64,000 bases of DNA, taken from the NCBI GenBank assembly GCA_038043245.1, contig JBBTCH010000003.1, positions 100,601-164,600 of the forward strand, read 5' to 3'. Positions 1-64,000 of the stretch are shown piece after piece (the stretch's first letter is position 1; every line of letters starts with the position of its first letter). The notes beneath the pieces were generated by a model, which did no database searches, was not told where the DNA came from, and saw only the letters and a program-made list of their open reading frames with translations. The position numbers were made by a program, and so were the translations under genes. Source of the DNA: Pseudomonadota bacterium. GTDB lineage: Bacteria > Pseudomonadota > Gammaproteobacteria > Nevskiales > Nevskiaceae.

Positions 1-120
1 AGCGCCAGCGCCGCGTCTTCAGCAGCGCAGGGACGCGGCCTGTTGCTCGGCGGTCTCGCACTTTCGACCTTGCTGGCCTTCGCCGCGTTCGCGTCTTTCC
101 GTTTTCTTCTGACCCCGTAA
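1..120 (+). CDS. 3' end of an upstream gene (partial); C-terminal tail ...GRGLLLGGLALSTLLAFAAFASFRFLLTP*
   Basis: Frame is open from the window edge to TAA at 118-120. The Gly-rich then hydrophobic tail resembles the tail of the 5316..6638 protein. Confidence 0.35.
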   Translation, partial: SASAASSAAQGRGLLLGGLALSTLLAFAAFASFRFLLTP

Positions 121-126
121 TCCCCA

Positions 127-1482
127 ATGAACAAATACCTGCTGGCCTGCGCATTATTGATACACACACATGTTTCTTACGGCGGCGTCAGTGCCGATGA
201 GGCAGCTCGGCTCGGGCGGGATCTCACTCCGATCGGCGCCGAGCGTGCGGGCAACGTCGAGGGCAGCATCCCCGAATGGACGCCGCTCCGGCCTTACGGC
301 AGTCCGCCGGGAAAGTACACGCTGGATCCGAAGATGGCCGAGGAAAAACCGCTGTTCACGATCACGGCGGCGAATGCCGCGCAATACGCCAATCGCCTGA
401 CGGCGGGCCACCGCAAACTCTTGCAGACGTATCCGACCTACCGGATGCAGGTCTATCCGAGCCGGCGTGATGTCAGCTGGCCCGACGCCATCGTGGATGC
501 CACGCGCGTTAATGCGACGCGTTGCGGGCGTGACGGCGACGAGACGCTCGACAACTGCAGGCTGGGATTCCCGTTTCCGATTCCGCAGGCAGGCGCCGAG
601 CCGATCTGGAACCACAAGCTGAAATGGCGAGGCGAGGCGCTGACCCGCTACAACAACCAGCTGATCGTGCAAAGCGACGGCCGTTATCAGCTGACCAAGC
701 TGGTGGAGGACGTGGACTATCCGTACGCCAGCATCGTCAATCCAGTGCCACTGACGCGCACCTCGGCCGAGTTCTCGCGCTATCTGTCGCAGACCCTGGC
801 GCCGCCGCGGCTCGCGGGCACGTTCCTGCTGTTCGTTGACCGTGTCGCCGCCGGCAGTCAGGGCCGCGCCGGCTGGACCTACTCGCCCAGTCTGCGTCGA
901 GTGCGTCGCTCGTCGAACCTGTGCTGCGACAACCCTTACGAGGGCACCGACGGCCATCAGTTCTACGACCAGATCGACATGTTCAACGGCACCTTGTCGC
1001 GCTTCAACTGGCAACTGCTCGGCAAGCGCGAGCTGTACATCAGCTACCACGCCAACCGCATCGCCAACCCCAAGATCAAGTACGCCGACATGGTGCGGCC
1101 CGGCCACTTCAATCCGGAGCTGCCGCGCTACGAGCTGCACCGCGTCTGGGTGGTGGAAGGCACGGTGAAGCCGAGCGTCTCGCACACCTTCAAGCGGCGC
1201 GTGCTGTATCTCGACGAGGACACCTGGACCATTGTCGCCGTGGATGCCTATGACCATCGCGACGGGCTGTATCAGTTCCAGGAGGGGCATCTGCTGGTCG
1301 CCGCACGCATGCTGGCCGGCTTCACCTCGCCCGAGCTGATTTACCACTTCAGCTCCGGGCGTTATTTCGTGACCGGCGTCGCCAACGAGGACAAGCCGCC
1401 CAATACCGACCCCAAGTTCCCCGCCGACCACTTCACGCCCGAGGCTTTGCGCAGGCGTGCGAGCGTGGGCGCGGGCGAGTAG
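127..1482 (+). CDS. DUF1329 family periplasmic/outer-membrane-associated protein
   Basis: Signal peptide followed by VSADEAARLGRDLTPIGAERAGNVEGSIPEWTP, which I recall as the characteristic N-terminal signature of DUF1329 proteins. The 451-aa length is typical. Confidence 0.8.
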   Translation: MNKYLLACALLIHTHVSYGGVSADEAARLGRDLTPIGAERAGNVEGSIPEWTPLRPYGSPPGKYTLDPKMAEEKPLFTITAANAAQYANRLTAGHRKLLQTYPTYRMQVYPSRRDVSWPDAIVDATRVNATRCGRDGDETLDNCRLGFPFPIPQAGAEPIWNHKLKWRGEALTRYNNQLIVQSDGRYQLTKLVEDVDYPYASIVNPVPLTRTSAEFSRYLSQTLAPPRLAGTFLLFVDRVAAGSQGRAGWTYSPSLRRVRRSSNLCCDNPYEGTDGHQFYDQIDMFNGTLSRFNWQLLGKRELYISYHANRIANPKIKYADMVRPGHFNPELPRYELHRVWVVEGTVKPSVSHTFKRRVLYLDEDTWTIVAVDAYDHRDGLYQFQEGHLLVAARMLAGFTSPELIYHFSSGRYFVTGVANEDKPPNTDPKFPADHFTPEALRRRASVGAGE

Positions 1483-1524
1483 TTGGGAACATTGACATTT
1501 GTATAAAAACATGTATGTTCCCAA
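1483..1524 (+). promoter_or_regulatory. Candidate sigma70 promoter embedded in a perfect 10-bp inverted repeat (operator-like)
   Basis: TTGGGAACAT (1483-1492) and ATGTTCCCAA (1515-1524) flank an AT-rich core. The core contains TTGACA (1492-1497), a 16-nt spacer and TATGTT (1514-1519). Confidence 0.4.
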
Positions 1525-1608
1525 GCAAAGCACTATGACGGTCAAGCGTTACTTCCGTACCGGCCTTGACCGCCAATAACCATAACGGTGCGGGCAAGGA
1601 GATCAGCA

Positions 1609-2649
1609 ATGAGTCGTATTTCTTTGGTGGCAGATGCAGGGTTGTGTTCGCGTGTGGTAGCGGCAATCGTGGCGATATTCGTTGGGGGCTATTCAGCACA
1701 AGGCTTGGCTCAGACCGACGCGCAGAGAATTCAGGCGGCGACGACGACCGCCAATACCAATGCGTTCTGCAATGCGCTGCCCAAGTTTTACTGGGAGATC
1801 GGCAAGGGCAGCCAGAGCACGCCGATGGCCAGTGGCAGCCGTGGCGGCGGGGCACCCTCAGCGACGACCCAGATGCCGGTTTACTCCGCCAGCAAATGGG
1901 TCTACGGCGCCTATGTCTTCCAGAAGCGCAGTGGTGTGCTGAGCACGGCGGATCGGCGAGCGGCCACCATGAGCATGGGCTATACCGAAAACAGCGCGTG
2001 TCTGTTCGATACCACCGTCGGCACTTGTCACACCGCGATGGACGCCTATGACCCGGCCGCATTGGATAAATTCTTCTACGCCTCCGGGCACTTCCAGAAG
2101 CACGCCTCGGTCGATCTCGCGCTTTCGGCCATGAACAAGACGCAACTGGCTACCGAAATCCATAGCCAGGTCGGCAGCGATTTCGTTTTTACCTACAACC
2201 AGCCGCAGTTGGCGGGGCGCGGCAAGAGCAGCGCGACGGACTACGCGAAATTCCTGCGCAAGATCCTGAATGGGCAGTTGCTGTTGTCCGGCAGCGCATT
2301 GGGGTCGGACGCCGTCTGCACCTATACCGACCCGACGGATCCGCTGACGGGGAGGACGAACTGTCCCACCGCGTTGTACTCGCCTGTCGATGATGCCGCA
2401 GTCGGTCTCCAGGAAGCCTGGCACTACTCGATCGGGCACTGGGTGGAAGATGACCCGGTGTGGCTTGCGAACGGTGGTGATGCGGCCTACAGCAGCCCCG
2501 GCGCGGCGGGTTTTTATCCCTGGATCGACTCCTCGCGAACCTATTACGGGATTCTTGCCAGAAATGAGGTAGGCGCCACCTCCTCCGGGGAGTCGGTTAA
2601 ATGCGGGCGGTTGATCCGCAAGGCCTGGCTCACGGCTACCGCGCAGTAG
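1609..2649 (+). CDS. Secreted beta-lactamase-fold-like serine hydrolase, paralog A1
   Basis: AGGAG lies 8 nt upstream of the ATG at 1609. Signal peptide ends ...AQGLAQ. SxxK motif in YSASKW, YASGHF, and SSPGAAGFYPWID parallels SSPGAYGVHGWID of the 6642 enzyme. About half the residues match the next gene. Confidence 0.7.
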   Translation: MSRISLVADAGLCSRVVAAIVAIFVGGYSAQGLAQTDAQRIQAATTTANTNAFCNALPKFYWEIGKGSQSTPMASGSRGGGAPSATTQMPVYSASKWVYGAYVFQKRSGVLSTADRRAATMSMGYTENSACLFDTTVGTCHTAMDAYDPAALDKFFYASGHFQKHASVDLALSAMNKTQLATEIHSQVGSDFVFTYNQPQLAGRGKSSATDYAKFLRKILNGQLLLSGSALGSDAVCTYTDPTDPLTGRTNCPTALYSPVDDAAVGLQEAWHYSIGHWVEDDPVWLANGGDAAYSSPGAAGFYPWIDSSRTYYGILARNEVGATSSGESVKCGRLIRKAWLTATAQ

Positions 2650-2656
2650 TTGTCCT

Positions 2657-2689
2657 GGATCAGGCAGAGCTGAAACCTCTGCCTGATCC
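2657..2689 (+). terminator. 13-bp perfect hairpin directly after paralog A1
   Basis: GGATCAGGCAGAG-ctgaaac-CTCTGCCTGATCC. There is no clear U-tract on the + strand. Confidence 0.4.
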
Positions 2690-2809
2690 AAAATGGCTGA
2701 GCATCCCTTCCGCGTCGGACTCAGTTGCCAAACCGTCGTGGCGCGAACGAGGAGATCAACGATAAACCGAGACATTTCATTCGTGGAGGGATTCAAAGGG
2801 TTCCGGGGC

Positions 2810-3865
2810 ATGTGCGTATTGCTGGCCATCGCCCTCGCGTTCCCGGCATCCGCGCAGACCATCGCAGCGCGGACGCAGGCGGTCACCGACACCATCAACA
2901 ACAACAAGGATCTGGGCGAGATCTGCGCGATGGATTTCTACTGGGAAATCGGCGATCGCGATGCCCAGCGTGCTTCGGGCCAGAAGGGCACCTCGTTCAA
3001 GGCGACCACCGACATGCAGATTTATTCCGCCGGCAAATGGCTCTACAGCGCTTATGTGTTTCAGAAGCGTGGCGGTCAGCTGACCGCGGCGGACAAGGAC
3101 GCCCTGCGCATGCAGTCCGGCTACAACCAGAGCAATGCCTGCCTGGGCACCGCCACGCTTGCGCAATGCCAGAATCTGATGAATACCTACACTTCCTCGG
3201 CGGATATCAATAACCAGTACTACTACGCAGGCGGCCATTTCCAGAAGCATGCGACCGCCGTGCTGGGCATGGGCAGCAAGACCAAGCCGCAGATGGTGGC
3301 CGAGATGCAGGGCACGGCTGCCAGCCCACTGCTGAACACGCCCGACGGCGCCGACACCAACGTCGTTTTCACCCTGGCGACGCCGGTGATGGCCAGCGGC
3401 CACAAGACCACCGCTACCAACTACGCGGTGTTCCTGCGCAAGATGCTGAGCGGAACTCTGCTGCTATCGGGCAGCGCCTTGGGGTCGGATGGCGTGTGTA
3501 CCTATCCCGCTCCTAGTAATGCCCAAACCGGGCGCATGAATTGCCCGGGCGCGATTTATTCTCCGGCAGCGCCGATCCAACCTGGCGTGTATGAAGTGGA
3601 TGGTGGGACGAATGAGGCCTGGAGCTATTCCATAGGCCACTGGGTCGAGACCGATCCAGTCTGGCTCGCCGGCGGCGGTGATGCCGCCTACAGCAGCGCC
3701 GGCGCCGCCGGATTTTATCCGTGGATCGATTCGTCACGAACCTATTACGGCATTCTGGCGCGCAACATCCTGACCACCACCTCGGCCGGCGAGTCGGTCA
3801 AGTGTGGTCGCCAGATCCGCAAGGCTTGGTTGACGGGTATCGCGGCGCCGAGCGGCGTGCAATGA
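2810..3865 (+). CDS. Secreted beta-lactamase-fold-like serine hydrolase, paralog A2
   Basis: Signal peptide MCVLLAIALAFPASAQ; a GTG at 2783 is an alternative start. Motifs YSAGKW (SxxK), YAGGHF and SSAGAAGFYPWIDSSRTYYGILARN are collinear with A1. Confidence 0.7.
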   Translation: MCVLLAIALAFPASAQTIAARTQAVTDTINNNKDLGEICAMDFYWEIGDRDAQRASGQKGTSFKATTDMQIYSAGKWLYSAYVFQKRGGQLTAADKDALRMQSGYNQSNACLGTATLAQCQNLMNTYTSSADINNQYYYAGGHFQKHATAVLGMGSKTKPQMVAEMQGTAASPLLNTPDGADTNVVFTLATPVMASGHKTTATNYAVFLRKMLSGTLLLSGSALGSDGVCTYPAPSNAQTGRMNCPGAIYSPAAPIQPGVYEVDGGTNEAWSYSIGHWVETDPVWLAGGGDAAYSSAGAAGFYPWIDSSRTYYGILARNILTTTSAGESVKCGRQIRKAWLTGIAAPSGVQ

Positions 3866-4107
3866 GTTTTTAAGCGCCACCCGCTTACGGTCGTTTACGG
3901 ACCGTGGCGGTGCTTGGGACGAACAGCGGGGGCCGTCCATGGATAAAATCAACCATTGAATTTTTCGTGAAGACAGGTATGTTTATTCATCGAATCGGGC
4001 CGGGCTGAGAGGAATTTCGGATCAAGCATCAAACAACGCGCCGGCAATGGATTGCTCGCACACAACACAAGGGACTGTTCAACTTCGCGGCGCCGCTGTT
4101 AGCGCTG

Positions 4108-5223
4108 TTGCTGCTGGCGGTTGCCGGCCTCGCCGCCTGCGGCCCTTCCAGTGCGCCAGTGGGCGGCGGCAACCCGCTGGTGTGCGCGCCCATCACACTG
4201 CCGACGCCGAGCGGCGCAGGCAGCGCAATCGACGGCCCAGCGCCAGCCTATGACTGGCAGGGCGACTGGCAGAGCTGCGAGGTGTTGTTTGTCTCGAAGC
4301 TGCACGGCTCGCAACTCTATGGCGTGCTGTTCGCGCCCAAGAACATCGATCTCGCCCGCGACAAGTTGCCGGTGGTGGTGATTGCGCCGGGCTCGGCCAC
4401 CGGTGTGCAATCGCAGTATCAATGGTCGGCGCGCGATCTCGCCGGGCATGGCTACCTCGCGCTGACGGTGGATCCGCAGGGCGTGGGCCGCTCCGAAGCG
4501 GTTGCACCGCCGCAAACGGCGGACAACTACATTGATGCCGTGGTCAGCGCGCTCGACTACCTGCTGTCCGCCGAGAATCCGCTGCGGGCGAATGTCGATG
4601 CCGCCCGCATGGGCGCAGCGGGCCATTCACTTTCTGCGCGCGTCGTCAGCTTTCTGCAGGGCGAAGACACCCGTCTTCAGGCGATCGTCGCCTGGGACAA
4701 TCTCTCCAGCACGGTCGAAGGCGATGCCGGGATCTCCAGTGGCGGCGGTACCTGTGGCGCTGTGATCGGCGGCGAGGTGCCGCTGGGGTCGCGACCCGCG
4801 CGCCAGCGGGTGCCGGCGATGGGGCAGGCCTCGGATGCGCCCGGTGGCTGCACCCAGGACACCGATCCCGAGGTGAAAAAAACCGGCTACAACACCTGGC
4901 GCAACGCGGGTATTTCCAGCATGCAGATCGTCGTCCAGGGCAAGGCGCATGCCGATTGGGCGCAGTCGCTGGTGGCGGATGCCAGCTCGGAGAGCCCGAA
5001 GTCAAAAGAGTTGCAGCTGTTCCAGCACTACACGCGCGCCTGGTTCGATCTCTGGCTCAAGCAAGACCCCAGGGCCATCGCGGCGCTGACCGCCTCGCAA
5101 GTGTTTGAGAACACCCTGCAGACGATCTACAGCGTGGACTTCCGCTCGGCGCTCTTTCTGCCCAATGCCGGCATTGACTGCCCGGACATTCTCTCGGGCG
5201 GCTGCCCTGCGTTTGCGCCTTGA
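4108..5223 (+). CDS. Lipoprotein alpha/beta hydrolase (dienelactone-hydrolase/cutinase-like), paralog B1; start unresolved
   Basis: Lipobox LAAC. WSARDLAGHGYLALTVDPQGVGRSE, then the nucleophile elbow GHSLS. The only ATG/GTG/TTG in frame is TTG 4108, which truncates the signal peptide (see finding). Confidence 0.7.
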   Translation: MLLAVAGLAACGPSSAPVGGGNPLVCAPITLPTPSGAGSAIDGPAPAYDWQGDWQSCEVLFVSKLHGSQLYGVLFAPKNIDLARDKLPVVVIAPGSATGVQSQYQWSARDLAGHGYLALTVDPQGVGRSEAVAPPQTADNYIDAVVSALDYLLSAENPLRANVDAARMGAAGHSLSARVVSFLQGEDTRLQAIVAWDNLSSTVEGDAGISSGGGTCGAVIGGEVPLGSRPARQRVPAMGQASDAPGGCTQDTDPEVKKTGYNTWRNAGISSMQIVVQGKAHADWAQSLVADASSESPKSKELQLFQHYTRAWFDLWLKQDPRAIAALTASQVFENTLQTIYSVDFRSALFLPNAGIDCPDILSGGCPAFAP

Positions 5224-5274
5224 CCCCGGCGCCATGCCCCAGGCTGTCGTTGCTGTTTTTACTGTTCAGGGGCG

Positions 5275-5397
5275 CACCCGCTTACGACTGAAAACCGCTT
5301 TCAAATAGCATTTCGATGAACAAGGTGATACTAAAAATGTACCAATCTATTTTTGCTGCGAGGCTTGCGAGGCCCCAACAGGGCAGAAGCGGGTGGG
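5275..5397. repeat. MITE-like element, copy C (degenerate core)
   Basis: Left end CACCCGCTTA, core GGTGATACTAAAAATGTACCA, right end AGAAGCGGGTGGG. Collinear with the copies at 13098 and 30181. Confidence 0.6.
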
Positions 5398-6638
5398 CGT
5401 TTTTGCTGCTCTGCATGGCCTGGTTTGCGCCGGCAGTGCCTGTGTCGGCTGCGGTATGCGAGGAGAACAACGCCTCGCCTGGCATCGCCGCCGATGAGGC
5501 GCTAGGCCGGCAGGAGCCGTTTGATTGGCAGGGTGAGTTTGTCGAGGACGATGGCATCTGTTTTCCGTCGCGCAACTCCGGCGCGCAGTTGCGCGCCTTT
5601 CTGCTGGCGCCGGCGAATATCGAGAGCCTGCCCGACGGCTCGCTGCCGGTGGTGGTGATCGGCCCCGGCAGCGGCGGCGCGGCCCGGGCGATGAATTACC
5701 TGTGGTCGGCGCGCGATCTGGCCGGTCACGGCTATCTCGCCTTGTCGGTGGATCCGCAGGGTGTCGGCCGCTCTGAGGTCAACGGCGGCGAGCCCAACGG
5801 CTGCGGCGCCAGCGGCTGCCCCAATGCGCCGTTCCAGAAAGCCAGCAATTTCGTGGATGGACTGGTCAGCGGCGCGGATTATCTATTTACGCGCGAGCAT
5901 CCCTGGCTGAAGAAAGCCGATCTCACGCGCATCGGCGTGGCGGGTCATTCGCTGTCTGCGCGGGCCGCGACTTATATCGGTGGCCTTGATGAGCGTTTCA
6001 GCGCAGCGGTCGGCTGGGACAACATGTCGAGCGATCTCAACGGTGACGCCGGCATTTCCAGCGGCGGTGGCGCCTGCGGTTCCGCGATTGGCGGCGAGCC
6101 ACCGAGTGCGCCGGTGATCGCGCCGCCGCGCGTTCCGACCATGGGCCATGCCTCGGATGTGCCGGGCGGCTGCACGCAGGACACTAATCCAGAGGTGAAA
6201 AAAACCGGCTACGAGCACTGGCGCGCCGCTGGCACGGCGACGATGCAGCTGGTGTTCAAGGCGGCCGCGCACGGCGACTGGGCGCACACGTCGAGCAGCA
6301 CCTCTGAGCAATTGCAGTTGTTCGAGTACTACACGCGCAACTGGTTCGATCTTTATCTGAAACGAGACGAAGGCGCGCGCCTTCGTCTGCTGATGCCGGA
6401 GATTCTAGCGATGACGCCGGATCAGATTTACTCGGCGAGCTTTCGCTCGGCCGCATTCATGCCCGAGGCCGGCGTGGACTGCCCGGACCTGTTGGTGGAA
6501 GCCTGCCGGCCGCCGGCCGGAAAAACGCTGGGTAGCGGGCTGCTCCTGGGCGCGCTCGGCCTGGGTCCAGTATTATTACTGCTGATGCTTGCTGCGATAT
6601 CGCGCTTAAAGCTGGGCCAGACCACGCAAGGACGCTAG
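5316..6638 (+). CDS. Secreted alpha/beta hydrolase, paralog B2, with C-terminal hydrophobic sorting-like tail
   Basis: WSARDLAGHGYLALSVDPQGVGRSE, GVAGHSLSA and VPGGCTQDTNPEVKKTGY match B1. The 5' end, including the ATGs at 5316 and 5337, lies inside MITE copy C, so the start is uncertain. Confidence 0.7.
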   Translation: MNKVILKMYQSIFAARLARPQQGRSGWAFLLLCMAWFAPAVPVSAAVCEENNASPGIAADEALGRQEPFDWQGEFVEDDGICFPSRNSGAQLRAFLLAPANIESLPDGSLPVVVIGPGSGGAARAMNYLWSARDLAGHGYLALSVDPQGVGRSEVNGGEPNGCGASGCPNAPFQKASNFVDGLVSGADYLFTREHPWLKKADLTRIGVAGHSLSARAATYIGGLDERFSAAVGWDNMSSDLNGDAGISSGGGACGSAIGGEPPSAPVIAPPRVPTMGHASDVPGGCTQDTNPEVKKTGYEHWRAAGTATMQLVFKAAAHGDWAHTSSSTSEQLQLFEYYTRNWFDLYLKRDEGARLRLLMPEILAMTPDQIYSASFRSAAFMPEAGVDCPDLLVEACRPPAGKTLGSGLLLGALGLGPVLLLLMLAAISRLKLGQTTQGR

Positions 6639-6641
6639 TAA

Positions 6642-7880
6642 ATGCGCAATCTCTTTCAAGAATTTCAACTACAGACGAGAGGTCGGGGGGTCCGCGTGTT
6701 TGCCAGCGCGGCGCTGGTCGGATGTGCGGTTGCCGGTTGCGGCCTGCCATCGTCGGAGGTGGCGGTGCAGTCCGGCAGAAACGCATCCGGTTCCTGGCCG
6801 GAGATCGACGAACGTCTGCAACGCGCGGTGCGCCCAGCTGCGCCTGGCGTGCCGTGCCAGGGAGGATATTCGGCGGAATCCTGTGGTCTGGAATTGCGTT
6901 TCGGCTCGCGCGATCAGCTGTGGTACGACCAATCGTTTGGCGAGTGGACCCGGGACGCGCAAGTGCCCATTGCGTCTGCCAGCAAGTGGCTGACGGCGGC
7001 GGCCATCATGACCCTGGTGGACGAAGGCACGCTCGACCTGGACGCGCCCATCAGCACTTACTGGAGCGGTCTGGACGCTGACCACGGTGCCATCAGCATG
7101 CGCCAGCTTCTGTCCCATACGTCGGGAATGGTTCATCATGCTCCCTGCACCCACGACCAGCAGATACATACCCTCCAGCAATGCGCGCAGGAAATCCTGC
7201 TGCTGCCGTTGGCGGCAAAGCCGGGCACCACATTTCTATACGGGGCACCCAGCTTCCAGGTGGCCGGCGCCATCGCAGAAAAAGTCAGCGGCCAGTCCTG
7301 GCGCGACCTGTTCAAGGAACGGATCGCCGATCCGCTCGGAATGACAAAAACCCTGTACGGCTCGACCCGGGGGCAGTTCGCGGACACCACCAGCAATCCT
7401 CAACTGGCGGGAGGGGGAATCTCCACGGCCAGTGACTATTACGCGTTCCTGGACATGATGATGCAGCGGGGAATGTTTCAGGGCCGCCGGGTTTTGTCCG
7501 AACGCGCCTATGACGCGATGGAGCGCAGCAATACGGGCGGCGTAAGCCGTTATGAATGCCCGTTGACCGAGGCGGCCTGCTATCCGGTCTGGCCCACGGC
7601 CGGTTTTGCGCTGGGCAATCCCGCGACCGGCAGCGTGCCGTATGGGCTGGGCAACTGGCTGTTTCGTGTGGACAGCGACTGCAACGGCACGCTGGTCTCA
7701 AGCCCCGGTGCCTACGGCGTGCACGGCTGGATCGATACCATCCGAGGCTATCGCGGACTGTTGTTCATGAACGGCGACTACACGGCGTCAGCGCCTATAT
7801 TTGAGGATCTCCTCTCGATTCTGGATCAGCGCATTCCCCAGCGCACGGCGCCCGAGGCGCCGCTTAAGGATTGCGCCTAG
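6642..7880 (+). CDS. Beta-lactamase-family serine hydrolase (esterase family VIII / class C-like), lipoprotein
   Basis: Lipobox VAGC. IASASKWLTAAAIMTLVDEG (SxxK), LLSHTSGM and SSPGAYGVHGWID. Confidence 0.85.
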   Translation: MRNLFQEFQLQTRGRGVRVFASAALVGCAVAGCGLPSSEVAVQSGRNASGSWPEIDERLQRAVRPAAPGVPCQGGYSAESCGLELRFGSRDQLWYDQSFGEWTRDAQVPIASASKWLTAAAIMTLVDEGTLDLDAPISTYWSGLDADHGAISMRQLLSHTSGMVHHAPCTHDQQIHTLQQCAQEILLLPLAAKPGTTFLYGAPSFQVAGAIAEKVSGQSWRDLFKERIADPLGMTKTLYGSTRGQFADTTSNPQLAGGGISTASDYYAFLDMMMQRGMFQGRRVLSERAYDAMERSNTGGVSRYECPLTEAACYPVWPTAGFALGNPATGSVPYGLGNWLFRVDSDCNGTLVSSPGAYGVHGWIDTIRGYRGLLFMNGDYTASAPIFEDLLSILDQRIPQRTAPEAPLKDCA

Positions 7881-7906
7881 GGTCGAAGCTGATCCCCGAT
7901 CGATTG

Positions 7907-10486
7907 ATGCGGGCCGCGTGCCTGATGATTGTCGCGGGCCTCGGCGCATGTGGCGAGAGCCGGCCTCGCGAGCCGGCCCGTTCAATGCAGGCGGCAAGCC
8001 CGCAGATCGAAACCAGCGCCGCAGGCTTTCTGTCACGCCCTGAGATCGTGCTGCCGCCCCGCAGCCAGGTCATCAAGAGCGTGGATCTCGCAGGCGGCTG
8101 CGGTATTGCCCCAAGCGACGGTGGCCGGCAGGTGGACGGCCGCGCGGAGGACTGGAAAGGCTCGCCGACGGAAATCGCCGGCACGCATCGTTACGACGCG
8201 GGCGAATACCTGTGGAGCGACTTTCCGTTCGACGACGCCGGCGACGGCGCTTTTCAGTATCCCGGCGAAGCCACGCCGATCGTGGCGCAGGACGGCACCG
8301 CCGGAACCGCCAGCGAGCTGATGCAGCGTTACGGCGCGAACGCGGCCGACGTCGTCGAATTCCGCGCGGCGGCGGATGCGTCCACGCTGTATCTGCTGGT
8401 GCGGCTGAATTTTCTTAACGCGCTCAACAGCACCGTCGTTGGGCTGGGGTTTGATCTGGATCGCAACTCCGCCACCGGTTTCACCGCCTGGCCGCGCGGC
8501 GCCAACATCGACAGCGCCGGTCGTGGCCTCGACTTGTTCATCACTGCGTTCGGGGCCTGCGCCTACGTTACGACGCCCGCCGGCGAGCAAGCGCTGGATG
8601 CGCAGGGCGGCGCGATCCACACCGGCACGCGCGACAACGTCATGGAGATCGCGCTGCCGCTGGCCTTGCTGAATGGCGCGCAGGTTTTCGATGTCGTTGG
8701 CGGTAGCGGCCTGTGGGACGCGGCTGCGCAGAGCTGGATGCCGGTGGCGATGTCCGGCTCGGGCGCCAACGCCAACCCGACGCCGCGCGGCAAAAACACC
8801 GCGGGTGCGCCGGAAGTGTTCAACCTGATGTTCCGCGACGACGAGGCTTCGATCAACGCCTGCGCCGGCGTCGTCAACACCGACGCCAACTGCATGCCGG
8901 CCTCGTTCCACTCGTTTCAGGCGCGCAATCAGGTGCAGGCGCTGCGCGCAGGTACCAGCGGCCCGTATGCCGCTCAACTCGATCTCGCACGCTTGCAGCC
9001 CGGTGCATCCAGCGATCCGCAAGTGATTCGGCGTGGCGCCGAGACGTTTTTCACCCGCGTCTACCGCTCGCGGATCGACGCCGAAGGCGTGCTGCTATCG
9101 GGCAACAACGCGGTGTTCACCAGCCGCTATCAGCCTTACACCCTGTACGTGCCGGCCTGTTTCGAGCAGGGCTGCGCGCAGTGGCCGGACCCGGCGCGCG
9201 CGCCGCTGGCGTTGCAGTTGCACGGCGGCGGCAACGATCACCTGTCCGCCTCGCCGCGGCCTTCGATCCCGGAAGGTGGCAATGCGCTCTACGGCAGCGA
9301 GGATTTCTTCGCCGCCTACGACCGCGAATCCGCCGCGCTGATCGCCAGTCCGCTTGGGCGCGGCCTGCAGTTGCCTTCGTGGCGTGGCTACGGCGAAGCG
9401 GACGTGCTCGAAGTGCTCGACTCAGTCCGTGCAACCTATCGCAGTGATTCTGAGCGGCAGGGCATCATCGGCGGATCACAGGGCGGCTTCGGCACGTTTC
9501 GCATGGCCGGGTTTTATCCCGACCTTTGGAATTCCGTCTCGGTCGAATGTCCGGTGGCCAACGAAGCCAGCTCCAGCAATCCGCAGGGTCATGTTGTGCC
9601 GTCCACCGTGCCGTTCGTGATCGACGTGCTGATCCCCGCGCTGATCAACCTGCCTTATCTGCAGGGCAGCGGCACGCTCGATCCACTGGCGCCCATCACC
9701 ATGAACCAGCGTTTGCGCGATGCGGCGCTGGCCGCCGGTCTCGACGTCAAGTACACCGAGTACCTCGCCGGCAGCCATTGCTTCGATGTCGCGCAGGCGG
9801 CCTATCCCTACACCAATGCCGACGCCGCCGCCGCTGCGCGCGCGCTGCTGCTGCCGCGCCTGGCCCAGCCGGCGCGCGTGCGCTACCGGATTGACCCGCG
9901 CCAATATCCGCCGGCGGCGTTCAACGGCTTGTTCGATATCCGCGATGTCGGCGTGAGCTATGCCGGTGCGAACTGGGTCTTTGGTCTGCGCATGCGCCCG
10001 GACATCGAGTCGCTGGCCGCTTCGGGCGGCGCACCCGGCGGCACCGACGAAACCTCTCTGGGAGATTTCACGGCCGTGAGCCACGCCCTGCCGGGCTGGC
10101 AGATCACCCTCGAAGATTGCGTTGAAGGCTTGCCGGTGGGCATCGCCGGGGTCGCTGGCGGCAACCCGCAGAGCGAGCCGCTGTTGTTCAGTCCCAATGC
10201 CTACCAATGTCAGCGCCAGGTGCGTGGCGGCGAGTTTGCGCCGCTGCTGGAGTTGAGCGCCAGGAATCTTGAAGCCGCGGCTGTGGACCTCGCCGCCGCC
10301 GGCCTCGCGGACCAGGCCTTTGCGGTGCAGGCGCAGGGCGACGGTGCGTTCGAACTGCATCTGACCGCGAGCGCCTTACGCAACGCCGGCGGCGCCTGCG
10401 TGCAGAAATTCACGGCCGAGTCCGAGAGTGCGATCCTGCATTTACAATTGAGCGCGAACCTCTGCGAGATTCGCCTTGAGCCCTAA
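7907..10486 (+). CDS. Large lipoprotein: glucodextranase-C-like N-terminal domain plus C-terminal alpha/beta hydrolase
   Basis: MRAACLMIVAGLGAC lipobox. YLWSDFPFDDAGDGAFQYPGE resembles the glucodextranase-like surface domain. GGSQGGFGTFRM is a GxSxG elbow. The ORF track start at 7871 is a TTG overlapping the upstream gene. Confidence 0.75.
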   Translation: MRAACLMIVAGLGACGESRPREPARSMQAASPQIETSAAGFLSRPEIVLPPRSQVIKSVDLAGGCGIAPSDGGRQVDGRAEDWKGSPTEIAGTHRYDAGEYLWSDFPFDDAGDGAFQYPGEATPIVAQDGTAGTASELMQRYGANAADVVEFRAAADASTLYLLVRLNFLNALNSTVVGLGFDLDRNSATGFTAWPRGANIDSAGRGLDLFITAFGACAYVTTPAGEQALDAQGGAIHTGTRDNVMEIALPLALLNGAQVFDVVGGSGLWDAAAQSWMPVAMSGSGANANPTPRGKNTAGAPEVFNLMFRDDEASINACAGVVNTDANCMPASFHSFQARNQVQALRAGTSGPYAAQLDLARLQPGASSDPQVIRRGAETFFTRVYRSRIDAEGVLLSGNNAVFTSRYQPYTLYVPACFEQGCAQWPDPARAPLALQLHGGGNDHLSASPRPSIPEGGNALYGSEDFFAAYDRESAALIASPLGRGLQLPSWRGYGEADVLEVLDSVRATYRSDSERQGIIGGSQGGFGTFRMAGFYPDLWNSVSVECPVANEASSSNPQGHVVPSTVPFVIDVLIPALINLPYLQGSGTLDPLAPITMNQRLRDAALAAGLDVKYTEYLAGSHCFDVAQAAYPYTNADAAAAARALLLPRLAQPARVRYRIDPRQYPPAAFNGLFDIRDVGVSYAGANWVFGLRMRPDIESLAASGGAPGGTDETSLGDFTAVSHALPGWQITLEDCVEGLPVGIAGVAGGNPQSEPLLFSPNAYQCQRQVRGGEFAPLLELSARNLEAAAVDLAAAGLADQAFAVQAQGDGAFELHLTASALRNAGGACVQKFTAESESAILHLQLSANLCEIRLEP

Positions 10487-10609
10487 GCCGGTCAACGTCG
10501 TCAAGAAATCCCGTCTCGCCCTCGCCACCCTAGCGCGCTTCGCCGGTGGGGTCTGGGTCATCGAGCTGCCGGCTGGCGGCAATCAGCTCAGCATCACGCC
10601 CTGAACCCC

Positions 10610-12298
10610 ATGAGCACGTATCCGCCCCCCACTGAAGCCTTCGTCCGCGCGCGTGATTTCCTGTTTGCGCATCGCAGCGATTACGCCGCCGCCTATGCCG
10701 GTTTCGAGTGGCCGCGCCTTGCGCAATTCAACTGGGCGCTGGATGTCTTCGATATCGAGGCGCGCGGCAATGTGGCGCTCGCCCTGTGGGTGGTGAACGA
10801 GGATGGCAGCGAGTCGCGCATCACTTACGAGCAGATGCGACAGCGCTCCAATCAGGCCGCCAATTTTCTGCGCGGCTGCGGTGTTGCGCGCGGCGATGTG
10901 CTGCTGATCATGCTGCCCAATGTGCTGCCGCTGTGGGAGCTGATGCTGGGGGCGATCAAGATCGGTGCGGTGCTCAGCCCCGCAACCACGCTGCTCGCAG
11001 CGGCGGATTTGCAGGATCGCATCACGCGCGGCGACATGCGCCTGGTGATTGCCGATGTCGCCAGCACGGCGAAGTTTTCTGAAGTGTCCGGCAGCTACAG
11101 CCGCATCGTGGTCGGCGGCAGCGTCGCGGGCTGGCAGCGCTACGAACCCGCAGTGGCAACCGAGTTCGTGCCGCAGGGCGCAACCGAGGCCAGCGATCCG
11201 CTGCTGCTCTACTTCACCTCCGGCACCACGGCGAAGCCGAAGATGGTGCAGCACACCCAGCAGAGCTATCCGGTCGGGCATCTCTCCACGCTCTACTGGC
11301 TGGGCCTCAAGCCCGGCGATGTGCACCTCAACATCAGCTCGCCCGGCTGGGCCAAGCATGCCTGGAGCTGTTTCTTCGCGCCCTGGAATGCCGGGGCGAC
11401 GGTGTTCATCAACAACCAGCCGCGCTTTGATGCCCGGCAGACCCTCAGCACGCTGGTGCGCTGTGGCGTCACCAGCCTGTGCGCGCCGCCGACGGTGTGG
11501 CGCGCACTGATTCTCGAAGACCTTGCCAGCTACCCGGTGCGGCTGCGCGAGTTGATTGGCGCGGGCGAGCCCTTGAACCCGGAGGTGATCGAGCGCGTGC
11601 GCGCGGCCTGGGGCCTCACCATCCGCGACGGTTACGGCCAGACCGAAACCACCTGCATGATCGGCAACCCACCGGGCTGGCCGGTGCGCGAGGGTTCGAT
11701 GGGGGTGCCGATGCCGGGTTACCGCATGGCGCTGGTGGATGAGAACGATGTGGCGAGCAATGAAGGCGAGATCGCGGTCGCACTGCGGCCTGCACCGGCG
11801 GGTGTGATGGCGGGCTATCGCGGCCAGCCGGAGCGCAATGCGGCGCTGCTGGGGGGTGCGTACTTCCGCAGCGCCGATGTCGCCCGCCGCGATGCCGAGG
11901 GCTATTACTGGTATGTCGGCCGCAGCGACGATGTGTTCAAGTGCTCGGACTACCGCCTGAGTCCGTTTGAACTCGAAAGCGCGCTGCTGGAGCACGCTGC
12001 CGTCGCCGAGGCCGCCGTGGTGCCCAGCCCGGATGCGATCCGCCTCAATGTGCCGAAGGCGGTGGTGGTGTTGAAGCCCGGCATGGCTGCTGATGCGCAC
12101 ACCGCGAAAGCGCTGTTCGACTTCATCCGCACGAGACTTGCGCCCTACCAGCGCATCCGCCGCATTGAGTTCGCTGAGCTGCCCAAGACCGTCTCCGGCA
12201 AAATCCGCCGGGTCGAGCTACGCGCCACGGCCGTCGAGCGTCAGCAACAAGGCCTACGCGGCCCTGCCGAGTTCTGGGAAGAGGATTTTTCAGCATGA
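10610..12298 (+). CDS. AMP-dependent acyl-CoA synthetase (medium-chain-like)
   Basis: LYFTSGTTAKPKMV AMP-binding motif, GYGQTETT and SGKIRR at the C-terminus. Confidence 0.9.
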   Translation: MSTYPPPTEAFVRARDFLFAHRSDYAAAYAGFEWPRLAQFNWALDVFDIEARGNVALALWVVNEDGSESRITYEQMRQRSNQAANFLRGCGVARGDVLLIMLPNVLPLWELMLGAIKIGAVLSPATTLLAAADLQDRITRGDMRLVIADVASTAKFSEVSGSYSRIVVGGSVAGWQRYEPAVATEFVPQGATEASDPLLLYFTSGTTAKPKMVQHTQQSYPVGHLSTLYWLGLKPGDVHLNISSPGWAKHAWSCFFAPWNAGATVFINNQPRFDARQTLSTLVRCGVTSLCAPPTVWRALILEDLASYPVRLRELIGAGEPLNPEVIERVRAAWGLTIRDGYGQTETTCMIGNPPGWPVREGSMGVPMPGYRMALVDENDVASNEGEIAVALRPAPAGVMAGYRGQPERNAALLGGAYFRSADVARRDAEGYYWYVGRSDDVFKCSDYRLSPFELESALLEHAAVAEAAVVPSPDAIRLNVPKAVVVLKPGMAADAHTAKALFDFIRTRLAPYQRIRRIEFAELPKTVSGKIRRVELRATAVERQQQGLRGPAEFWEEDFSA

Positions 12299-13095
12299 GC
12301 AATGCACAGCTGCCCGTCAGCATCGAACGGCGCGAGCGCACCGCTATCGTCACGCTCAACCGCGGCGACGGACGCAACGCGCTCAATACCGAGGCGATGA
12401 CCCTGCTGCGTGATATCGCTCTGGAGCTGGCGCGCGATCCCGATCTCGGCGTGGTGATCGTGCGCGGCGAGGGGGCGTTTTCTGCGGGTGTGGATCTTTC
12501 CGAGTTGGCGCAAGGCAAACCCGGTGCCGGAAAGACGGTCGCCGAGCTGCGCGAACTGGTGAAGCTCGGCCCGGCGATGTGCAAGGCCTGGGAAGACATC
12601 GAAGCGTTCACCATTGCCGCCATCGAGGGTTACTGTGTCGGTGGCGCTGCCGCGCTCGCCGCCAGCGTGGATTACCGCGTGCTGGGCGAATCGGCATTCC
12701 TGCGCCTGCCGGAAGTGCCGCTGGGCATCAACATGAGCTGGCAGACGATTCCGCGGCTGGTCGCGCAGATCGGCCCCGCGCGCACCAAGCAGTACGTGAT
12801 TCTGGGCAAGCGCATCGCCGCAAAGCAGGCGCTGGATTGGGGCTTGTGCGAAGAAGTCACAACGGACGGCAAAACGCTCGAAGCCGCGCAGAAACTCGCC
12901 GCCGAAATTCTGGACCTGCCGCCACTGCCGGTGCGCATGACCAAGCAGACCGTGAATGCCGTCGCCAACGCATTGAGCACGCTGACCTCGCACATGGACC
13001 GCGATCAGTACCTGTTGACGACCCAGACTCAGGATTTCGCCGAGGCTGTCGCCGCCTGGCGTGACAAACGCAAGCCGAAATTCACCGGGAATTGA
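12295..13095 (+). CDS. Enoyl-CoA hydratase/isomerase (crotonase) family
   Basis: The ATGA overlap with the upstream stop suggests translational coupling. FSAGVDL and AAIEGYCVGGAAALA are crotonase motifs. Confidence 0.9.
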   Translation: MSNAQLPVSIERRERTAIVTLNRGDGRNALNTEAMTLLRDIALELARDPDLGVVIVRGEGAFSAGVDLSELAQGKPGAGKTVAELRELVKLGPAMCKAWEDIEAFTIAAIEGYCVGGAAALAASVDYRVLGESAFLRLPEVPLGINMSWQTIPRLVAQIGPARTKQYVILGKRIAAKQALDWGLCEEVTTDGKTLEAAQKLAAEILDLPPLPVRMTKQTVNAVANALSTLTSHMDRDQYLLTTQTQDFAEAVAAWRDKRKPKFTGN

Positions 13096-13097
13096 CC

Positions 13098-13219
13098 TAC
13101 CCGCTTGAGGCCATTTACAGGCTTCAGGGGCCGATTCCGAAAAACACGTGGTACTAAAAGTGTACCACCCGTTTTCTCGAACCGGTCTTGCAGGCTCTAA
13201 AAAGACCTCAAGCGGGTGG
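13098..13219. repeat. MITE-like element, copy A
   Basis: TACCCGCTTGAGG ... GTGGTACTAAAAGTGTACCAC (13148-13168) ... CCTCAAGCGGGTGG. The ends are terminal inverted repeats. Confidence 0.7.
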
Positions 13220-13284
13220 TGTTTTTAGGGGGCGTCTATCGCTCTACGGGAACCTTATCGGGTAGAATCGCGCTCCGAAAAAAC

Positions 13285-13361
13285 GCGCCCGTAGCTCAGT
13301 TGGATAGAGCACTTGGCTACGAACTAAGGGGTCGGAGGTTCGAATCCTTCCGGGCGCACCA
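13285..13361 (+). tRNA. tRNA-Arg: tRNA-Arg, anticodon ACG, CCA encoded
   Basis: Hand-folded cloverleaf. Acceptor GCGCCCG/CGGGCGC, D arm GCTC..GAGC, anticodon stem CTTGG/CTAAG with loop CTACGAA, T arm GGAGG-TTCGAAT-CCTTC. Confidence 0.95.
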
Positions 13362-13417
13362 GTTTTCGGACGAAAAAGAAACCCGCTCTTGGCGGGTTTT
13401 TTCGTTTGAGGACGCGC
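13341..13417 (+). repeat. Left copy of island-flanking direct repeat (tRNA 3' half plus terminator)
   Basis: Matches 24577-24657. The first 27 nt differ at one position. Confidence 0.8.
13379..13406. terminator. Rho-independent terminator after tRNA-Arg
   Basis: AAACCCGC-tcttg-GCGGGTTT followed by TTTCGTTT. Confidence 0.7.
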
Positions 13418-13678
13418 CCCGAGGTTCCCTCCGAGCGGCGGTAATACCACCCTGTCGAAGGTAGCGCGGCTCATCCATGAGCCGCAGCTTTCGGCCTCGC
13501 TACGCTCGCACTATCAGCATATCCATGTAGCTGATAGCCGAATCCTTCGGGGCCACATTTTTTAATGCACGGCAGGTCGTTTCCGTCCCGCCTCCCAACT
13601 GGTATAACAGCGCGCAAGAAGATGCGCCGGCATCCGACAAGGTTCAACTGCGACGACGTGCTGATTGGGGAGGAAAGG

Positions 13679-15049
13679 GTGGAAAAAATCACGCTGGATC
13701 AGCTGAAAGACCTCTATCCGCTTAACCAGCATCCAATACAGGTAGCGGAAGAACTGCTGCCGACGGTTCGAACCCGCTGGTATTCGAGCGGCCGTTCCCT
13801 GTTCAATGTCGGCGACAGTCCAGACGACTATTTTTACGTGCTCGAGGGTTCGGTCGTGCTGTCCGACCGCGACCAGCAGCGCGGTCAAACCGTCGGGCCG
13901 GTTTCGCAGGAAGAAGCGATTCCGATGCCGTACATGGTGCCCAGCGTTCATCTGGCATGGGCCGCCACTGACGCCAGAATTCTGCTGATCGATCGCAGGC
14001 AATTTCTGGATGTCATTCAGAAGGCCAAATCGCGCAGGCTCAGCGCGCTTGCCCAATCGTCCGCCGGCGGTTCCGCGGATCTATGGGCAGCCGACGCCGC
14101 CGTTTCCCATCCGGCCCCGGGAACCGTGCCTGCGCCGGCGATAAATCCAGGAGTTCGCGGGCCAGCCACGGCTCCCGCACCGATCTCCGAGGAATTCGAG
14201 AGAAATCTGGCGTTGGGCCGCGCGCAAATCCCTGAGCCGCCGCAAACGCCGATGCCGGCGCCCGATGAGCCCGAGCAGAAACCAGCGAGTGAGCCTCCGG
14301 CTGCGGATGCGCCGTTGCACAGCGAGCCCGGGACCGCCCACATGGAGCGCATCCTGCTGGTCGAGGATCACCCGACCGACGCCAAGATGGCGCAACTCAT
14401 GCTGAAAACACTGGGCTACGGTTCGGACTGGGTCAGCGGCGGCCCCCAGGCATTGAGCGCGATGGAGCGAAAGCGCTACCAGATTGTTCTTCTGGATGTG
14501 CAGCTGCCGGGGGTGGATGGGTTTGAAATCACGCGGTGTATCCGCGAACGCTGGCCCGGCGCCGCCGGGCCGCACATCATCGCGCTGACGGCGCGCAGCC
14601 TGAAGGGGGACCGCGAAGCCTGTCTTGCCGCCGGCATGGACGATTACATTCCCAAACCCATTTCCATTCACCTGCTGAGCGCAAAGCTCAATGACGAGAA
14701 CTGGGCGCTGGTGGATCCGAAGGTCATCGAGCATTTCGCCATGGCGGTCGGCAAGACCGGAGTGACCGCGCTGATCGACTCCTATCTGGACGCAATGCCC
14801 AGCATGATCGCGGACCTGCACAAGGCGGTGGCTGCAAATAATGCCAAAGACTTGCACCTTGCAGCGCATTCGCTGAAAGCGGCCGCGCAGGTTCTGGGCG
14901 TCCATCTCATCGCCGGTTACGCCGCGAAACTAGAAACCCTCGGCCGGTTCGCCAAGCTCGATGGCGCTCCGGCATTGCTCAGCCAGATCGACAGCGTGCG
15001 CCAGGAAACCGTGATCGAGCTGCAGAAGCTGCGCACGTTATATGGCTGA
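13679..15049 (+). CDS. cNMP-binding-like / receiver (REC) / Hpt fusion protein
   Basis: GGAGG lies 5 nt before the in-frame GTG at 13679; the ORF is open from 13565. GRSLFNVGDSPDDYFYVLEGSVVL is CAP-effector-like. REC: ILLVEDHPTD...LLDVQLPGVDG...YIPKP. Hpt: AAHSLKAAAQVLG. Confidence 0.75.
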   Translation: MEKITLDQLKDLYPLNQHPIQVAEELLPTVRTRWYSSGRSLFNVGDSPDDYFYVLEGSVVLSDRDQQRGQTVGPVSQEEAIPMPYMVPSVHLAWAATDARILLIDRRQFLDVIQKAKSRRLSALAQSSAGGSADLWAADAAVSHPAPGTVPAPAINPGVRGPATAPAPISEEFERNLALGRAQIPEPPQTPMPAPDEPEQKPASEPPAADAPLHSEPGTAHMERILLVEDHPTDAKMAQLMLKTLGYGSDWVSGGPQALSAMERKRYQIVLLDVQLPGVDGFEITRCIRERWPGAAGPHIIALTARSLKGDREACLAAGMDDYIPKPISIHLLSAKLNDENWALVDPKVIEHFAMAVGKTGVTALIDSYLDAMPSMIADLHKAVAANNAKDLHLAAHSLKAAAQVLGVHLIAGYAAKLETLGRFAKLDGAPALLSQIDSVRQETVIELQKLRTLYG

Positions 15050-15404
15050 ACCTGCCCGGGAGCTCGACCCTGACGCCCTGAAAAAACTGGCCGAGATCAT
15101 CGGCCACGACGGCGCCATCGAGATCGTTCAGACCTTCCGCGCTGATATCCAGAACCGGCTCACGGAGTTCAAGACCGGGTTACAGCAGGGTGACTTAAAA
15201 CTGGTTGAGCGCGCCGCGCACACGCTGAAGTCGGGGTCGGCCTACGTGGGAGGCCATTCATTTGCCGGCCTGTGCCAGACGCTGGAAACCGCAGCGAGCG
15301 AGAGCAGAACGGAAATTCTGCTCGAAAAGCAACATGAATTCGAACAGCGCCTGCTGCGCATCAGCGCGGAGCTTCTGGCGCTGGAGTCAGGCGCCAACAG
15401 TTGA
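15042..15404 (+). CDS. Stand-alone histidine phosphotransfer (Hpt) protein
   Basis: AAHTLKSGSAYVGG Hpt motif. Its start overlaps the upstream stop (ATGGCTGA). Confidence 0.75.
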   Translation: MAEPARELDPDALKKLAEIIGHDGAIEIVQTFRADIQNRLTEFKTGLQQGDLKLVERAAHTLKSGSAYVGGHSFAGLCQTLETAASESRTEILLEKQHEFEQRLLRISAELLALESGANS

Positions 15405-15456
15405 AGCGACGGCGGTGCCCGTACCCGCGGCCTCCGCTCGTAGAAATTCCCAAAAC

Positions 15457-15491
15457 CCCGACTTTCGTCGGGAACCCGACTTAGGTCGGGT
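15457..15491 (+). other. Two tandem near-identical hairpins between the Hpt gene and the pilin gene
   Basis: CCCGAC-tttc-GTCGGG (15457-15472) and ACCCGAC-ttag-GTCGGGT (15474-15491). Confidence 0.35.
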
Positions 15492-15597
15492 ATGAAATAT
15501 CTACACCCCTGCCTACAGTGCCGGCGCACTCAGGAGGGCTTGGTTGTTCGCCATCAACGCCTGGGCCCTTCACTCACATACATCAGGAGATGTACAC

Positions 15598-16080
15598 ATG
15601 AAAACAGCAATTCGTAGTTTTGCCGCCGTCGTTGTGGTCGCTGTGGCCTCTTCATCGGCGTTCGCTGCAAGCAGCACCCATGATCTGGCCGTGTCAGCCC
15701 AGATCAATGGCAATTGCAAATTCAACGGCGCCGGCCCGACCGCGCTGACCCTCGCCAACAGCGGCGCCCTGATTGATACGTCCCTGGCGACCGACGCCAC
15801 CGGCTCGGCCACCGTGCCGTTCCGTTGCACCAAGGGCACGACGTCAGCGATCTCGGCGGGCAATGGTCTGCACTTCGCCGGCGGCTCGCGCAATGTGGAT
15901 TCGGGCACGGAAACCATGGCGTACTCGCTGGCCCTGTCGGATGACGCGCAGGTCGGTACTGGCCACGGCGCCGGTCAGGATCTGACCCTGACGGTCGATG
16001 GCACGATCGCCTTCGCGAATCACCAGAACGCCAGCGCGGGCACCTACACGGACACCGTGGTTCTGACCATCACCCCGTAA
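15598..16080 (+). CDS. Spore-coat-U (SCPU) domain pilin, likely major subunit (CsuA/B-like)
   Basis: AGGAGA lies 7 nt upstream. Signal peptide ends ...SSSAFA. C-terminal AGTYTDTVVLTITP is typical of SCPU/Csu subunits. Confidence 0.85.
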   Translation: MKTAIRSFAAVVVVAVASSSAFAASSTHDLAVSAQINGNCKFNGAGPTALTLANSGALIDTSLATDATGSATVPFRCTKGTTSAISAGNGLHFAGGSRNVDSGTETMAYSLALSDDAQVGTGHGAGQDLTLTVDGTIAFANHQNASAGTYTDTVVLTITP

Positions 16081-16103
16081 TTTTTCTCCCTAGGCACAAG
16101 ACC

Positions 16104-16145
16104 AAGGCTGCGGCAGGATATCGCCGCAGCCTTTTCTTTTTCCGG
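16104..16145 (+). terminator. Rho-independent terminator/attenuator after the major pilin gene
   Basis: AAGGCTGCGGC-aggatatc-GCCGCAGCCTT followed by TTCTTTTTCC. Confidence 0.6.
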
Positions 16146-16198
16146 GGCTGTGCTGGCGATCTTCCTTCGCCAGACCCGGAAAGGCCGAAGGTGTTTTC

Positions 16199-16687
16199 AT
16201 GAATCTACGTCAACGCACCGTGTTTGCCGTGCTGGCCTTCGGGCTGACGGCAATGGCGTGCCCGGCCCGGGCCGCTGGTTCGCACACGCTGTCGGTCGGC
16301 GCCACGATCCTGTCCAAGAATCAATGCAAGTTCACCAATGGCGGACCGACTGCGCTTGCGTTCGGCGCGATTGACCCTTCATCGCCTGCGGACAGCACCG
16401 CGACGGCCACCACCACCTTCAAGTGCACCGGCTCGAGTCCGATGGCGACCTATCAGATCACCTCGGACGACGGCCTGTACGAAACCAGCACGAGTGCGCC
16501 GCGGATGCGCCATGGCACCAACCTGGCCGAATTCCTGCCGTACTCAATCAACCTGCCGCAGTCCGCGACGGTCCCCAAAAACGTGACCCAGACCCTGACG
16601 GTCAACGGCACCATCCTCGCTGCGCAGTTTCAGAATGCGCTGGCCGGTGCCTATAGCGACACGGTGGTTCTCACGATTTCGCCGTGA
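16199..16687 (+). CDS. SCPU-domain pilin subunit (CsuA-like)
   Basis: Signal peptide and C-terminal AGAYSDTVVLTISP. Confidence 0.85.
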   Translation: MNLRQRTVFAVLAFGLTAMACPARAAGSHTLSVGATILSKNQCKFTNGGPTALAFGAIDPSSPADSTATATTTFKCTGSSPMATYQITSDDGLYETSTSAPRMRHGTNLAEFLPYSINLPQSATVPKNVTQTLTVNGTILAAQFQNALAGAYSDTVVLTISP

Positions 16688-16716
16688 TGTGTCGTCACCG
16701 CCTGCCCTGCTAGGCT

Positions 16717-17469
16717 ATGCACATGCTGAAAATCCGTGGAATTTTCTGGCCAGTGGCGCTGGGGATGGCGGTTTTTATTTCAACAGCCGCCCAGGCCAGC
16801 GGCTTTGGTGTTGCGCCGATCCGCCTGGATTTCGACCGCACCTCGAAGACCGGGCTCATCGAGGTCAGCAATGACGATACGCGGCCACTGTCTTTCCAGA
16901 TGAAGTTGTTCGCCTGGAGCCAGGATGCCGAGGGCAAGGATCAGTATCAGCCCAGCAATGACCTGATTTTCTTTCCGCAGATCATGTCCCTGAAACCCAA
17001 GGAAAAGCGGCCCATCCGGGTCGGCACCAAGGGTCCGCCGGCGGCGTCTGAGCGCGCCTACCGCCTGTTCATCGAGGAACTTCCCGATCCTGCCGAGACA
17101 GCTGCGGCGAAAGCGCCGCAGATTGCGGTCCGGATACGGTTCGGTGTGCCGCTGTTCGTGGCCCCGGCCCAGCCGCAAATCGCCGGTGTGATTGAAGATG
17201 CGAAGTTGGCCAAGGGAGAAATTCAACTGCGGGTGAGAAACACCGGCAACCGTAATTTCCAGTTTGAAACCGTCGCGGCCCGCGCCGGCACAACCTCTAT
17301 AGGCGAGACGCGAGGGTGGTATCTGTTTCCCGGCATCGCACGCGCCTACAGCATCAAAGTGGATTCGGAAGCCTGCGCCAAGGCAAAAACACTGGAAGTC
17401 CATTTAAGCGCGGACGGCCTGGAACTCAAACACGAGCTGGAAGCCACTCCCACGCTCTGCCGTCCCTGA
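16717..17469 (+). CDS. Periplasmic pilus chaperone (PapD/CsuC-like)
   Basis: GFGVAPIRLDFDRTSKTGLIEVSNDDTRPLSFQMKLFAW is a typical chaperone N-domain. Confidence 0.85.
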   Translation: MHMLKIRGIFWPVALGMAVFISTAAQASGFGVAPIRLDFDRTSKTGLIEVSNDDTRPLSFQMKLFAWSQDAEGKDQYQPSNDLIFFPQIMSLKPKEKRPIRVGTKGPPAASERAYRLFIEELPDPAETAAAKAPQIAVRIRFGVPLFVAPAQPQIAGVIEDAKLAKGEIQLRVRNTGNRNFQFETVAARAGTTSIGETRGWYLFPGIARAYSIKVDSEACAKAKTLEVHLSADGLELKHELEATPTLCRP

Positions 17470-17512
17470 CGGCTGGCGCTACACGCCAGCTGGATTTTCC
17501 GGAGTCTGTCGG

Positions 17513-19906
17513 GTGAAGCGGTTTTTTCTGCTATGCGTTGTCGCTGCCCTGATATTCCGGTCACTGGATGCGTCCGCACAACCAACCGGTGCCGCCGTCC
17601 GCCCCGTACGTCAAGCCGCCAGCCCGCTGCAGGCCCTGGTCGCCGCCATCACGGTCAACAGCGAACCCAAGGGGGAAGGAATTCTCTACCTCGAAGGTCA
17701 GGATGATTTTTTAATCAAACTCTCCGAGCTCGAAGCGCTGGCCAAGGTTCCAGCGACCATCGAGGCGGTGGAGATCGAAGGCGAGCACTACATTGCATTG
17801 AAGCGCCTTCCCGGCGCAGAAATCGTGTTCGATGAGAAAACCCTGACACTGGCTATCGTCCTGCCGCCCGAGGCGTTCGAAAACCGGGTTTACAGTCTCG
17901 CCACCAGCCGCGCCTCCGCAGAGCCGCTGCCGGATCAATTCAGTGCCCTGCTCAATTACCGGATGAGCCATACCGGCGACGACCAGGGGTCTGCGGGCAA
18001 CTGGGTTCTGGGCGCCGAGGAGGGTTTACACCTGGGAAACTGGTTGTTCGCCAACCAGAACCAGTTTTTGTATGACGCCCGGCGCTTCCAGTCCCTGCGC
18101 TACGGCACGCAGCTGATTCGCGACTATCGCGAACACATGCAACGCCTGACCCTGGGTGATGCGTTTACCGCGCCCAGAGAACTCGGCGCTTCGGTGCCGG
18201 TTGCCGGCGTGAGCTTCTCCAAGGCCTACCAGTTATCGCCGTATTTCGTGCGGGTGCCCTCGGTCAATTTCGCCGGCACCACGTCTCTGCCGTCCGAAGT
18301 GGATTTTTATGTGGGCGATACCCGCGTCCTGCGCCAGCAGGTCTCGCCGGGGCCGTTTGAAATTGCCGACTTCAACTATTACGGAGGCCAGCGCGATGTC
18401 CGCGTTGTGCTTCGCGACAACCTGGGACGCGAGCAGACCATTGCCTACCCGTTTTATTTCACGGATCAGGGATTGGCGCGGGGTCTGCACGATTACAGCT
18501 ACCAGATCGGCGTCCTGCGCAGGGATTTTGGGCTTGAGACCAGCCGCTATGGCTCCCCCGCATTTTCGACATTTCATGCCTACGGCTTTACCGATTCGAT
18601 CACGCTGGGATTTCGCACCGAAGGGACTGCGGACTACGGCAACCTCGGCCTCAATGCCGTTTTGCGCAGCGATTATCTCGGCGTGTTGTCCTTGAATGGT
18701 GCCAGCAGCCTCGACGGCGGCGGACGCCGCGGAGCTGCTTATGCTGCGGCCTACAGCTTCCAGTCGGGCGGGTTTTCCGGCGTACTGGCGGGGCGCCGGT
18801 TCAGCGACGCTTACACCGCGCTTACTGCCGGCGTGCCGGTATTGCCGCCGAAACGGGAGCTCAACGGATCATTGGGATACTCGATTGCCGGACTGGGCTC
18901 CCTGAACATCGGCTACAGCCGCCGCGACTCCTATATCAACGCCGGTTCCAGTCAGGCAAGTCTGGGTTATTCACGCAGCTTTCTGCGCAAGCTCAATGTG
19001 TTCGCGACCTATCGCCATCGCATCGGTCAGAGCGCTGGAGATGAGGTGTTCATCGGCCTGCAGTACCAGCCCGGCGCGAACCACACGGTGGGCGCCTCGG
19101 TACAAGCCAATGATGCCGGCAGGCAGCACGGGCAGATCCAGGTCGCCAATGCGCTGCCGCAAGGCCAAGGCTACGGCTACCGGCTTGGCCTTGAGCGCGA
19201 GAACGACCCGGTCGGTGCAGCCACGTTTGTCTCTCCGGAATTGCAACTCAATACTCGTTACGCCGCCCTATCCGGAATCGCCCGCTCACAATTCGGATCG
19301 GCGGCGTCCGCTACGACTTATTCCGTTGCGATGGCCGGGAGTCTCGCGACGGTGGGCGGCCATGTCGGCTTCAATCGACCCATCAGCGACAGTTTTGGCG
19401 TCGCCGAGATCACGCCGCCGCTAGCCGATGTCCGCGTCTATCAAAACAGCCAGGAAGTCGGTCGTACTGACAGTAATGGCCAATTGTTTTTGCCCGAGAT
19501 CATCTCGTTCATCGACAACCACATTTCGATCAATGACAAGGATATTCCGATCGAATACGGCATGGACCGCACGTCTCGCCTGTTTTCTGCTTCATTCCGC
19601 AGCGGATCAGTGCTCAAATTTTTGGTACGGCGCACGCAAAGCTTCGCCGGATCGCTGAAATACAGCATGGCGGGCACCCCGTTACCGCTGGAGTATCATT
19701 CGGTGCTGTTGACCGTGGGCGCGGACAAAATAGACTTTCTTACGGGCGGTAACGGTGACTTCTACCTTGAGAACATTCCCGCAGGCACTCATCAGGCATT
19801 GGTGCGGATCGGCGCTGTCGAATGCACGTTCACCGTGGTCCTGCCGGAAAGTCCGGAGATATTCATCGCGCTCGGCGAGGTCATGACCTGCGATGTCGCG
19901 CCTTAA
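17513..19906 (+). CDS. Outer-membrane pilus usher (CsuD-like)
   Basis: 797 aa, GTG start, signal peptide, located between the chaperone and the tip-subunit gene. The length and position fit an usher. Confidence 0.85.
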   Translation: MKRFFLLCVVAALIFRSLDASAQPTGAAVRPVRQAASPLQALVAAITVNSEPKGEGILYLEGQDDFLIKLSELEALAKVPATIEAVEIEGEHYIALKRLPGAEIVFDEKTLTLAIVLPPEAFENRVYSLATSRASAEPLPDQFSALLNYRMSHTGDDQGSAGNWVLGAEEGLHLGNWLFANQNQFLYDARRFQSLRYGTQLIRDYREHMQRLTLGDAFTAPRELGASVPVAGVSFSKAYQLSPYFVRVPSVNFAGTTSLPSEVDFYVGDTRVLRQQVSPGPFEIADFNYYGGQRDVRVVLRDNLGREQTIAYPFYFTDQGLARGLHDYSYQIGVLRRDFGLETSRYGSPAFSTFHAYGFTDSITLGFRTEGTADYGNLGLNAVLRSDYLGVLSLNGASSLDGGGRRGAAYAAAYSFQSGGFSGVLAGRRFSDAYTALTAGVPVLPPKRELNGSLGYSIAGLGSLNIGYSRRDSYINAGSSQASLGYSRSFLRKLNVFATYRHRIGQSAGDEVFIGLQYQPGANHTVGASVQANDAGRQHGQIQVANALPQGQGYGYRLGLERENDPVGAATFVSPELQLNTRYAALSGIARSQFGSAASATTYSVAMAGSLATVGGHVGFNRPISDSFGVAEITPPLADVRVYQNSQEVGRTDSNGQLFLPEIISFIDNHISINDKDIPIEYGMDRTSRLFSASFRSGSVLKFLVRRTQSFAGSLKYSMAGTPLPLEYHSVLLTVGADKIDFLTGGNGDFYLENIPAGTHQALVRIGAVECTFTVVLPESPEIFIALGEVMTCDVAP

Positions 19907-20381
19907 ATATTTTTTAGGGGGAGTGCTCCTGTGCTTTGCAGGCAGCAGCTACGGGCAGAGCCCCCACACCACGTGCAGCGCCAGCAATGCCAGCCTCAGT
20001 CTGGGTCAGTACCCCAGCTACAGCGCAACGCCGGTGGACTCCAGCGGAGTTTTTACCGTGACCTGCACGCGCACCGGCGGCCCGCCGGATACCGACATCA
20101 CCGTCGGACTCGGTCCCAGCGCAAATTCCGGCAGCATCCCGAATCGGCAGCTGCGGTCCGCGAGTGGAGCCGATGTCTTGAACTACAACCTTTACGCCGA
20201 TGCCTCAAGACTGCGGGTCTGGGGGGATACCGAAGGGGTGAACACGGTGACCGAGACCATCCGGCTTGCGAACAAAACCAGCGGCAGTCTGAACTTCAAT
20301 ATCTACGCGAGGATCGACGCGCTGCAGGACGTGCGCGCGGGGCTGTATTCCGACTCGATCGTGGTCACGGTGAGTTTTTAG
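19893..20381 (+). CDS. SCPU-domain subunit, probable tip/adhesin (CsuE-like position)
   Basis: Overlaps the usher stop. C-terminal AGLYSDSIVVTVSF. Confidence 0.8.
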   Translation: MSRLKYFLGGVLLCFAGSSYGQSPHTTCSASNASLSLGQYPSYSATPVDSSGVFTVTCTRTGGPPDTDITVGLGPSANSGSIPNRQLRSASGADVLNYNLYADASRLRVWGDTEGVNTVTETIRLANKTSGSLNFNIYARIDALQDVRAGLYSDSIVVTVSF

Positions 20382-20393
20382 CGGGACACTCGC

Positions 20394-21089
20394 TCAGAAC
20401 GAAGAAATTGTGGACACCTGCATCATGCGCTGAGCCGCGATGGCGGCTTCGGTTCGTCTGCGTAGACCCAACTGGCGCAGGATCAGGGTGACGTGCCATT
20501 TCACGGTGGCTTCCGCCATGTTCAGCTCGCTCGCGATCTGCTTGTTCAGACGACCCTCGGCTACCAGCATCAGCACGCGGAACTGCATGGGCGTCAACTC
20601 GGGAATGCGCGAGGCCGGGTCGTGGCGTGTGTCGTCTTTCGTGGCCATGCGCACCGCGGGTGGAACCCAGGTTTCTCCGTTTAAAACCAGACGCAGCACG
20701 TCGGCCAACTCGACAATCGGCAGGGATTTCGGCACATAGGCGCGGGCGCCCAGCTCAAGGGCGCGACGCATCACATCCGCCTCTTCATGGCCTGAGACCA
20801 CCACCACGGGCAACCGCGGATGTTCGGTCCGCAGATAGTTCAGACAGGAGAATCCGTCGGCGCCAGGCATGTCCAGATCGAGCAACACAAAATCCGTTGC
20901 AGACCGATTTTCAAAATGTCGTTTGAGTGACTCGAAAGAATCGGCTTCCGCAGTGCGTGAGATGCCCAGCGAGCGCGTCAGCAGCAAACGCATCGCGTCC
21001 CGGAACATCGGGTGATCGTCCGCGATCAATACCTGTCGCGGAACAGGGCGCACAGCTTTTGCAGCTTTGTTTTTTAATGGTTTGGACAT
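20394..21089 (-). CDS. NarL/FixJ-family response regulator (REC plus LuxR HTH)
   Basis: VLIADDHPMFRD...LLDLDMPGADG; HTH LTPMQFRVLMLVAEGRLNKQIASELNMAEATVKWHV. Confidence 0.9.
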   Translation of the reverse strand: MSKPLKNKAAKAVRPVPRQVLIADDHPMFRDAMRLLLTRSLGISRTAEADSFESLKRHFENRSATDFVLLDLDMPGADGFSCLNYLRTEHPRLPVVVVSGHEEADVMRRALELGARAYVPKSLPIVELADVLRLVLNGETWVPPAVRMATKDDTRHDPASRIPELTPMQFRVLMLVAEGRLNKQIASELNMAEATVKWHVTLILRQLGLRRRTEAAIAAQRMMQVSTISSF

Positions 21090-21177
21090 GCAGGATGACG
21101 ACCACTCCCTGCCACAACATTAACACCCGTAAGGCTTGACCGCATCGGTATCGTGCCTCGCGACTTCCGAAACCCCG

Positions 21178-24100
21178 CTACTGCGCTCCGGGCCTTTGCA
21201 CACAGCGTTTCAGCGCAGCCACCAGGGCTTCTGCGGTCACCGGCTTGACCACGTAGTCCTGCATGCCGGCGCGCTCGCCTTCGTGACGGTCTTCAGCCAT
21301 GGCATTGGCGGTCATGCCGACGATGCGCGGGCGCCGGTCGGGCGGGAAGCGCTTGCACAGCGTTCGCGTCGCTTCCAGGCCATCCATCACCGGCATCTGC
21401 ACATCCATGAAGACCACGTCATAGGCCAGGCGCTCGACCGCGGCCACCGCCTCCTGACCATTGGCGACGAAATCGGGCTTGTAGCCCATGCGGTTGAACA
21501 GCAGCTGCGCCACCTTCTGGTTCACCGTGTTGTCTTCGGCGATCAGGATGCGCAGCGGATGTTCCTGCCCGAGATTCTTCGGCAGTTCGAAGCGGGTATT
21601 TTCGTTGTCCATTTTGGTTCTCGGCATTTTCTTGAGTACTTCCTGCGTGACCTCGAGCAGGCGCGAGGGCTTGATCGGCTTGAGCATCGCGGCGGTGATG
21701 ACGCCGGGCTTCTCGCCTTTGACGAGGGCAGAACTCAGCATGACGATCGGCAGTTCCGCTTCCGGCCGCAACTTGCGCAGCTTGCGCGCCAGCTCAAGGC
21801 CGTCCATGCCCGGCATGTGGAAGTCCAGCAGCGCAATGTCGTAGGGGTCGCCCCGTTCTATCCACTGCAGGGCTTCGCTGGCGCTGTCGGTGGCCTGCGG
21901 CTCCATGCCCCAGGCGCGGCTGTAGTGCAGCAGGACGCGACGGTTGATCTCGATGTCGTCCACGATCAGCACCCGCCGTCCGCGCAGGCCAGGAATCTCC
22001 GCCTGCGGCGTGATGCGTTTGTCGAGCGGTGCCGCTGAAACACGGACGGTGAAACTGAAGACCGAACCCTGTCCGGGCTGGCTTTCGACCCGGATCGTCC
22101 CGCCCATCAGCTCGACCAGACGTTTGCTGATCGACAATCCCAGGCCGGTGCCGCCGTAGGTGCGCGTGGTGGAGCTGTCTACCTGGGAGAAGGGCTTGAA
22201 CAGCTTGGCTTGTTGTTCCGGATTCATGCCGATGCCACTATCCTTCACTGCGAATTCGATCTCGTAGGCTTCGTCCAGCTTGCGCGCCGAAACCTCGACC
22301 GACACCTGGCCTTGGGCGGGCGTGAACTTGACTGCGTTGGACAGCAGGTTCAACAGCACCTGGCGCAGGCGACTGACGTCGCCGCGGACGCCTTCCGGAA
22401 CTTCGGGTTGAGTGAGGTAGCCGACTTCCACGTTCTTCTGGGCTGCCGCCGCAGAGATGAGATCCAGCGTGGTTTCAATGCACTCGCGCAAGGCAAAAGA
22501 CTCGGATTCAAGCTCGACCTTGCCGGCCTCGATTTTGGAGTAATCGAGGATGTCGTTGATGATCGTCAACAGATGCTCGCCGCTGTTGCGGATGATCTCG
22601 GTCCATTCCCGCTGCTCGGGCGTCTGCCTGGAATCCATCAGGATGCTGGTCATGCCGATGACGGCGTTCATCGGCGTGCGGATTTCGTGGCTCATGTTGG
22701 CCAGGAACGCGGTCTTGGCTTCGGCGGCGGCATGCGACGCGGTCTGGGCGGATTTCATGTCCTCGATATCGGTGGACGTACCGAACCACTTGACCACATT
22801 GCCCTGCTCGTCCTTGAGTGGCAGCGCGCGCGCCAGATGCCAGCGGTAGATGCCATCGTGCCGCCGCAACCGGTACTTCGCCTCCAGCGGAGTGCCCGCT
22901 TCCAGGGACTCGCGCCAGGCGGCTCGCGTTGCCTCAAGATCATCACGATGAAGCCCTTTCTCCCACCCAGTCCTTATGACGGTTTCAAGCGTAGCCCCGA
23001 AGTAATTGGTGAGCGCCGAATTGGCGAAGTTCAGGGTGCCATCGGGCTGCGCCGTCCATACATGCTCGGGGATGGCTTCGCTCAGGAACCGGTAGTGGGC
23101 CTCGCTTTCGCGCTGCGCCTGCTCGGCCTTGATGCGCTGCGTGATGTCAGCCGCCACGCCGCCGATGAATAATCGTTTTTGGGCATCAACGAAGCGGAAC
23201 CGGGTCAAATACCAGTAATGATCGACCCCTTGGGCGTCCGCCGCCGACCCCTCCGATTCGCTGGACTGCCCTGTCCTCAGTACCGGCAGTTCCTTGTCCC
23301 TGCAGAGCTGGGCAAAGTCCTTGGGGAACAGGTCGAAATCGGTCTTGCCCTTCCAGCGGTCGTCGTAAATCCCGAGGAATTTGCGGTATGCGGCGCTGAC
23401 AAAAAGATATCGTCCGTCTTCATCCTTCATCCAGCTCAGCGAGGGGTTATTGTCCAGAAACATCTGGAATCGACCTTCGCTTTCACGCAGTTCGCGCTCC
23501 AGGCGTCTTTGTTCCGTGACATCCAGGCCGATGCCGGCCACGAATTTTCTGCCGTCACTGCCGGGCAGGGAGAATTTTTGAATCCACCAGTCTGCGACCT
23601 TGCCATCGCGGTCCCGGGTGTTGCACTCAAATTGGACCGGCGAATCGGAATCCAATGCGCGACGGTCAGTTTCGCTGAAAAGTCGTGCTTCATCCGCCGA
23701 GAAGAATGAAGTGTCGTCGCGCCCGGACCAGTCGTCCTCTTTCGCGCCGAATCGCTTTTTATGGGCCTTGTTCCGGGTGACATAGCGACCGTCATCGGTT
23801 TTGATCCAGGCGATCGCCGGCGTGTATTCCAGAAACGACTTGAATCGGTCTTCGGCCTCCTGCACCGCTTTCTGAGCGTGCCGAAGCCGGGTGAAATCCC
23901 ACCAGGACGAGCGCGACAGGATTTCCTGGTTGTACGCGCCCAGGACCGCGATTACGCCAAAGAAAATAAGCAGGTAGGCCTGCAGCAAGGGCACATTTCC
24001 GTTGCCCGGATACAGAAACTCCAGGGCGATGGCGGCCGCTGTGAAGGCAACGGAGGTCGGAGCGATCCTGGCCCAGCTGAAGCCGCCAAAGAACGTGATG

Positions 24101-24469
24101 GCGATCAGCGTGACGCCAAACATGCCCGCGGGATAGCGCATTTCCCCTTCGAGGGAAAAATACCGGAAAACGAGGATCACGGACAGCAGAATGACCACGG
24201 CCGCGCTTTGAACGCCCTGCGCCCAGACCCGGGGTGTTCGAAAAAAGCTGACGGCCGCGGCAGCGAGACAGATCGGCATCACCAGAGCCAGTTCGAGGAT
24301 CACCAGTAATTGCGCCATGGCCGGCGAAGGCAGAAACAGATAGTCCTGATACAGCGGCGCCAGCCCGAATCCCAGGGCGAACGCTACAAATAATCCTGTT
24401 CTCGCCGCTCTCAAGCTTCGCCGCAGATATTCGCGGAACGCGATTTCCAGGTCGGGCGGGAAACGCATG
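21178..24469 (-). CDS. Hybrid sensor histidine kinase: multi-TM N-terminus, 3 PAS, HisKA/HATPase, two REC domains
   Basis: [19 protein letters not shown]-box, [10 protein letters not shown], and two receivers ([11 protein letters not shown] and [11 protein letters not shown]). ATG at 24469; the ORF-track start at 24501 is a TTG. Confidence 0.85.
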
Positions 24470-24506
24470 TCACGCACTTCTCTGCTCAATTTGCGATGCA
24501 ATTTGT

Positions 24507-24517
24507 GGGGGGGGGGG
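24507..24517. repeat. G11 (C11 on the kinase strand) homopolymer tract
   Basis: Counted directly: atttgtGGGGGGGGGGGtat. It lies 38-48 nt upstream of the kinase ATG at 24469. Confidence 0.9.
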
Positions 24518-24576
24518 TATTCACTTTGTCTTGCTGTCTATAGGAGGGCTTGTCTCAAGAGTCAGACACTATCGCG

Positions 24577-24657
24577 CGAATCCTTCCGGGCGCGCCAGTT
24601 TTCAGCGAAAAAAGAAACCCGCTTCTGGCGGGTTTCTTTTTCGTTTGAGGGCGCGTT
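24577..24657 (+). repeat. Right copy of island-flanking direct repeat (orphan tRNA-Arg 3' half plus terminator)
   Basis: cgaatccttccgggcgcGccagttttc... aligns with 13341-13417. By hand alignment there are 8 mismatches and one 3-nt indel over ~77 nt. Confidence 0.8.
24613..24645. terminator. Bidirectional rho-independent terminator (serves csrA on the minus strand)
   Basis: GAAACCCGC-ttctg-GCGGGTTTC with T-runs on both strands. Confidence 0.7.
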
Positions 24658-24659
24658 CG

Positions 24660-24845
24660 CTATTCGGGTTTTTTCGCGGCTTCGTCAGCCTGAATGCGCC
24701 CCGCGACTTCTTCGCGGTGCACGGCGACATCCTTGGGCGCCTTGATGCCGATGCGCACCTGGTTGCCTTTGAGGCCGAGGACGGAGACGACGATCTGATC
24801 GCCGATGACGATGGTTTCGCCGACGCGGCGGGTGAGTATCAGCAC
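24660..24845 (-). CDS. csrA: Carbon storage regulator CsrA/RsmA
   Basis: (M)[45 protein letters not shown], with a GTG start. Confidence 0.95.
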
Positions 24846-24915
24846 GGTCCTGCTCCCTCGCTGCCCGCTCCGTCCGTGGATGCGTATAGCCGCAGCGTTT
24901 AGTTATGCGGCTAGC

Positions 24916-26145
24916 TTAACCCGGCGCCTGTTCCAGACCAAAGGCCTTGTGCAGGGTGCGCACCGCCAGTTCCAGATACTTGTCCTGCACCGCGACCGAG
25001 ATCTTGATCTCGGAGGTCGAGATCATCTGGATGTTGATGCCTTCGGCGGCCAGCGCCTTGAACATCTTGGCGGCGATGCCGGCGTGCGAGCGCATGCCGA
25101 CGCCGACCAGCGAGACCTTGACGATGTCGGTGGAGGTGCGCACGCCCTTGGCGCCGAGTTCTTTCGCCACGCGCTTGACCACTTCGGCGGTTTTCTCGAT
25201 GTCGTTGCGGTGCACGGTGAAGGTGAAGTCGGTGCTGCCGTCGGCGCCGACGTTCTGCACGATCATGTCCACTTCGATGTTGGCCTCGCCCACGGGCCCG
25301 AGGATCGCGGCGGCGATGCCGGGACGGTCGGGCACGCCGTTCATGGTGATCTGCGCCTCGTCGCGGTTGAAGGCGATACCGGAAATCAGCGGGTCTTCCA
25401 TCTTTGAGTCCTCATCTTCAAGCGTGATCAGCGTGCCGGGGCCTTCGACGAAAGTCGAAAGCACGCGCAGCGGAACCTTGTATTTGCCGGCGAATTCCAC
25501 CGCGCGGATTTGCAGCACTTTCGAGCCGAGGCTCGCCATCTCGAGCATTTCTTCGAACGTGATGCGGTCCAGCCGGCGCGCTTTCGGCTCGACGCGTGGA
25601 TCGGTGGTGTAGACGCCGTCCACATCGGTATAGATCTGGCATTCGTCGGCCTTGAGCGCGGCGGCCAGCGCCACGCCCGTGGTATCCGAGCCACCGCGGC
25701 CGAGCGTGGCGGTGCTGCCATCCGGCGCGATGCCCTGGAATCCGGCGACCACCGGCACGATGCCGGCATCGCAGTCGGCACGCAGGCGCTCGGCGTCGAT
25801 CGCCTGGATGCGCGCCTTGGTGTAGGCCTCGTCGGTGCGGATGGCGACCTGCGGGCCGGTATACGAGCGCGCCGGCACGCCGGCTTTTTCCAGCGCCAGC
25901 GCCAACAGGCCGATGGTGACTTGTTCGCCGGTCGAGGCGATCTGGTCCATCTCACGACCCGAACCGCGCGGATTGATCGACTTGGCGAGCTTCAAAAGTC
26001 GATCGGTTTCGCCGGACATCGCGGACACGACGACGACAACCTGATGGCCTTTCGCACGCGTTGCCGCAATCTTGCTGGCGACATGCTCGATGCGCTCGAC
26101 CGAGCCCATCGAGGTGCCGCCATATTTCTGGACTATGAGAGACAT
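24916..26145 (-). CDS. lysC: Aspartate kinase
   Basis: MSLIVQKYGGTSMGSVERI..., C-terminal ACT domains, 409 aa. Confidence 0.95.
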   Translation of the reverse strand: MSLIVQKYGGTSMGSVERIEHVASKIAATRAKGHQVVVVVSAMSGETDRLLKLAKSINPRGSGREMDQIASTGEQVTIGLLALALEKAGVPARSYTGPQVAIRTDEAYTKARIQAIDAERLRADCDAGIVPVVAGFQGIAPDGSTATLGRGGSDTTGVALAAALKADECQIYTDVDGVYTTDPRVEPKARRLDRITFEEMLEMASLGSKVLQIRAVEFAGKYKVPLRVLSTFVEGPGTLITLEDEDSKMEDPLISGIAFNRDEAQITMNGVPDRPGIAAAILGPVGEANIEVDMIVQNVGADGSTDFTFTVHRNDIEKTAEVVKRVAKELGAKGVRTSTDIVKVSLVGVGMRSHAGIAAKMFKALAAEGINIQMISTSEIKISVAVQDKYLELAVRTLHKAFGLEQAPG

Positions 26146-26157
26146 GCGTTTAATTGT

Positions 26158-26239
26158 GTCATTCCGAGCATCGCGAGGAATCTGATCAGATCCTTCCCCC
26201 TCAAGGGGGGACTGAACAGAGTCGTTCGCTCAGGATGAC
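26158..26239. repeat. REP/MITE-like palindromic element (GTCATTCCGAGC family)
   Basis: GTCATTCCGAGC...GCTCAGGATGAC inverted termini. Shares GTCATTyCGAGC..GCGAGrAATCTGATCAGAT with the element at 47293. Confidence 0.6.
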
Positions 26240-26242
26240 AGC

Positions 26243-29200
26243 TTAGAGTTTTCCTTCCACCCAAGCCGTCACACTGGCAATCGCTTTCGGTAAATGCTCG
26301 GGCTGCGTTCCTCCAGCCTGCGCCATGTCGGGACGGCCGCCGCCCTTGCCACCGACCTGGCCGGCGACGAAGTTCACCAGTTCACCCGCCTTCACTTTCG
26401 CGGTGAGATCGGCGGTGACGCCGGCAATCAGGCTGGCTTTGCCGTCGCTGGCTGAGCCGAGCAGGATGATGGCTGAGCCCAGCTTGTTCTTGAGCTGGTC
26501 CATCAGCGTGCGCAATCCATCTCCGTCCATGCCGTCCACCTGCGCGGCGAGCAGCTTCACGCCCTTGATCTCTTTTACCTGCGCAGACAGGTCATCACCG
26601 GCGCTCGACGCCAGCTTGCCTTTGAGCGCGGCCAGTTCCTTTTCCAGTGTTTTGGTGCGCTCCAGCGCCTGCTGGATTTTTTCCGTCAGGTCATCGGGGT
26701 TGGCGCGCAATAATCCCGCTGCATCCTTCAGTTTGTTTTCAGTGGCCTGAACATAGGCGAGGGCGTTGGCGCCTGTGACCGCCTCGACACGGCGGATGCC
26801 GGCGGCGACGCCGCCTTCGCTGACGATCTTGAAAAGGCCGATGTCGCCGGTACGCGACACATGGGTGCCGCCGCAAAGCTCAGTGCTGAACTCGCCCATC
26901 TTCAGCACGCGCACTTCGTCGCCGTACTTTTCGCCAAACAACGCCATGGCGCCGGACTTGATCGCCTCGTCGTACTTCATCAGCGTCGCCGCGACCGGCA
27001 CGTTGGCCAGCACCGCCTGATTCACCTGTTTTTCAATCTCGGCGATTTCCTCTGGCTTTACCGGCTGATTGTGCGAAAAATCGAAGCGCGTGCGCGCGTC
27101 GTCCACCAGCGAGCCTTTCTGGCTGACGTGGGTACCGAGCACGTCGCGCAGCGCCGAATGCAGCAGGTGGGTGGCGGAATGGTTGCGCTTGGTCGCCTCG
27201 CGGCGCGCGACGTCAATTTCTGCGCTGACGGTGTCGCCGGTCTTCAGCGATCCGGATTTGAGTTTGCCGTTATGCGCAAAACCGCCGCCGGCGATTTTCT
27301 GCGTGTCGCTGACCTCAAAAATTAACCCCCTCTCCCCCTTGGGGGAGAGGGTTGGGGTGAGGGGGTTGCTGCTCACCGAGCGCCCCTCACCCTGGCCCTC
27401 TCCCCGTGAAACGGGGAGAGGGGAAGTAAGAGAGCCGGTATCACCAACCTGGCCGCCGGATTCGGCATAGAACGGCGTGTGGTCGAGCACCACCACGCCT
27501 TCGCCGCCGCCGGCGAGCTGATTCACTGGCTGCCCGTTCTTGTACAGCGCCACGACTTTGGCCTTGGCGAGCTTGGTTTCCTGATAACCCTCGAAGCAGG
27601 TTGCTGCGCCATCGTATTTCAGGGTTTCGTTGGCGCCGAACTTGCTGGCCGCACGGGCGCGCGTGCGCTGCGCATCCATCTCGCGCTCGTAGCCGGCCTC
27701 GTCCAGCTTCAGGTTGCGCTCGCGCGCGATGTCGGCGGTCAGGTCAATCGGGAATCCATAGGTGTCGTAGAGCTTGAAAACAAGCTTGCCACTAATGAGT
27801 TGCTTGGAGAGTTCATGCCGCGACACAAAGTGCAATCGAAATTTTGGGCTGATGCTAGCGAGGCATTGAGATATTTCTAAATTATTTGCAGTGGTATTGC
27901 CCTCGACAACTATGTAATTTATTTCCGCAAGGTTCTTGTCAATAAGCGAGTTCTCTAATAATTGACGCGCATCTGTAAGCGCCTGCCCACCGTTGAGATT
28001 GTCGTCAGCGACTACCGCAACCACCTGTATTTTCCTGCCATCCTTTTCTATGTAACCGTCGTAATAATTTTGATTTCGGTAACCTGCAAAGATATCGGCG
28101 TTATGTTTTTCGGCGAACGACATGAAACATCTTTTCGCTGGATGCAATTCTTCCTCGAGCAGCTTCATGCCCTTGTCGAGGGTGATGGCGAAGCTGTCCT
28201 CCTCGGCACGGATCGCTTTTTCGATGGACGCCTGCTGCTGACGCAGCTGCGGATAAGCCTCGCCCATGATTTCGGCGAGCGGCGCCACCAGCTTGAAGAA
28301 GAACGGCTCGTTGAGGCCCAGCTTGTAACCGTGGCGGATGCCACGACGCATGATCCGGCGCAGCACATAGCCGCGGCCTTCGTTGGACGGCAACACACCG
28401 TCGGCGATCAAAAAGCTGGTCGCGCGAATGTGATCGGCGATGACTTTCTGCGAGGCATTGGTGTGCGGCGCCTGCTTGGCCAGCTTGGCGACTGCGCCGA
28501 TCAGGTGCTTGAAAGTGTCGGTCTGGTAGTTGTCGTGCGTGCCTTGCATCAGCGCGCAGATGCGTTCCAGCCCCATGCCGGTATCCACGCTCGGCGCCGG
28601 CAGCTTCTTCAGCTGGCCGTCGCTGCCGCGCTCGAACTGCATGAACACCAGATTCCAGATCTCGATCCAGCGGTCGCCGTCCTCGTCCTTGCTGCCCGGC
28701 GGGCCGCCGGCGATTGCCGGGCCGTGGTCGTAGAAGATTTCGCTGCACGGGCCGCAGGGGCCGGTGTCGCCCATCGCCCAGAAATTGTCTGAAACGTATT
28801 TGGCACCTTTGTCGCCGATGCGCACAATGCGGTCAGCCGGCAGGCCGATCTCCTTGTGCCAGATGTCGTAGGCCTCGTCGTCGGACTCGTACACCGTGAC
28901 CAGCAGGCGCGACTTGTCGATGCCCAGCCACTGCTTATCGGTGATGAATTCCCACGCGAAATGAATGGCGTCCTTCTTGAAGTAGTCGCCGAAGCTGAAG
29001 TTGCCGAGCATCTCGAACAGGGTGTGATGGCGCGCGGTGTAGCCGACGTTCTCAAGATCGTTGTGCTTGCCGCCGGCGCGCACGCACTTCTGCGACGACG
29101 CCGCGCGCACATACGGGCGCTTGTCCTGGCCGGTGAAAACGTCCTTGAATGGCACCATGCCGGCGTTGGTGAACAGCAGCGTCGGGTCGTTGCCGGGCAC

Positions 29201-29281
29201 GAGCGAAGACGAGGGCACCACGGTGTGGCCCTTGCTCCTGAAAAACTCCAGGAATTTCGCTCGCAGCTCATTCGTATTCAT
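26243..29281 (-). CDS. alaS: Alanine--tRNA ligase carrying two in-frame insertions (1012 aa)
   Basis: [19 protein letters not shown]..., [31 protein letters not shown] and a C-Ala domain. About 135 aa longer than the ~875-aa bacterial norm (from memory). Confidence 0.95.
27326..27424. repeat. Triple-hairpin palindromic element inside the alaS coding sequence
   Basis: CCCTCTCCCCC-tt-GGGGGAGAGGG (27328-27351). GGGGTGAGGGG...CCCCTCACCC (27354-27392). CCCTCTCCCCG-tgaaa-CGGGGAGAGGG (27396-27422). Confidence 0.8.
27797..28135 (-). other. AT-rich in-frame insertion (~112 codons) within alaS
   Basis: Hand count gives 128 G+C in the 300 nt 27841-28140 (~43%), against the GC-rich remainder of the gene. 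The reading frame is uninterrupted. Confidence 0.8.
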
Positions 29282-29295
29282 AGCGGGCGCGAATC

Positions 29296-30165
29296 TTAGC
29301 GGACACCGCTCAGCAGTGCCCAGTTTTCGCGACTGGCGACAATCTTCAGCGCCACTTTCGGCGCATAGGCTTGGCGGATTTCTTTGGCTTGGTTTTTCAG
29401 CAAACCGGCCAGCGCAATCGGCCCACCTGCTTTCAGGCAGCGCGTGAGTTTTGGCGCCAGCTCAATCAGAGGATTGGCGAGGATGTTGGCGATGACGAGG
29501 TCGTGAGTCTTGGGCTTGAACTGGTGGGGCAGGCACACGCTCATTCGCTGCGCCACTTTATTGGCGCGGGCGTTGTTCAGCGTCGCCGTCGGCGCCTGCG
29601 GATCGAGGTCCACACCGACGGCGCGTGCCGCGCCAAGTTTCAGCGCGGCGATGGCGAGGATGCCGCTGCCGCAGCCGTAATCGAGCACGGTTTTGCCGCG
29701 CAGATCCTGCTGCGACAGCCATTCGAGACACAGTGCCGTGGTGGGATGCGCGCCGGTGCCAAAGGCCAGGCCAGGGTCGAGCTTCACCACCACCGCGTTT
29801 TTCGCCCTGACCTTGCGATGTGTCGGGCAGACCCAGAGGTTTTTGCCGAAGCGCACCGGCCGCATTTTCCTGCGGCTGGCAGCGATCCAGTCGCGGTCGG
29901 CGATGCGCTTGCGTTCAACGCGCGCGGATTTCCCGTCGGGCAGCAGCTCAAGCAACGCGGCTTGCGTGGCGTCGAGATTCTGTTTCTGCGGGAACAGACC
30001 AACGGTGCGCGTCTGTTTCCACAGCGGCATCTCGCCCGGCCAGGGTTCGAACTGCGGATCGTCCGCTGCGTCGCGGAAACTCACCGACAGCGCACCGTTC
30101 GCAAGCAGGATTTCCTCCGCGAATTGCGGATGACGGCTGAAAACCGAGAGTTCTATCCAGGACAT
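29296..30165 (-). CDS. prmA: Ribosomal protein L11 methyltransferase
   Basis: MSWIELSV..., SAM motif [20 protein letters not shown], and a conserved position after accBC. Confidence 0.9.
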
Positions 30166-30180
30166 GGGTTAAATGAGCCC

Positions 30181-30300
30181 CACCCGCTTATGGGCATTTC
30201 ATGCCGTTTTCGGGCTCGCGATGAAAAACAGTGGTACTAAAAGTGTACCACCTGTTTTCTTGCAATCCCTGTTTCGGGCTTGAAAATGCCTCAAGCGGGT
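30181..30300. repeat. MITE-like element, copy B
   Basis: CACCCGCTTATGG ... GTGGTACTAAAAGTGTACCAC (30231-30251) ... CCTCAAGCGGGT. Confidence 0.7.
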
Positions 30301-30557
30301 TATCGATAAACGTCCTTGCGATGGCCGATTTTGATGACCTCGACGATCACCTGAGCATCGTAAATGTTGTACAGAATTCGATAATCGCCTTGGCGGATTC
30401 GATACTTCTCATCGCCAGAGAGTTTCTCCGAGCCGGGCGGCCGCGGATTGGTTTTGAGTGTCTCGGCTTTCGCGAGAATGCGCTGGACGTCGGCCTTCGG
30501 CAGGCCGCGCAGATCCTTGGCTACCGAGGCCTTGTAGCGCAACTCATAAATCGCCAT
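30300..30557 (-). CDS. RelE/ParE-family type II toxin
   Basis: 85 aa. YRIRQGDYRILYNIYDAQVIVEVIKIGHRKDVYR is typical of the ParE/RelE fold. Overlaps the antitoxin gene by 14 nt. Confidence 0.8.
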   Translation of the reverse strand: MAIYELRYKASVAKDLRGLPKADVQRILAKAETLKTNPRPPGSEKLSGDEKYRIRQGDYRILYNIYDAQVIVEVIKIGHRKDVYR

Positions 30558-30777
30558 TGGCCTTGAGTTTCTTCAGCAGTTCCTCATAGCTAAGACTCTT
30601 TTCATGCTTGCGTTCGTCGAACGCCGCGAGGTCGTCGAAATCTTCCTTGAGCGCTTGGCGTAGCGCAGCGGACACCAGATCAGAAATGGACTTGTGCGTG
30701 CTGGCCGCTTTCAGGCGCAGGGCCTGATGTACGGCCGGATCGAGGTAGACGGTGGCGCGAGTGAGGGTGGCTTGCAT
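30544..30777 (-). CDS. Ribbon-helix-helix type antitoxin
   Basis: MQATLTRATVYLDPAVHQALRLKAASTHKSISDLVSAAL, immediately upstream of the toxin. The ORF track starts at 30816; the ATG at 30777 is preferred. Confidence 0.7.
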   Translation of the reverse strand: MQATLTRATVYLDPAVHQALRLKAASTHKSISDLVSAALRQALKEDFDDLAAFDERKHEKSLSYEELLKKLKANGDL

Positions 30778-30819
30778 GAAGTGCCTTGACGTTATGACGT
30801 CAAAGCACTTTAACACGGG

Positions 30820-32181
30820 TCAAGCGGGTGTCGGCGCAGGCAGGTTTTTCAGCATCTCTTCGAGATGGTGAATGTGGTGTTCACCCTTCTGAAAGGTCTT
30901 GTCCTCAAGGATGCGCAATTGCAGTTCGGTATTGGTCTGAATCCCTTCGACGATCAGTTCTTCGAGCGCGGTGCGCATGCGCGCGATGGCCGATTCGCGG
31001 GTGTTGCCATAGGCGATCAGCTTGCCGATCATCGAGTCGTAATTGGGCGGCACGGTATAGCCGGCGTAGAGGTGGGAGTCGAGGCGGATGCCGGGACCGC
31101 CCGGCGCGTGGTACTTGGTGACGAGGCCCGGTGACGGCGCGAACGTGCGCGGATTCTCGGCGTTGATGCGGCACTCGATGGCATGGCCGCGCGGCTTGAG
31201 TTTTTCCTGCCGCAGCGTCAGACGCTCGCCGGCGGCGATGCGAATCTGTTCCTGGATCAAATCCACGTCGTAAACGCGCTCAGTCACCGGATGCTCGACC
31301 TGGATGCGCGTGTTCATCTCGATGAAGTAGAACTGGTCGTTCTCATAGAGGAACTCCATGGTGCCGGCGCCGCGATAGCCGATGCGCTGGCAGGCGTCCA
31401 CACATAGCAGACCGATCTTCTGGCGCTGTTCGGCGCTGATGCCGGGCGCGGGCGATTCTTCCAGCACCTTCTGGTTGCGCCGCTGCATCGAGCAGTCGCG
31501 TTCGCCCAGGTGCACGACATAGCCGAAGGAATCCGCCAGCACCTGCACCTCGATATGGCGCGGCGTTTCCAGATATTTTTCGAGGAACACCGAACCGTCG
31601 CGGAACGCCGCCTGCGCCTCGGTGCGCGCGATCTGGATCTTCGCGATCAGTTCATCCTCGCTGCGCACCACCTGCATGCCGCGTCCGCCGCCGCCGGCCG
31701 CAGCCTTGATCAGCACCGGATAGCCGGTTTTCTTCGCTACTTTTTTGCACACCGCCTCGTCGTCCGGCAGCACGCCTTCGGAGCCCGGCACGCAAGGCAC
31801 GCCGGCGGCGATCATCTCGGCCTTGGCCGTGGTTTTGCCGCCCATCAAGCGGATGGTTTCGGACTTGGGGCCGATGAAGACGAAACCGCTTTTCTCGACC
31901 GACTCCGCGAAGTCCGCGTTCTCCGAGAGGAATCCGTAGCCCGGGTGGATCGCCTCGGCCTGGGTGACTTCGGCGGCGCTGATGATCGCGGCCATGTTGA
32001 GGTAGCTCTTGCCGGCCGGCGGCGGGCCGATGCACACCGATTCGTCGGCGAGCAGCACGTGCTTGAGGTCGCGGTCGGCGGTGGAATACACGGCGACGGT
32101 CTTGATGCCCATCTCGCGGCAGGCGCGCAGGATGCGCAGCGCGATCTCGCCGCGGTTGGCGATTAAAACTTTTTTGAACAT
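30820..32181 (-). CDS. accC: Acetyl-CoA carboxylase biotin carboxylase subunit
   Basis: [33 protein letters not shown]... Confidence 0.95.
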
Positions 32182-32610
32182 CTACTCAATCACGAACAGC
32201 GGCTGATCGAACTGCACCGGCGTTTCGTTCTCGACCAGGATGGCGGCGATGACGCCGCCCTTGTCGGCTTCGATCTGGTTAAGCATCTTCATCGCCTCGA
32301 TGATGCACAGGGTCTGGCCCTGTTTGACCGTCTGGCCGACTTCGACAAACGACTTGGCGCCGGGCGAAGGGCAGCGGTAGAAGGTGCCGACCATCGGCGC
32401 CTTGACGGTGTGGCGAGTGTCCACGGCCGGTTTCGCGGCTGCCGCCGGGGCAGGGGCGGCCGCTGCCGGCGCGGCATAAACCGGCGCCGCCACTGCGGCG
32501 CTGGAGGCGCGGCTGAGGCGGATGGATTCCTCGCCTTCCTTGACTTCAAGCTCGGAGAGGCCGGATTGCTCCAGCAATTCCATCAGGCTCTTTATTTTTC
32601 TGAGGTCCAT
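32182..32610 (-). CDS. accB: Biotin carboxyl carrier protein
   Basis: Ala/Pro linker and the [15 protein letters not shown] biotinylation motif. Confidence 0.95.
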
Positions 32611-33056
32611 TAGTGCGTCGTCGCGAGTTGATTGTGGGCCGCCAGCAGCGCCAGCCGGTAACCCTGGGCGCCGAGGCCGGAAATCACGCCGCGGGCGATG
32701 TCGGAGAAATAGCTGTGCCGGCGGAACGCTTCCCGCGAGTAGGGGTTGGACAGGTGCACTTCGATGAACGGAATCGCTACCGCCAGCAGGGCATCGCGCA
32801 GCGCCACGCTGGTGTGCGTGTAGCCACCCGGGTTGAACAGGATGTAACCGACGCTTTCACCCTTGGCCTGCTGGATACGCTCGACCAGCGCGCCTTCATG
32901 GTTGCTCTGGAAGCTGACCAGCTTGTGATTCAGTTTTTGTGCTTCGCCATTCAGTTCAGCCTCGATCTGCGGCAGCGAATGCACGCCGTAGATGCGTGGC
33001 TCGCGGCTGCCAAGCAGATTCAGGTTGGGGCCGTTAAGCAGCAGAATCAGACTCAT
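32610..33056 (-). CDS. aroQ: Type II 3-dehydroquinate dehydratase
   Basis: [20 protein letters not shown]...[12 protein letters not shown]...[15 protein letters not shown]. Confidence 0.95.
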
Positions 33057-33121
33057 GGTCTGGGCTCGTCAAATAGGGAGCGGCGAGTATGCCGAAGGGT
33101 TTCAGCGATGTATAGATGAAA

Positions 33122-33141
33122 GAAGTTGCGCGAAGTTGCGC
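33122..33141. repeat. Tandem 10-nt duplication GAAGTTGCGC x2
   Basis: Read directly in the aroQ-tlpA intergenic region. Confidence 0.5.
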
Positions 33142-33162
33142 ACATTTAATACGACTGAAACA

Positions 33163-33681
33163 TCACTTCAGATGCGTTTCGATCAACTGTTTAAGTTCTT
33201 CGCGGCTGAATTCGCCAGTCTGGCGATGCAGAACTTCGCCTGTCGGCGAAATCAGCACGGAAAACGGCAACCCATGCAATTTATCGCCGAGCGCGTCCAT
33301 CGCCGCAGCGGTTTCGCTGTCGCCGGCAAAAACCGGGTAGGGCAGTTGCGCCTTGTCTCGATACGCCCGCACCGCGTCGGGTTTATCCATCGCCGGGCCG
33401 AGCACTTGCAGGCCGCGCGCGCCGTAGGTTTTCCGTGCTTCGACCAGCAGCGGAATCTCGACGAGACAAGGGCCACACCAGGTGGCCCAGAAATTCACCA
33501 GTACCAGTTTGCCGCGATAGTCGGCGAGGGTGTGCGGCTTTCCTTCCAGATCGGTGAAGCGGATGTCTGCTGTTAAGACCGGCGCTGGCGTATCGCCCAG
33601 CCAGTAGCTTTGCAGCGCATATCCGCCGGTGCCGGCGGCGAGACACAGCAGGATCGCGAGAAAGCCGCTGCGAAAATTCAA
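33163..33681 (-). CDS. TlpA/DsbE-family periplasmic thiol:disulfide oxidoreductase (membrane-anchored thioredoxin)
   Basis: N-terminal TM anchor and the NFWATWCGPCLVEIP CxxC motif. Confidence 0.85.
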   Translation of the reverse strand: MNFRSGFLAILLCLAAGTGGYALQSYWLGDTPAPVLTADIRFTDLEGKPHTLADYRGKLVLVNFWATWCGPCLVEIPLLVEARKTYGARGLQVLGPAMDKPDAVRAYRDKAQLPYPVFAGDSETAAAMDALGDKLHGLPFSVLISPTGEVLHRQTGEFSREELKQLIETHLK

Positions 33682-34133
33682 GCCAACTTTTTCTTCGGCG
33701 CCACGCTAACGTTGAACTCACGTGTCTGCGGCGGATAACACAGGCCTTTCTTGGCACAGCCCTGATAAGTCACTTTCAACGTGCCCGTGCCGGTCGCGGG
33801 GATGCTGACGCGCAGGTCGGAGTCGTAGATCTCGGTGTCACCCAGCAGCTCGTCTTTATAAGGCTTGCCCTTGGGCAGCTTGATGGCGCCCAGTTTCAGC
33901 CCCGGCGACTGCGAGGCAAAGTTCAGGCGCACCTTGAAAAGATAGTGTTCCGGGGTCACGCGCCAGGCGACGGTCAGTTTGCCGTCCTTGGTTTCCACCG
34001 GCTGCAGTTCAAACGCCTGATCCACGGGCAGGAATTCCGGCTTTTCTGCCTTGAGCAGGTCGGCAGTCGCGCCGGTGCTGAAGAGGCTCAGCAGCAAAAC
34101 AAGAGAAATCATTCGCATGATTCGATTATCCAC
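33678..34133 (-). CDS. Stand-alone DsbD alpha (N-terminal) domain protein
   Basis: Signal peptide. FLPVDQAFEL and YQGCAKKGLCYPP match the nDsbD cysteine pair motif as I recall it. Its stop overlaps the tlpA start (ATGA). Confidence 0.75.
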   Translation of the reverse strand: MDNRIMRMISLVLLLSLFSTGATADLLKAEKPEFLPVDQAFELQPVETKDGKLTVAWRVTPEHYLFKVRLNFASQSPGLKLGAIKLPKGKPYKDELLGDTEIYDSDLRVSIPATGTGTLKVTYQGCAKKGLCYPPQTREFNVSVAPKKKLA

Positions 34134-34429
34134 TTCAAATAGGGGCGGTGTCCGCGCGCCATCTTGACCGCAATCACTTCCGGGAGTTCATACGGATGTC
34201 GTTTGAGCACGGCCGTCTTGAGTGCCTTGAATCGCGCGGACGTGGTTTTGATCACCAGCAGCGACTCGGTATCGACCCGCACCTTCTGTTTCCAGCGATA
34301 GACCGACTTTGCTGCCGGAATGATGTTCACGCAGGCGGCGAGGCGGTCCTCAATGAGGCTGCGAGCCAGTTTTTCGCATTTCGCCGGCGGGCAGCTGACG
34401 AATACCATGAGAACATTCGCGTTCATCAT
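34109..34429 (-). CDS. cutA: Divalent-cation tolerance protein CutA
   Basis: VLMVFVSCP...LIEDRLAACVNIIP...SVYRWKQKV...LLVIKT...HPYELPEVIAV. Confidence 0.85.
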   Translation of the reverse strand: MMNANVLMVFVSCPPAKCEKLARSLIEDRLAACVNIIPAAKSVYRWKQKVRVDTESLLVIKTTSARFKALKTAVLKRHPYELPEVIAVKMARGHRPYLKWIIESCE

Positions 34430-34443
34430 CCAAGAATATCGCA

Positions 34444-37400
34444 ATGAAAACCCCCAGCTTCATCTTTGAAGCCGCGTTGCCAAAGCGTGACGCGCTGCGG
34501 CAGGCGATTTCGGCGCATTGGCTGGCGGATGAGACCGCGCTGATCGGCCGATTGATAACAACGGCTGAACTCTCGGCGTCGCAGACCTCCGAAGTGCAGA
34601 AACACGCGGCGGACTGGGTGCGCCGTGTGCGCACGCTCAAGAGCGAGCAGTCGCCGCTGGACGCGTTCATGCAGCAATACGATCTGTCGTCGGAAGAAGG
34701 CGTGCTGCTGATGTGTCTGGCCGAGGCGCTGCTGCGCATCCCCGACGACGCGACCGCCGAAAAACTCATTGCCGACAAACTCGGCGGCGCGGCCTGGGAA
34801 CGGCACCTCGGTCAGTCCGATTCGCTGTTCGTCAATGCCAGTACCTGGGGGCTGATGCTGACCGGCCGCATCGTCAAGCTGTCGCCGGAGACGGTGTCGA
34901 ATTTTCGCGGCGCGCTCGGCCGGCTGGTCGGCAAATCGTCCGAGCCGGTGATCAAGCTCGCCGTGCGCCAGGCGATGCGCATGATGGGCTCGCAGTTCGT
35001 GATGGGCCGCAGCATCGCGGAAGCGTTGAAGAACGCGCAGTCCAAATCGCATCGTGCCTATCTGCACAGCTACGACATGCTCGGCGAGGCGGCGCTGACC
35101 GCCGCCGACGCCGAGCGTTATTTCAAGGCGTATCAGGATGCCATTGCCGCTATCGGCAAAGGCGCGCCGGAAGGATCCGTGTTCACGCGCCCGGGTATCT
35201 CGATCAAATTGTCAGCGCTGCATCCGCGCTATGAGTTTGCGAAAAGTGCGCGTGTGCGAGCCGAGCTGACACCCAAACTCCTGCGGCTCGCGCAGCAGGC
35301 GAAAAAAGAGAACATTGGTCTGACGGTGGACGCCGAAGAAGCGGACCGATTGGAACTGTCGCTGGACCTGATCGAAGCGGTCTATCGCGATGACTCGCTG
35401 TCGGGTTGGGAAGGCTTCGGCCTCGCCGTACAGGCGTTCCAGAAGCGCGGACTGTTCGTCATCGATTGGCTGGAAGCGCTGGCACGCAAGACGGGCCGGA
35501 AACTGTGTGTGCGCCTGGTCAAGGGCGCCTATTGGGACACCGAGGTCAAGCGCGCTCAGGAGCAGGGGCTGGCCGGGTATCCGTGCTTCACGCGCAAGGT
35601 CAACACCGATGTGGCGTATCTGGCCTGCGCCCGCAGACTGCTGGCGGCGCGCGACGTGTTCTACCCGATGCTCGCCACCCATAACGCGCACACGGTGGCG
35701 GCGGTGCGCGCCTATGCGGGCGCAGACGGCGGCTATGAATTCCAGCGCTTGCACGGCATGGGCGAGGCGCTTTACGACGTCGTCAAAAAGGATGTAAACG
35801 TGCCCTGCCGCGTGTATGCGCCGGTGGGTTCGCACGAAGAGCTGTTGCCCTATCTGGTGCGTCGCCTGCTCGAAAACGGCGCCAATACGTCGTTCGTCAA
35901 TCGCATCTTCGACGAGGCGACTCCACCGGAGAAACTGGTGGCGGATCCGGTGGCGATGGTGAAAGCGCTCGCCAACAAAACCAATCCCGTCTTGCAGTTG
36001 CCCGCAGATCTATTCGGCGACGAGCGTAAAAATTCGCTCGGATTCAATCTCTACAGCGAGCAAGAACTCATCACCCTCTCCGAACAACTGGGCCGTCATG
36101 CCCGTGAAGACGGACGCCTGGCGGGCAAGCAGGAAAAAATCACCAACCCTGCCGATCGCCGCCAGGTCATCGGCGAATGGCAGCCCCTGCCGCTGGCGCA
36201 AGCGGCAGCCGTCGTTGAGACAGCGTTTGCGGCGTATGCGGACTGGAACGCAATGCCGATCGAGCAGCGTGCCCGGATTCTGGGCAAGGCCGCCGAGGCG
36301 CTGGAAAAACAGCAAGCGCAGTTTCTGTATCTGCTGATCCGCGAGGCCGGCAAAACACTGAGCGATGCCAACGCCGAAGTGCGCGAAGCGGTGGACTTCC
36401 TGCGCTACTACGCGGCGCAGGCTGAAAAAACCTTGCGCACGGTAACCCTGACGGGTCCTACCGGTGAGCACAACGAGCTGCAACTGCATGGCAAGGGCGT
36501 TTTCGTCTGCATCTCGCCGTGGAATTTCCCGCTGGCCATTTTTACCGGCCAGATCGCGGCGGCGCTGGTCGCTGGTAACGCGGTGGTCGCAAAACCCGCC
36601 GAGCAGACGCCGCTGATCGCGCAGGCGATGACCGCGCTGCTGCACCAGGCTGGAATCCCTCGCGAAGCATTGCAGTTGGCACTGGGCGAGGGCGACCTCG
36701 GGGCCGCGCTGACCCGGGATCCGCGCATCGCGGGCGTGGCGTTCACCGGCTCGGTCGAGGTGGCGCAGCTCATCAACCGCGCGCTGGCTGCGCGCAAGGG
36801 GCCGATCGCCACCCTGATCGCCGAAACCGGCGGCCAGAACGCGATGATCGTGGATTCCTCAGCGCTGCCCGAGCAGGTGGTGAAGGACGCGATCCACTCT
36901 GCCTTCTATTCCGCGGGCCAGCGTTGCAGCGCCTTGCGCGTGCTGTTCCTGCAGGAAGACATCGCGGATAAGACTCTGCACATGCTCAAGGGCGCGATGC
37001 AGGAGTTGACGATCGGCGACCCGGCTTTGCTTGCCACCGATATCGGCCCGGTGATTGACGAAGCGGCGCGGGTACGGTTGCAACAACACGCGGCAGCGAT
37101 GAAACAATCCGCAACCTTGATTGAACATCTGCCGTTGCCGGACGACTGCGCGCACGGCACTTACTTCGCGCCCTGCGCGGTGGAAATCGACCACATCGGT
37201 CAGCTCGACGGCGAGTATTTCGGTCCTTTCCTGCATGTCGTTCGCTACGCTGCAAAAGACCTGGAAACAATCGTCGGCGAGATCAACGCCACCGGCTTTG
37301 GCCTGACGCTGGGCGTGCATTCGCGCATCGAGAGTACGTGGAGAAACGTGCAGACCCTGGCGCGCGTCGGCAACTGCTACATCAATCGCGGCATGACCGG

Positions 37401-37566
37401 CGCGGTGGTGGGCGTGCAGCCGTTCGGCGGCGAAGGCTTGTCCGGCACTGGCCCCAAGGCGGGTGGACCGCATTACCTCTTGCGATTCGTCAACGAACGC
37501 ACGCTGACGGTGAATACCGCTGCCGTTGGCGGCAATGCGCGCTTGCTAGCGGCGGGCGGCGACTGA
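34444..37566 (+). CDS. putA: Bifunctional proline dehydrogenase / P5C dehydrogenase PutA (no RHH domain)
   Basis: 1040 aa. PRODH barrel (HSYDMLGEA, VRLVKGAYWD) plus ALDH domain (FTGSVEVA, ETGGQNAMIVD). Confidence 0.95.
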   Translation: MKTPSFIFEAALPKRDALRQAISAHWLADETALIGRLITTAELSASQTSEVQKHAADWVRRVRTLKSEQSPLDAFMQQYDLSSEEGVLLMCLAEALLRIPDDATAEKLIADKLGGAAWERHLGQSDSLFVNASTWGLMLTGRIVKLSPETVSNFRGALGRLVGKSSEPVIKLAVRQAMRMMGSQFVMGRSIAEALKNAQSKSHRAYLHSYDMLGEAALTAADAERYFKAYQDAIAAIGKGAPEGSVFTRPGISIKLSALHPRYEFAKSARVRAELTPKLLRLAQQAKKENIGLTVDAEEADRLELSLDLIEAVYRDDSLSGWEGFGLAVQAFQKRGLFVIDWLEALARKTGRKLCVRLVKGAYWDTEVKRAQEQGLAGYPCFTRKVNTDVAYLACARRLLAARDVFYPMLATHNAHTVAAVRAYAGADGGYEFQRLHGMGEALYDVVKKDVNVPCRVYAPVGSHEELLPYLVRRLLENGANTSFVNRIFDEATPPEKLVADPVAMVKALANKTNPVLQLPADLFGDERKNSLGFNLYSEQELITLSEQLGRHAREDGRLAGKQEKITNPADRRQVIGEWQPLPLAQAAAVVETAFAAYADWNAMPIEQRARILGKAAEALEKQQAQFLYLLIREAGKTLSDANAEVREAVDFLRYYAAQAEKTLRTVTLTGPTGEHNELQLHGKGVFVCISPWNFPLAIFTGQIAAALVAGNAVVAKPAEQTPLIAQAMTALLHQAGIPREALQLALGEGDLGAALTRDPRIAGVAFTGSVEVAQLINRALAARKGPIATLIAETGGQNAMIVDSSALPEQVVKDAIHSAFYSAGQRCSALRVLFLQEDIADKTLHMLKGAMQELTIGDPALLATDIGPVIDEAARVRLQQHAAAMKQSATLIEHLPLPDDCAHGTYFAPCAVEIDHIGQLDGEYFGPFLHVVRYAAKDLETIVGEINATGFGLTLGVHSRIESTWRNVQTLARVGNCYINRGMTGAVVGVQPFGGEGLSGTGPKAGGPHYLLRFVNERTLTVNTAAVGGNARLLAAGGD

Positions 37567-37776
37567 TTCGCGCAGACTGAGGGTACAGTCGAAACGCGGG
37601 CCTTGGTGGCCGGTGTCATCACACCAGCGCGGCGTCAGCGCCGGCGAGTCGGTCAGTCGTATCGTGGCTGGGCTGGCGATGGCGAGGCCCTCGCCTGACT
37701 GTGCGAGCCACAGGCCGATGATGCAGCCCGCTGCCAGCAGCAAAACCACCTGCAGGCGCTTGAGGCGCAGGCGCAT
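37546..37776 (-). CDS. Possible small lipoprotein (76 aa), convergent and overlapping the putA 3' end
   Basis: MRLRLKRLQVVLLLAAGC signal/lipobox-like N-terminus and GC-rich third positions. No recognisable family. Confidence 0.3.
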   Translation of the reverse strand: MRLRLKRLQVVLLLAAGCIIGLWLAQSGEGLAIASPATIRLTDSPALTPRWCDDTGHQGPRFDCTLSLRESVAARR

Positions 37777-37926
37777 CAGCAGTTGATGCTCATCGTAGAT
37801 TCGTAACATGCGCACAGAATGCAGCCGTGGGATCACGGCAGGTGCAGGGCAGTAGCTTTTATCCGCATGCGCGCGGAACCGAAGCGTTCTTGGCGGGCAA
37901 GGATTTTTCGGCACAATGCCGCCCCC

Positions 37927-39297
37927 ATGTCGTTCTCCACCGAAGTTTCGACCAATCTCAAGCTGGCGCTGCCAATCATCGCTGCGCAACTCACCTTCAT
38001 GGGTTTTGGCGTCGCCGACACGGTGATGGCCGGGCGCCTCGGGGGTCAGGCGCTGGCCGCCATCGCGGTGGGCGCGAACATCTGGATGCAGCCGTTCGTG
38101 TTCTTCATGGGCTTGGCGATGGCGATCTCGGCCATTGTTTCGCACCGGCTTGGCGCCGGAAATGCGCCCGGCAGCATCGGCACGTTCTTGCGCAGCGCAC
38201 TGGGCTTGGCGCTATTGCAGGGCTTGGTATGGATGTTGATCGTCCGGCTGGCGGCGGCGCCGGTGATTCAGATGCTGGCACTGGACCACTCCACCGCGCA
38301 GCTGGCGCTCGACTATCTGTTGGCCGAAAGCTGGAGTGCGCCCTTGTTCTGCATCTGTTTCGCGCTGCGCAACACCATCGAAGGCGTCGGCGTCACCGCT
38401 GCGATCTTCGTCACAGGATTGTGCGGCCTCGCCGTGAAGATCCTGTTCAATCACCTGCTGCTGGATGAGTTCGGCGCGGTCGGTTTCGGCTGGTCGGCCG
38501 TGATCGCCTCGGTCGTGATGGTGGCGGTGTATCTGACGCAGTACGCCGTGTGGCCACGCTTGCGCGCCTTGCAGCTGTTCGAGCGTGCGTCGGCGGTTAG
38601 CACTGCGCAGGCGCTGGAAATGTTGCGGCTGGGCCTGCCGATCGGACTGATCCTGCTCGCTGAAGTCGCGTTCTTCGGCATCACTTCGCTGCTGATGGCG
38701 CGCTTTGGCGCCGAGGCGGTGGCGGCACATCAGATCGCCATCAACTTCGCTTCGATCATGTTCATGGTGCCGCTCGGTGTGGCGCTGGCCACCACCGTGC
38801 GCGTCGGCCATGCCGCCGGCGCAGGCGCGTTCGGTGCGGCCCTGCTCCGCGGCAAAACCGGCATGGGGCTGGGTCTGGTCTTCGCCTTGTTCTCGGCGGC
38901 GTTGATGGGTCTCAAACCGGAATGGATCACTGCGCTCTATATCGAAGACGGCGCGGTCGCTGCGCAGGCTCAGACTTTTCTGCGTTTTGCCGCACTGTTC
39001 CAGTTGGCCGACTGTCTGCAGGCCACCGCCAACGGTGCCCTGCGCGGACTCAAGGACACACGCATGCCGATGCTGATCACGCTCACCGCGTACTGGCTCA
39101 TCGGCATGCCGTTCGCCTACAGCCTCGCCTTCCATTTCGGCTACGGGCCGAACGCGCTGTGGTGGGGATTCATCCTCGGCCTGGCGCTGGCGGGTGCCGG
39201 GTTGTCGTGGCGCTTTTTGCATAAGACCAAACGTTCGTTGGGCGGGCCCCCATCCCCGCCCGCTCGCCGGGCAGGAACTGTCACTGGCAGTCCCTGA
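37927..39297 (+). CDS. MATE-family multidrug efflux transporter (NorM-like)
   Basis: MSFSTEVSTNLKLALPIIAAQLTFMGFGVADTVMAGRLG and 12 hydrophobic segments. The ORF-track N-terminal extension from 37819 was rejected. Confidence 0.9.
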   Translation: MSFSTEVSTNLKLALPIIAAQLTFMGFGVADTVMAGRLGGQALAAIAVGANIWMQPFVFFMGLAMAISAIVSHRLGAGNAPGSIGTFLRSALGLALLQGLVWMLIVRLAAAPVIQMLALDHSTAQLALDYLLAESWSAPLFCICFALRNTIEGVGVTAAIFVTGLCGLAVKILFNHLLLDEFGAVGFGWSAVIASVVMVAVYLTQYAVWPRLRALQLFERASAVSTAQALEMLRLGLPIGLILLAEVAFFGITSLLMARFGAEAVAAHQIAINFASIMFMVPLGVALATTVRVGHAAGAGAFGAALLRGKTGMGLGLVFALFSAALMGLKPEWITALYIEDGAVAAQAQTFLRFAALFQLADCLQATANGALRGLKDTRMPMLITLTAYWLIGMPFAYSLAFHFGYGPNALWWGFILGLALAGAGLSWRFLHKTKRSLGGPPSPPARRAGTVTGSP

Positions 39298-39372
39298 AAT
39301 CCCCGGCTTGCTGGCTTGATATTGACGCCAGCGGGCGCATGATTCACCTCCCGCTGCGAACGGAGAACCAAC

Positions 39373-40005
39373 ATGGCACTGCAACTGGGCGACATCGCTC
39401 CTGATTTCGAAGCCGAAACCACTGCTGGCAAGATCAAATTTCACGACTGGCTTGGCACCTCCTGGGGCGTGCTGTTTTCGCACCCGAAGAACTACACGCC
39501 GGTCTGCACCACCGAGCTCGGCTATACCGCCAAGCTCAAGCCCGAGTTCGACAAGCGCAACGTCAAGGCCATCGGTCTTTCGGTGGACCAGCTGGCGGAC
39601 CACCACGGCTGGAGCAAGGACATCGAAGAGACGCAAGGTCACGCACTGAATTTTCCGCTGATCGCCGACTCGGACAAAAAGGTCTCGACGCTCTACGGCA
39701 TGATCCATCCGAACGCCAGCGACACCTTTACCGTGCGCAGCGTGTTCGTGATTGATCCGAACAAAAAGATTCGTCTGACGCTGACCTACCCGGCCAGCAC
39801 CGGCCGCAACTTCGATGAAATCCTGCGGGTGCTTGATTCGCTGCAGCTCACCGATAAGCAGAAGTTGGCCACGCCGGTGAACTGGAAGCCGGGCGAGGAC
39901 GCGATCATCGTGCCGTCGCTGAAGGACGAAGACGCGAAGAAGCTGTTCCCGCAGGGTTGGAAGACCCTCAAACCCTATTTAAGGATCGTCAAACCCAAGG
40001 TCTAA
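39373..40005 (+). CDS. 1-Cys peroxiredoxin (Prx6-like)
   Basis: LGDIAPDFEAETTAGKIKFHDWLG..WGVLFSHPKNYTPVCTTELG. Confidence 0.9.
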   Translation: MALQLGDIAPDFEAETTAGKIKFHDWLGTSWGVLFSHPKNYTPVCTTELGYTAKLKPEFDKRNVKAIGLSVDQLADHHGWSKDIEETQGHALNFPLIADSDKKVSTLYGMIHPNASDTFTVRSVFVIDPNKKIRLTLTYPASTGRNFDEILRVLDSLQLTDKQKLATPVNWKPGEDAIIVPSLKDEDAKKLFPQGWKTLKPYLRIVKPKV

Positions 40006-41531
40006 ATCTCAAAGCTGACGCCCTGAGCCAGCGGCAGTGTCTTGCCGTAGTTGATCGTATTGGTCGCGCGGCGCATGTAAGCCTTCCAGGAATCGGAGCC
40101 GGACTCGCGGCCGCCGCCGGTTTCCTTTTCGCCGCCGAAGGCGCCGCCGATTTCCGCGCCCGAGGTGCCGATATTGACGTTGGCGATGCCGCAGTCCGAG
40201 CCTTCGGCCGACAGGAATCTCTCGGCTTCGCGCAGATCGGTGGTGAAGATCGAGGACGACAGCCCCTGGCCCACTGCGTTGTGCAATCGGATGGCCTGGT
40301 CGAGGTCGCGGTACTTCATGACGTAGAGAATCGGCGCAAACGTCTCCTCGCAGACCACCGGCGCCTGCGTCTTCATTTCCACCAGCGCCGGCTGTACGTA
40401 ATACGCATTCGCGCCGCCCACGCTGACCCGCGCGCCGCCGGAAATGCGACCCCCGGATTTTTTTGCCTGCGCCAGCGCGGTTTGCATGCGCTGGTAAGCC
40501 GCGGCGTCAATCAGCGGGCCGACCAGGGATTGGGGCGAACGCGGATCGCCGATTGCGACCGAGGCATAGGCCTGCCTCAGGCTTTTGACGAAGCGGTCGT
40601 AAATGGTCTCGTGCACGAACAAGCGGCGCAGGGACGTGCAGCGCTGACCGGCGGTGCCCATCGCGGCGAAAGCGACGCCGCGCAGCGCCAGCGCCAGATC
40701 GGCGGACGGCGCGATGATGGCGGCGTTGTTGCCGCCGAGTTCCAGGATCGGGCGCGCGAAACGCGCAGCAAGGCGCGGGCCGACGGCGCGGCCCATGGCG
40801 GTGGAGCCGGTCGCGGACAGCACCGCGACACGCGCGTCATCCACCAAGGCTTCGCCAACAGCCTTGCTGCCGAGCATCAAGATCGAAAGATCCTTGGGTG
40901 CATCCGCAAAGCGTGCGGCAGCGCGTGCGAACAGGGCGTGTAACGCGAGTGCGGTGAGCGGCGCCTTCTCGGAAGGTTTCCAGATCACCGAATTGCCGCA
41001 GACCAGCGCCAGCGCGGCGTTCCAGGCCCAGACGGCGGCCGGGAAATTGAAGGCGGTGATGATCCCGGTCACGCCCATCGGGTGCCAGGTTTCCTGCATG
41101 CGGTGCAAGGGACGCTCGGAGGCGATGGTCAGGCCGTGCAGCTGGCGCGAAAGGCCCACGGCAAAATCGCAGATATCAATGATCTCCTGCACTTCGCCGA
41201 GACCTTCGGAAGTAATCTTGCCGGCTTCGAGCGTGATCAAACGGCCCAAGTCCGTTTTGGCCGCTCGCACTTCTTCGGCGAACAGACGCACCAGCTCGCC
41301 ACGCCGCGGCGCCGGCACGCTGCACCAGGCGAGGAAGGCCGCGTGCGATTTGGCAATGCCGGCTCGGGCCTGGGCCGCGTTCAATTCGGTGACCCGGCCG
41401 ATGACTTCGCCGGTGATGGGGGTGCGCACGACGCAGTCGCCCGAGGAAAATGATCGCGCAGGTACGCCCAGCCGTTGCAACAGAGGCTTGATCTCGACAG
41501 TCACCGCCGCAGGAGAGGATGGTTTCTTCAT
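40002..41531 (-). CDS. amaB: ALDH7-type aldehyde dehydrogenase (aminoadipate-semialdehyde / piperideine-6-carboxylate dehydrogenase)
   Basis: The C-terminal GIANVNIGTSGAEIGGAFGGEKETGGGRESGSDSWKAYMRRATNTINY closely recalls antiquitin/AmaB. Confidence 0.8.
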   Translation of the reverse strand: MKKPSSPAAVTVEIKPLLQRLGVPARSFSSGDCVVRTPITGEVIGRVTELNAAQARAGIAKSHAAFLAWCSVPAPRRGELVRLFAEEVRAAKTDLGRLITLEAGKITSEGLGEVQEIIDICDFAVGLSRQLHGLTIASERPLHRMQETWHPMGVTGIITAFNFPAAVWAWNAALALVCGNSVIWKPSEKAPLTALALHALFARAAARFADAPKDLSILMLGSKAVGEALVDDARVAVLSATGSTAMGRAVGPRLAARFARPILELGGNNAAIIAPSADLALALRGVAFAAMGTAGQRCTSLRRLFVHETIYDRFVKSLRQAYASVAIGDPRSPQSLVGPLIDAAAYQRMQTALAQAKKSGGRISGGARVSVGGANAYYVQPALVEMKTQAPVVCEETFAPILYVMKYRDLDQAIRLHNAVGQGLSSSIFTTDLREAERFLSAEGSDCGIANVNIGTSGAEIGGAFGGEKETGGGRESGSDSWKAYMRRATNTINYGKTLPLAQGVSFEI

Positions 41532-42943
41532 GGTTTTTTGTCTTGGTCGCCGAAATGGATGGCGCCAAGTTCGCCCGTGGCGAACAGGCGCTGGATGGCG
41601 CCGGCGAGGCGTCGTTGCTGTGCCGGCTTGTAACGGTCGTACCAGTCCTGGTTGGCGCGGCCCAGGCCATGTTCGCCGCTGAAGCTGCCGCCGAATTTCT
41701 GCACCAGTTCTTCAATCACGAAATTGCGCAATGCCGCGACTCGCGCTGCGTCCGCCGGTGCCTGTGCCAGCAGATTGAAATGCAAGCCGCCGTCGCCGAT
41801 ATGGCCGAAGTCACAGATCTGGAAATCCGGGAATTGCGCGGCCAGCAGCGCCTTCATGTGGCTGCGAAATCTCGGAATGTCCGCGCGGCGTACGGCGAGA
41901 TCAAAGCCCACCACCTGGCCCGTGCTGCGCAGACCCTCGCTCAGGGAATGGCGGAGGTCCCACAAGTTCTTCTCGCGGCCGATATAGGCGTCGCGCAGCA
42001 GACCGCTCGCCAGCAAGGGTTCGATGCAGCGCGCGAGTACGTCCTCCAGTGTCTGCTCGCCCTCGCGGGACACCCAACTGCGGGAAAGCTCCACCAACAC
42101 CGAATAGTCGGGGATGGGATTCCGGCCGAAGGGGTTGGTCAGGCGCGGAAAATGCCTGAGCACATGTTCCAGCACGCCTTGTGACATCCCCTCGAAGGCG
42201 CTCAGGTATTCGCCAGCACCGGTTTCCAGTGCGGTCAGCAACTCCAGGATCGCGTCGTCGTCGCGCGGCACCAGCAGCGCGCCAGCAGTCTGCTGCGGGC
42301 GGCGGTGTACTTCGAGCTCGGCGCGCGTGATCACGCCGAGCGCGCCGTTGGAGGCCACGAACAGCTGCTTGAGATCCAAACCGGTGTTGTCCTTGCGCAG
42401 GCCAGACCCAAGTTTCAAAACAGTGCCTTGTTTGTCGGCCAGCACCACCTCGATGCCGCACAGGTTGCGGCGCACGTCGCCGTAACGGATGAAACGCGCG
42501 CCGCCAGTGTTGGTCGCGATCATGCCGCCAATCGCGGGGTCGGAGCCGAGGTCAATCGGAAACCAGAGTCCATGCGGTTCCAGCGCGGCGTTGAGCGCGG
42601 ACAGGCGCACGCCGGCGTCCACCGACACGGTGCGATTGGCCGCGTCAACCTCGATGACCTTGTTAAGCCGGGAGAGACTCAGTACCAGTTCCGTGCCGCT
42701 GGCGTCCGGCGTTGAAGCGCCGACAAGGCCGGTGTTGCCACCCTGCGGAATCACCCGCAGACGATGCCGCGTGCAATACGCCAATACCTGTGAAACCTCG
42801 CCGGTGCTGGCCGGTCGCAGCACCGCCGCAGCCTTGCCCGCACCATGGCGTTGCGGCATTTCGTAGCTTTGCCGCGCGCCAGAGTCGGTGATGAGTCCTT
42901 GTGCGCCGACGATACCGCGCAGTGCGTCGAGGTGTGGGGTCAA
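41528..42943 (-). CDS. FAD-linked oxidase (GlcD/D-2-hydroxyglutarate dehydrogenase-like)
   Basis: VLRPASTGEVSQVLAYCTRHRLRVIPQGGNTGLVGAS FAD-binding-4 motif. A TTG start at 42943 overlaps the upstream TGA. The long ORF-track N-terminal extension was rejected. Confidence 0.8.
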   Translation of the reverse strand: MTPHLDALRGIVGAQGLITDSGARQSYEMPQRHGAGKAAAVLRPASTGEVSQVLAYCTRHRLRVIPQGGNTGLVGASTPDASGTELVLSLSRLNKVIEVDAANRTVSVDAGVRLSALNAALEPHGLWFPIDLGSDPAIGGMIATNTGGARFIRYGDVRRNLCGIEVVLADKQGTVLKLGSGLRKDNTGLDLKQLFVASNGALGVITRAELEVHRRPQQTAGALLVPRDDDAILELLTALETGAGEYLSAFEGMSQGVLEHVLRHFPRLTNPFGRNPIPDYSVLVELSRSWVSREGEQTLEDVLARCIEPLLASGLLRDAYIGREKNLWDLRHSLSEGLRSTGQVVGFDLAVRRADIPRFRSHMKALLAAQFPDFQICDFGHIGDGGLHFNLLAQAPADAARVAALRNFVIEELVQKFGGSFSGEHGLGRANQDWYDRYKPAQQRRLAGAIQRLFATGELGAIHFGDQDKKP

Positions 42944-43953
42944 GCGACGGCTTGTGTCATTTTGAATATGCCCTGGGCGTTGGAGCTGTCGAATCCCAGG
43001 TCCAGTTTGCCGGAACCATCGGGCAAGTGGCTGCGCGAGATGAACTCGTAGAACGATCCCGGCACCTCGCGCTCGACGATGTGACCGTCTGGCTGACGGA
43101 ACTGGCGGCGCACCGTGGCGGCGCGAAACGCGGTCTGGCGGATGCGACCGGAGGCGGAGACTTCGATCTGGTCCTTCATTGGCCGGCCGAGGGTTTTCTG
43201 CTCGCTGGCAACCGCCTCGACGTCGGCGACGCGGTCGGTGGCATGGTTGAAGGCGTTGCCCTCGGTGGAGATCCACGCCATCTCGGGAGATTCAGCGGCC
43301 AAGGCTTCGTAATCTTCGATGGAAAGCAATGCGTGCTGGCGGTCGAAACAGGCCACAAGCACAGGTAGCACGGCCACGGCTGTATTAAGCGGCAAGAAAC
43401 CATCACGCTCCAGCCTCGCGAGCGCGGATTGCACGACCGGACTCAGCGGATCGCGTGAACTGGCGGTGACGCGCGCGACGACAGTCTGGAATTGCGGCGA
43501 GAAGCGGTCCGGGTGCAACTCGCTGACAAAGAATTGCGCGATATCCTCGGGAAAATCCTGCTGGGCGTAGCTGCGGCCGGTCATCTTCAGTTTATCCAGC
43601 GGATACACCTCGCGCCTCGCGTAACCCAGCGGGCGCAGCACGCGCAGCAGACTTTCCTCGCCGGCGGGCAGTGTGCCCATGCCGGCGAGGGCGACGGTAC
43701 GCACCGCGCCGTGATCGTGAGTCACGCGCTCGCTGCGCGCCAGACGGTCATTCGCGTAAGCCTGTGCCATCGGCACGCGCGCCAGCAAGTTTTCGAACAA
43801 CAGCATGTTCAGCCCCTGCGCGATCAGTGCGCGCGACACACTCTCACCACAGGTATCGCGCAACGCAGGATGGATGGTTAGAACCTTGAATAGTCCGTTG
43901 CTGCGCTCTTCGCCCAGCATGCGTTGCAGCAACTCGCTGAGCGTGCCGCCCAC
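42940..43953 (-). CDS. hglS: DUF1338-family protein, candidate 2-oxoadipate dioxygenase/decarboxylase (HglS-like)
   Basis: THDHGAVRT, AFNHATDRV and FYEFISR resemble the His/His/Glu metal-site motifs I recall for DUF1338. The context is a lysine-catabolic operon. Confidence 0.6.
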   Translation of the reverse strand: MGGTLSELLQRMLGEERSNGLFKVLTIHPALRDTCGESVSRALIAQGLNMLLFENLLARVPMAQAYANDRLARSERVTHDHGAVRTVALAGMGTLPAGEESLLRVLRPLGYARREVYPLDKLKMTGRSYAQQDFPEDIAQFFVSELHPDRFSPQFQTVVARVTASSRDPLSPVVQSALARLERDGFLPLNTAVAVLPVLVACFDRQHALLSIEDYEALAAESPEMAWISTEGNAFNHATDRVADVEAVASEQKTLGRPMKDQIEVSASGRIRQTAFRAATVRRQFRQPDGHIVEREVPGSFYEFISRSHLPDGSGKLDLGFDSSNAQGIFKMTQAVA

Positions 43954-43955
43954 GG

Positions 43956-45053
43956 TCAGGCCGCCTTGGCCAGCGGTTTATCCGCATAGGCTTTGCCAAA
44001 GCGGTTGGCCAGGAACAAGTCCAGCGGCACGTCTTCCTGCCGCACAAAACCTTTCGACGGGATCTTGCCTTCGCGCAACAAATCCAGCACGCCGCAGATG
44101 CCGGCGGCGGTGGTGATCTGGATGGCGCTGCGCATCACACCATTGATGACCTGACCATAAATCTTGCTGGCATAGGTTTCCTGCACCAGGTGGCCGTTGC
44201 GCAAGCCGCTGACCGTGACAAACACAATCACCACGTCCTGCAGGGTGCTGGGCACGGCGTTCTCGAGAATGTCCTTGAGCACGTCGCGGCGGTCGCGCAG
44301 GCGCAGGTCTTCGAGCAGGGCCTTCATGATCGCCGCATGGCCGGGATAGCGGATCGTGCGGTAATTGAGGTTGCGCACCTTGCCGTTCAGTGTCTCGCAC
44401 AGGGTGCCGAGACCGCCCGAGGTATTGAAGGCCTCATAGGTCACGCCGTCGAGCGAAAACTCCTCGCGTTCCTCCAGCGCCGGCACTTCCTTGAGCTTGC
44501 CGTTGACGATGGCCTCGCAGGGCTCGCAGTACTCGTTGATGACGCCGTCGGTACTCCAGGTCAGGTTGTAGTTGAGCGCATTGGAAGGATATTGCGGCAG
44601 GGCGCCGACGCGCAGGCGAACCTCGTCGAGCGAATCGAAGCGCTTGGCCAGGTCGTAGCCGGCGATGGTGATGAAGCCCGGCGCCAGGCCGCACTGCGGG
44701 ATGAAGGCGGTCTGGGAGTCCTGCGCCAGCTGCTTGACGTGACGGGTGCAGGCCACATCTTCAGTGAGGTCGAGGTAATGCGTGCCGGTGGCGCGTGCGG
44801 CATCGGCGATCAGGCGCGTGAGATGAAACGGCGCAGCGCTGAGCACGGCGAATTTTCCCTCGAGCGCAGCACGCAGGCGCGCGGCGTTCTGGATGTCGAG
44901 TGCCAGCCGCTCCACCGGTGCACTGACCTGCAGCTCGGTCAGCTGGGTGGGCGAGCGGTCCGCCACCGTGACGCGATAGTCGCCGCTGCGCGCCAGCAGG
45001 TCCGCAATCATCGAACCGATCTTGCCGGCGCCAACCACGAGGATGTTTTTCAT
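43956..45053 (-). CDS. Saccharopine dehydrogenase-family enzyme (lysine 6-dehydrogenase-like)
   Basis: MKNILVVGAGKIGSMIADLL Rossmann motif. 365 aa, with a Sacchrp_dh C-terminal-like region. Confidence 0.8.
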   Translation of the reverse strand: MKNILVVGAGKIGSMIADLLARSGDYRVTVADRSPTQLTELQVSAPVERLALDIQNAARLRAALEGKFAVLSAAPFHLTRLIADAARATGTHYLDLTEDVACTRHVKQLAQDSQTAFIPQCGLAPGFITIAGYDLAKRFDSLDEVRLRVGALPQYPSNALNYNLTWSTDGVINEYCEPCEAIVNGKLKEVPALEEREEFSLDGVTYEAFNTSGGLGTLCETLNGKVRNLNYRTIRYPGHAAIMKALLEDLRLRDRRDVLKDILENAVPSTLQDVVIVFVTVSGLRNGHLVQETYASKIYGQVINGVMRSAIQITTAAGICGVLDLLREGKIPSKGFVRQEDVPLDLFLANRFGKAYADKPLAKAA

Positions 45054-45127
45054 GCCTTCATTTTGTACGCGCTTTATCGTCGAAGTGAACAGTAAAAAAG
45101 ACGAAAAAACGGTATCATTTCGTCAGA

Positions 45128-45580
45128 ATGCCTAAAAAATCCGGCGTTGTGACAAAAGACGCGCTTGATCGGCGCCTGATTGCCCTGCTGCGCGAAAACG
45201 CGCGCGCCTCGACCGCAGAGCTGGCGCGCAAGCTGGATCTGTCCCGGACCACCGTGCAAAGTCGCATGCAGAAACTCGAAGCCAGGGGCCCGATCGCCGG
45301 CTACACGGTTCGCGTGCACGACGAGTACGAGCGCGGGCTTATTCGCGCGCATGTGCTGATCACCGCGCTGCCCAAGCTGTCTTCAAGGGTCGAAGCCGAT
45401 CTCAAGCGCGTGCCGGAGGTGCGCAGGCTCTACGCTGTAAGCGGTGCGCATGATTTCATCGCCTTGGTCGCGACCGAAACCGTCGAGACCATGAACACCC
45501 TGCTGGATCGTATTGGCGCGCTGGACGGCGTGGACCGTACGCAATCGTCCATCATCCTTTCGACGAGAATCGAACGCTAA
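45128..45580 (+). CDS. Lrp/AsnC-family transcriptional regulator
   Basis: LDRRLIALLRENARASTAELARKLDLSRTTVQSRMQKLE. Divergent from the lysine module. Confidence 0.9.
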   Translation: MPKKSGVVTKDALDRRLIALLRENARASTAELARKLDLSRTTVQSRMQKLEARGPIAGYTVRVHDEYERGLIRAHVLITALPKLSSRVEADLKRVPEVRRLYAVSGAHDFIALVATETVETMNTLLDRIGALDGVDRTQSSIILSTRIER

Positions 45581-45604
45581 ACCGGCGGCGACTAGAATAC
45601 GAAG

Positions 45605-47284
<1,680 letters not shown>

Positions 47285-47292
47285 GCGGATGT

Positions 47293-47355
47293 GTCATTTC
47301 GAGCGCAGCGAGAAATCTGATCAGATTCCTCGTCGAATACGCTCCTCGGAATGAC
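47293..47355. repeat. REP/MITE-like palindromic element (GTCATTCCGAGC family)
   Basis: GTCATTTCGAGCGCAGCGAGAAATCTGATCAGAT...CTCGGAATGAC with inverted termini. Confidence 0.6.
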
Positions 47356-47366
47356 AGGAAGAAAAA

Positions 47367-47996
47367 TCAACGCTCGAGAAGTTTTATATCCCCAAACCAC
47401 GCCCGCATGGCCCCGCCGGCGTTGTCGCAGTCGCTCATCAGAGCGATCCCATCGAGCGTTTCAATATCCAGTTCGAAGTAGTCCTTGAAATCGGCGCGCA
47501 GGTCGCGTCTTTCCGTGACCCATTTGCCGACTTTGCCAGCGCCGGATTCGACCGCGACCATGTGCACCTGACGGGCAAACGGGTTCGGCCAGTGACTGCC
47601 TTTGGGCTGCTGGCTGGCCCAGGTATATGCCACTGAGCGCGTGCGCCAGATTGCGAGCCCGCCTTTACGCACCACATAGATACGCGCCGGGAAGTCGTCG
47701 CCGGACTTTTCTTTTTCGTTGATGCCGGAATAGACGCGATCCACCTTCCAGCGCCATTGCAGGATCGGCGTCCGGGTCAGATCGATCCCGCCTTCATGGA
47801 TCAGGCCCGATGCGCTGGTCTTGCAGTTGGCCTGCACCACCTGCGTGTTGCCGTCTTTGACCAGCCGGTATGACGTGGGCGCCAGTTTTTTGAAGATTTG
47901 CGGTTCCCAGCCTTCGAATCCGGTCATGGAAAAAAGTCCCGGCGCGGCCCATGCCGGTGTCGCCAAAACAAGAGCGAACAGCCAGAGCTTCTTCAT
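47367..47996 (-). CDS. Secreted DUF3047-like protein
   Basis: Signal peptide. Pattern F.GWE...F.....T.Y.LV.DG...V..A....SASGL...ILQWRWKV as recalled for DUF3047. Confidence 0.6.
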   Translation of the reverse strand: MKKLWLFALVLATPAWAAPGLFSMTGFEGWEPQIFKKLAPTSYRLVKDGNTQVVQANCKTSASGLIHEGGIDLTRTPILQWRWKVDRVYSGINEKEKSGDDFPARIYVVRKGGLAIWRTRSVAYTWASQQPKGSHWPNPFARQVHMVAVESGAGKVGKWVTERRDLRADFKDYFELDIETLDGIALMSDCDNAGGAMRAWFGDIKLLER

Positions 47997-48655
47997 TCTG
48001 CAAAACCGTTGTGAGCGAGCCAGTCCGATACGGGTTGCTGGACATCGTTCAGGCGGCTGTGGAAGAAATGACCGGCGCCTTGCAGCGTCACCAGTTCCGG
48101 TGCCGGCTGATAGCGCATCAGTTCGGTTTTCGTACTTTCGTAACTCACGACATCGTCATCCATGCTGTGCAGTACGATCCACGGACAGCCCGGATGCGCC
48201 GGCCGGGGTTCAGACTCGAAATATTTGAACGGTGGCGCCACGGTCGCCAGCAGGGCAGGTTTGAGGCGCGCGGCGGCTTTCAGGGCAATGAAGGCGCCAA
48301 AGGAAAATCCTGCGAGCAGCAGCGGCAGCCCGGGCTGCTGTGTCTGCAGCCATTGCGCGACGACCACCGCGTCATCGGTTTCGCCGCGCCCCTGGTCATG
48401 AGAGCCCTCGCTCTGGCCCACGCCGCGAAAATTGAAGCGCACGGTTGCAAAGCCATGGTGCTGTGCGGTGGACGCTAGGGTGGTGACGACCTTGTTGGTC
48501 ATGGCACCGCCAAACAGCGGGTGCGGGTGACAGACGACTGCAACCCCGCGAACCTTGCCCGCAGGCATGGAAATTGCCAGCTGAATGGCGCCATGCGCGG
48601 CGGTCAATTTGTGACCGTTGCTGTGGCCGGGCAGGGGTAGAGAAAACTTACTCAT
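47993..48655 (-). CDS. Alpha/beta-superfamily hydrolase (COG2945-like)
   Basis: CHPHPLFGGAMTNKVV and the LAGFSFGA nucleophile elbow. Confidence 0.8.
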   Translation of the reverse strand: MSKFSLPLPGHSNGHKLTAAHGAIQLAISMPAGKVRGVAVVCHPHPLFGGAMTNKVVTTLASTAQHHGFATVRFNFRGVGQSEGSHDQGRGETDDAVVVAQWLQTQQPGLPLLLAGFSFGAFIALKAAARLKPALLATVAPPFKYFESEPRPAHPGCPWIVLHSMDDDVVSYESTKTELMRYQPAPELVTLQGAGHFFHSRLNDVQQPVSDWLAHNGFAE

Positions 48656-48773
48656 GAATAGTCCGTGAATTCAGCAAATCCGGTCTTGCCAGCTTACGCG
48701 AGGCCGCCTATAGTTCATTCCAGTCCCGTGCTGGGGTACGGGTCAACCCAAAAAGATTTCCAGGAGCAGCAGA

Positions 48774-49529
48774 ATGCGTAAGTCCTTACAGGCCATTGGT
48801 CTCGGCGCGCTTGTCGCGGTTTCCCTCGGCGCCTATGCCGTGGATTCGTTCGAAGTGCAGCCGGAATCCCGTGCTTACCTGAACTTCAATTTCGGCGGTG
48901 CGCCGGAAACGAAGCAGGAGTGGCATTACGGCCTCCAGTTCGGCCAGCGCGCGCAATATTCCCGCGAGGGTGACGTTCTGCGTCCGGCCAACTCGCTCAA
49001 TGTTGATTACTCCAACGTCGGCAATGGCTTGCTGGTCAACGGCAAGCCGTTGCGCCAGCGCAGCTATCGCCTGAATCAGGCTGAAGGCGAGGCCGCAGCC
49101 GCGGTTGCCGCCGAAGAGCCGGGCTTCTTTGGCAGCATCGGCAACTGGTTTGGCGACCTGTTTGGTGGCGGTGAAGAAGAGGCCGCTCCGGTGGCCGAAG
49201 GCGAAGCCGCTGCGACCGAGCCGGGCTTCTTCGACAGCTACACGTTCGCGGACTACGCACTGCTCGGCGTCGGCGTACTCGGCGTCGGTTATGCCATCGT
49301 TGAAGTTACCAAGAGTGAGGATTCCGAGGATCCGGCTGCGGCCAGCACGGACGGTGGTACTGACGGCGGTAATAGCCCGTTGGGCTGCGTTATTGAGCTT
49401 GACCCTGGCTGTATTCCTCTCTATTCAGGTCGCAGCGGCACGGCCAAGACTGATGTCCGGCGCGATGCGAATTACGCCGAATGGCTGGATGGTGGTACCG
49501 GTCAGATGGGCGACTTGGTTGCCCAGTAG
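48774..49529 (+). CDS. Secreted Glu/Gly-rich protein with internal acidic repeat and one TM segment
   Basis: Signal peptide. Two copies of AEGEAAA..EPGFF(G/D)S, plus GGGEEE and the hydrophobic YALLGVGVLGVGYAIV. No family recognised. Confidence 0.6.
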   Translation: MRKSLQAIGLGALVAVSLGAYAVDSFEVQPESRAYLNFNFGGAPETKQEWHYGLQFGQRAQYSREGDVLRPANSLNVDYSNVGNGLLVNGKPLRQRSYRLNQAEGEAAAAVAAEEPGFFGSIGNWFGDLFGGGEEEAAPVAEGEAAATEPGFFDSYTFADYALLGVGVLGVGYAIVEVTKSEDSEDPAAASTDGGTDGGNSPLGCVIELDPGCIPLYSGRSGTAKTDVRRDANYAEWLDGGTGQMGDLVAQ

Positions 49530-49547
49530 TTTCTGAATCGGAACAAA

Positions 49548-49582
49548 CAGGGGGAGCTTCGGCTCCCCTTGTCGTTTCTGTT
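49548..49582 (+). terminator. Rho-independent terminator
   Basis: CAGGGGGAGC-ttcg-GCTCCCCTTG followed by TCGTTTCTGTT. Confidence 0.65.
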
Positions 49583-49605
49583 ATCGGCTTTGAAATAATC
49601 CGTAC

Positions 49606-51441
49606 ATGACCTTCCAGCTCAGTGATCGCGGCCGCGAGTTTTTTGGCATCGATCTGCGCACGCTGGCGCTGTTCCGTGTTCTGCTGTCGGGCGTCATCGC
49701 CTGGAATCTGCTGATCCGCCTGACCGCCGTTCCGGAGTTTCTCAGCGACTGGGGCGTGATGCCGCGCGACTGGCTGATCAACTCCGCCGGCGCGATCCGC
49801 GTCAGCCTGTACATGATCAACGGCGGCACCTGGCTGGCCGTTCTGCTGTTGCTGACGGAGTTTCTGGCCGCACTGGCGATGCTGATCGGCTGGCACACAC
49901 GTGCGGCGGTATTGCTGGTATTTGTGCTCGAAGGTTCGCTGCAGTCGCGCAATCACATGATCCTGATCGGCGGCGACAACCTGATCATGTGCCTGCTGTT
50001 TTGGTCCTTGTTTCTACCGCTGGGCGCGCGCTGGAGCGTGGATGCCGCGCTTTCGACCACGCCGCCACCGCGCGACAACTTGTATCTGTCCTGGGCCTCG
50101 GCCGGCCTGCTGGTTCAGGTCATGTCGGTGTATTTCTTCAGCGCGGTGCTGAAGAACGGTGCCGACTGGTGGCCGGACGGAACCGCGGTGTACTACGCGC
50201 TGAGTCTCGACCGCTTTGCCGCACCGCTGGGCCAGTGGCTACGCGATATTCCGTTGCTGACGCATCCATTGACCTACTTCGTTTACTTCCTCGAGTGGGC
50301 AGGACCGATCCTGATCTTTCTGTATTCCCGTTATCTGCGTCTGGGAGTGATGCTGCTGTTCATGCTGATGCACACCGGCTTCATTTTCACGCTGGAGATA
50401 GGGCATTTCCCCTATGTCAGCCTGTCCTCGCTGACGGTGTTCATTGGTGGCTGGCTGTGGGACGCGGTGGCACGGGCGCGCGACCATGGCCGCAGCATCC
50501 GCATCTGGTACGACCGCGACTGCGGGTTCTGCTGGAAGATGTGCCGCCTGCTGGAAGTGTTCCTGGCATTGCCGCGGACGCAGATTCGTCCGGCGCAGGA
50601 CGACGCGGTCGCCGGTCCGCTCTTGATCGCCAACAATTCCTGGGTGGTGATGGACGACCGCGGCACTCACCTCAAATGGCAGGCCTTCGTCGCCCTGCTG
50701 CGCCATTCGCCGCTGTTCGGCCGGGCCTGGCGTATCGCCGCCTGGCGCATCTGGAACTGGCCAGGCACGATCGTCTACAACTTCGTGGCGTGGCAGCGGC
50801 CGCGCTTTGCTCGCCTGACGGGTGCTGTGCTGCCTGAACGTGCAGTGCGGTTCGAGGTCGGACCGTTTGCCCAGAAGTTCGTGGCGGTGATGGTGTTCGC
50901 GGTGTTTGCCTGGAACCTTTCAACCATCAAGGTATTGCCGGGAACAGTTGTGGGCACGCTCACCCCGTTTTTCACTTTGCTCCGGATTGATCAGCACTGG
51001 GGGATGTTTGCGCCCTATCCCTCGCATGATGACGGCTGGATGGTGGTCCCGGGGACGCTGGTGGACGGCACCGAGGTCAACGTGATCCGCCCTTGGGAAC
51101 GGTTGGACTACGACAAGCCCCGATACATTTCGCAGTCACATGAGTCCGGTATCCGGTGGCGCAAGTATCGCGAGCACTTGTGGTCAAAGAAGCATGCCGA
51201 TGAGCGGCTCTATTACGCGCGCTATCTGTGCCGCGACTGGAACCTGCGCGCCAGGCCTTCGAAGCGCCTGCTCTCGCTGGAACTGGTCTACATGCTCGAA
51301 CGCTCGGTGCCTGAGGGTCAGACGCCAGTGATTGAGCGCAAATCCCTTTGGAAACACCAATGCGTATCGCCCAAGGTGGCGGCAAAAGCCAAGGCGGAGA
51401 TCGTTGGCGGTGATTCGCCTGATTCAAAGCCGGGTGATTGA
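49606..51441 (+). CDS. HTTM (gamma-carboxylase-like membrane) domain fused to a DCC-family CxxC thiol-disulfide oxidoreductase
   Basis: FGIDLRTLALFRVLLSGV at the start of a multi-TM region. IWYDRDCGFCWKMC is a DCC-type CxxC. The C-terminal DQHWGMFAPYP region is also present. Confidence 0.8.
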   Translation: MTFQLSDRGREFFGIDLRTLALFRVLLSGVIAWNLLIRLTAVPEFLSDWGVMPRDWLINSAGAIRVSLYMINGGTWLAVLLLLTEFLAALAMLIGWHTRAAVLLVFVLEGSLQSRNHMILIGGDNLIMCLLFWSLFLPLGARWSVDAALSTTPPPRDNLYLSWASAGLLVQVMSVYFFSAVLKNGADWWPDGTAVYYALSLDRFAAPLGQWLRDIPLLTHPLTYFVYFLEWAGPILIFLYSRYLRLGVMLLFMLMHTGFIFTLEIGHFPYVSLSSLTVFIGGWLWDAVARARDHGRSIRIWYDRDCGFCWKMCRLLEVFLALPRTQIRPAQDDAVAGPLLIANNSWVVMDDRGTHLKWQAFVALLRHSPLFGRAWRIAAWRIWNWPGTIVYNFVAWQRPRFARLTGAVLPERAVRFEVGPFAQKFVAVMVFAVFAWNLSTIKVLPGTVVGTLTPFFTLLRIDQHWGMFAPYPSHDDGWMVVPGTLVDGTEVNVIRPWERLDYDKPRYISQSHESGIRWRKYREHLWSKKHADERLYYARYLCRDWNLRARPSKRLLSLELVYMLERSVPEGQTPVIERKSLWKHQCVSPKVAAKAKAEIVGGDSPDSKPGD

Positions 51442-52228
51442 TATCGGCGCGAATCTCGCGCACGAGAGTTTCGACAGGGATCGTGCCGCAGTGCTTGAAC
51501 GGGCCTGGGCCGCAGGGCTTTCCCGCATTGTGGTCACCGGCAGCTCGGCCGAGAGTTCGCAAGCAGCGCTGGCGCTGGCGCGCGAACATCCGAAACATCT
51601 GGTCTCAACCGTGGGTTTGCATCCGCACCATGCCTCGGAGTGGTCTGCTGATCTTTCGGCGCGATTCGAAGCGCTAGGGCAGAACCGCGAAGTGGTTGCG
51701 CTCGGCGAGTGCGGCCTCGACTATTTCCGTGACCTGTCGCCACGCGATGCGCAGCGCCGGGCGTTTGTGCAGCAGCTGGCGTTGGCGGTGAGACTGAAGA
51801 AGCCGGTGTTTTTGCACCAACGCGATGCGCATATCGATTTCTTGCCGATCCTGCGCGAGCACCGGTCGCATCTGGCCGATGTGGTCGTGCACTGCTTCAC
51901 CGATACGCGCGCGGCGCTGGAAGACACGCTGGCGCTGGATTGCCACATCGGCATCACCGGCTGGGTCTGCGATGAGCGTCGTGGCGCCGCCTTGCGCGAG
52001 ATCGTCGCTCTGATTCCCGACGATCGCCTGCTGATCGAGACCGATGCGCCGTATCTGCTGCCGCACAACGCGCCGGCAGAGCTCAAGAAGTCTACCGGCC
52101 GCCGCAACGAGCCTGCGCTGCTGCCGTGGGTAGTGAAAGCTCTGGCGCAGCTGCGCAACCAAACGGAACAACACGTCGCGGATATCACGACCGCCAATGC
52201 GCAGAGGTTTTTTCGCCTAGCCGCTTAG
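51434..52228 (+). CDS. tatD: TatD-family metal-dependent hydrolase/DNase
   Basis: A GTG at 51434 gives (M)IDIGANLAHESF and overlaps the upstream stop by 8 nt. ECGLDYF and ETDAPYLLP motifs are present. Confidence 0.85.
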   Translation: MIDIGANLAHESFDRDRAAVLERAWAAGLSRIVVTGSSAESSQAALALAREHPKHLVSTVGLHPHHASEWSADLSARFEALGQNREVVALGECGLDYFRDLSPRDAQRRAFVQQLALAVRLKKPVFLHQRDAHIDFLPILREHRSHLADVVVHCFTDTRAALEDTLALDCHIGITGWVCDERRGAALREIVALIPDDRLLIETDAPYLLPHNAPAELKKSTGRRNEPALLPWVVKALAQLRNQTEQHVADITTANAQRFFRLAA

Positions 52229-52258
52229 GGGATCTCTACTCAGGTTGATTCTGTCCAT

Positions 52259-52326
52259 GGTTCGACAAGCTCACCACGAACGGAATCAATTGCATAACCG
52301 TTCGCCCTGAGCTCGTCGAAGGGCGG
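52259..52326. repeat. Imperfect palindromic REP-like element
   Basis: GGTTCGACAAGCTCACCACGAACGG-aatcaattgcataa-CCGTTCGCCCTGAGCTCGTCGAAGGGC. Confidence 0.5.
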
Positions 52327-52364
52327 TGTACAGACTCCTGAAGGGCTCTTGGTTTAAAAAAACA

Positions 52365-52970
52365 TCAAGCTGGAGGCGTTCCCAGCATGTACAACGCCAC
52401 TTCGGAGAAAAGATTCGGTGCCAGCTGGGTGAGGAACCCGTCGCGCAGCTGATGGTTGAGCAGGCTGCGCTGGAGTACGCGCCAGCCTTGTTTCTGGCAC
52501 AGGTCCTCGAAGTCGGCGACGGTGCACAGGTGGATGTTGGGCGTGTTGAACCAGGTTTCGGGCAGCGCCGGTGTCACCGGCATGCGGCCGGCGGCCAGCG
52601 CCAGGCGCACGCGCCAGTGGCCGAAATTGGGGAAGGTGATGATGGCGGTGCGGCCGACGCGCAGCATCTCCGAGACCACGCGATCCGGCCGCTGCATCGC
52701 CTGTAGTGCCTGGTTCATCACCACGTAGTCGAAGCTGCCGTCGCTGAATTCGCGCAGGCCCTCGTCGACGTCGGCTTCAATCACGTTGACGCCGCGGCGC
52801 AGGCAGCGGGCGATGTTGTCGGGATCGATCTCGAGGCCATAGCCGCGAACCCCGTGCGTGGCGAGGTGCGCCAGCAGAGCGCCGTCGCCGCAGCCGAGGT
52901 CGAGTACGTTGCTCTGCGGCCGGATCCAGCCGGCGATGTGGGCGAGGTCGGGTCTGAGTTCAGCGCTCAT
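52365..52970 (-). CDS. metW: Methionine biosynthesis protein MetW
   Basis: [15 protein letters not shown]..., downstream of and overlapping metX. Confidence 0.9.
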
Positions 52971-54118
52971 GTCTGCATCGCCTCGCCGACGCGACCGAGC
53001 CAGGCCCGCAGCTGGCGGTGGTATTCCGGCAACGCCATCAGGAAATCGTCGTGGCCGAGTTGCGAGTCGATCAGCGCGTAGCTGACTTCGCGGCCGCCGG
53101 CGACCAGCGCCTTGACGATCTCGCGCGAGCGCGCCGGCGAGAAGCGCCAGTCGGCCTGGAAGGCGATGACGAAAAATCGGGCCTGTGCCTGACGGAACGC
53201 GGCCGACAGATCGCCGCCGAAGTCGCGTGCCGGATCAAAATAGTCCAGCGCCTTGGTCATCAGCAGGTAGGTGTTGGCGTCGAAGCGCTCGACGAAGCTC
53301 TGGCCCTGATGGCGCAGGTAGCTTTCGACCTCGAACTCGACGTCGAAGTTGAAGCTCGGCGCTGCGCTGCGCAGGTCCTGGCCGAACTTGGCGCGCATCG
53401 CCTCGTCCGAGAGATAGGTGATATGGCCGAGCATGCGTGCCAGCTTCAGCCCGCGCGAAGGCACGGTGCCGCGCTCGTAGAAATGGCCGCCGTGGAAATC
53501 CGGGTCGGACAGGATCGCCTGACGCGCGATCTCGTTGAAGGCGATGTTCTGCGCCGACAACCGCGGCGCAGCGGCGATCACCAGCGCGTGACGGATGCGC
53601 TGCGGAAAATCGATCGCCCATTGCATCACCTGGAAGCCGCCGAGGCTGCCGCCCATCACCACCGCCCACTGCTCGATGCCGAGCACATCGGCCAGCAGTG
53701 CCTGCGAGCGTACCCAGTCACGCACCGTCAGCAGGGGGAAGTCCGGTCCCCAGGGCTTGCCCGTCTCCGGGTTCGGCGTGTTCGGGCCGGTGCTGCCGCG
53801 GCAGCCGCCGAGATTGTTGAGAGCGACGACAAAGAAGCGATTGGTGTCCACCGGCTTGCCGGGGCCGATGCAGCTGTCCCACCAGCCCGGCTTGTGGTCG
53901 CCGGCGTGGTAACCGGCGGCGTGATGGTCGCCGGACAGCGCATGGCACACCAGCACCGCGTTGCTGCGTGCGATGTTGAGATTGCCGTAAGTCTCGATCA
54001 TCAGCTCGTGGCGCGGCAGCGTGCGCCCGCAGTCCAGCGCCAGCGGCGTTTCAATCGCGATGCATCGCGGCTTTACCAGGCCGACGGAATCCGCCGGATA
54101 GTCTTCTCGGTGGGGCAT
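52967..54118 (-). CDS. metX: Homoserine O-acyltransferase MetX
   Basis: Start at [15 protein letters not shown]. Motifs [13 protein letters not shown] and CHALSGDHH. The ORF-track extension to 54736 overlaps yggT and was rejected. Confidence 0.9.
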
Positions 54119-54672
54119 TACCAGTTCAACGGGCCGGGCAGGCCGATCAGCCGCGCCAGCACCTGGAATCCGAAAATCACCACCAGCGGCGAAAAATCGA
54201 TGCCGCTGGCCGAAGGCAGCCAGCGGCGCACCGGCCGCAGCAGCGGCTCGTTGATGGTCCACAGGATATTGCCCGCCGGGTTGTGCACGCCGGGCCCCAT
54301 CCACGACAGCAGCGCCTGCATGAACAGGGTGAAGGTGTAGAGGTTCAAGGTCATCACCACGATCTTGCGCCACAGATATTGGAAGATGACCCACTCCACG
54401 TGCAGTCCCTGCAGCCAGTAGATCAGCTTGATGTAGGCGAGCATCAGCACGATCAGTGCGAGAAAAGCGGCGACGTCGAAGCGCTTGTATTTGGGGATGA
54501 ACTTCGCCAGCGGGTCCACCAGTGGCCGGGTGACCTGATAGACCATCTGCGAAAACGGGTTGTAGAAGTCCGCGCGGCGCAGCTGCAGGATGATGCGCAG
54601 AATCAGCGCCCACAGAAACAATTCTGAGAGAGCACTCACAAAGAACAGCAGGGCGTTGTAGGCGTTGCTCAT
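54118..54672 (-). CDS. yggT: YggT-family membrane protein
   Basis: Two YggT repeats, [32 protein letters not shown] stop/start junction with metX. Confidence 0.85.
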
Positions 54673-55481
54673 GTCTTTTCCAAGGTATCGCCCAATTCAG
54701 CAGCGCGCCGGTTGGCGGCTGCGAGCGCCTGCGCAAACAGTGCGCGGCCGCCGGCTGTATCGAGATGATTCACCGCTGCTTCGGTGGTGCCGCCCTTGGA
54801 GGTGACATTGACGCGCAACTGGCTGACATCGTCGACTGAGTGTTCCGCCATCCGTGCAGCGCCAATGAACGTCTGTCGCGCCAGTTTTGCCGCAGTGGCC
54901 TTGTCGAGGCCCAGCGCCGCGCCGGCCTCGCGCAGGGCTTCGGTCAGCCAGAAGTAGTACGCCGGACCGGAGCCGGACAGCGCGGTCACGGCATCCAGCT
55001 GTGCCTCGGCCGTCACCCACACGCACTCACCGGCAGCGTGCAACACGCTTTCCGCCTGTGCGCGCAGCGCCGGGCTGGGTGTTTCGGCATACAGACCGGT
55101 GATGCCGGCGCCGAGCAGGGCCGGCGTGTTCGGCATGCAGCGCACCAGCAGCGGCGTCGGCCCCAGCCAGCGTCGCAGGCTCGCCAGCCGCACACCGGCG
55201 GCGATCGAAATCACCGTGGTACCGGCGGCGAGTTTCAATCCGCGAACGGCCTCGTTCATCACCTGGGGTTTGACGGCCAGCACAACGATCTGCGCGCCGG
55301 CGACGGTTTCAGAAGCGCTGGTTTTCACCATGACCCCAAACTGGTCATGCAAAAGTTTTGCGCGCGAGGCATCCGGCTCGGCCACTGTCACGCGCGCAGC
55401 CGGGTGCCCGGCCTTGAGCAGGCCGCCGATCAGCGCGGCGGCCATCTGGCCGCCACCAATGAATGCGATCGAATCCGACAT
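54669..55481 (-). CDS. proC: Pyrroline-5-carboxylate reductase
   Basis: [21 protein letters not shown]..., GTTEAAV. Confidence 0.9.
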
Positions 55482-55531
55482 ACCACGCATAATAAAGGAA
55501 GCTTCAAACAAGACCCGATCAATTTACACAA

Positions 55532-55600
55532 CGTCATTCCGGCGAAAGCCGGAATCCAGAGCTTCAAGACCCTGGACACCGGCTTGCGCCGGTGTGACGA
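55532..55600. repeat. Double-hairpin REP-like element
   Basis: CATTCCGGC-gaaa-GCCGGAATC and ACACCGGC-ttgc-GCCGGTGT, with outer CGTCA...TGACG. Confidence 0.6.
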
Positions 55601-55617
55601 ATTCAAGAGTGTTGTTC

Positions 55618-57156
55618 ATGAAACCAGCTGCAAAGAAAATCCTCGACGATTACCGCCGCCGCATCGAAACCGCGCGCGTCTACGACGTCGCCGTGCGCAC
55701 GCCGCTGGAGCCGGCGCGCAAGCTGTCCGCGCGCCTGGAGAACAAGGTGCTGCTCAAGCGCGAGGATTTGCAGCCGGTGTTCTCGTTCAAGCTGCGCGGT
55801 GCGTTCAACAAGATCGCAAAACTTTCCGAGGCGCAGCGCAAGGCGGGCGTGATTGCCGCATCCGCCGGCAACCACGCACAGGGTGTGGCGCTGGCGGCGA
55901 AGACGCTGCATGCGCAGGCCTGGATCGTAATGCCGCGGACGACGCCGTCGATCAAGGTCGAAGCGGTGCGTGCGCTCGGCGGCCATGTCGTGCTGCATGG
56001 CGACGCCTATGACGACGCCGCGACGCACGCGCTGGAACTCGCGCGCGAGAAAAAACTGACGATGGTGCCGCCGTATGACGACGCCGACGTCATCGCCGGA
56101 CAGGGCACAGTGGCGAAAGAAATCCTCGAGCAGCATGCGGGCCCGTTGGACGCGGTGTTCGTCTGCACCGGCGGCGGTGGCCTGCTCGCCGGCATCGCCG
56201 CGTGGATCAAGGCGCTGCGGCCGAGCGTGAAAGTCATCAGCGTCGAGCCGGAAGATTCCAACTGCATGGCGGCGGCACTGGCGGCCGGCCGTCGCGTCGA
56301 ACTGAAGGAAGTGGGCCTGTTCGCCGATGGCGTCGCGGTGAAACAGGCGGGCAAGGAGCCGTTCCGCGTCGCCCGGCATTTTGTGGATGAGTGCATCACC
56401 GTCAGCGTCGATGAGATCTGTGCCGCAGTGCGCGATGTGTTCAATGAATGCCGCGCGGTGCCGGAGCCGGCAGGCGCGCTGGCCGTTGCGGGCCTGAAAA
56501 AGTGGGTGCATGAGAAACACGTGAAGCACAAGACGCTGGTGGCCATCGTGTCCGGCGCCAACGTCAATTTCGATCGTCTGCGTCACGTCGCCGAGCGCGC
56601 CGAACTCGGCGACGCGCACGAAACCCTGCTGGCGGTGACGATCCCGGAGAAGCCCGGCAGCTTCAAGCGCTTTCTCAATCACTTGGGGCGGCGCGTCATC
56701 ACAGAGTTCAACTACCGCTATTCCAGCCCCCGCGAGGCGCACATCTTCGCCGGCATCAAGCTCGGCGACGAGACGGGCGAGCGCGACGCCGTGCTCAAGC
56801 GGCTGCGCGACGATGGTTATCCGGTGGCCGATCTCACCGGCAACGAGATGGCCAAGGTGCATGTGCGCTACATGGTCGGCGGCCGTGCGCCGAACCTGAC
56901 GGACGAGATACTGCTGCGGTTCGAGTTTCCCGAACGTCCCGGCGCCTGCCTGGATTTTTTAAGCGCGGTCGGTGCGCGCTGGAACATCTCGCTGTTCCAT
57001 TACCGCAATCACGGCGCCGCCTACGGGCGCGTGCTGTGCGGCCTGCAAGTGCCGAAGGCGGAACGCACTGAATGCTGGCGTTCGCTGGATGCGCTGGGCT
57101 ATCGGTATTGGGACGAAACAGCCAATCCGGCGTATTCGTTGTTTCTAGGGACGTAA
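55618..57156 (+). CDS. ilvA: Biosynthetic threonine ammonia-lyase
   Basis: Start at MKPAAKKILDDY. PLP motif FSFKLRGAFNK and two C-terminal ACT-like domains. Confidence 0.95.
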   Translation: MKPAAKKILDDYRRRIETARVYDVAVRTPLEPARKLSARLENKVLLKREDLQPVFSFKLRGAFNKIAKLSEAQRKAGVIAASAGNHAQGVALAAKTLHAQAWIVMPRTTPSIKVEAVRALGGHVVLHGDAYDDAATHALELAREKKLTMVPPYDDADVIAGQGTVAKEILEQHAGPLDAVFVCTGGGGLLAGIAAWIKALRPSVKVISVEPEDSNCMAAALAAGRRVELKEVGLFADGVAVKQAGKEPFRVARHFVDECITVSVDEICAAVRDVFNECRAVPEPAGALAVAGLKKWVHEKHVKHKTLVAIVSGANVNFDRLRHVAERAELGDAHETLLAVTIPEKPGSFKRFLNHLGRRVITEFNYRYSSPREAHIFAGIKLGDETGERDAVLKRLRDDGYPVADLTGNEMAKVHVRYMVGGRAPNLTDEILLRFEFPERPGACLDFLSAVGARWNISLFHYRNHGAAYGRVLCGLQVPKAERTECWRSLDALGYRYWDETANPAYSLFLGT

Positions 57157-57172
57157 AGATTTAAAGACTGTT

Positions 57173-57617
57173 CCGCCTAAAGGCGGGTTACTTCTTTGGC
57201 GCAAAGAAGTAACCAAGAAACATTCGCTCCGCTGCGCCGACAGATTCCTTGAGCTTCTGGCTCGTTCGGGGTACCGCGCGAACGCGGCGTCCATGCCGCG
57301 CCGCGCTCGGCGAACTTCCTGTTCGCCGCTCTCCTCACTCACAGCGAAGCTCAAGGCGGCGCAAAGTCGCTGGAACATCAACAGCGGTGGCTTTGCGGAG
57401 TCTTTTGACTTTCGCGCCGTTTGCGCCACCAGAGCACTGGAGCAAAAGCACGTGAGGCCGAACAGGACGTTCGGCCTAGCGCCAGCACTACAAGGACGTC
57501 GTGTTGGCGCGTTAGTGTTTTTGCGAAGCGCGCAAGGAATCTTTCGGCGCATCCGGCGCAAGAGCGGTTTTGGTGACTTTTGCCGCGATTGGCAAAAGTT
57601 ACCCGCGCTTTAGCGCG
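57173..57617. repeat. ~440-nt highly structured non-coding element with inverted termini
   Basis: The left end GCGGGTTACTTCTTTGG pairs with the reverse complement of the right end (GCGGGTAACTTTTGCC). Internal hairpins include 57187-57213, GGCCGAAC-aggac-GTTCGGCC, and the interval 57574-57603 (strict 9-bp palindrome 57576-57599). Confidence 0.5.
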
Positions 57618-59775
57618 GAACGCTTTGCCTTAGGTGCCGGCCGATCACGGCCAGCACTTGCTCAACGTCGATCGGCTTGGTGATGAAATCGTTCATGCCG
57701 GCATCGAGACATTGCTGGCGGTCGCTTTCCATTGCATTCGCAGTCATGGCAAGGATCGGCAGCTGGGCATGGTGTGCGTTGGAGCGGATCCAGCGGGTGG
57801 CTTCAAGCCCGTCCATCACCGGCATCTGCACGTCCATCAGCACCAGGTCGTACTGATTCAGACCGACGGCGGTGACGGCCTGTTCGCCATTGGCGGCGAC
57901 ATCCACGATCACGCCGTGGCCGCGCAACAGATCGCTGGTGAGCATCTGGTTGAGCGTGTTGTCTTCGACCAGCAGCAGCCGCACCCCTTTTAACGAGATC
58001 GGCGCTGCGGGCGACGTGAGGGGCGATCCTGCGGCGGGCTTTGCCACGCCAATGCCGAAGCGGGCAGTGAAGCGGAACAGGCAACCGGGGCCGGGCGCGT
58101 CCTCGAGCCAGATGCGGCCGCCCATCATCTCGACCAGTTGTTTGCAGATGACCAGCCCGAGGCCGGTGCCGCCGAACTTGCGGGTGGTGGAATCGTCGAC
58201 CTGACTGAAGGCGGCGAACAGCTTGCCGGCTTGTTCCGGCGCGATGCCGACACCGGTGTCGCGCACGCTGAACTGGAGTTGCAGAACGTCGTGCGTCTGC
58301 GATTGCACGGCCACGTCCAACGAGACCGAACCGCGCTCGGTGAACTTGATGGCGTTGTTGAGCAGGTTGATCAGCACCTGCTCCAGCCGCAACGGGTCGC
58401 CGCGCAGGGGTGGTAGCGCGGGCGGCGCAGTCAGACTGATGGCGATGCTCTTGTGTGCCGCCTGCAGGGTGAACAGTCCGGACAGCTTGTCGAGCAGCGC
58501 GGGCAGTTCAAAGTCCTGCTGTTCCATGGTGAGCTTGCCGGCTTCGATCTTCGACAGGTCGAGGATGTCGTTGATGATGCCGAGCAGGCTGCGCGAGGCG
58601 CTGCGGATCTGCTCCAGATAATTCAGCCTGCGGGGTTCCGAGTTATCACGCAGCGCCAGCTCGGTGAAGCCGATGATGGCGTTCATCGGCGTGCGGATCT
58701 CGTGACTCATCTTGGCCAAGAACTCGCTCTTGGCGTGCGTCGCCGCCTCCGCCGCTTCGCGCGCGTGTGTCAGCTGTTCCATGCGCCGCCGCTCGGAGAT
58801 GTCGGCGAGCAGCCCGTCGAAGGCGATGTGGTGGCCGCTGGCGTCGCGCACCACACGGGTGGACAGGCTGCCCCAGAAGCGGCTGCCGTCGCGACGCTGG
58901 ATGTGCAACTCGAAGCCGCTGACGCGGCCGGCGGCGCGCAGCGCGTCGTAGAGCGCGGCACGTTCGCTGTGGCCGGCGATGACGTCCGCGCCGAAATCGG
59001 TGATGCGCGCCATCAGCGCATCCACGGATTCGTCACCGAGCATCTGCGCCAGCGCCGGGTTGGCGCTGAGCACGCGGCCTTCGCGCGAGACGCGATAGAT
59101 GCCGTCGCCGACGTTCTCGACCACCTCGCGGTAGCGTTCGAGGTTCTGCAGCGCGGCCTGTTCGCGCAGCATCTCGACGCGATGGGTTTCGCGATAGAAC
59201 AGCCAGAAGAACAGGCCGAGCATGCCAAAAGTGCTGAAGGCGCAGAGCACGCGGTAGGCGGTGATGAAGTCGTCGTGCGTCGGGATCTGCGCATCGTCGA
59301 ACGCGAACTGACTGAGCATGTAGCTGCTGCCGAACAGGATGATGAGCAGGGTAATCAGGCGCCAGGCGCTGGGCGGCATCATCAGAAACACCGCCGGGAT
59401 CGCGGCGAAGAAGAACAGGCGCGCACCGAGCGCATTGCCCAGGTACCAGTCGTTCTGCAGCAGCACCGCGGTGACGTCCAGGGCCATCAGGGTTGAGGCG
59501 TAGAGGTAGTGACGCCGGTGATTGATCCAGATGGCGCAGCACAGCACGCCGCTCGAGGCCAGCAACGCCAGCACCACCGGCAGATGCTCCAGCGGACGGT
59601 GCAGCAGATGCATGATTGAAAACTGCAGATGTGAAGCGATCACCGTCAGCGCGATGGTATTGCTCATCATCACCCGCCGCGCATCGCTCTCGGACAATCC
59701 ATGCGTGCCGATGCGCGACAGCGCCAGCAGGACGCCGATCAGGGTGGCGAGAGGACGGGAAGGGGACAGGGTCAT
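57610..59775 (-). CDS. Hybrid sensor histidine kinase (multi-TM, PAS, HisKA/HATPase, REC)
   Basis: [28 protein letters not shown] and [11 protein letters not shown]. The ATG at 59775 is preferred; an alternative ATG at 59817 leaves only 29 nt to the divergent gene. Confidence 0.8.
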   Translation of the reverse strand: MTLSPSRPLATLIGVLLALSRIGTHGLSESDARRVMMSNTIALTVIASHLQFSIMHLLHRPLEHLPVVLALLASSGVLCCAIWINHRRHYLYASTLMALDVTAVLLQNDWYLGNALGARLFFFAAIPAVFLMMPPSAWRLITLLIILFGSSYMLSQFAFDDAQIPTHDDFITAYRVLCAFSTFGMLGLFFWLFYRETHRVEMLREQAALQNLERYREVVENVGDGIYRVSREGRVLSANPALAQMLGDESVDALMARITDFGADVIAGHSERAALYDALRAAGRVSGFELHIQRRDGSRFWGSLSTRVVRDASGHHIAFDGLLADISERRRMEQLTHAREAAEAATHAKSEFLAKMSHEIRTPMNAIIGFTELALRDNSEPRRLNYLEQIRSASRSLLGIINDILDLSKIEAGKLTMEQQDFELPALLDKLSGLFTLQAAHKSIAISLTAPPALPPLRGDPLRLEQVLINLLNNAIKFTERGSVSLDVAVQSQTHDVLQLQFSVRDTGVGIAPEQAGKLFAAFSQVDDSTTRKFGGTGLGLVICKQLVEMMGGRIWLEDAPGPGCLFRFTARFGIGVAKPAAGSPLTSPAAPISLKGVRLLLVEDNTLNQMLTSDLLRGHGVIVDVAANGEQAVTAVGLNQYDLVLMDVQMPVMDGLEATRWIRSNAHHAQLPILAMTANAMESDRQQCLDAGMNDFITKPIDVEQVLAVIGRHLRQSVPR

Positions 59776-59846
59776 GGCATGCTTTTCGCTGATTCTAACC
59801 GCCACGTCCACGGGCATAATGAAGCCCGACAGGGACGGGGGAAGCG

Positions 59847-61316
59847 ATGCAGCAGCTCAGCGGACTCGACACGGTATTCCTCAATCTGGAGACCAACGCG
59901 GTGCCGATGCATGTCGGCGGCGTCGCCCTCCTGGATCCTTCCAGCGCGCCTCACGGCTTCAGTTTTGCCGGGCTGAAAAAGCACATCGAGTCGCGTCTGC
60001 ATCTGCTGCCGATGTTCCGCCGCCGTCTGCTGCCGTCACCGCTGCATCTCGACCAGCCCTACTGGGTCGAGGATCCGGACTTCGATCTGGAAAACCACGT
60101 GCGCCACCGCGCGCTGCCGAGTCCCGGCACCCCGCAGCAATTGAGCGATTTCGTCTGCGACGTGGTCAGCACCCGGCTCGATCGCTCGATGCCGCTGTGG
60201 CGCATCTACTACGTCGAAGGACTCGAAGGCGGTCGCGTCGCGGTCATCACCAAGATTCACCACGCCTGCATTGACGGGGTCTCCGGTGCCGAGATGTTGT
60301 CGACGCTGATGGACCTGTCGCCCGAGGGCCGCGAGATCGCGCCGCCTTCGCTGCCGTGGACGCCGGACACGCTGCCGTCGCCGGCGGAGTTGCTGAAGAC
60401 TTCACTGCGCAATTTTTCGCAACGTCCGGCTGAAGCCTGGAAGCTGCTGAAGGAATCCGCCGGCATCGCCGCGACCATCGGCAAGATGGAACTGGCCAAG
60501 CGCTGGGCGGTCTTCCGCGATCCGCCCGGCCCGCCGGAAGAACCGGAGTACGACCGCGACCAGGCGATGAAGTCGGGTTCGGCGCCGCGCATGCTGTTCA
60601 ACACCACCATCAATGCGCGCCGTTCGTATGCGTTCCGCTCGCTGCCGCTGGCGGACGTGAAGTTCGTCAAGAACGCGTTCGGCAGTTCAGTCAACGACGT
60701 CGTGCTGTGCATCTCGGCGCAGGCGTTGCGCGACTACCTCAACGCCAAGAACGCGCTGCCGGGCAAATCGCTGATCGCGGCGATCCCAGTATCGGTGCGC
60801 AGCGAGGATGAAAAAGGCGCCGGCGGCAACAAGGTGACGATGGCGCGTACGCCGCTGGGCACGCACATCGCCGATCCGGTCGAGCGTCTGCGCGCGATCT
60901 CCGGGCGCATGGGCAAGGTCAAGCAGGGCCTGAAGGCGGTCCCGGCGCGGCTGATCATGGACTGGGCCAATGTGCCGGCGCCGGCGTTGATGGCGCAGGC
61001 CGCGCGCCTGTCGGAGAACTTCAGCATCCTCGATTACGTGCATCCGCCGTACAACGTCGTCATCTCCAATGTGCCGGGTCCGGCCAAGCCGCTGTATTTC
61101 GCCGGTGCACGCGTGCTGGCCAACTACCCGGTGTCCATTCCGTATCACGGCCTAGCGTTCAACATCACCGTGATGAGTTACCAGAACAATCTCGACATCG
61201 GCCTCACCGGCCACCGTGGCACCGTGCCGGATCCCGAGACGATCATGCGCGGCATGGCGCAGGCGCTTGCGGATCTGAAGGCGCGCGCCGAGAATCTTCT
61301 GCAAAAATCCGCCTAA
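59847..61316 (+). CDS. Wax ester synthase / diacylglycerol acyltransferase (WS/DGAT)
   Basis: MQQLSGLDTVFL... and the catalytic HHACIDGVSG (HHxxxDG) motif. Confidence 0.9.
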   Translation: MQQLSGLDTVFLNLETNAVPMHVGGVALLDPSSAPHGFSFAGLKKHIESRLHLLPMFRRRLLPSPLHLDQPYWVEDPDFDLENHVRHRALPSPGTPQQLSDFVCDVVSTRLDRSMPLWRIYYVEGLEGGRVAVITKIHHACIDGVSGAEMLSTLMDLSPEGREIAPPSLPWTPDTLPSPAELLKTSLRNFSQRPAEAWKLLKESAGIAATIGKMELAKRWAVFRDPPGPPEEPEYDRDQAMKSGSAPRMLFNTTINARRSYAFRSLPLADVKFVKNAFGSSVNDVVLCISAQALRDYLNAKNALPGKSLIAAIPVSVRSEDEKGAGGNKVTMARTPLGTHIADPVERLRAISGRMGKVKQGLKAVPARLIMDWANVPAPALMAQAARLSENFSILDYVHPPYNVVISNVPGPAKPLYFAGARVLANYPVSIPYHGLAFNITVMSYQNNLDIGLTGHRGTVPDPETIMRGMAQALADLKARAENLLQKSA

Positions 61317-61329
61317 AACCAAAAAAACC

Positions 61330-62235
61330 ATGAACGCCAACGACAATCTGATCCGCACGCTCTATACCCTGGTCACCGAAGACCGCTGGGAGCATTTCCG
61401 CGCCGATGCCTTGATGTGCGTGGCCGAGCACTTCGGCGCCGGCGGCGCCGCCTGGGTCACGCACAGCGATGCGGGTGCCGTCGGCGAATTCAACGTCTTT
61501 CCGGAAAAGCTGTCGATGCAGCCGATGACGCTGATCTCGCTGCCCTTCAAGGGCGGCGACGAGATCACGCTCAACGAAGCGCCTGCGCCGGGTCTGAAGA
61601 AAGGTCTCGCGCTGCGTTACAAGCATCAATCCGGAAATCTGATCAGCGTGATGGCGTTCTGGTTCGCCGCGGCCGGCAAGACGCCCGACGGTGCGCAACT
61701 GCAACTGGTCGGCGCGCATCTGGCGGAAGCCGGCCAGCTGGCGCTGGCGCAATACATCCAGCGCGACGAATGGCTGTTCCGCCTCGGCCGCTCCAATCGT
61801 GGCACCGCCGCGCTGGTGGATGAACACGGTACGGTCTATGCCGCCAGCCGCCGCTTTCGCGCGCTGTTGGCCGAGCTGGCTGACGGCGAGAGTTTCCAGA
61901 AGCTGCCGTTCGTGCTGCCGGAAGCGGCCTTCGAGGAGCAGGGCCAGTTTGCGCAGGGGGGGCTGCATTTCCGCGCGGCGCGCGTCGGCCGTCTGCAACT
62001 GCTGCACGCCCGCAAGCCGATGCCACTCGACGGTCTGTCGCCACGTGAACAGGAGATCGCCCGCGCGTTGGCGGCCGGTCGCACCTTCAAGACCGTGGCG
62101 CGCAATTTCGGCATCGCCATTTCCACCGTGGCCAACCACGCCTCGCGCATCTACAAGAAGCTCAGCATCTATCGCCGCGAGGAACTGGTTGCGCTGTTGC
62201 GCAAGCCGGGGCAGAACGATCCGGGTGACGCTTAA
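61330..62235 (+). CDS. LuxR-family transcriptional regulator with uncharacterised N-terminal domain
   Basis: C-terminal LSPREQEIARALAAGRTFKTVARNFGIAISTVANHASRIYKKL. Confidence 0.75.
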   Translation: MNANDNLIRTLYTLVTEDRWEHFRADALMCVAEHFGAGGAAWVTHSDAGAVGEFNVFPEKLSMQPMTLISLPFKGGDEITLNEAPAPGLKKGLALRYKHQSGNLISVMAFWFAAAGKTPDGAQLQLVGAHLAEAGQLALAQYIQRDEWLFRLGRSNRGTAALVDEHGTVYAASRRFRALLAELADGESFQKLPFVLPEAAFEEQGQFAQGGLHFRAARVGRLQLLHARKPMPLDGLSPREQEIARALAAGRTFKTVARNFGIAISTVANHASRIYKKLSIYRREELVALLRKPGQNDPGDA

Positions 62236-62879
62236 ATTTGCGTGTTGACCAAGCCCATGCGCGCCGCTTCCAGCGCGGCTTCGGCGCGGGTCGAGATGTT
62301 CAACTTGCGATAGATCGCCTTGACATGGCTTGCCGAGGTGTTGCGGGTGATGCCGAGTTTTTCCGCCAGCTCGGCCAGCGGCAGTCCCTTGGCGAGCAGC
62401 GTCAGCACCTCGGTCTCGCGCGCGGATAATTTTTCATCGGCGCTGGCATTGGGTCTCGTGCCCGCCTGAAACACGCGCAGCAGACGCTGTGCGATCGCCG
62501 GTGACAGCGGCGGCTCGCCGGCGACGATGCGGCGCAGTCCGTCTTGGAGGTGTTCGCGCGGCTGGTCCTTGAGCAGATAGCCGCGCGCGCCGGCCCGCAG
62601 CGCGGGGAACAGATGCTGGTCGTCGGCGAACAAGGTGGTGACGATGCACTGGCAGTCCGGCGCTTCTCGCGCCAGGCGCTCGATCAGTTCGACGCCGGAG
62701 CCGTCCGGCAAACCCAGGTCCACCAGCGCGATGTCGGGTTTGAACCCGCGCGTGAGTCTGCGCGCCTGCGCCAGTGTCGCGGCGGTGCGCACCTCGATGC
62801 CGGGGAAGACTTCAGCCAGCATCTGCGTCAGCCACTGTGAGGCGGCAGCCACGTCTTCCAGCACCAATGCCGTTTTCAT
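62232..62879 (-). CDS. NarL/LuxR-family response regulator
   Basis: ALVDLGLPDGSG receiver and LSARETEVLTLLAKGLPLAELAEKLGITRNTSASHVKAIYRKL. Confidence 0.9.
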   Translation of the reverse strand: MKTALVLEDVAAASQWLTQMLAEVFPGIEVRTAATLAQARRLTRGFKPDIALVDLGLPDGSGVELIERLAREAPDCQCIVTTLFADDQHLFPALRAGARGYLLKDQPREHLQDGLRRIVAGEPPLSPAIAQRLLRVFQAGTRPNASADEKLSARETEVLTLLAKGLPLAELAEKLGITRNTSASHVKAIYRKLNISTRAEAALEAARMGLVNTQI

Positions 62880-62901
62880 GGCTCAGTCTGCTCAGTCGCG
62901 T

Positions 62902-63627
62902 TCACTCGCGCCTCACCTGAACGGGGGGCAACGGGGCGGGCAATGGAAATCTCAGCACCACCTTGGTGCCGGCGACGGTGCCGGGTTGCCAGTGGATCTG
63001 CCCGCGCAGCTCCGCGGCGCGGTTCTGCATCGCCGCGGTGCCGCGACCCTGACCGACGCTGTCGCTGCTCATGCCTGGGCCATCGTCGGTGACCTCGAAC
63101 AGCAGATCCTGTCCCGCGCAGCCGATGCGTATCCGCACCTGGCGCGCATGGGCGTGACGCAGGGCATTGGTCACCGCCTCGCGCGCGATGCGGAACAGGT
63201 TCAGGGTCTGCACTTCATCCAGCATCGGGTCGGGCAAATCGTCGGGTTGTTCCCAGATCGGTTTCGCGCGCATCACCAGCAGGCGTTGCGTGGTCTCGTC
63301 GCGAATCTGCGCCAGCACGTCCAGCAGCGAGGCGGCACCGGTGCGCGTGCGCGTCACCACGTCGCGCAGGTCCTGCAGCACTTCGCGCGCCAGGTCCGCT
63401 TGCCCTGGATTTTCGGCGGTGTGCACCAGCGTCAGCAGTTTGGCGCCGATGTCGTCGTGCAGGTCGTTGAGGATGCGCTGGCGTTCGGCTGCAGTCGCTT
63501 TGACACGTTCCAGCAGCTGCGCCGTCTGTGCATCCACTTTCTGTGTCCGCAGGCGGCGACGCAGTCTGACGACGGTGAAGAGGGCGGCGGCCAGCGACAG
63601 AACGAGTAGCAGCAGGAGCGCGTTCAT
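62902..63627 (-). CDS. Sensor histidine kinase, HisKA_3/NarX-LiaS type, single TM
   Basis: Start at MNALLLLLVLSL. LNDLHDDIGAKL H-box and a C-terminal HATPase (VTDDGPGM). Confidence 0.85.
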   Translation of the reverse strand: MNALLLLLVLSLAAALFTVVRLRRRLRTQKVDAQTAQLLERVKATAAERQRILNDLHDDIGAKLLTLVHTAENPGQADLAREVLQDLRDVVTRTRTGAASLLDVLAQIRDETTQRLLVMRAKPIWEQPDDLPDPMLDEVQTLNLFRIAREAVTNALRHAHARQVRIRIGCAGQDLLFEVTDDGPGMSSDSVGQGRGTAAMQNRAAELRGQIHWQPGTVAGTKVVLRFPLPAPLPPVQVRRE

Positions 63628-64000
63628 GAGCGTGGCTTGACCTGCAAGGCGAGCAGCGCATTGCGATACCGGCGTGTGGAGGGGTGGTTGGCGCCCAATA
63701 TCGTTTCGCCCTCCACCGCCGCCCGTTGCAGCCATTCGGCCGCTTCGCTGTGCCGGCCCTGTTTCATCAAGGCCTCGCCGAGCGTGCCGTAAAGCCGGGG
63801 GCCGCCGCTGCGCGGATCGATGCCGGTGTCCGTGACGATGCGCACGCCTTCGCGCAGCACTTTTTCCGCCTCACGCAGTTTGCCCTGCGCGATCAGCGCC
63901 GAGCCCAGCGCCGAGCGGGCGTTGAGGGTGCCGGTGGCGGCAGGGCCGAACAGCGGTGTGAGGCCGGTCAGCGCGCCGCGCGCCAGCGCTTCTGCCTCCG
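63624..64000 (-). CDS. TPR-like repeat protein, 3' part (runs off the window)
   Basis: ...GEALMKQGRHSEAAEWLQRAAVEGETILG... Its stop overlaps the kinase start. The frame appears open to the window end. Confidence 0.4.
   Translation of the reverse strand, partial: EAEALARGALTGLTPLFGPAATGTLNARSALGSALIAQGKLREAEKVLREGVRIVTDTGIDPRSGGPRLYGTLGEALMKQGRHSEAAEWLQRAAVEGETILGANHPSTRRYRNALLALQVKPRS

Follow-up and report, generated by a model that had tools for sequence, protein, structure and literature searches.

The window, by which we mean the whole 64-kb stretch of DNA analysed here, carries alaS on its minus strand (26243..29281; 1012 codons, as given by the list of open reading frames and the translation). 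Relative to a typical AlaRS of about 875 amino acids, its product contains two in-frame inserts. The Pfam domains tRNA-synt_2c, tRNA_SAD and DHHA1 were found in every AlaRS homolog examined, and the closest ortholog of the window AlaRS (P0001, encoded at locus L001) shares 93% amino-acid identity with it. Because identity between the two genes is 0.93 at codon position 1 and 0.96 at position 2, compared with 0.70 at position 3, we take alaS to be functional; apart from the insert described below, this pattern indicates that the gene is under purifying selection.

Architecture of the inserted element

A sequence-only reading of the window had described a palindromic element at 27326-27424, inserted in frame within alaS. 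Its sequence and arms are borne out as described, its frame stays free of stops within the 1012-codon open reading frame, and the peptide quoted for it is identical to the translation of 27326-27424. The same reading saw three hairpins. Folding the plus strand as DNA indeed yields three (-41.1 kcal/mol, z = -6.65 against shuffles), but the architecture is better described as two inverted units, the three blocks of each being a C-arm, a G-arm and a second G-arm, than as three equal hairpins. Unit 1 (27328..27364, plus strand) matches the published TMECO pattern CCCTCNCCC-N3-6-GGGNGAGGG-N3-GGGNGAGGG (Holder et al. 2015 NAR, PMC4666352) exactly over 27328-27363, where chance would give 0 matches. 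Its C-arm CCCTCTCCCCC (27328-27338) is followed by a TT loop and the G-arm GGGGGAGAGGG (27341-27351), the two arms being complementary at 11/11 positions, and then by a loop-2 of TTG (27352-27354) and the second G-arm GGGTGAGGGG (27355-27364). A spacer of 18 nt without strand assignment (27365..27382, GTTGCTGCTCACCGAGCG on the plus strand) separates the inverted units; at L002 and L003, the alaS loci of two distant carriers, the spacer has the same length as in the window and is 61-72% identical by manual count. Unit 2 (27383..27422) lies on the minus strand, where CCCTCTCCCCG (27412-27422), a loop of TTTCA, CGGGGAGAGGG (27396-27406), a loop-2 of CCA (27393-27395) and GGGTGAGGGG (27383-27392) follow one another; read along the window, the hairpin arms are CCCTCTCCCCG/CGGGGAGAGGG at 27396-27406/27412-27422. 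Unit 2 fits the published pattern apart from its first gap, which comes to 9 nt when stems of 9 nt are counted because the real stem is 11 bp long with a loop of 5 nt. The remaining arms, GGGGTGAGGGG/CCCCTCACCC, lie within a 23-nt pair (27342-27364/27383-27405) that is 87% complementary, and the mRNA of the element folds into a single long hairpin (-75.4 kcal/mol, z = -6.29).

Across the 64-kb window there are two matches to the hairpin pattern CCCTCNCCC-N(1-12)-GGGNGAGGG, both within the element (0.00 expected from 100 shuffles); the two-arm pattern GGGNGAGGGNNNGGGNGAGGG likewise matches twice and only there (0.10 expected), and the window contains no further copy of the element. The G/C hairpin of the alaS-lysC spacer, which had been proposed as a relative, is instead the center of a different element (26157-26240) with TGTCATYCYGAGCG-type terminal inverted repeats.

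At the protein level, the translated insert (27320..27427, minus strand) spans 36 codons, corresponding to AlaRS residues 619-654, where L001 has two (GA); a codon-level comparison with L001 gives a net size of +102 nt. The probable footprint of foreign DNA is somewhat wider (27318..27433, no strand; its boundary is inferred and not exact) and comprises the doublet together with short AT-containing and purine/pyrimidine ends, AAAATTAA... and ...AAGTAAGAGA on the plus strand. The two codons before the insert are wholly unlike those of L001 (TCT CTT vs AGC ATC), and the Phe codon after it is TTT, vs TTC in L001.

The other insert in alaS is an AT-rich orphan of 116 codons, at residues 380-495. 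It matched neither a Pfam nor a PHROG family, had no homologs in a set of 1.84 billion representative proteins and gave no plasmid DNA match, and its comparison with the P0108 insert gave no significant similarity.

Empty site, reading frame and predicted structure

L001 provides an empty site (GDTGSI-GA-FEVKDTQK), of the kind that the sequence-only reading had proposed to look for among relatives. Identity between the filled and empty alleles reaches 0.93 and 0.91 over the 15 codons on either side of the insert, against 0.86 overall. Three filled/empty pairs showed no convincing target-site duplication, and no conserved target was seen at filled/empty pairs. We also considered that the empty site might lie in the loop of a coding hairpin (GTCGGCGAC ... 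GTCGCCGAC), an idea that we rejected because the folds at four empty sites were weak and inconsistent. For the E. coli copy at flhA-yafL, no clean empty site was found among strains, which are too rearranged there and in many cases carry hicAB.

Mapping onto a structure, likewise proposed by the earlier reading, placed the insert at the tip of a confident beta-hairpin in an AlphaFold2 model. The insert itself is predicted to be all coil, of low confidence, with pLDDT below 50 at residues 628-647, whereas the block of flanking strands (616-619 and 654-664) reaches a pLDDT of 91-92. In this model, the 36-residue peptide is apparently a floppy surface loop.

Within the element, the window, L002 and L003 are 0.72-0.83 identical without excess change at codon position 3, while third positions flanking it among the same three loci are only 0.49-0.65 identical. 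On these identities, the element appears to be conserved as nucleotides, not as protein. All seven inserts in the AlaRS loop that were available at the DNA level (7/7) are multiples of three and stop-free, and copies in frame c have a 5-nt loop-2 that eliminates an in-frame TGA. We considered an intein or translational bypass as an alternative and rejected both, since the junctions have no intein-like residues and open frames are kept. Taken together, the sequences point to ordinary translation of the inserts rather than splicing or bypass.

Family identity and known systems

By its sequence, the element is identifiable as an inverted pair of units of the intrastrand triplex motif repeat known as BoxC, PIT or TMECO. 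The 107-nt query is 79% identical to E. coli copies over 90% of its length, and sites matching the doublet occur in 4306/5426 complete E. coli genomes at a median of 4 places in each genome, all unannotated and apparently intergenic. The architecture in E. coli is alike: one unit has a TTA/TTG loop-2 and the inverted one, beyond a spacer of ~15 nt, has CCG/CCA, in keeping with the published rule that a type A unit (loop-2 TTA) pairs with an inverted type B unit (loop-2 CCG; PMC4666352). The window element shares this three-block unit and the inverted pairing of a T-rich with a C-rich loop-2. Its own pair, TTG and CCA, differs from the E. coli types by one base each, and TTG ranks third in frequency among the loop-2 sequences of 114 units of the family. 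An antiparallel reading of the arms gives G·G:C, A·A:T and T·A:T triads only, which are those of a purine-motif triplex as predicted from the letters. A 23-mer covering both G-arms was found at at least 120 loci in genomes of many phyla; across the family, the flanks have pyrimidines at -1 and -2 and are otherwise unconserved. Searching Rfam with the element gave only sub-threshold matches to generic hairpins (miRNA precursor).

BoxC/PIT was described in earlier work (Bachellier et al. 1990s, Hoyne et al. 2000, as cited in PMC4666352). In the accounts drawn on here, the family has been known since the 1990s with its function and mobility unexplained, and is described as intergenic and unassociated with phages, plasmids and transposons. 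All 23 copies in E. coli K-12 are described as intergenic, the family is prone to deletion, and neither phages nor other mobile elements are reported to be linked with it (PMC4666352). The window copy differs from those of K-12 in being intragenic, in frame and in an essential gene. We take intergenic location to describe the E. coli copies and not to define the family.

Such in-frame copies are not confined to alaS. Of the 120 matches listed from a randomly retrieved, cross-phylum sample, at least 10 are in-frame copies within real genes and have Pfam domains to either side; the genes include IleRS, Mfd, LigA, UvrB and IspG, and the UvrB copy corresponds to a 63-residue gap relative to solved UvrB. 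In one non-Nevskiales alaS (L168), the triplex family occupies the other variable AlaRS loop. The BoxC family is thus known, and its in-frame, recurrent setting is undescribed.

The sequence-only reading had likened the element to REP/MITE-type repeats. A dispersed repeat family it is, yet one that can be named, and REP/MITE remains a mere analogy because no transposase is known for the BoxC family and a clear target duplication is not seen here. REPs are extragenic by definition and their sequences are species-specific, whereas the present family is cross-phylum. REPINs (REP doublets mobilised by RAYTs) resemble the element in being short GC-rich palindromes, frequently in inverted pairs that form a long hairpin, but the unit here has a third arm outside the hairpin. 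MITEs and ERIC are small non-autonomous repeats likewise able to fuse in frame; in-frame ORF fusions have been noted as possible for intragenic MITEs/ERIC, including QMITE1 of Coxiella and Anabaena MITEs (Delihas 2007, as covered in PMC10969869). They feature terminal inverted repeats and usually also target duplications and a cognate IS; the element here is palindromic, and a duplication is not evident in three filled/empty pairs.

The closest parallel in behaviour, not in membership, is the RPE of Rickettsia, a palindromic element of about 100-150 nt that lies in frame in housekeeping genes and is translated in surface regions (Ogata et al. 2000 Science, as summarized in PMC10969869). Both insert in frame into housekeeping genes in a manner compatible with the fold. 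Their sequence families and taxa are unrelated: RPEs are AT-rich and belong to an obligate intracellular genus, while the element here is GC-rich, spans many phyla and consists of triplex-type three-block units. The passages of PMC10969869 that summarize RPEs make no mention of several families repeatedly entering one loop. The earlier proposal of a selfish-type palindrome tolerated in an essential protein, as with RPEs, gains support from the empty L001 site and the purifying selection on alaS, and further from the dispersed, many-phyla nature of the family and the low-confidence coil at the tip of the beta-hairpin.

Recurrent inserts in one AlaRS loop and their origin

Inserts of at least 10 amino acids occupy the same loop in 25/121 Nevskiales AlaRS orthologs, 12 of them from the triplex family, and at least four repeat families are represented overall. 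A long insert in this loop was found in 0/68 alaS genes of the outgroup, which consists of non-Nevskiales metagenome sequences 58-65% identical to the Nevskiales AlaRS query. The loop is mostly 2 amino acids long in Nevskiales and 6 in other proteobacteria. The nearest relatives of carriers (90-95% identical) are empty or hold another repeat family, while carriers of the same type are mutually only 67-84% identical; the phylogeny used is a single-gene neighbor-joining tree without support values. These data establish a fast, recurrent turnover of inserts in one loop across Nevskiales. Occupancy of the loop by the triplex family is ~10%, compared with ~one unit per 150-300 kb elsewhere; across 164 kb of related Nevskiales loci, the only copy outside alaS was a degenerate one, a scarcity that, with the single copy in the window, leaves the multi-copy state of the element in this genome putative. 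The doublets of the window, L002 and L003 share their length (net 102 nt), frame, junction offsets and orientation, which fits one founder insertion equally with three targeted ones. All carriers in frame c have the unusual 5-nt loop-2, a feature that could reflect common descent instead of independent filtering. We also observed decayed-looking relics in the loop of P0007, P0030 and P0062, and in P0081 a loop insert of the RPERSEAKSKG type.

It is quite probable, in our judgement, that a BoxC inverted doublet entered the alaS loop and is translated through as a disordered, tolerated passenger. The doublet, a GC-rich, non-coding, dispersed DNA repeat, would have landed in a resident allele of alaS, at a beta-hairpin tip within the beta-barrel region ahead of the editing domain, and would have taken the place of the two-codon turn. 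Straight-through translation is presumed because the insert is a multiple of three and its arms are stop-free in 5/6 frames. The product would be a 36-residue peptide rich in Pro/Ser/Leu/Gly/Glu/Arg, which in the model forms a disordered excursion at the surface and does not disturb the fold. The element is most likely a tolerated passenger and not a functional module; the peptide is presumably made and presumably neutral, and de novo insertion seems to have happened several times.

Tolerance alone might not account for the recurrence if the loop segment were a preferred 'safe harbor' for triplex-motif and other structured GC-rich repeats in Nevskiales, filled by site- and orientation-specific insertion. 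We regard such targeting as possible, short of an even chance. In three distant hosts the doublets agree in offsets, frame and orientation, the flanks in the window still resemble those of the empty sister, at least four families have entered one loop of 2-6 codons, the triplex family occupies the loop at ~10% against its low density elsewhere, and the other variable AlaRS loop holds 0 copies of the triplex family in 121 proteins. Yet the filled/empty pairs reveal neither a conserved target nor a duplication, the family's flanks are unconserved past two pyrimidines, the empty sites have no consistent hairpin, and both the L168 copy in the other loop and the copies in unrelated genes fit a plain filter of tolerance. 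Alternatively, one or two ancient founder insertions could have been inherited vertically, with many deletions leaving a 2-amino-acid scar and either constraint or conversion from other copies maintaining the arms. The agreement of the window, L002 and L003 in length, junctions and spacer length, the 5-nt loop-2 common to all frame-c carriers, the Nevskiales loop of mostly 2 rather than 6 amino acids, the deletion-proneness of the family (PMC4666352) and the decayed-looking relics would all follow. We nonetheless consider this scenario unlikely: the nearest relatives are canonical (2 or 6 amino acids) or carry another family, so that many exact reversions would be needed; the window hairpins are perfect (11/11) despite near-saturated synonymous sites between carriers; and the different families in the loop require separate insertions anyway.

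Copying of a filled alaS segment between Nevskiales lineages by homologous recombination would explain why every insert type is scattered across lineages, and why three distant hosts agree in the position and length of the insert. We give it little probability: no recombination tract lies beside the insert, four filled/empty pairs show no divergence spike and no drop in identity there, the window keeps the L001-like codons GAT ACC GGC up to three codons from the junction, and third-position identity between carriers is not raised in the near flanks. Still more improbable is co-option of the insert as an RNA or DNA structure (pausing translation between the synthetic half and the editing half, or signalling for recombination or regulation) or as a new loop of the protein with a role of its own. 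In its favor, conservation of the arms exceeds the neutral level of the flanks at each of the three codon positions, and the hairpin of the mRNA is highly stable (-75 kcal/mol). Arm conservation does not need a local function, however, because copies from unrelated phyla share their arms; the distribution is sporadic, with close relatives lacking the element; the peptide is modelled as low-confidence coil; and singlets, doublets, two frames and other families appear interchangeable in the loop.

Under the passenger reading, the AlaRS loop is a permissive insertion site, and 'selfish DNA inside proteins', best known from Rickettsia, would extend to a GC-rich, cross-phylum family. One enzyme loop visited by several families within one order amounts to a natural experiment that could reveal the insertion mechanism, and independent filled and empty sites seldom come in such numbers. 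That the loop is a true integration hot spot, entered repeatedly at equal offsets and in one orientation by BoxC and at least three other structured GC-rich repeat families, seems to us rather doubtful; if it were, the filled/empty pairs would be the first handle on how a cross-phylum repeat with no known transposase moves, and housekeeping proteins across bacterial phyla would generally owe some of their disordered loops to in-frame BoxC, a source so far overlooked. For annotators, such peptides are not evidence of a pseudogene or a misassembly. In-frame BoxC copies make up about one in twelve among the matches listed, a small cross-phylum sample. The triplex motif is also frequent in IMG/VR viral contigs.

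Identity of the palindrome in alaS

The alaS gene (26243-29281, minus strand) encodes 1012 residues, the usual length of a bacterial AlaRS being about 875. Inside it, at 27326-27424, lies a GC-rich palindrome whose first half reads CCCCCTCTCCCCC-TT-GGGGGAGAGGG-TTG-GGGTGAGGGG and, after an 18-nt spacer, whose second half reads CCCCTCACCC-TGG-CCCTCTCCCCG-TGAAA-CGGGGAGAGGG. The only matches in the 64-kb window to the hairpin pattern (two) and to the two-arm pattern (two) fall within this element, where shuffled sequences lead us to expect 0.00 and 0.10 occurrences, respectively. The element contains no stop codon, is in frame with alaS and encodes 36 residues (AlaRS 619-654). Direct reading, pattern counts and the open frame thus bear out the sequence-only reading, which had noticed a palindrome in frame in alaS. 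Folded as single-stranded DNA, the plus strand forms three hairpins (-41.1 kcal/mol, z = -6.65), reproducing the three described in that reading; as mRNA, the element forms a single long hairpin (-75.4 kcal/mol, z = -6.29). The pairing proposed as a middle hairpin does exist, but it is made by the third arms of two triplex units.

We searched GGGGAGAGGGNNNGGGTGAGGGG in one genome per species and obtained at least 120 loci. The matches listed come from Proteobacteria, Planctomycetota, Verrucomicrobiota, Acidobacteriota, Nitrospirota, Chloroflexota, Myxococcota and others, and nearly all of them show a three-block unit (CCCTCTCCCC, loop, GGGGAGAGGG, 3 nt, GGGTGAGGGG) that is often present as an inverted pair. 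This is the arrangement of the E. coli BoxC repeat, known in later work as the PIT element and subsequently as TMECO, with the pattern CCCTCNCCC-N3-6-GGGNGAGGG-N3-GGGNGAGGG and 3610 copies in 262 proteobacterial genomes (Holder et al. 2015, PMC4666352). The TMECO sequence folds in vitro into an intrastrand purine-motif triplex, and local genomic instability has been linked to it; it has no known function or mechanism of mobility (PMC4666352). Unit 1 of the window matches the published pattern exactly, and unit 2 conforms to it except for a longer first gap, which arises because its stem is 11 bp. The second loops of the two units are TTG and CCA; each of the five inverted pairs in E. coli K-12 joins a type A unit (loop-2 TTA) to a type B unit (loop-2 CCG; PMC4666352). 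Of 5426 complete E. coli genomes, 4306 have unannotated places to which 90% of the 107-nt element can be aligned at 79% identity; one such match lies between an flhA pseudogene and yafL. Based on the pattern match, the loop-2 pairing and the E. coli alignment, we identify the alaS element by its sequence as a BoxC/TMECO inverted doublet, that is, a member of a known and named repeat family; Rfam holds no family for it. The K-12 copies are ‘always located intergenically’ (PMC4666352), whereas the window copy is in frame in an essential gene, a location for BoxC/TMECO that is new in the searchable literature.

The flhA pseudogene-yafL site (L208, H16-H54), the best E. coli match to the window element, has undergone extensive rearrangement from strain to strain, with hicAB inserted in many, and no clean empty site was recovered among the strains compared. 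This rearrangement fits the reported instability around triplex motifs. In IMG/VR viral contigs (L212-L291 and further), the 23-mer of the two G-arms occurs at at least 120 places, which may belong to phages or to host sequence flanking predicted prophages; the 2015 paper reports no phage association (PMC4666352).

Insertion into a working gene

AlaRS homologs place the organism in the Nevskiales, with Solimonas, Nevskia, Fontimonas and Sinimarinibacterium as relatives. The closest ortholog (protein P0001, locus L001) is 93% identical in aligned columns (92.6% in the pairwise comparison) and provides an empty site: it reads GDTGSI-GA-FEVKDTQK, against GDTGSL-[36 residues]-FEVSDTQK in the window. 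At the DNA level, AGC ATC GGC GCA TTC in L001 stands against TCT CTT ACT T-[doublet]-G TTA ATT TTT, a net gain of 102 nt. The two alaS genes are 93%, 96% and 70% identical at codon positions 1, 2 and 3; the low identity at position 3 relative to the other two indicates that the window gene has remained under purifying selection. The 15-codon stretches flanking the insert are 0.93 and 0.91 identical to L001 (whole gene, 0.86); no diverged tract was imported with the element. With an empty-site ortholog and a gene under purifying selection, the main interpretation of the sequence-only reading, a selfish-type palindrome tolerated in frame in an essential protein, holds.

An AlphaFold2 model of the window AlaRS (72-sequence alignment, mean pLDDT 76) places the insert between two strands, 616-619 and 654-664, with block confidence of 91-92. 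The chain that links them is modelled as coil, its pLDDT falling under 50 across 628-647, so that the 36 residues are predicted to leave the tip of a β-hairpin as a low-confidence, probably disordered, excursion. This hairpin belongs to the strand-rich region directly preceding the part aligned to the A. fulgidus AlaRS editing domain (query 655 onwards aligns with residue 557 onwards of 3WQY).

The arms themselves are permissive for translation. Read directly, CCCTCTCCCC, GGGGAGAGGG and CCCCTCACCCC lack stops in all frames and GGGGTGAGGGG exposes TGA in one, leaving five of six arm frames open. Peptides read from the open frames consist of Pro, Ser, Leu, Gly, Glu and Arg, as is typical of flexible loops. 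In L124 and L125, where the first unit lies in the TGA-exposing frame, the second loop measures 5 nt instead of 3, which keeps the TGA out of frame; a 5-nt second loop with this effect is also implied by the peptides of P0048, P0091 and P0100. All seven AlaRS loop inserts seen at the DNA level are multiples of three, which fits plain translation rather than bypass or splicing.

Recurrent inserts in the AlaRS loop and in other genes

Aligning the window AlaRS with its best 120 homologs (121 Nevskiales proteins), we observed that the loop comprises 2 residues in 57, 6 residues in 34, and 10 or more in 25. Twelve of the 25 long loops are of the triplex-motif type, some with a doublet and some with a singlet, and two reading frames are represented; other types are the C-run/G-run type (P0004 and P0008; AATCCCCCC...TCCCCCCTTGAAAAAGGGGGGGCAGGGGGGATT in L127), RPERSEAKSKG type (P0081 and P0101), TSHVSRLTPHV type (four proteins) and PPACGG type (five proteins). 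Such recurrent occupation of one loop by several repeat families in one bacterial order is new in the searchable literature. Repeat-type inserts of these families occur nowhere else in the 121 proteins, and none of 68 alaS genes from other proteobacteria has such a loop insert (Fisher's exact p = 7e-6 for long loops and, by hand calculation, p ~0.004 for the 12 triplex-type loops, the two samples having been drawn differently). The C-run/G-run insert (L127, approximately 11500-11690, P0008; also P0004) has three blocks, TCCCCCC-TTGAAAAA-GGGGGG-GCA-GGGGGG, with termini AATCCCCCC/GGGGGGATT, and by sequence may represent another triplex-type repeat family.

The carriers lie scattered over a neighbour-joining tree, and we took pairwise identities as more robust. 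The nearest relatives of carriers are empty or hold a different family: P0046 and P0112 (carrier versus empty) are 92.5% identical, P0005 (triplex type) and P0008 (C/G-run type) 93.7%, and P0048 (triplex type) and P0067 (TSHV type) 92.2%, while carriers of the same type share only 67-84%. Loop content is thus replaced far more quickly than the gene itself diverges. In none of four filled/empty or filled/filled pairs does identity drop beside the insert, and the inserts therefore appear to enter resident alleles rather than being carried in with recombined alaS segments.

In-frame location is not peculiar to alaS. Screening the 120 GGGGAGAGGGNNNGGGTGAGGGG loci listed for stop-to-stop frames that extend 80 codons or more to each side of the motif, we found 10 loci, from several phyla, in which an in-frame triplex unit is flanked on both sides by Pfam domains: IleRS (L019, Devosia), Mfd (L006), LigA (L045), VgrG (L096), UvrB (L099), an ABC exporter (L008), IspG (L076), HrpB (L107), DsbD (L113) and the lipoyl-domain linker of Lpd (L065). 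The UvrB insert appears as a 63-residue gap relative to the solved Bacillus UvrB, between residues 402 and 405. Intragenic TMECO copies are not reported in PMC4666352, and a 2024 review of prokaryotic MITEs (PMC10969869) describes in-frame RPE, ERIC, QMITE1 and Anabaena MITEs and leaves BoxC/triplex motifs unmentioned; that in-frame location is a general habit of the family is new in the searchable literature. A second long palindromic repeat (...RREEA...LLTSAAT...) adjoins the triplex unit in frame in this UvrB and is likewise in frame in HrpB of another genome (L107, about residue 450).

The recurrence may reflect targeting of the AlaRS loop, as the doublet of the window recurs in L002 and L003 at identical offsets and with identical frame and orientation. 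It may instead reflect tolerance combined with long persistence: imprecise deletion would kill the essential gene, trapping copies in alaS. Tolerance is favored by the triplex units in many other host genes, by a copy in the other variable loop of a non-Nevskiales alaS (L168, gene 10001-12649; peptide LPHPQSLSRGEREAEPSPAGRGQGEG at 11195-11226, the site of the window's second insert) and by the empty sites, where we sought a conserved target, target duplication or hairpin and found none. Outside alaS, the triplex family is rare in the sequence available: 164 kb of Nevskiales loci yielded a single degenerate unit, and 919 kb of outgroup loci yielded three. The common architecture of the three doublets, whose spacers are 61-72% identical, also allows descent from a single founder. 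Their identity of 0.72-0.83, with no excess change at codon position 3, is the level between any two family copies and proves neither youth nor function.

A second insert and the alaS-lysC spacer

The window alaS carries another in-frame insert at 27797-28144 (minus strand; 116 codons, AlaRS residues 380-495), between E. coli AlaRS residues 382 and 384. Its base composition is foreign, with a GC content of 0.44 and a GC3 of 0.47, whereas the remainder of the gene has 0.62 and 0.77-0.86. Neither Pfam nor PHROG has a family matching it; among 1.84 billion representative proteins it has no homolog, and it matched no plasmid DNA. A single-sequence AF2 run (pLDDT 64.5, pTM 0.62) predicts, with low to moderate confidence, an α/β domain of order a-b-b-b-a-b-a-b, and Foldseek finds weak similarity to restriction-endonuclease-like folds (ASFV RPB5 N-terminal domain, TM 0.54; EndoMS; XisH; EcoO109I). 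P0108 (L209 1286-4249), from another Nevskiales lineage, has a similarly AT-rich 124-codon insert (residues 382-505) at the same site, with GC 0.45 and GC3 0.39 against 0.62 and 0.79, which its near relatives lack. The two inserts have no significant sequence similarity (E = 0.75) and share the junctions LLE[EK]E[LV]... and ...[LV]ISG, the native sequence being VIPG. Among the 121 proteins, the inserts at this second variable site (near residue 380) are of other kinds, such as a GDGSG repeat in P0005 and an acidic stretch of about 23 aa in P0028. The second insert may deserve separate study.

In the alaS-lysC spacer, where no terminator-like site was called, a hairpin had been taken for a relative of the alaS element. 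It belongs instead to a different palindromic element (26157-26240) with terminal inverted repeats of the TGTCATYCYGAGCG type and a central C6/G5 hairpin, and repeat ends of this type recur in the window at 7333-7346 and 47292-47356.
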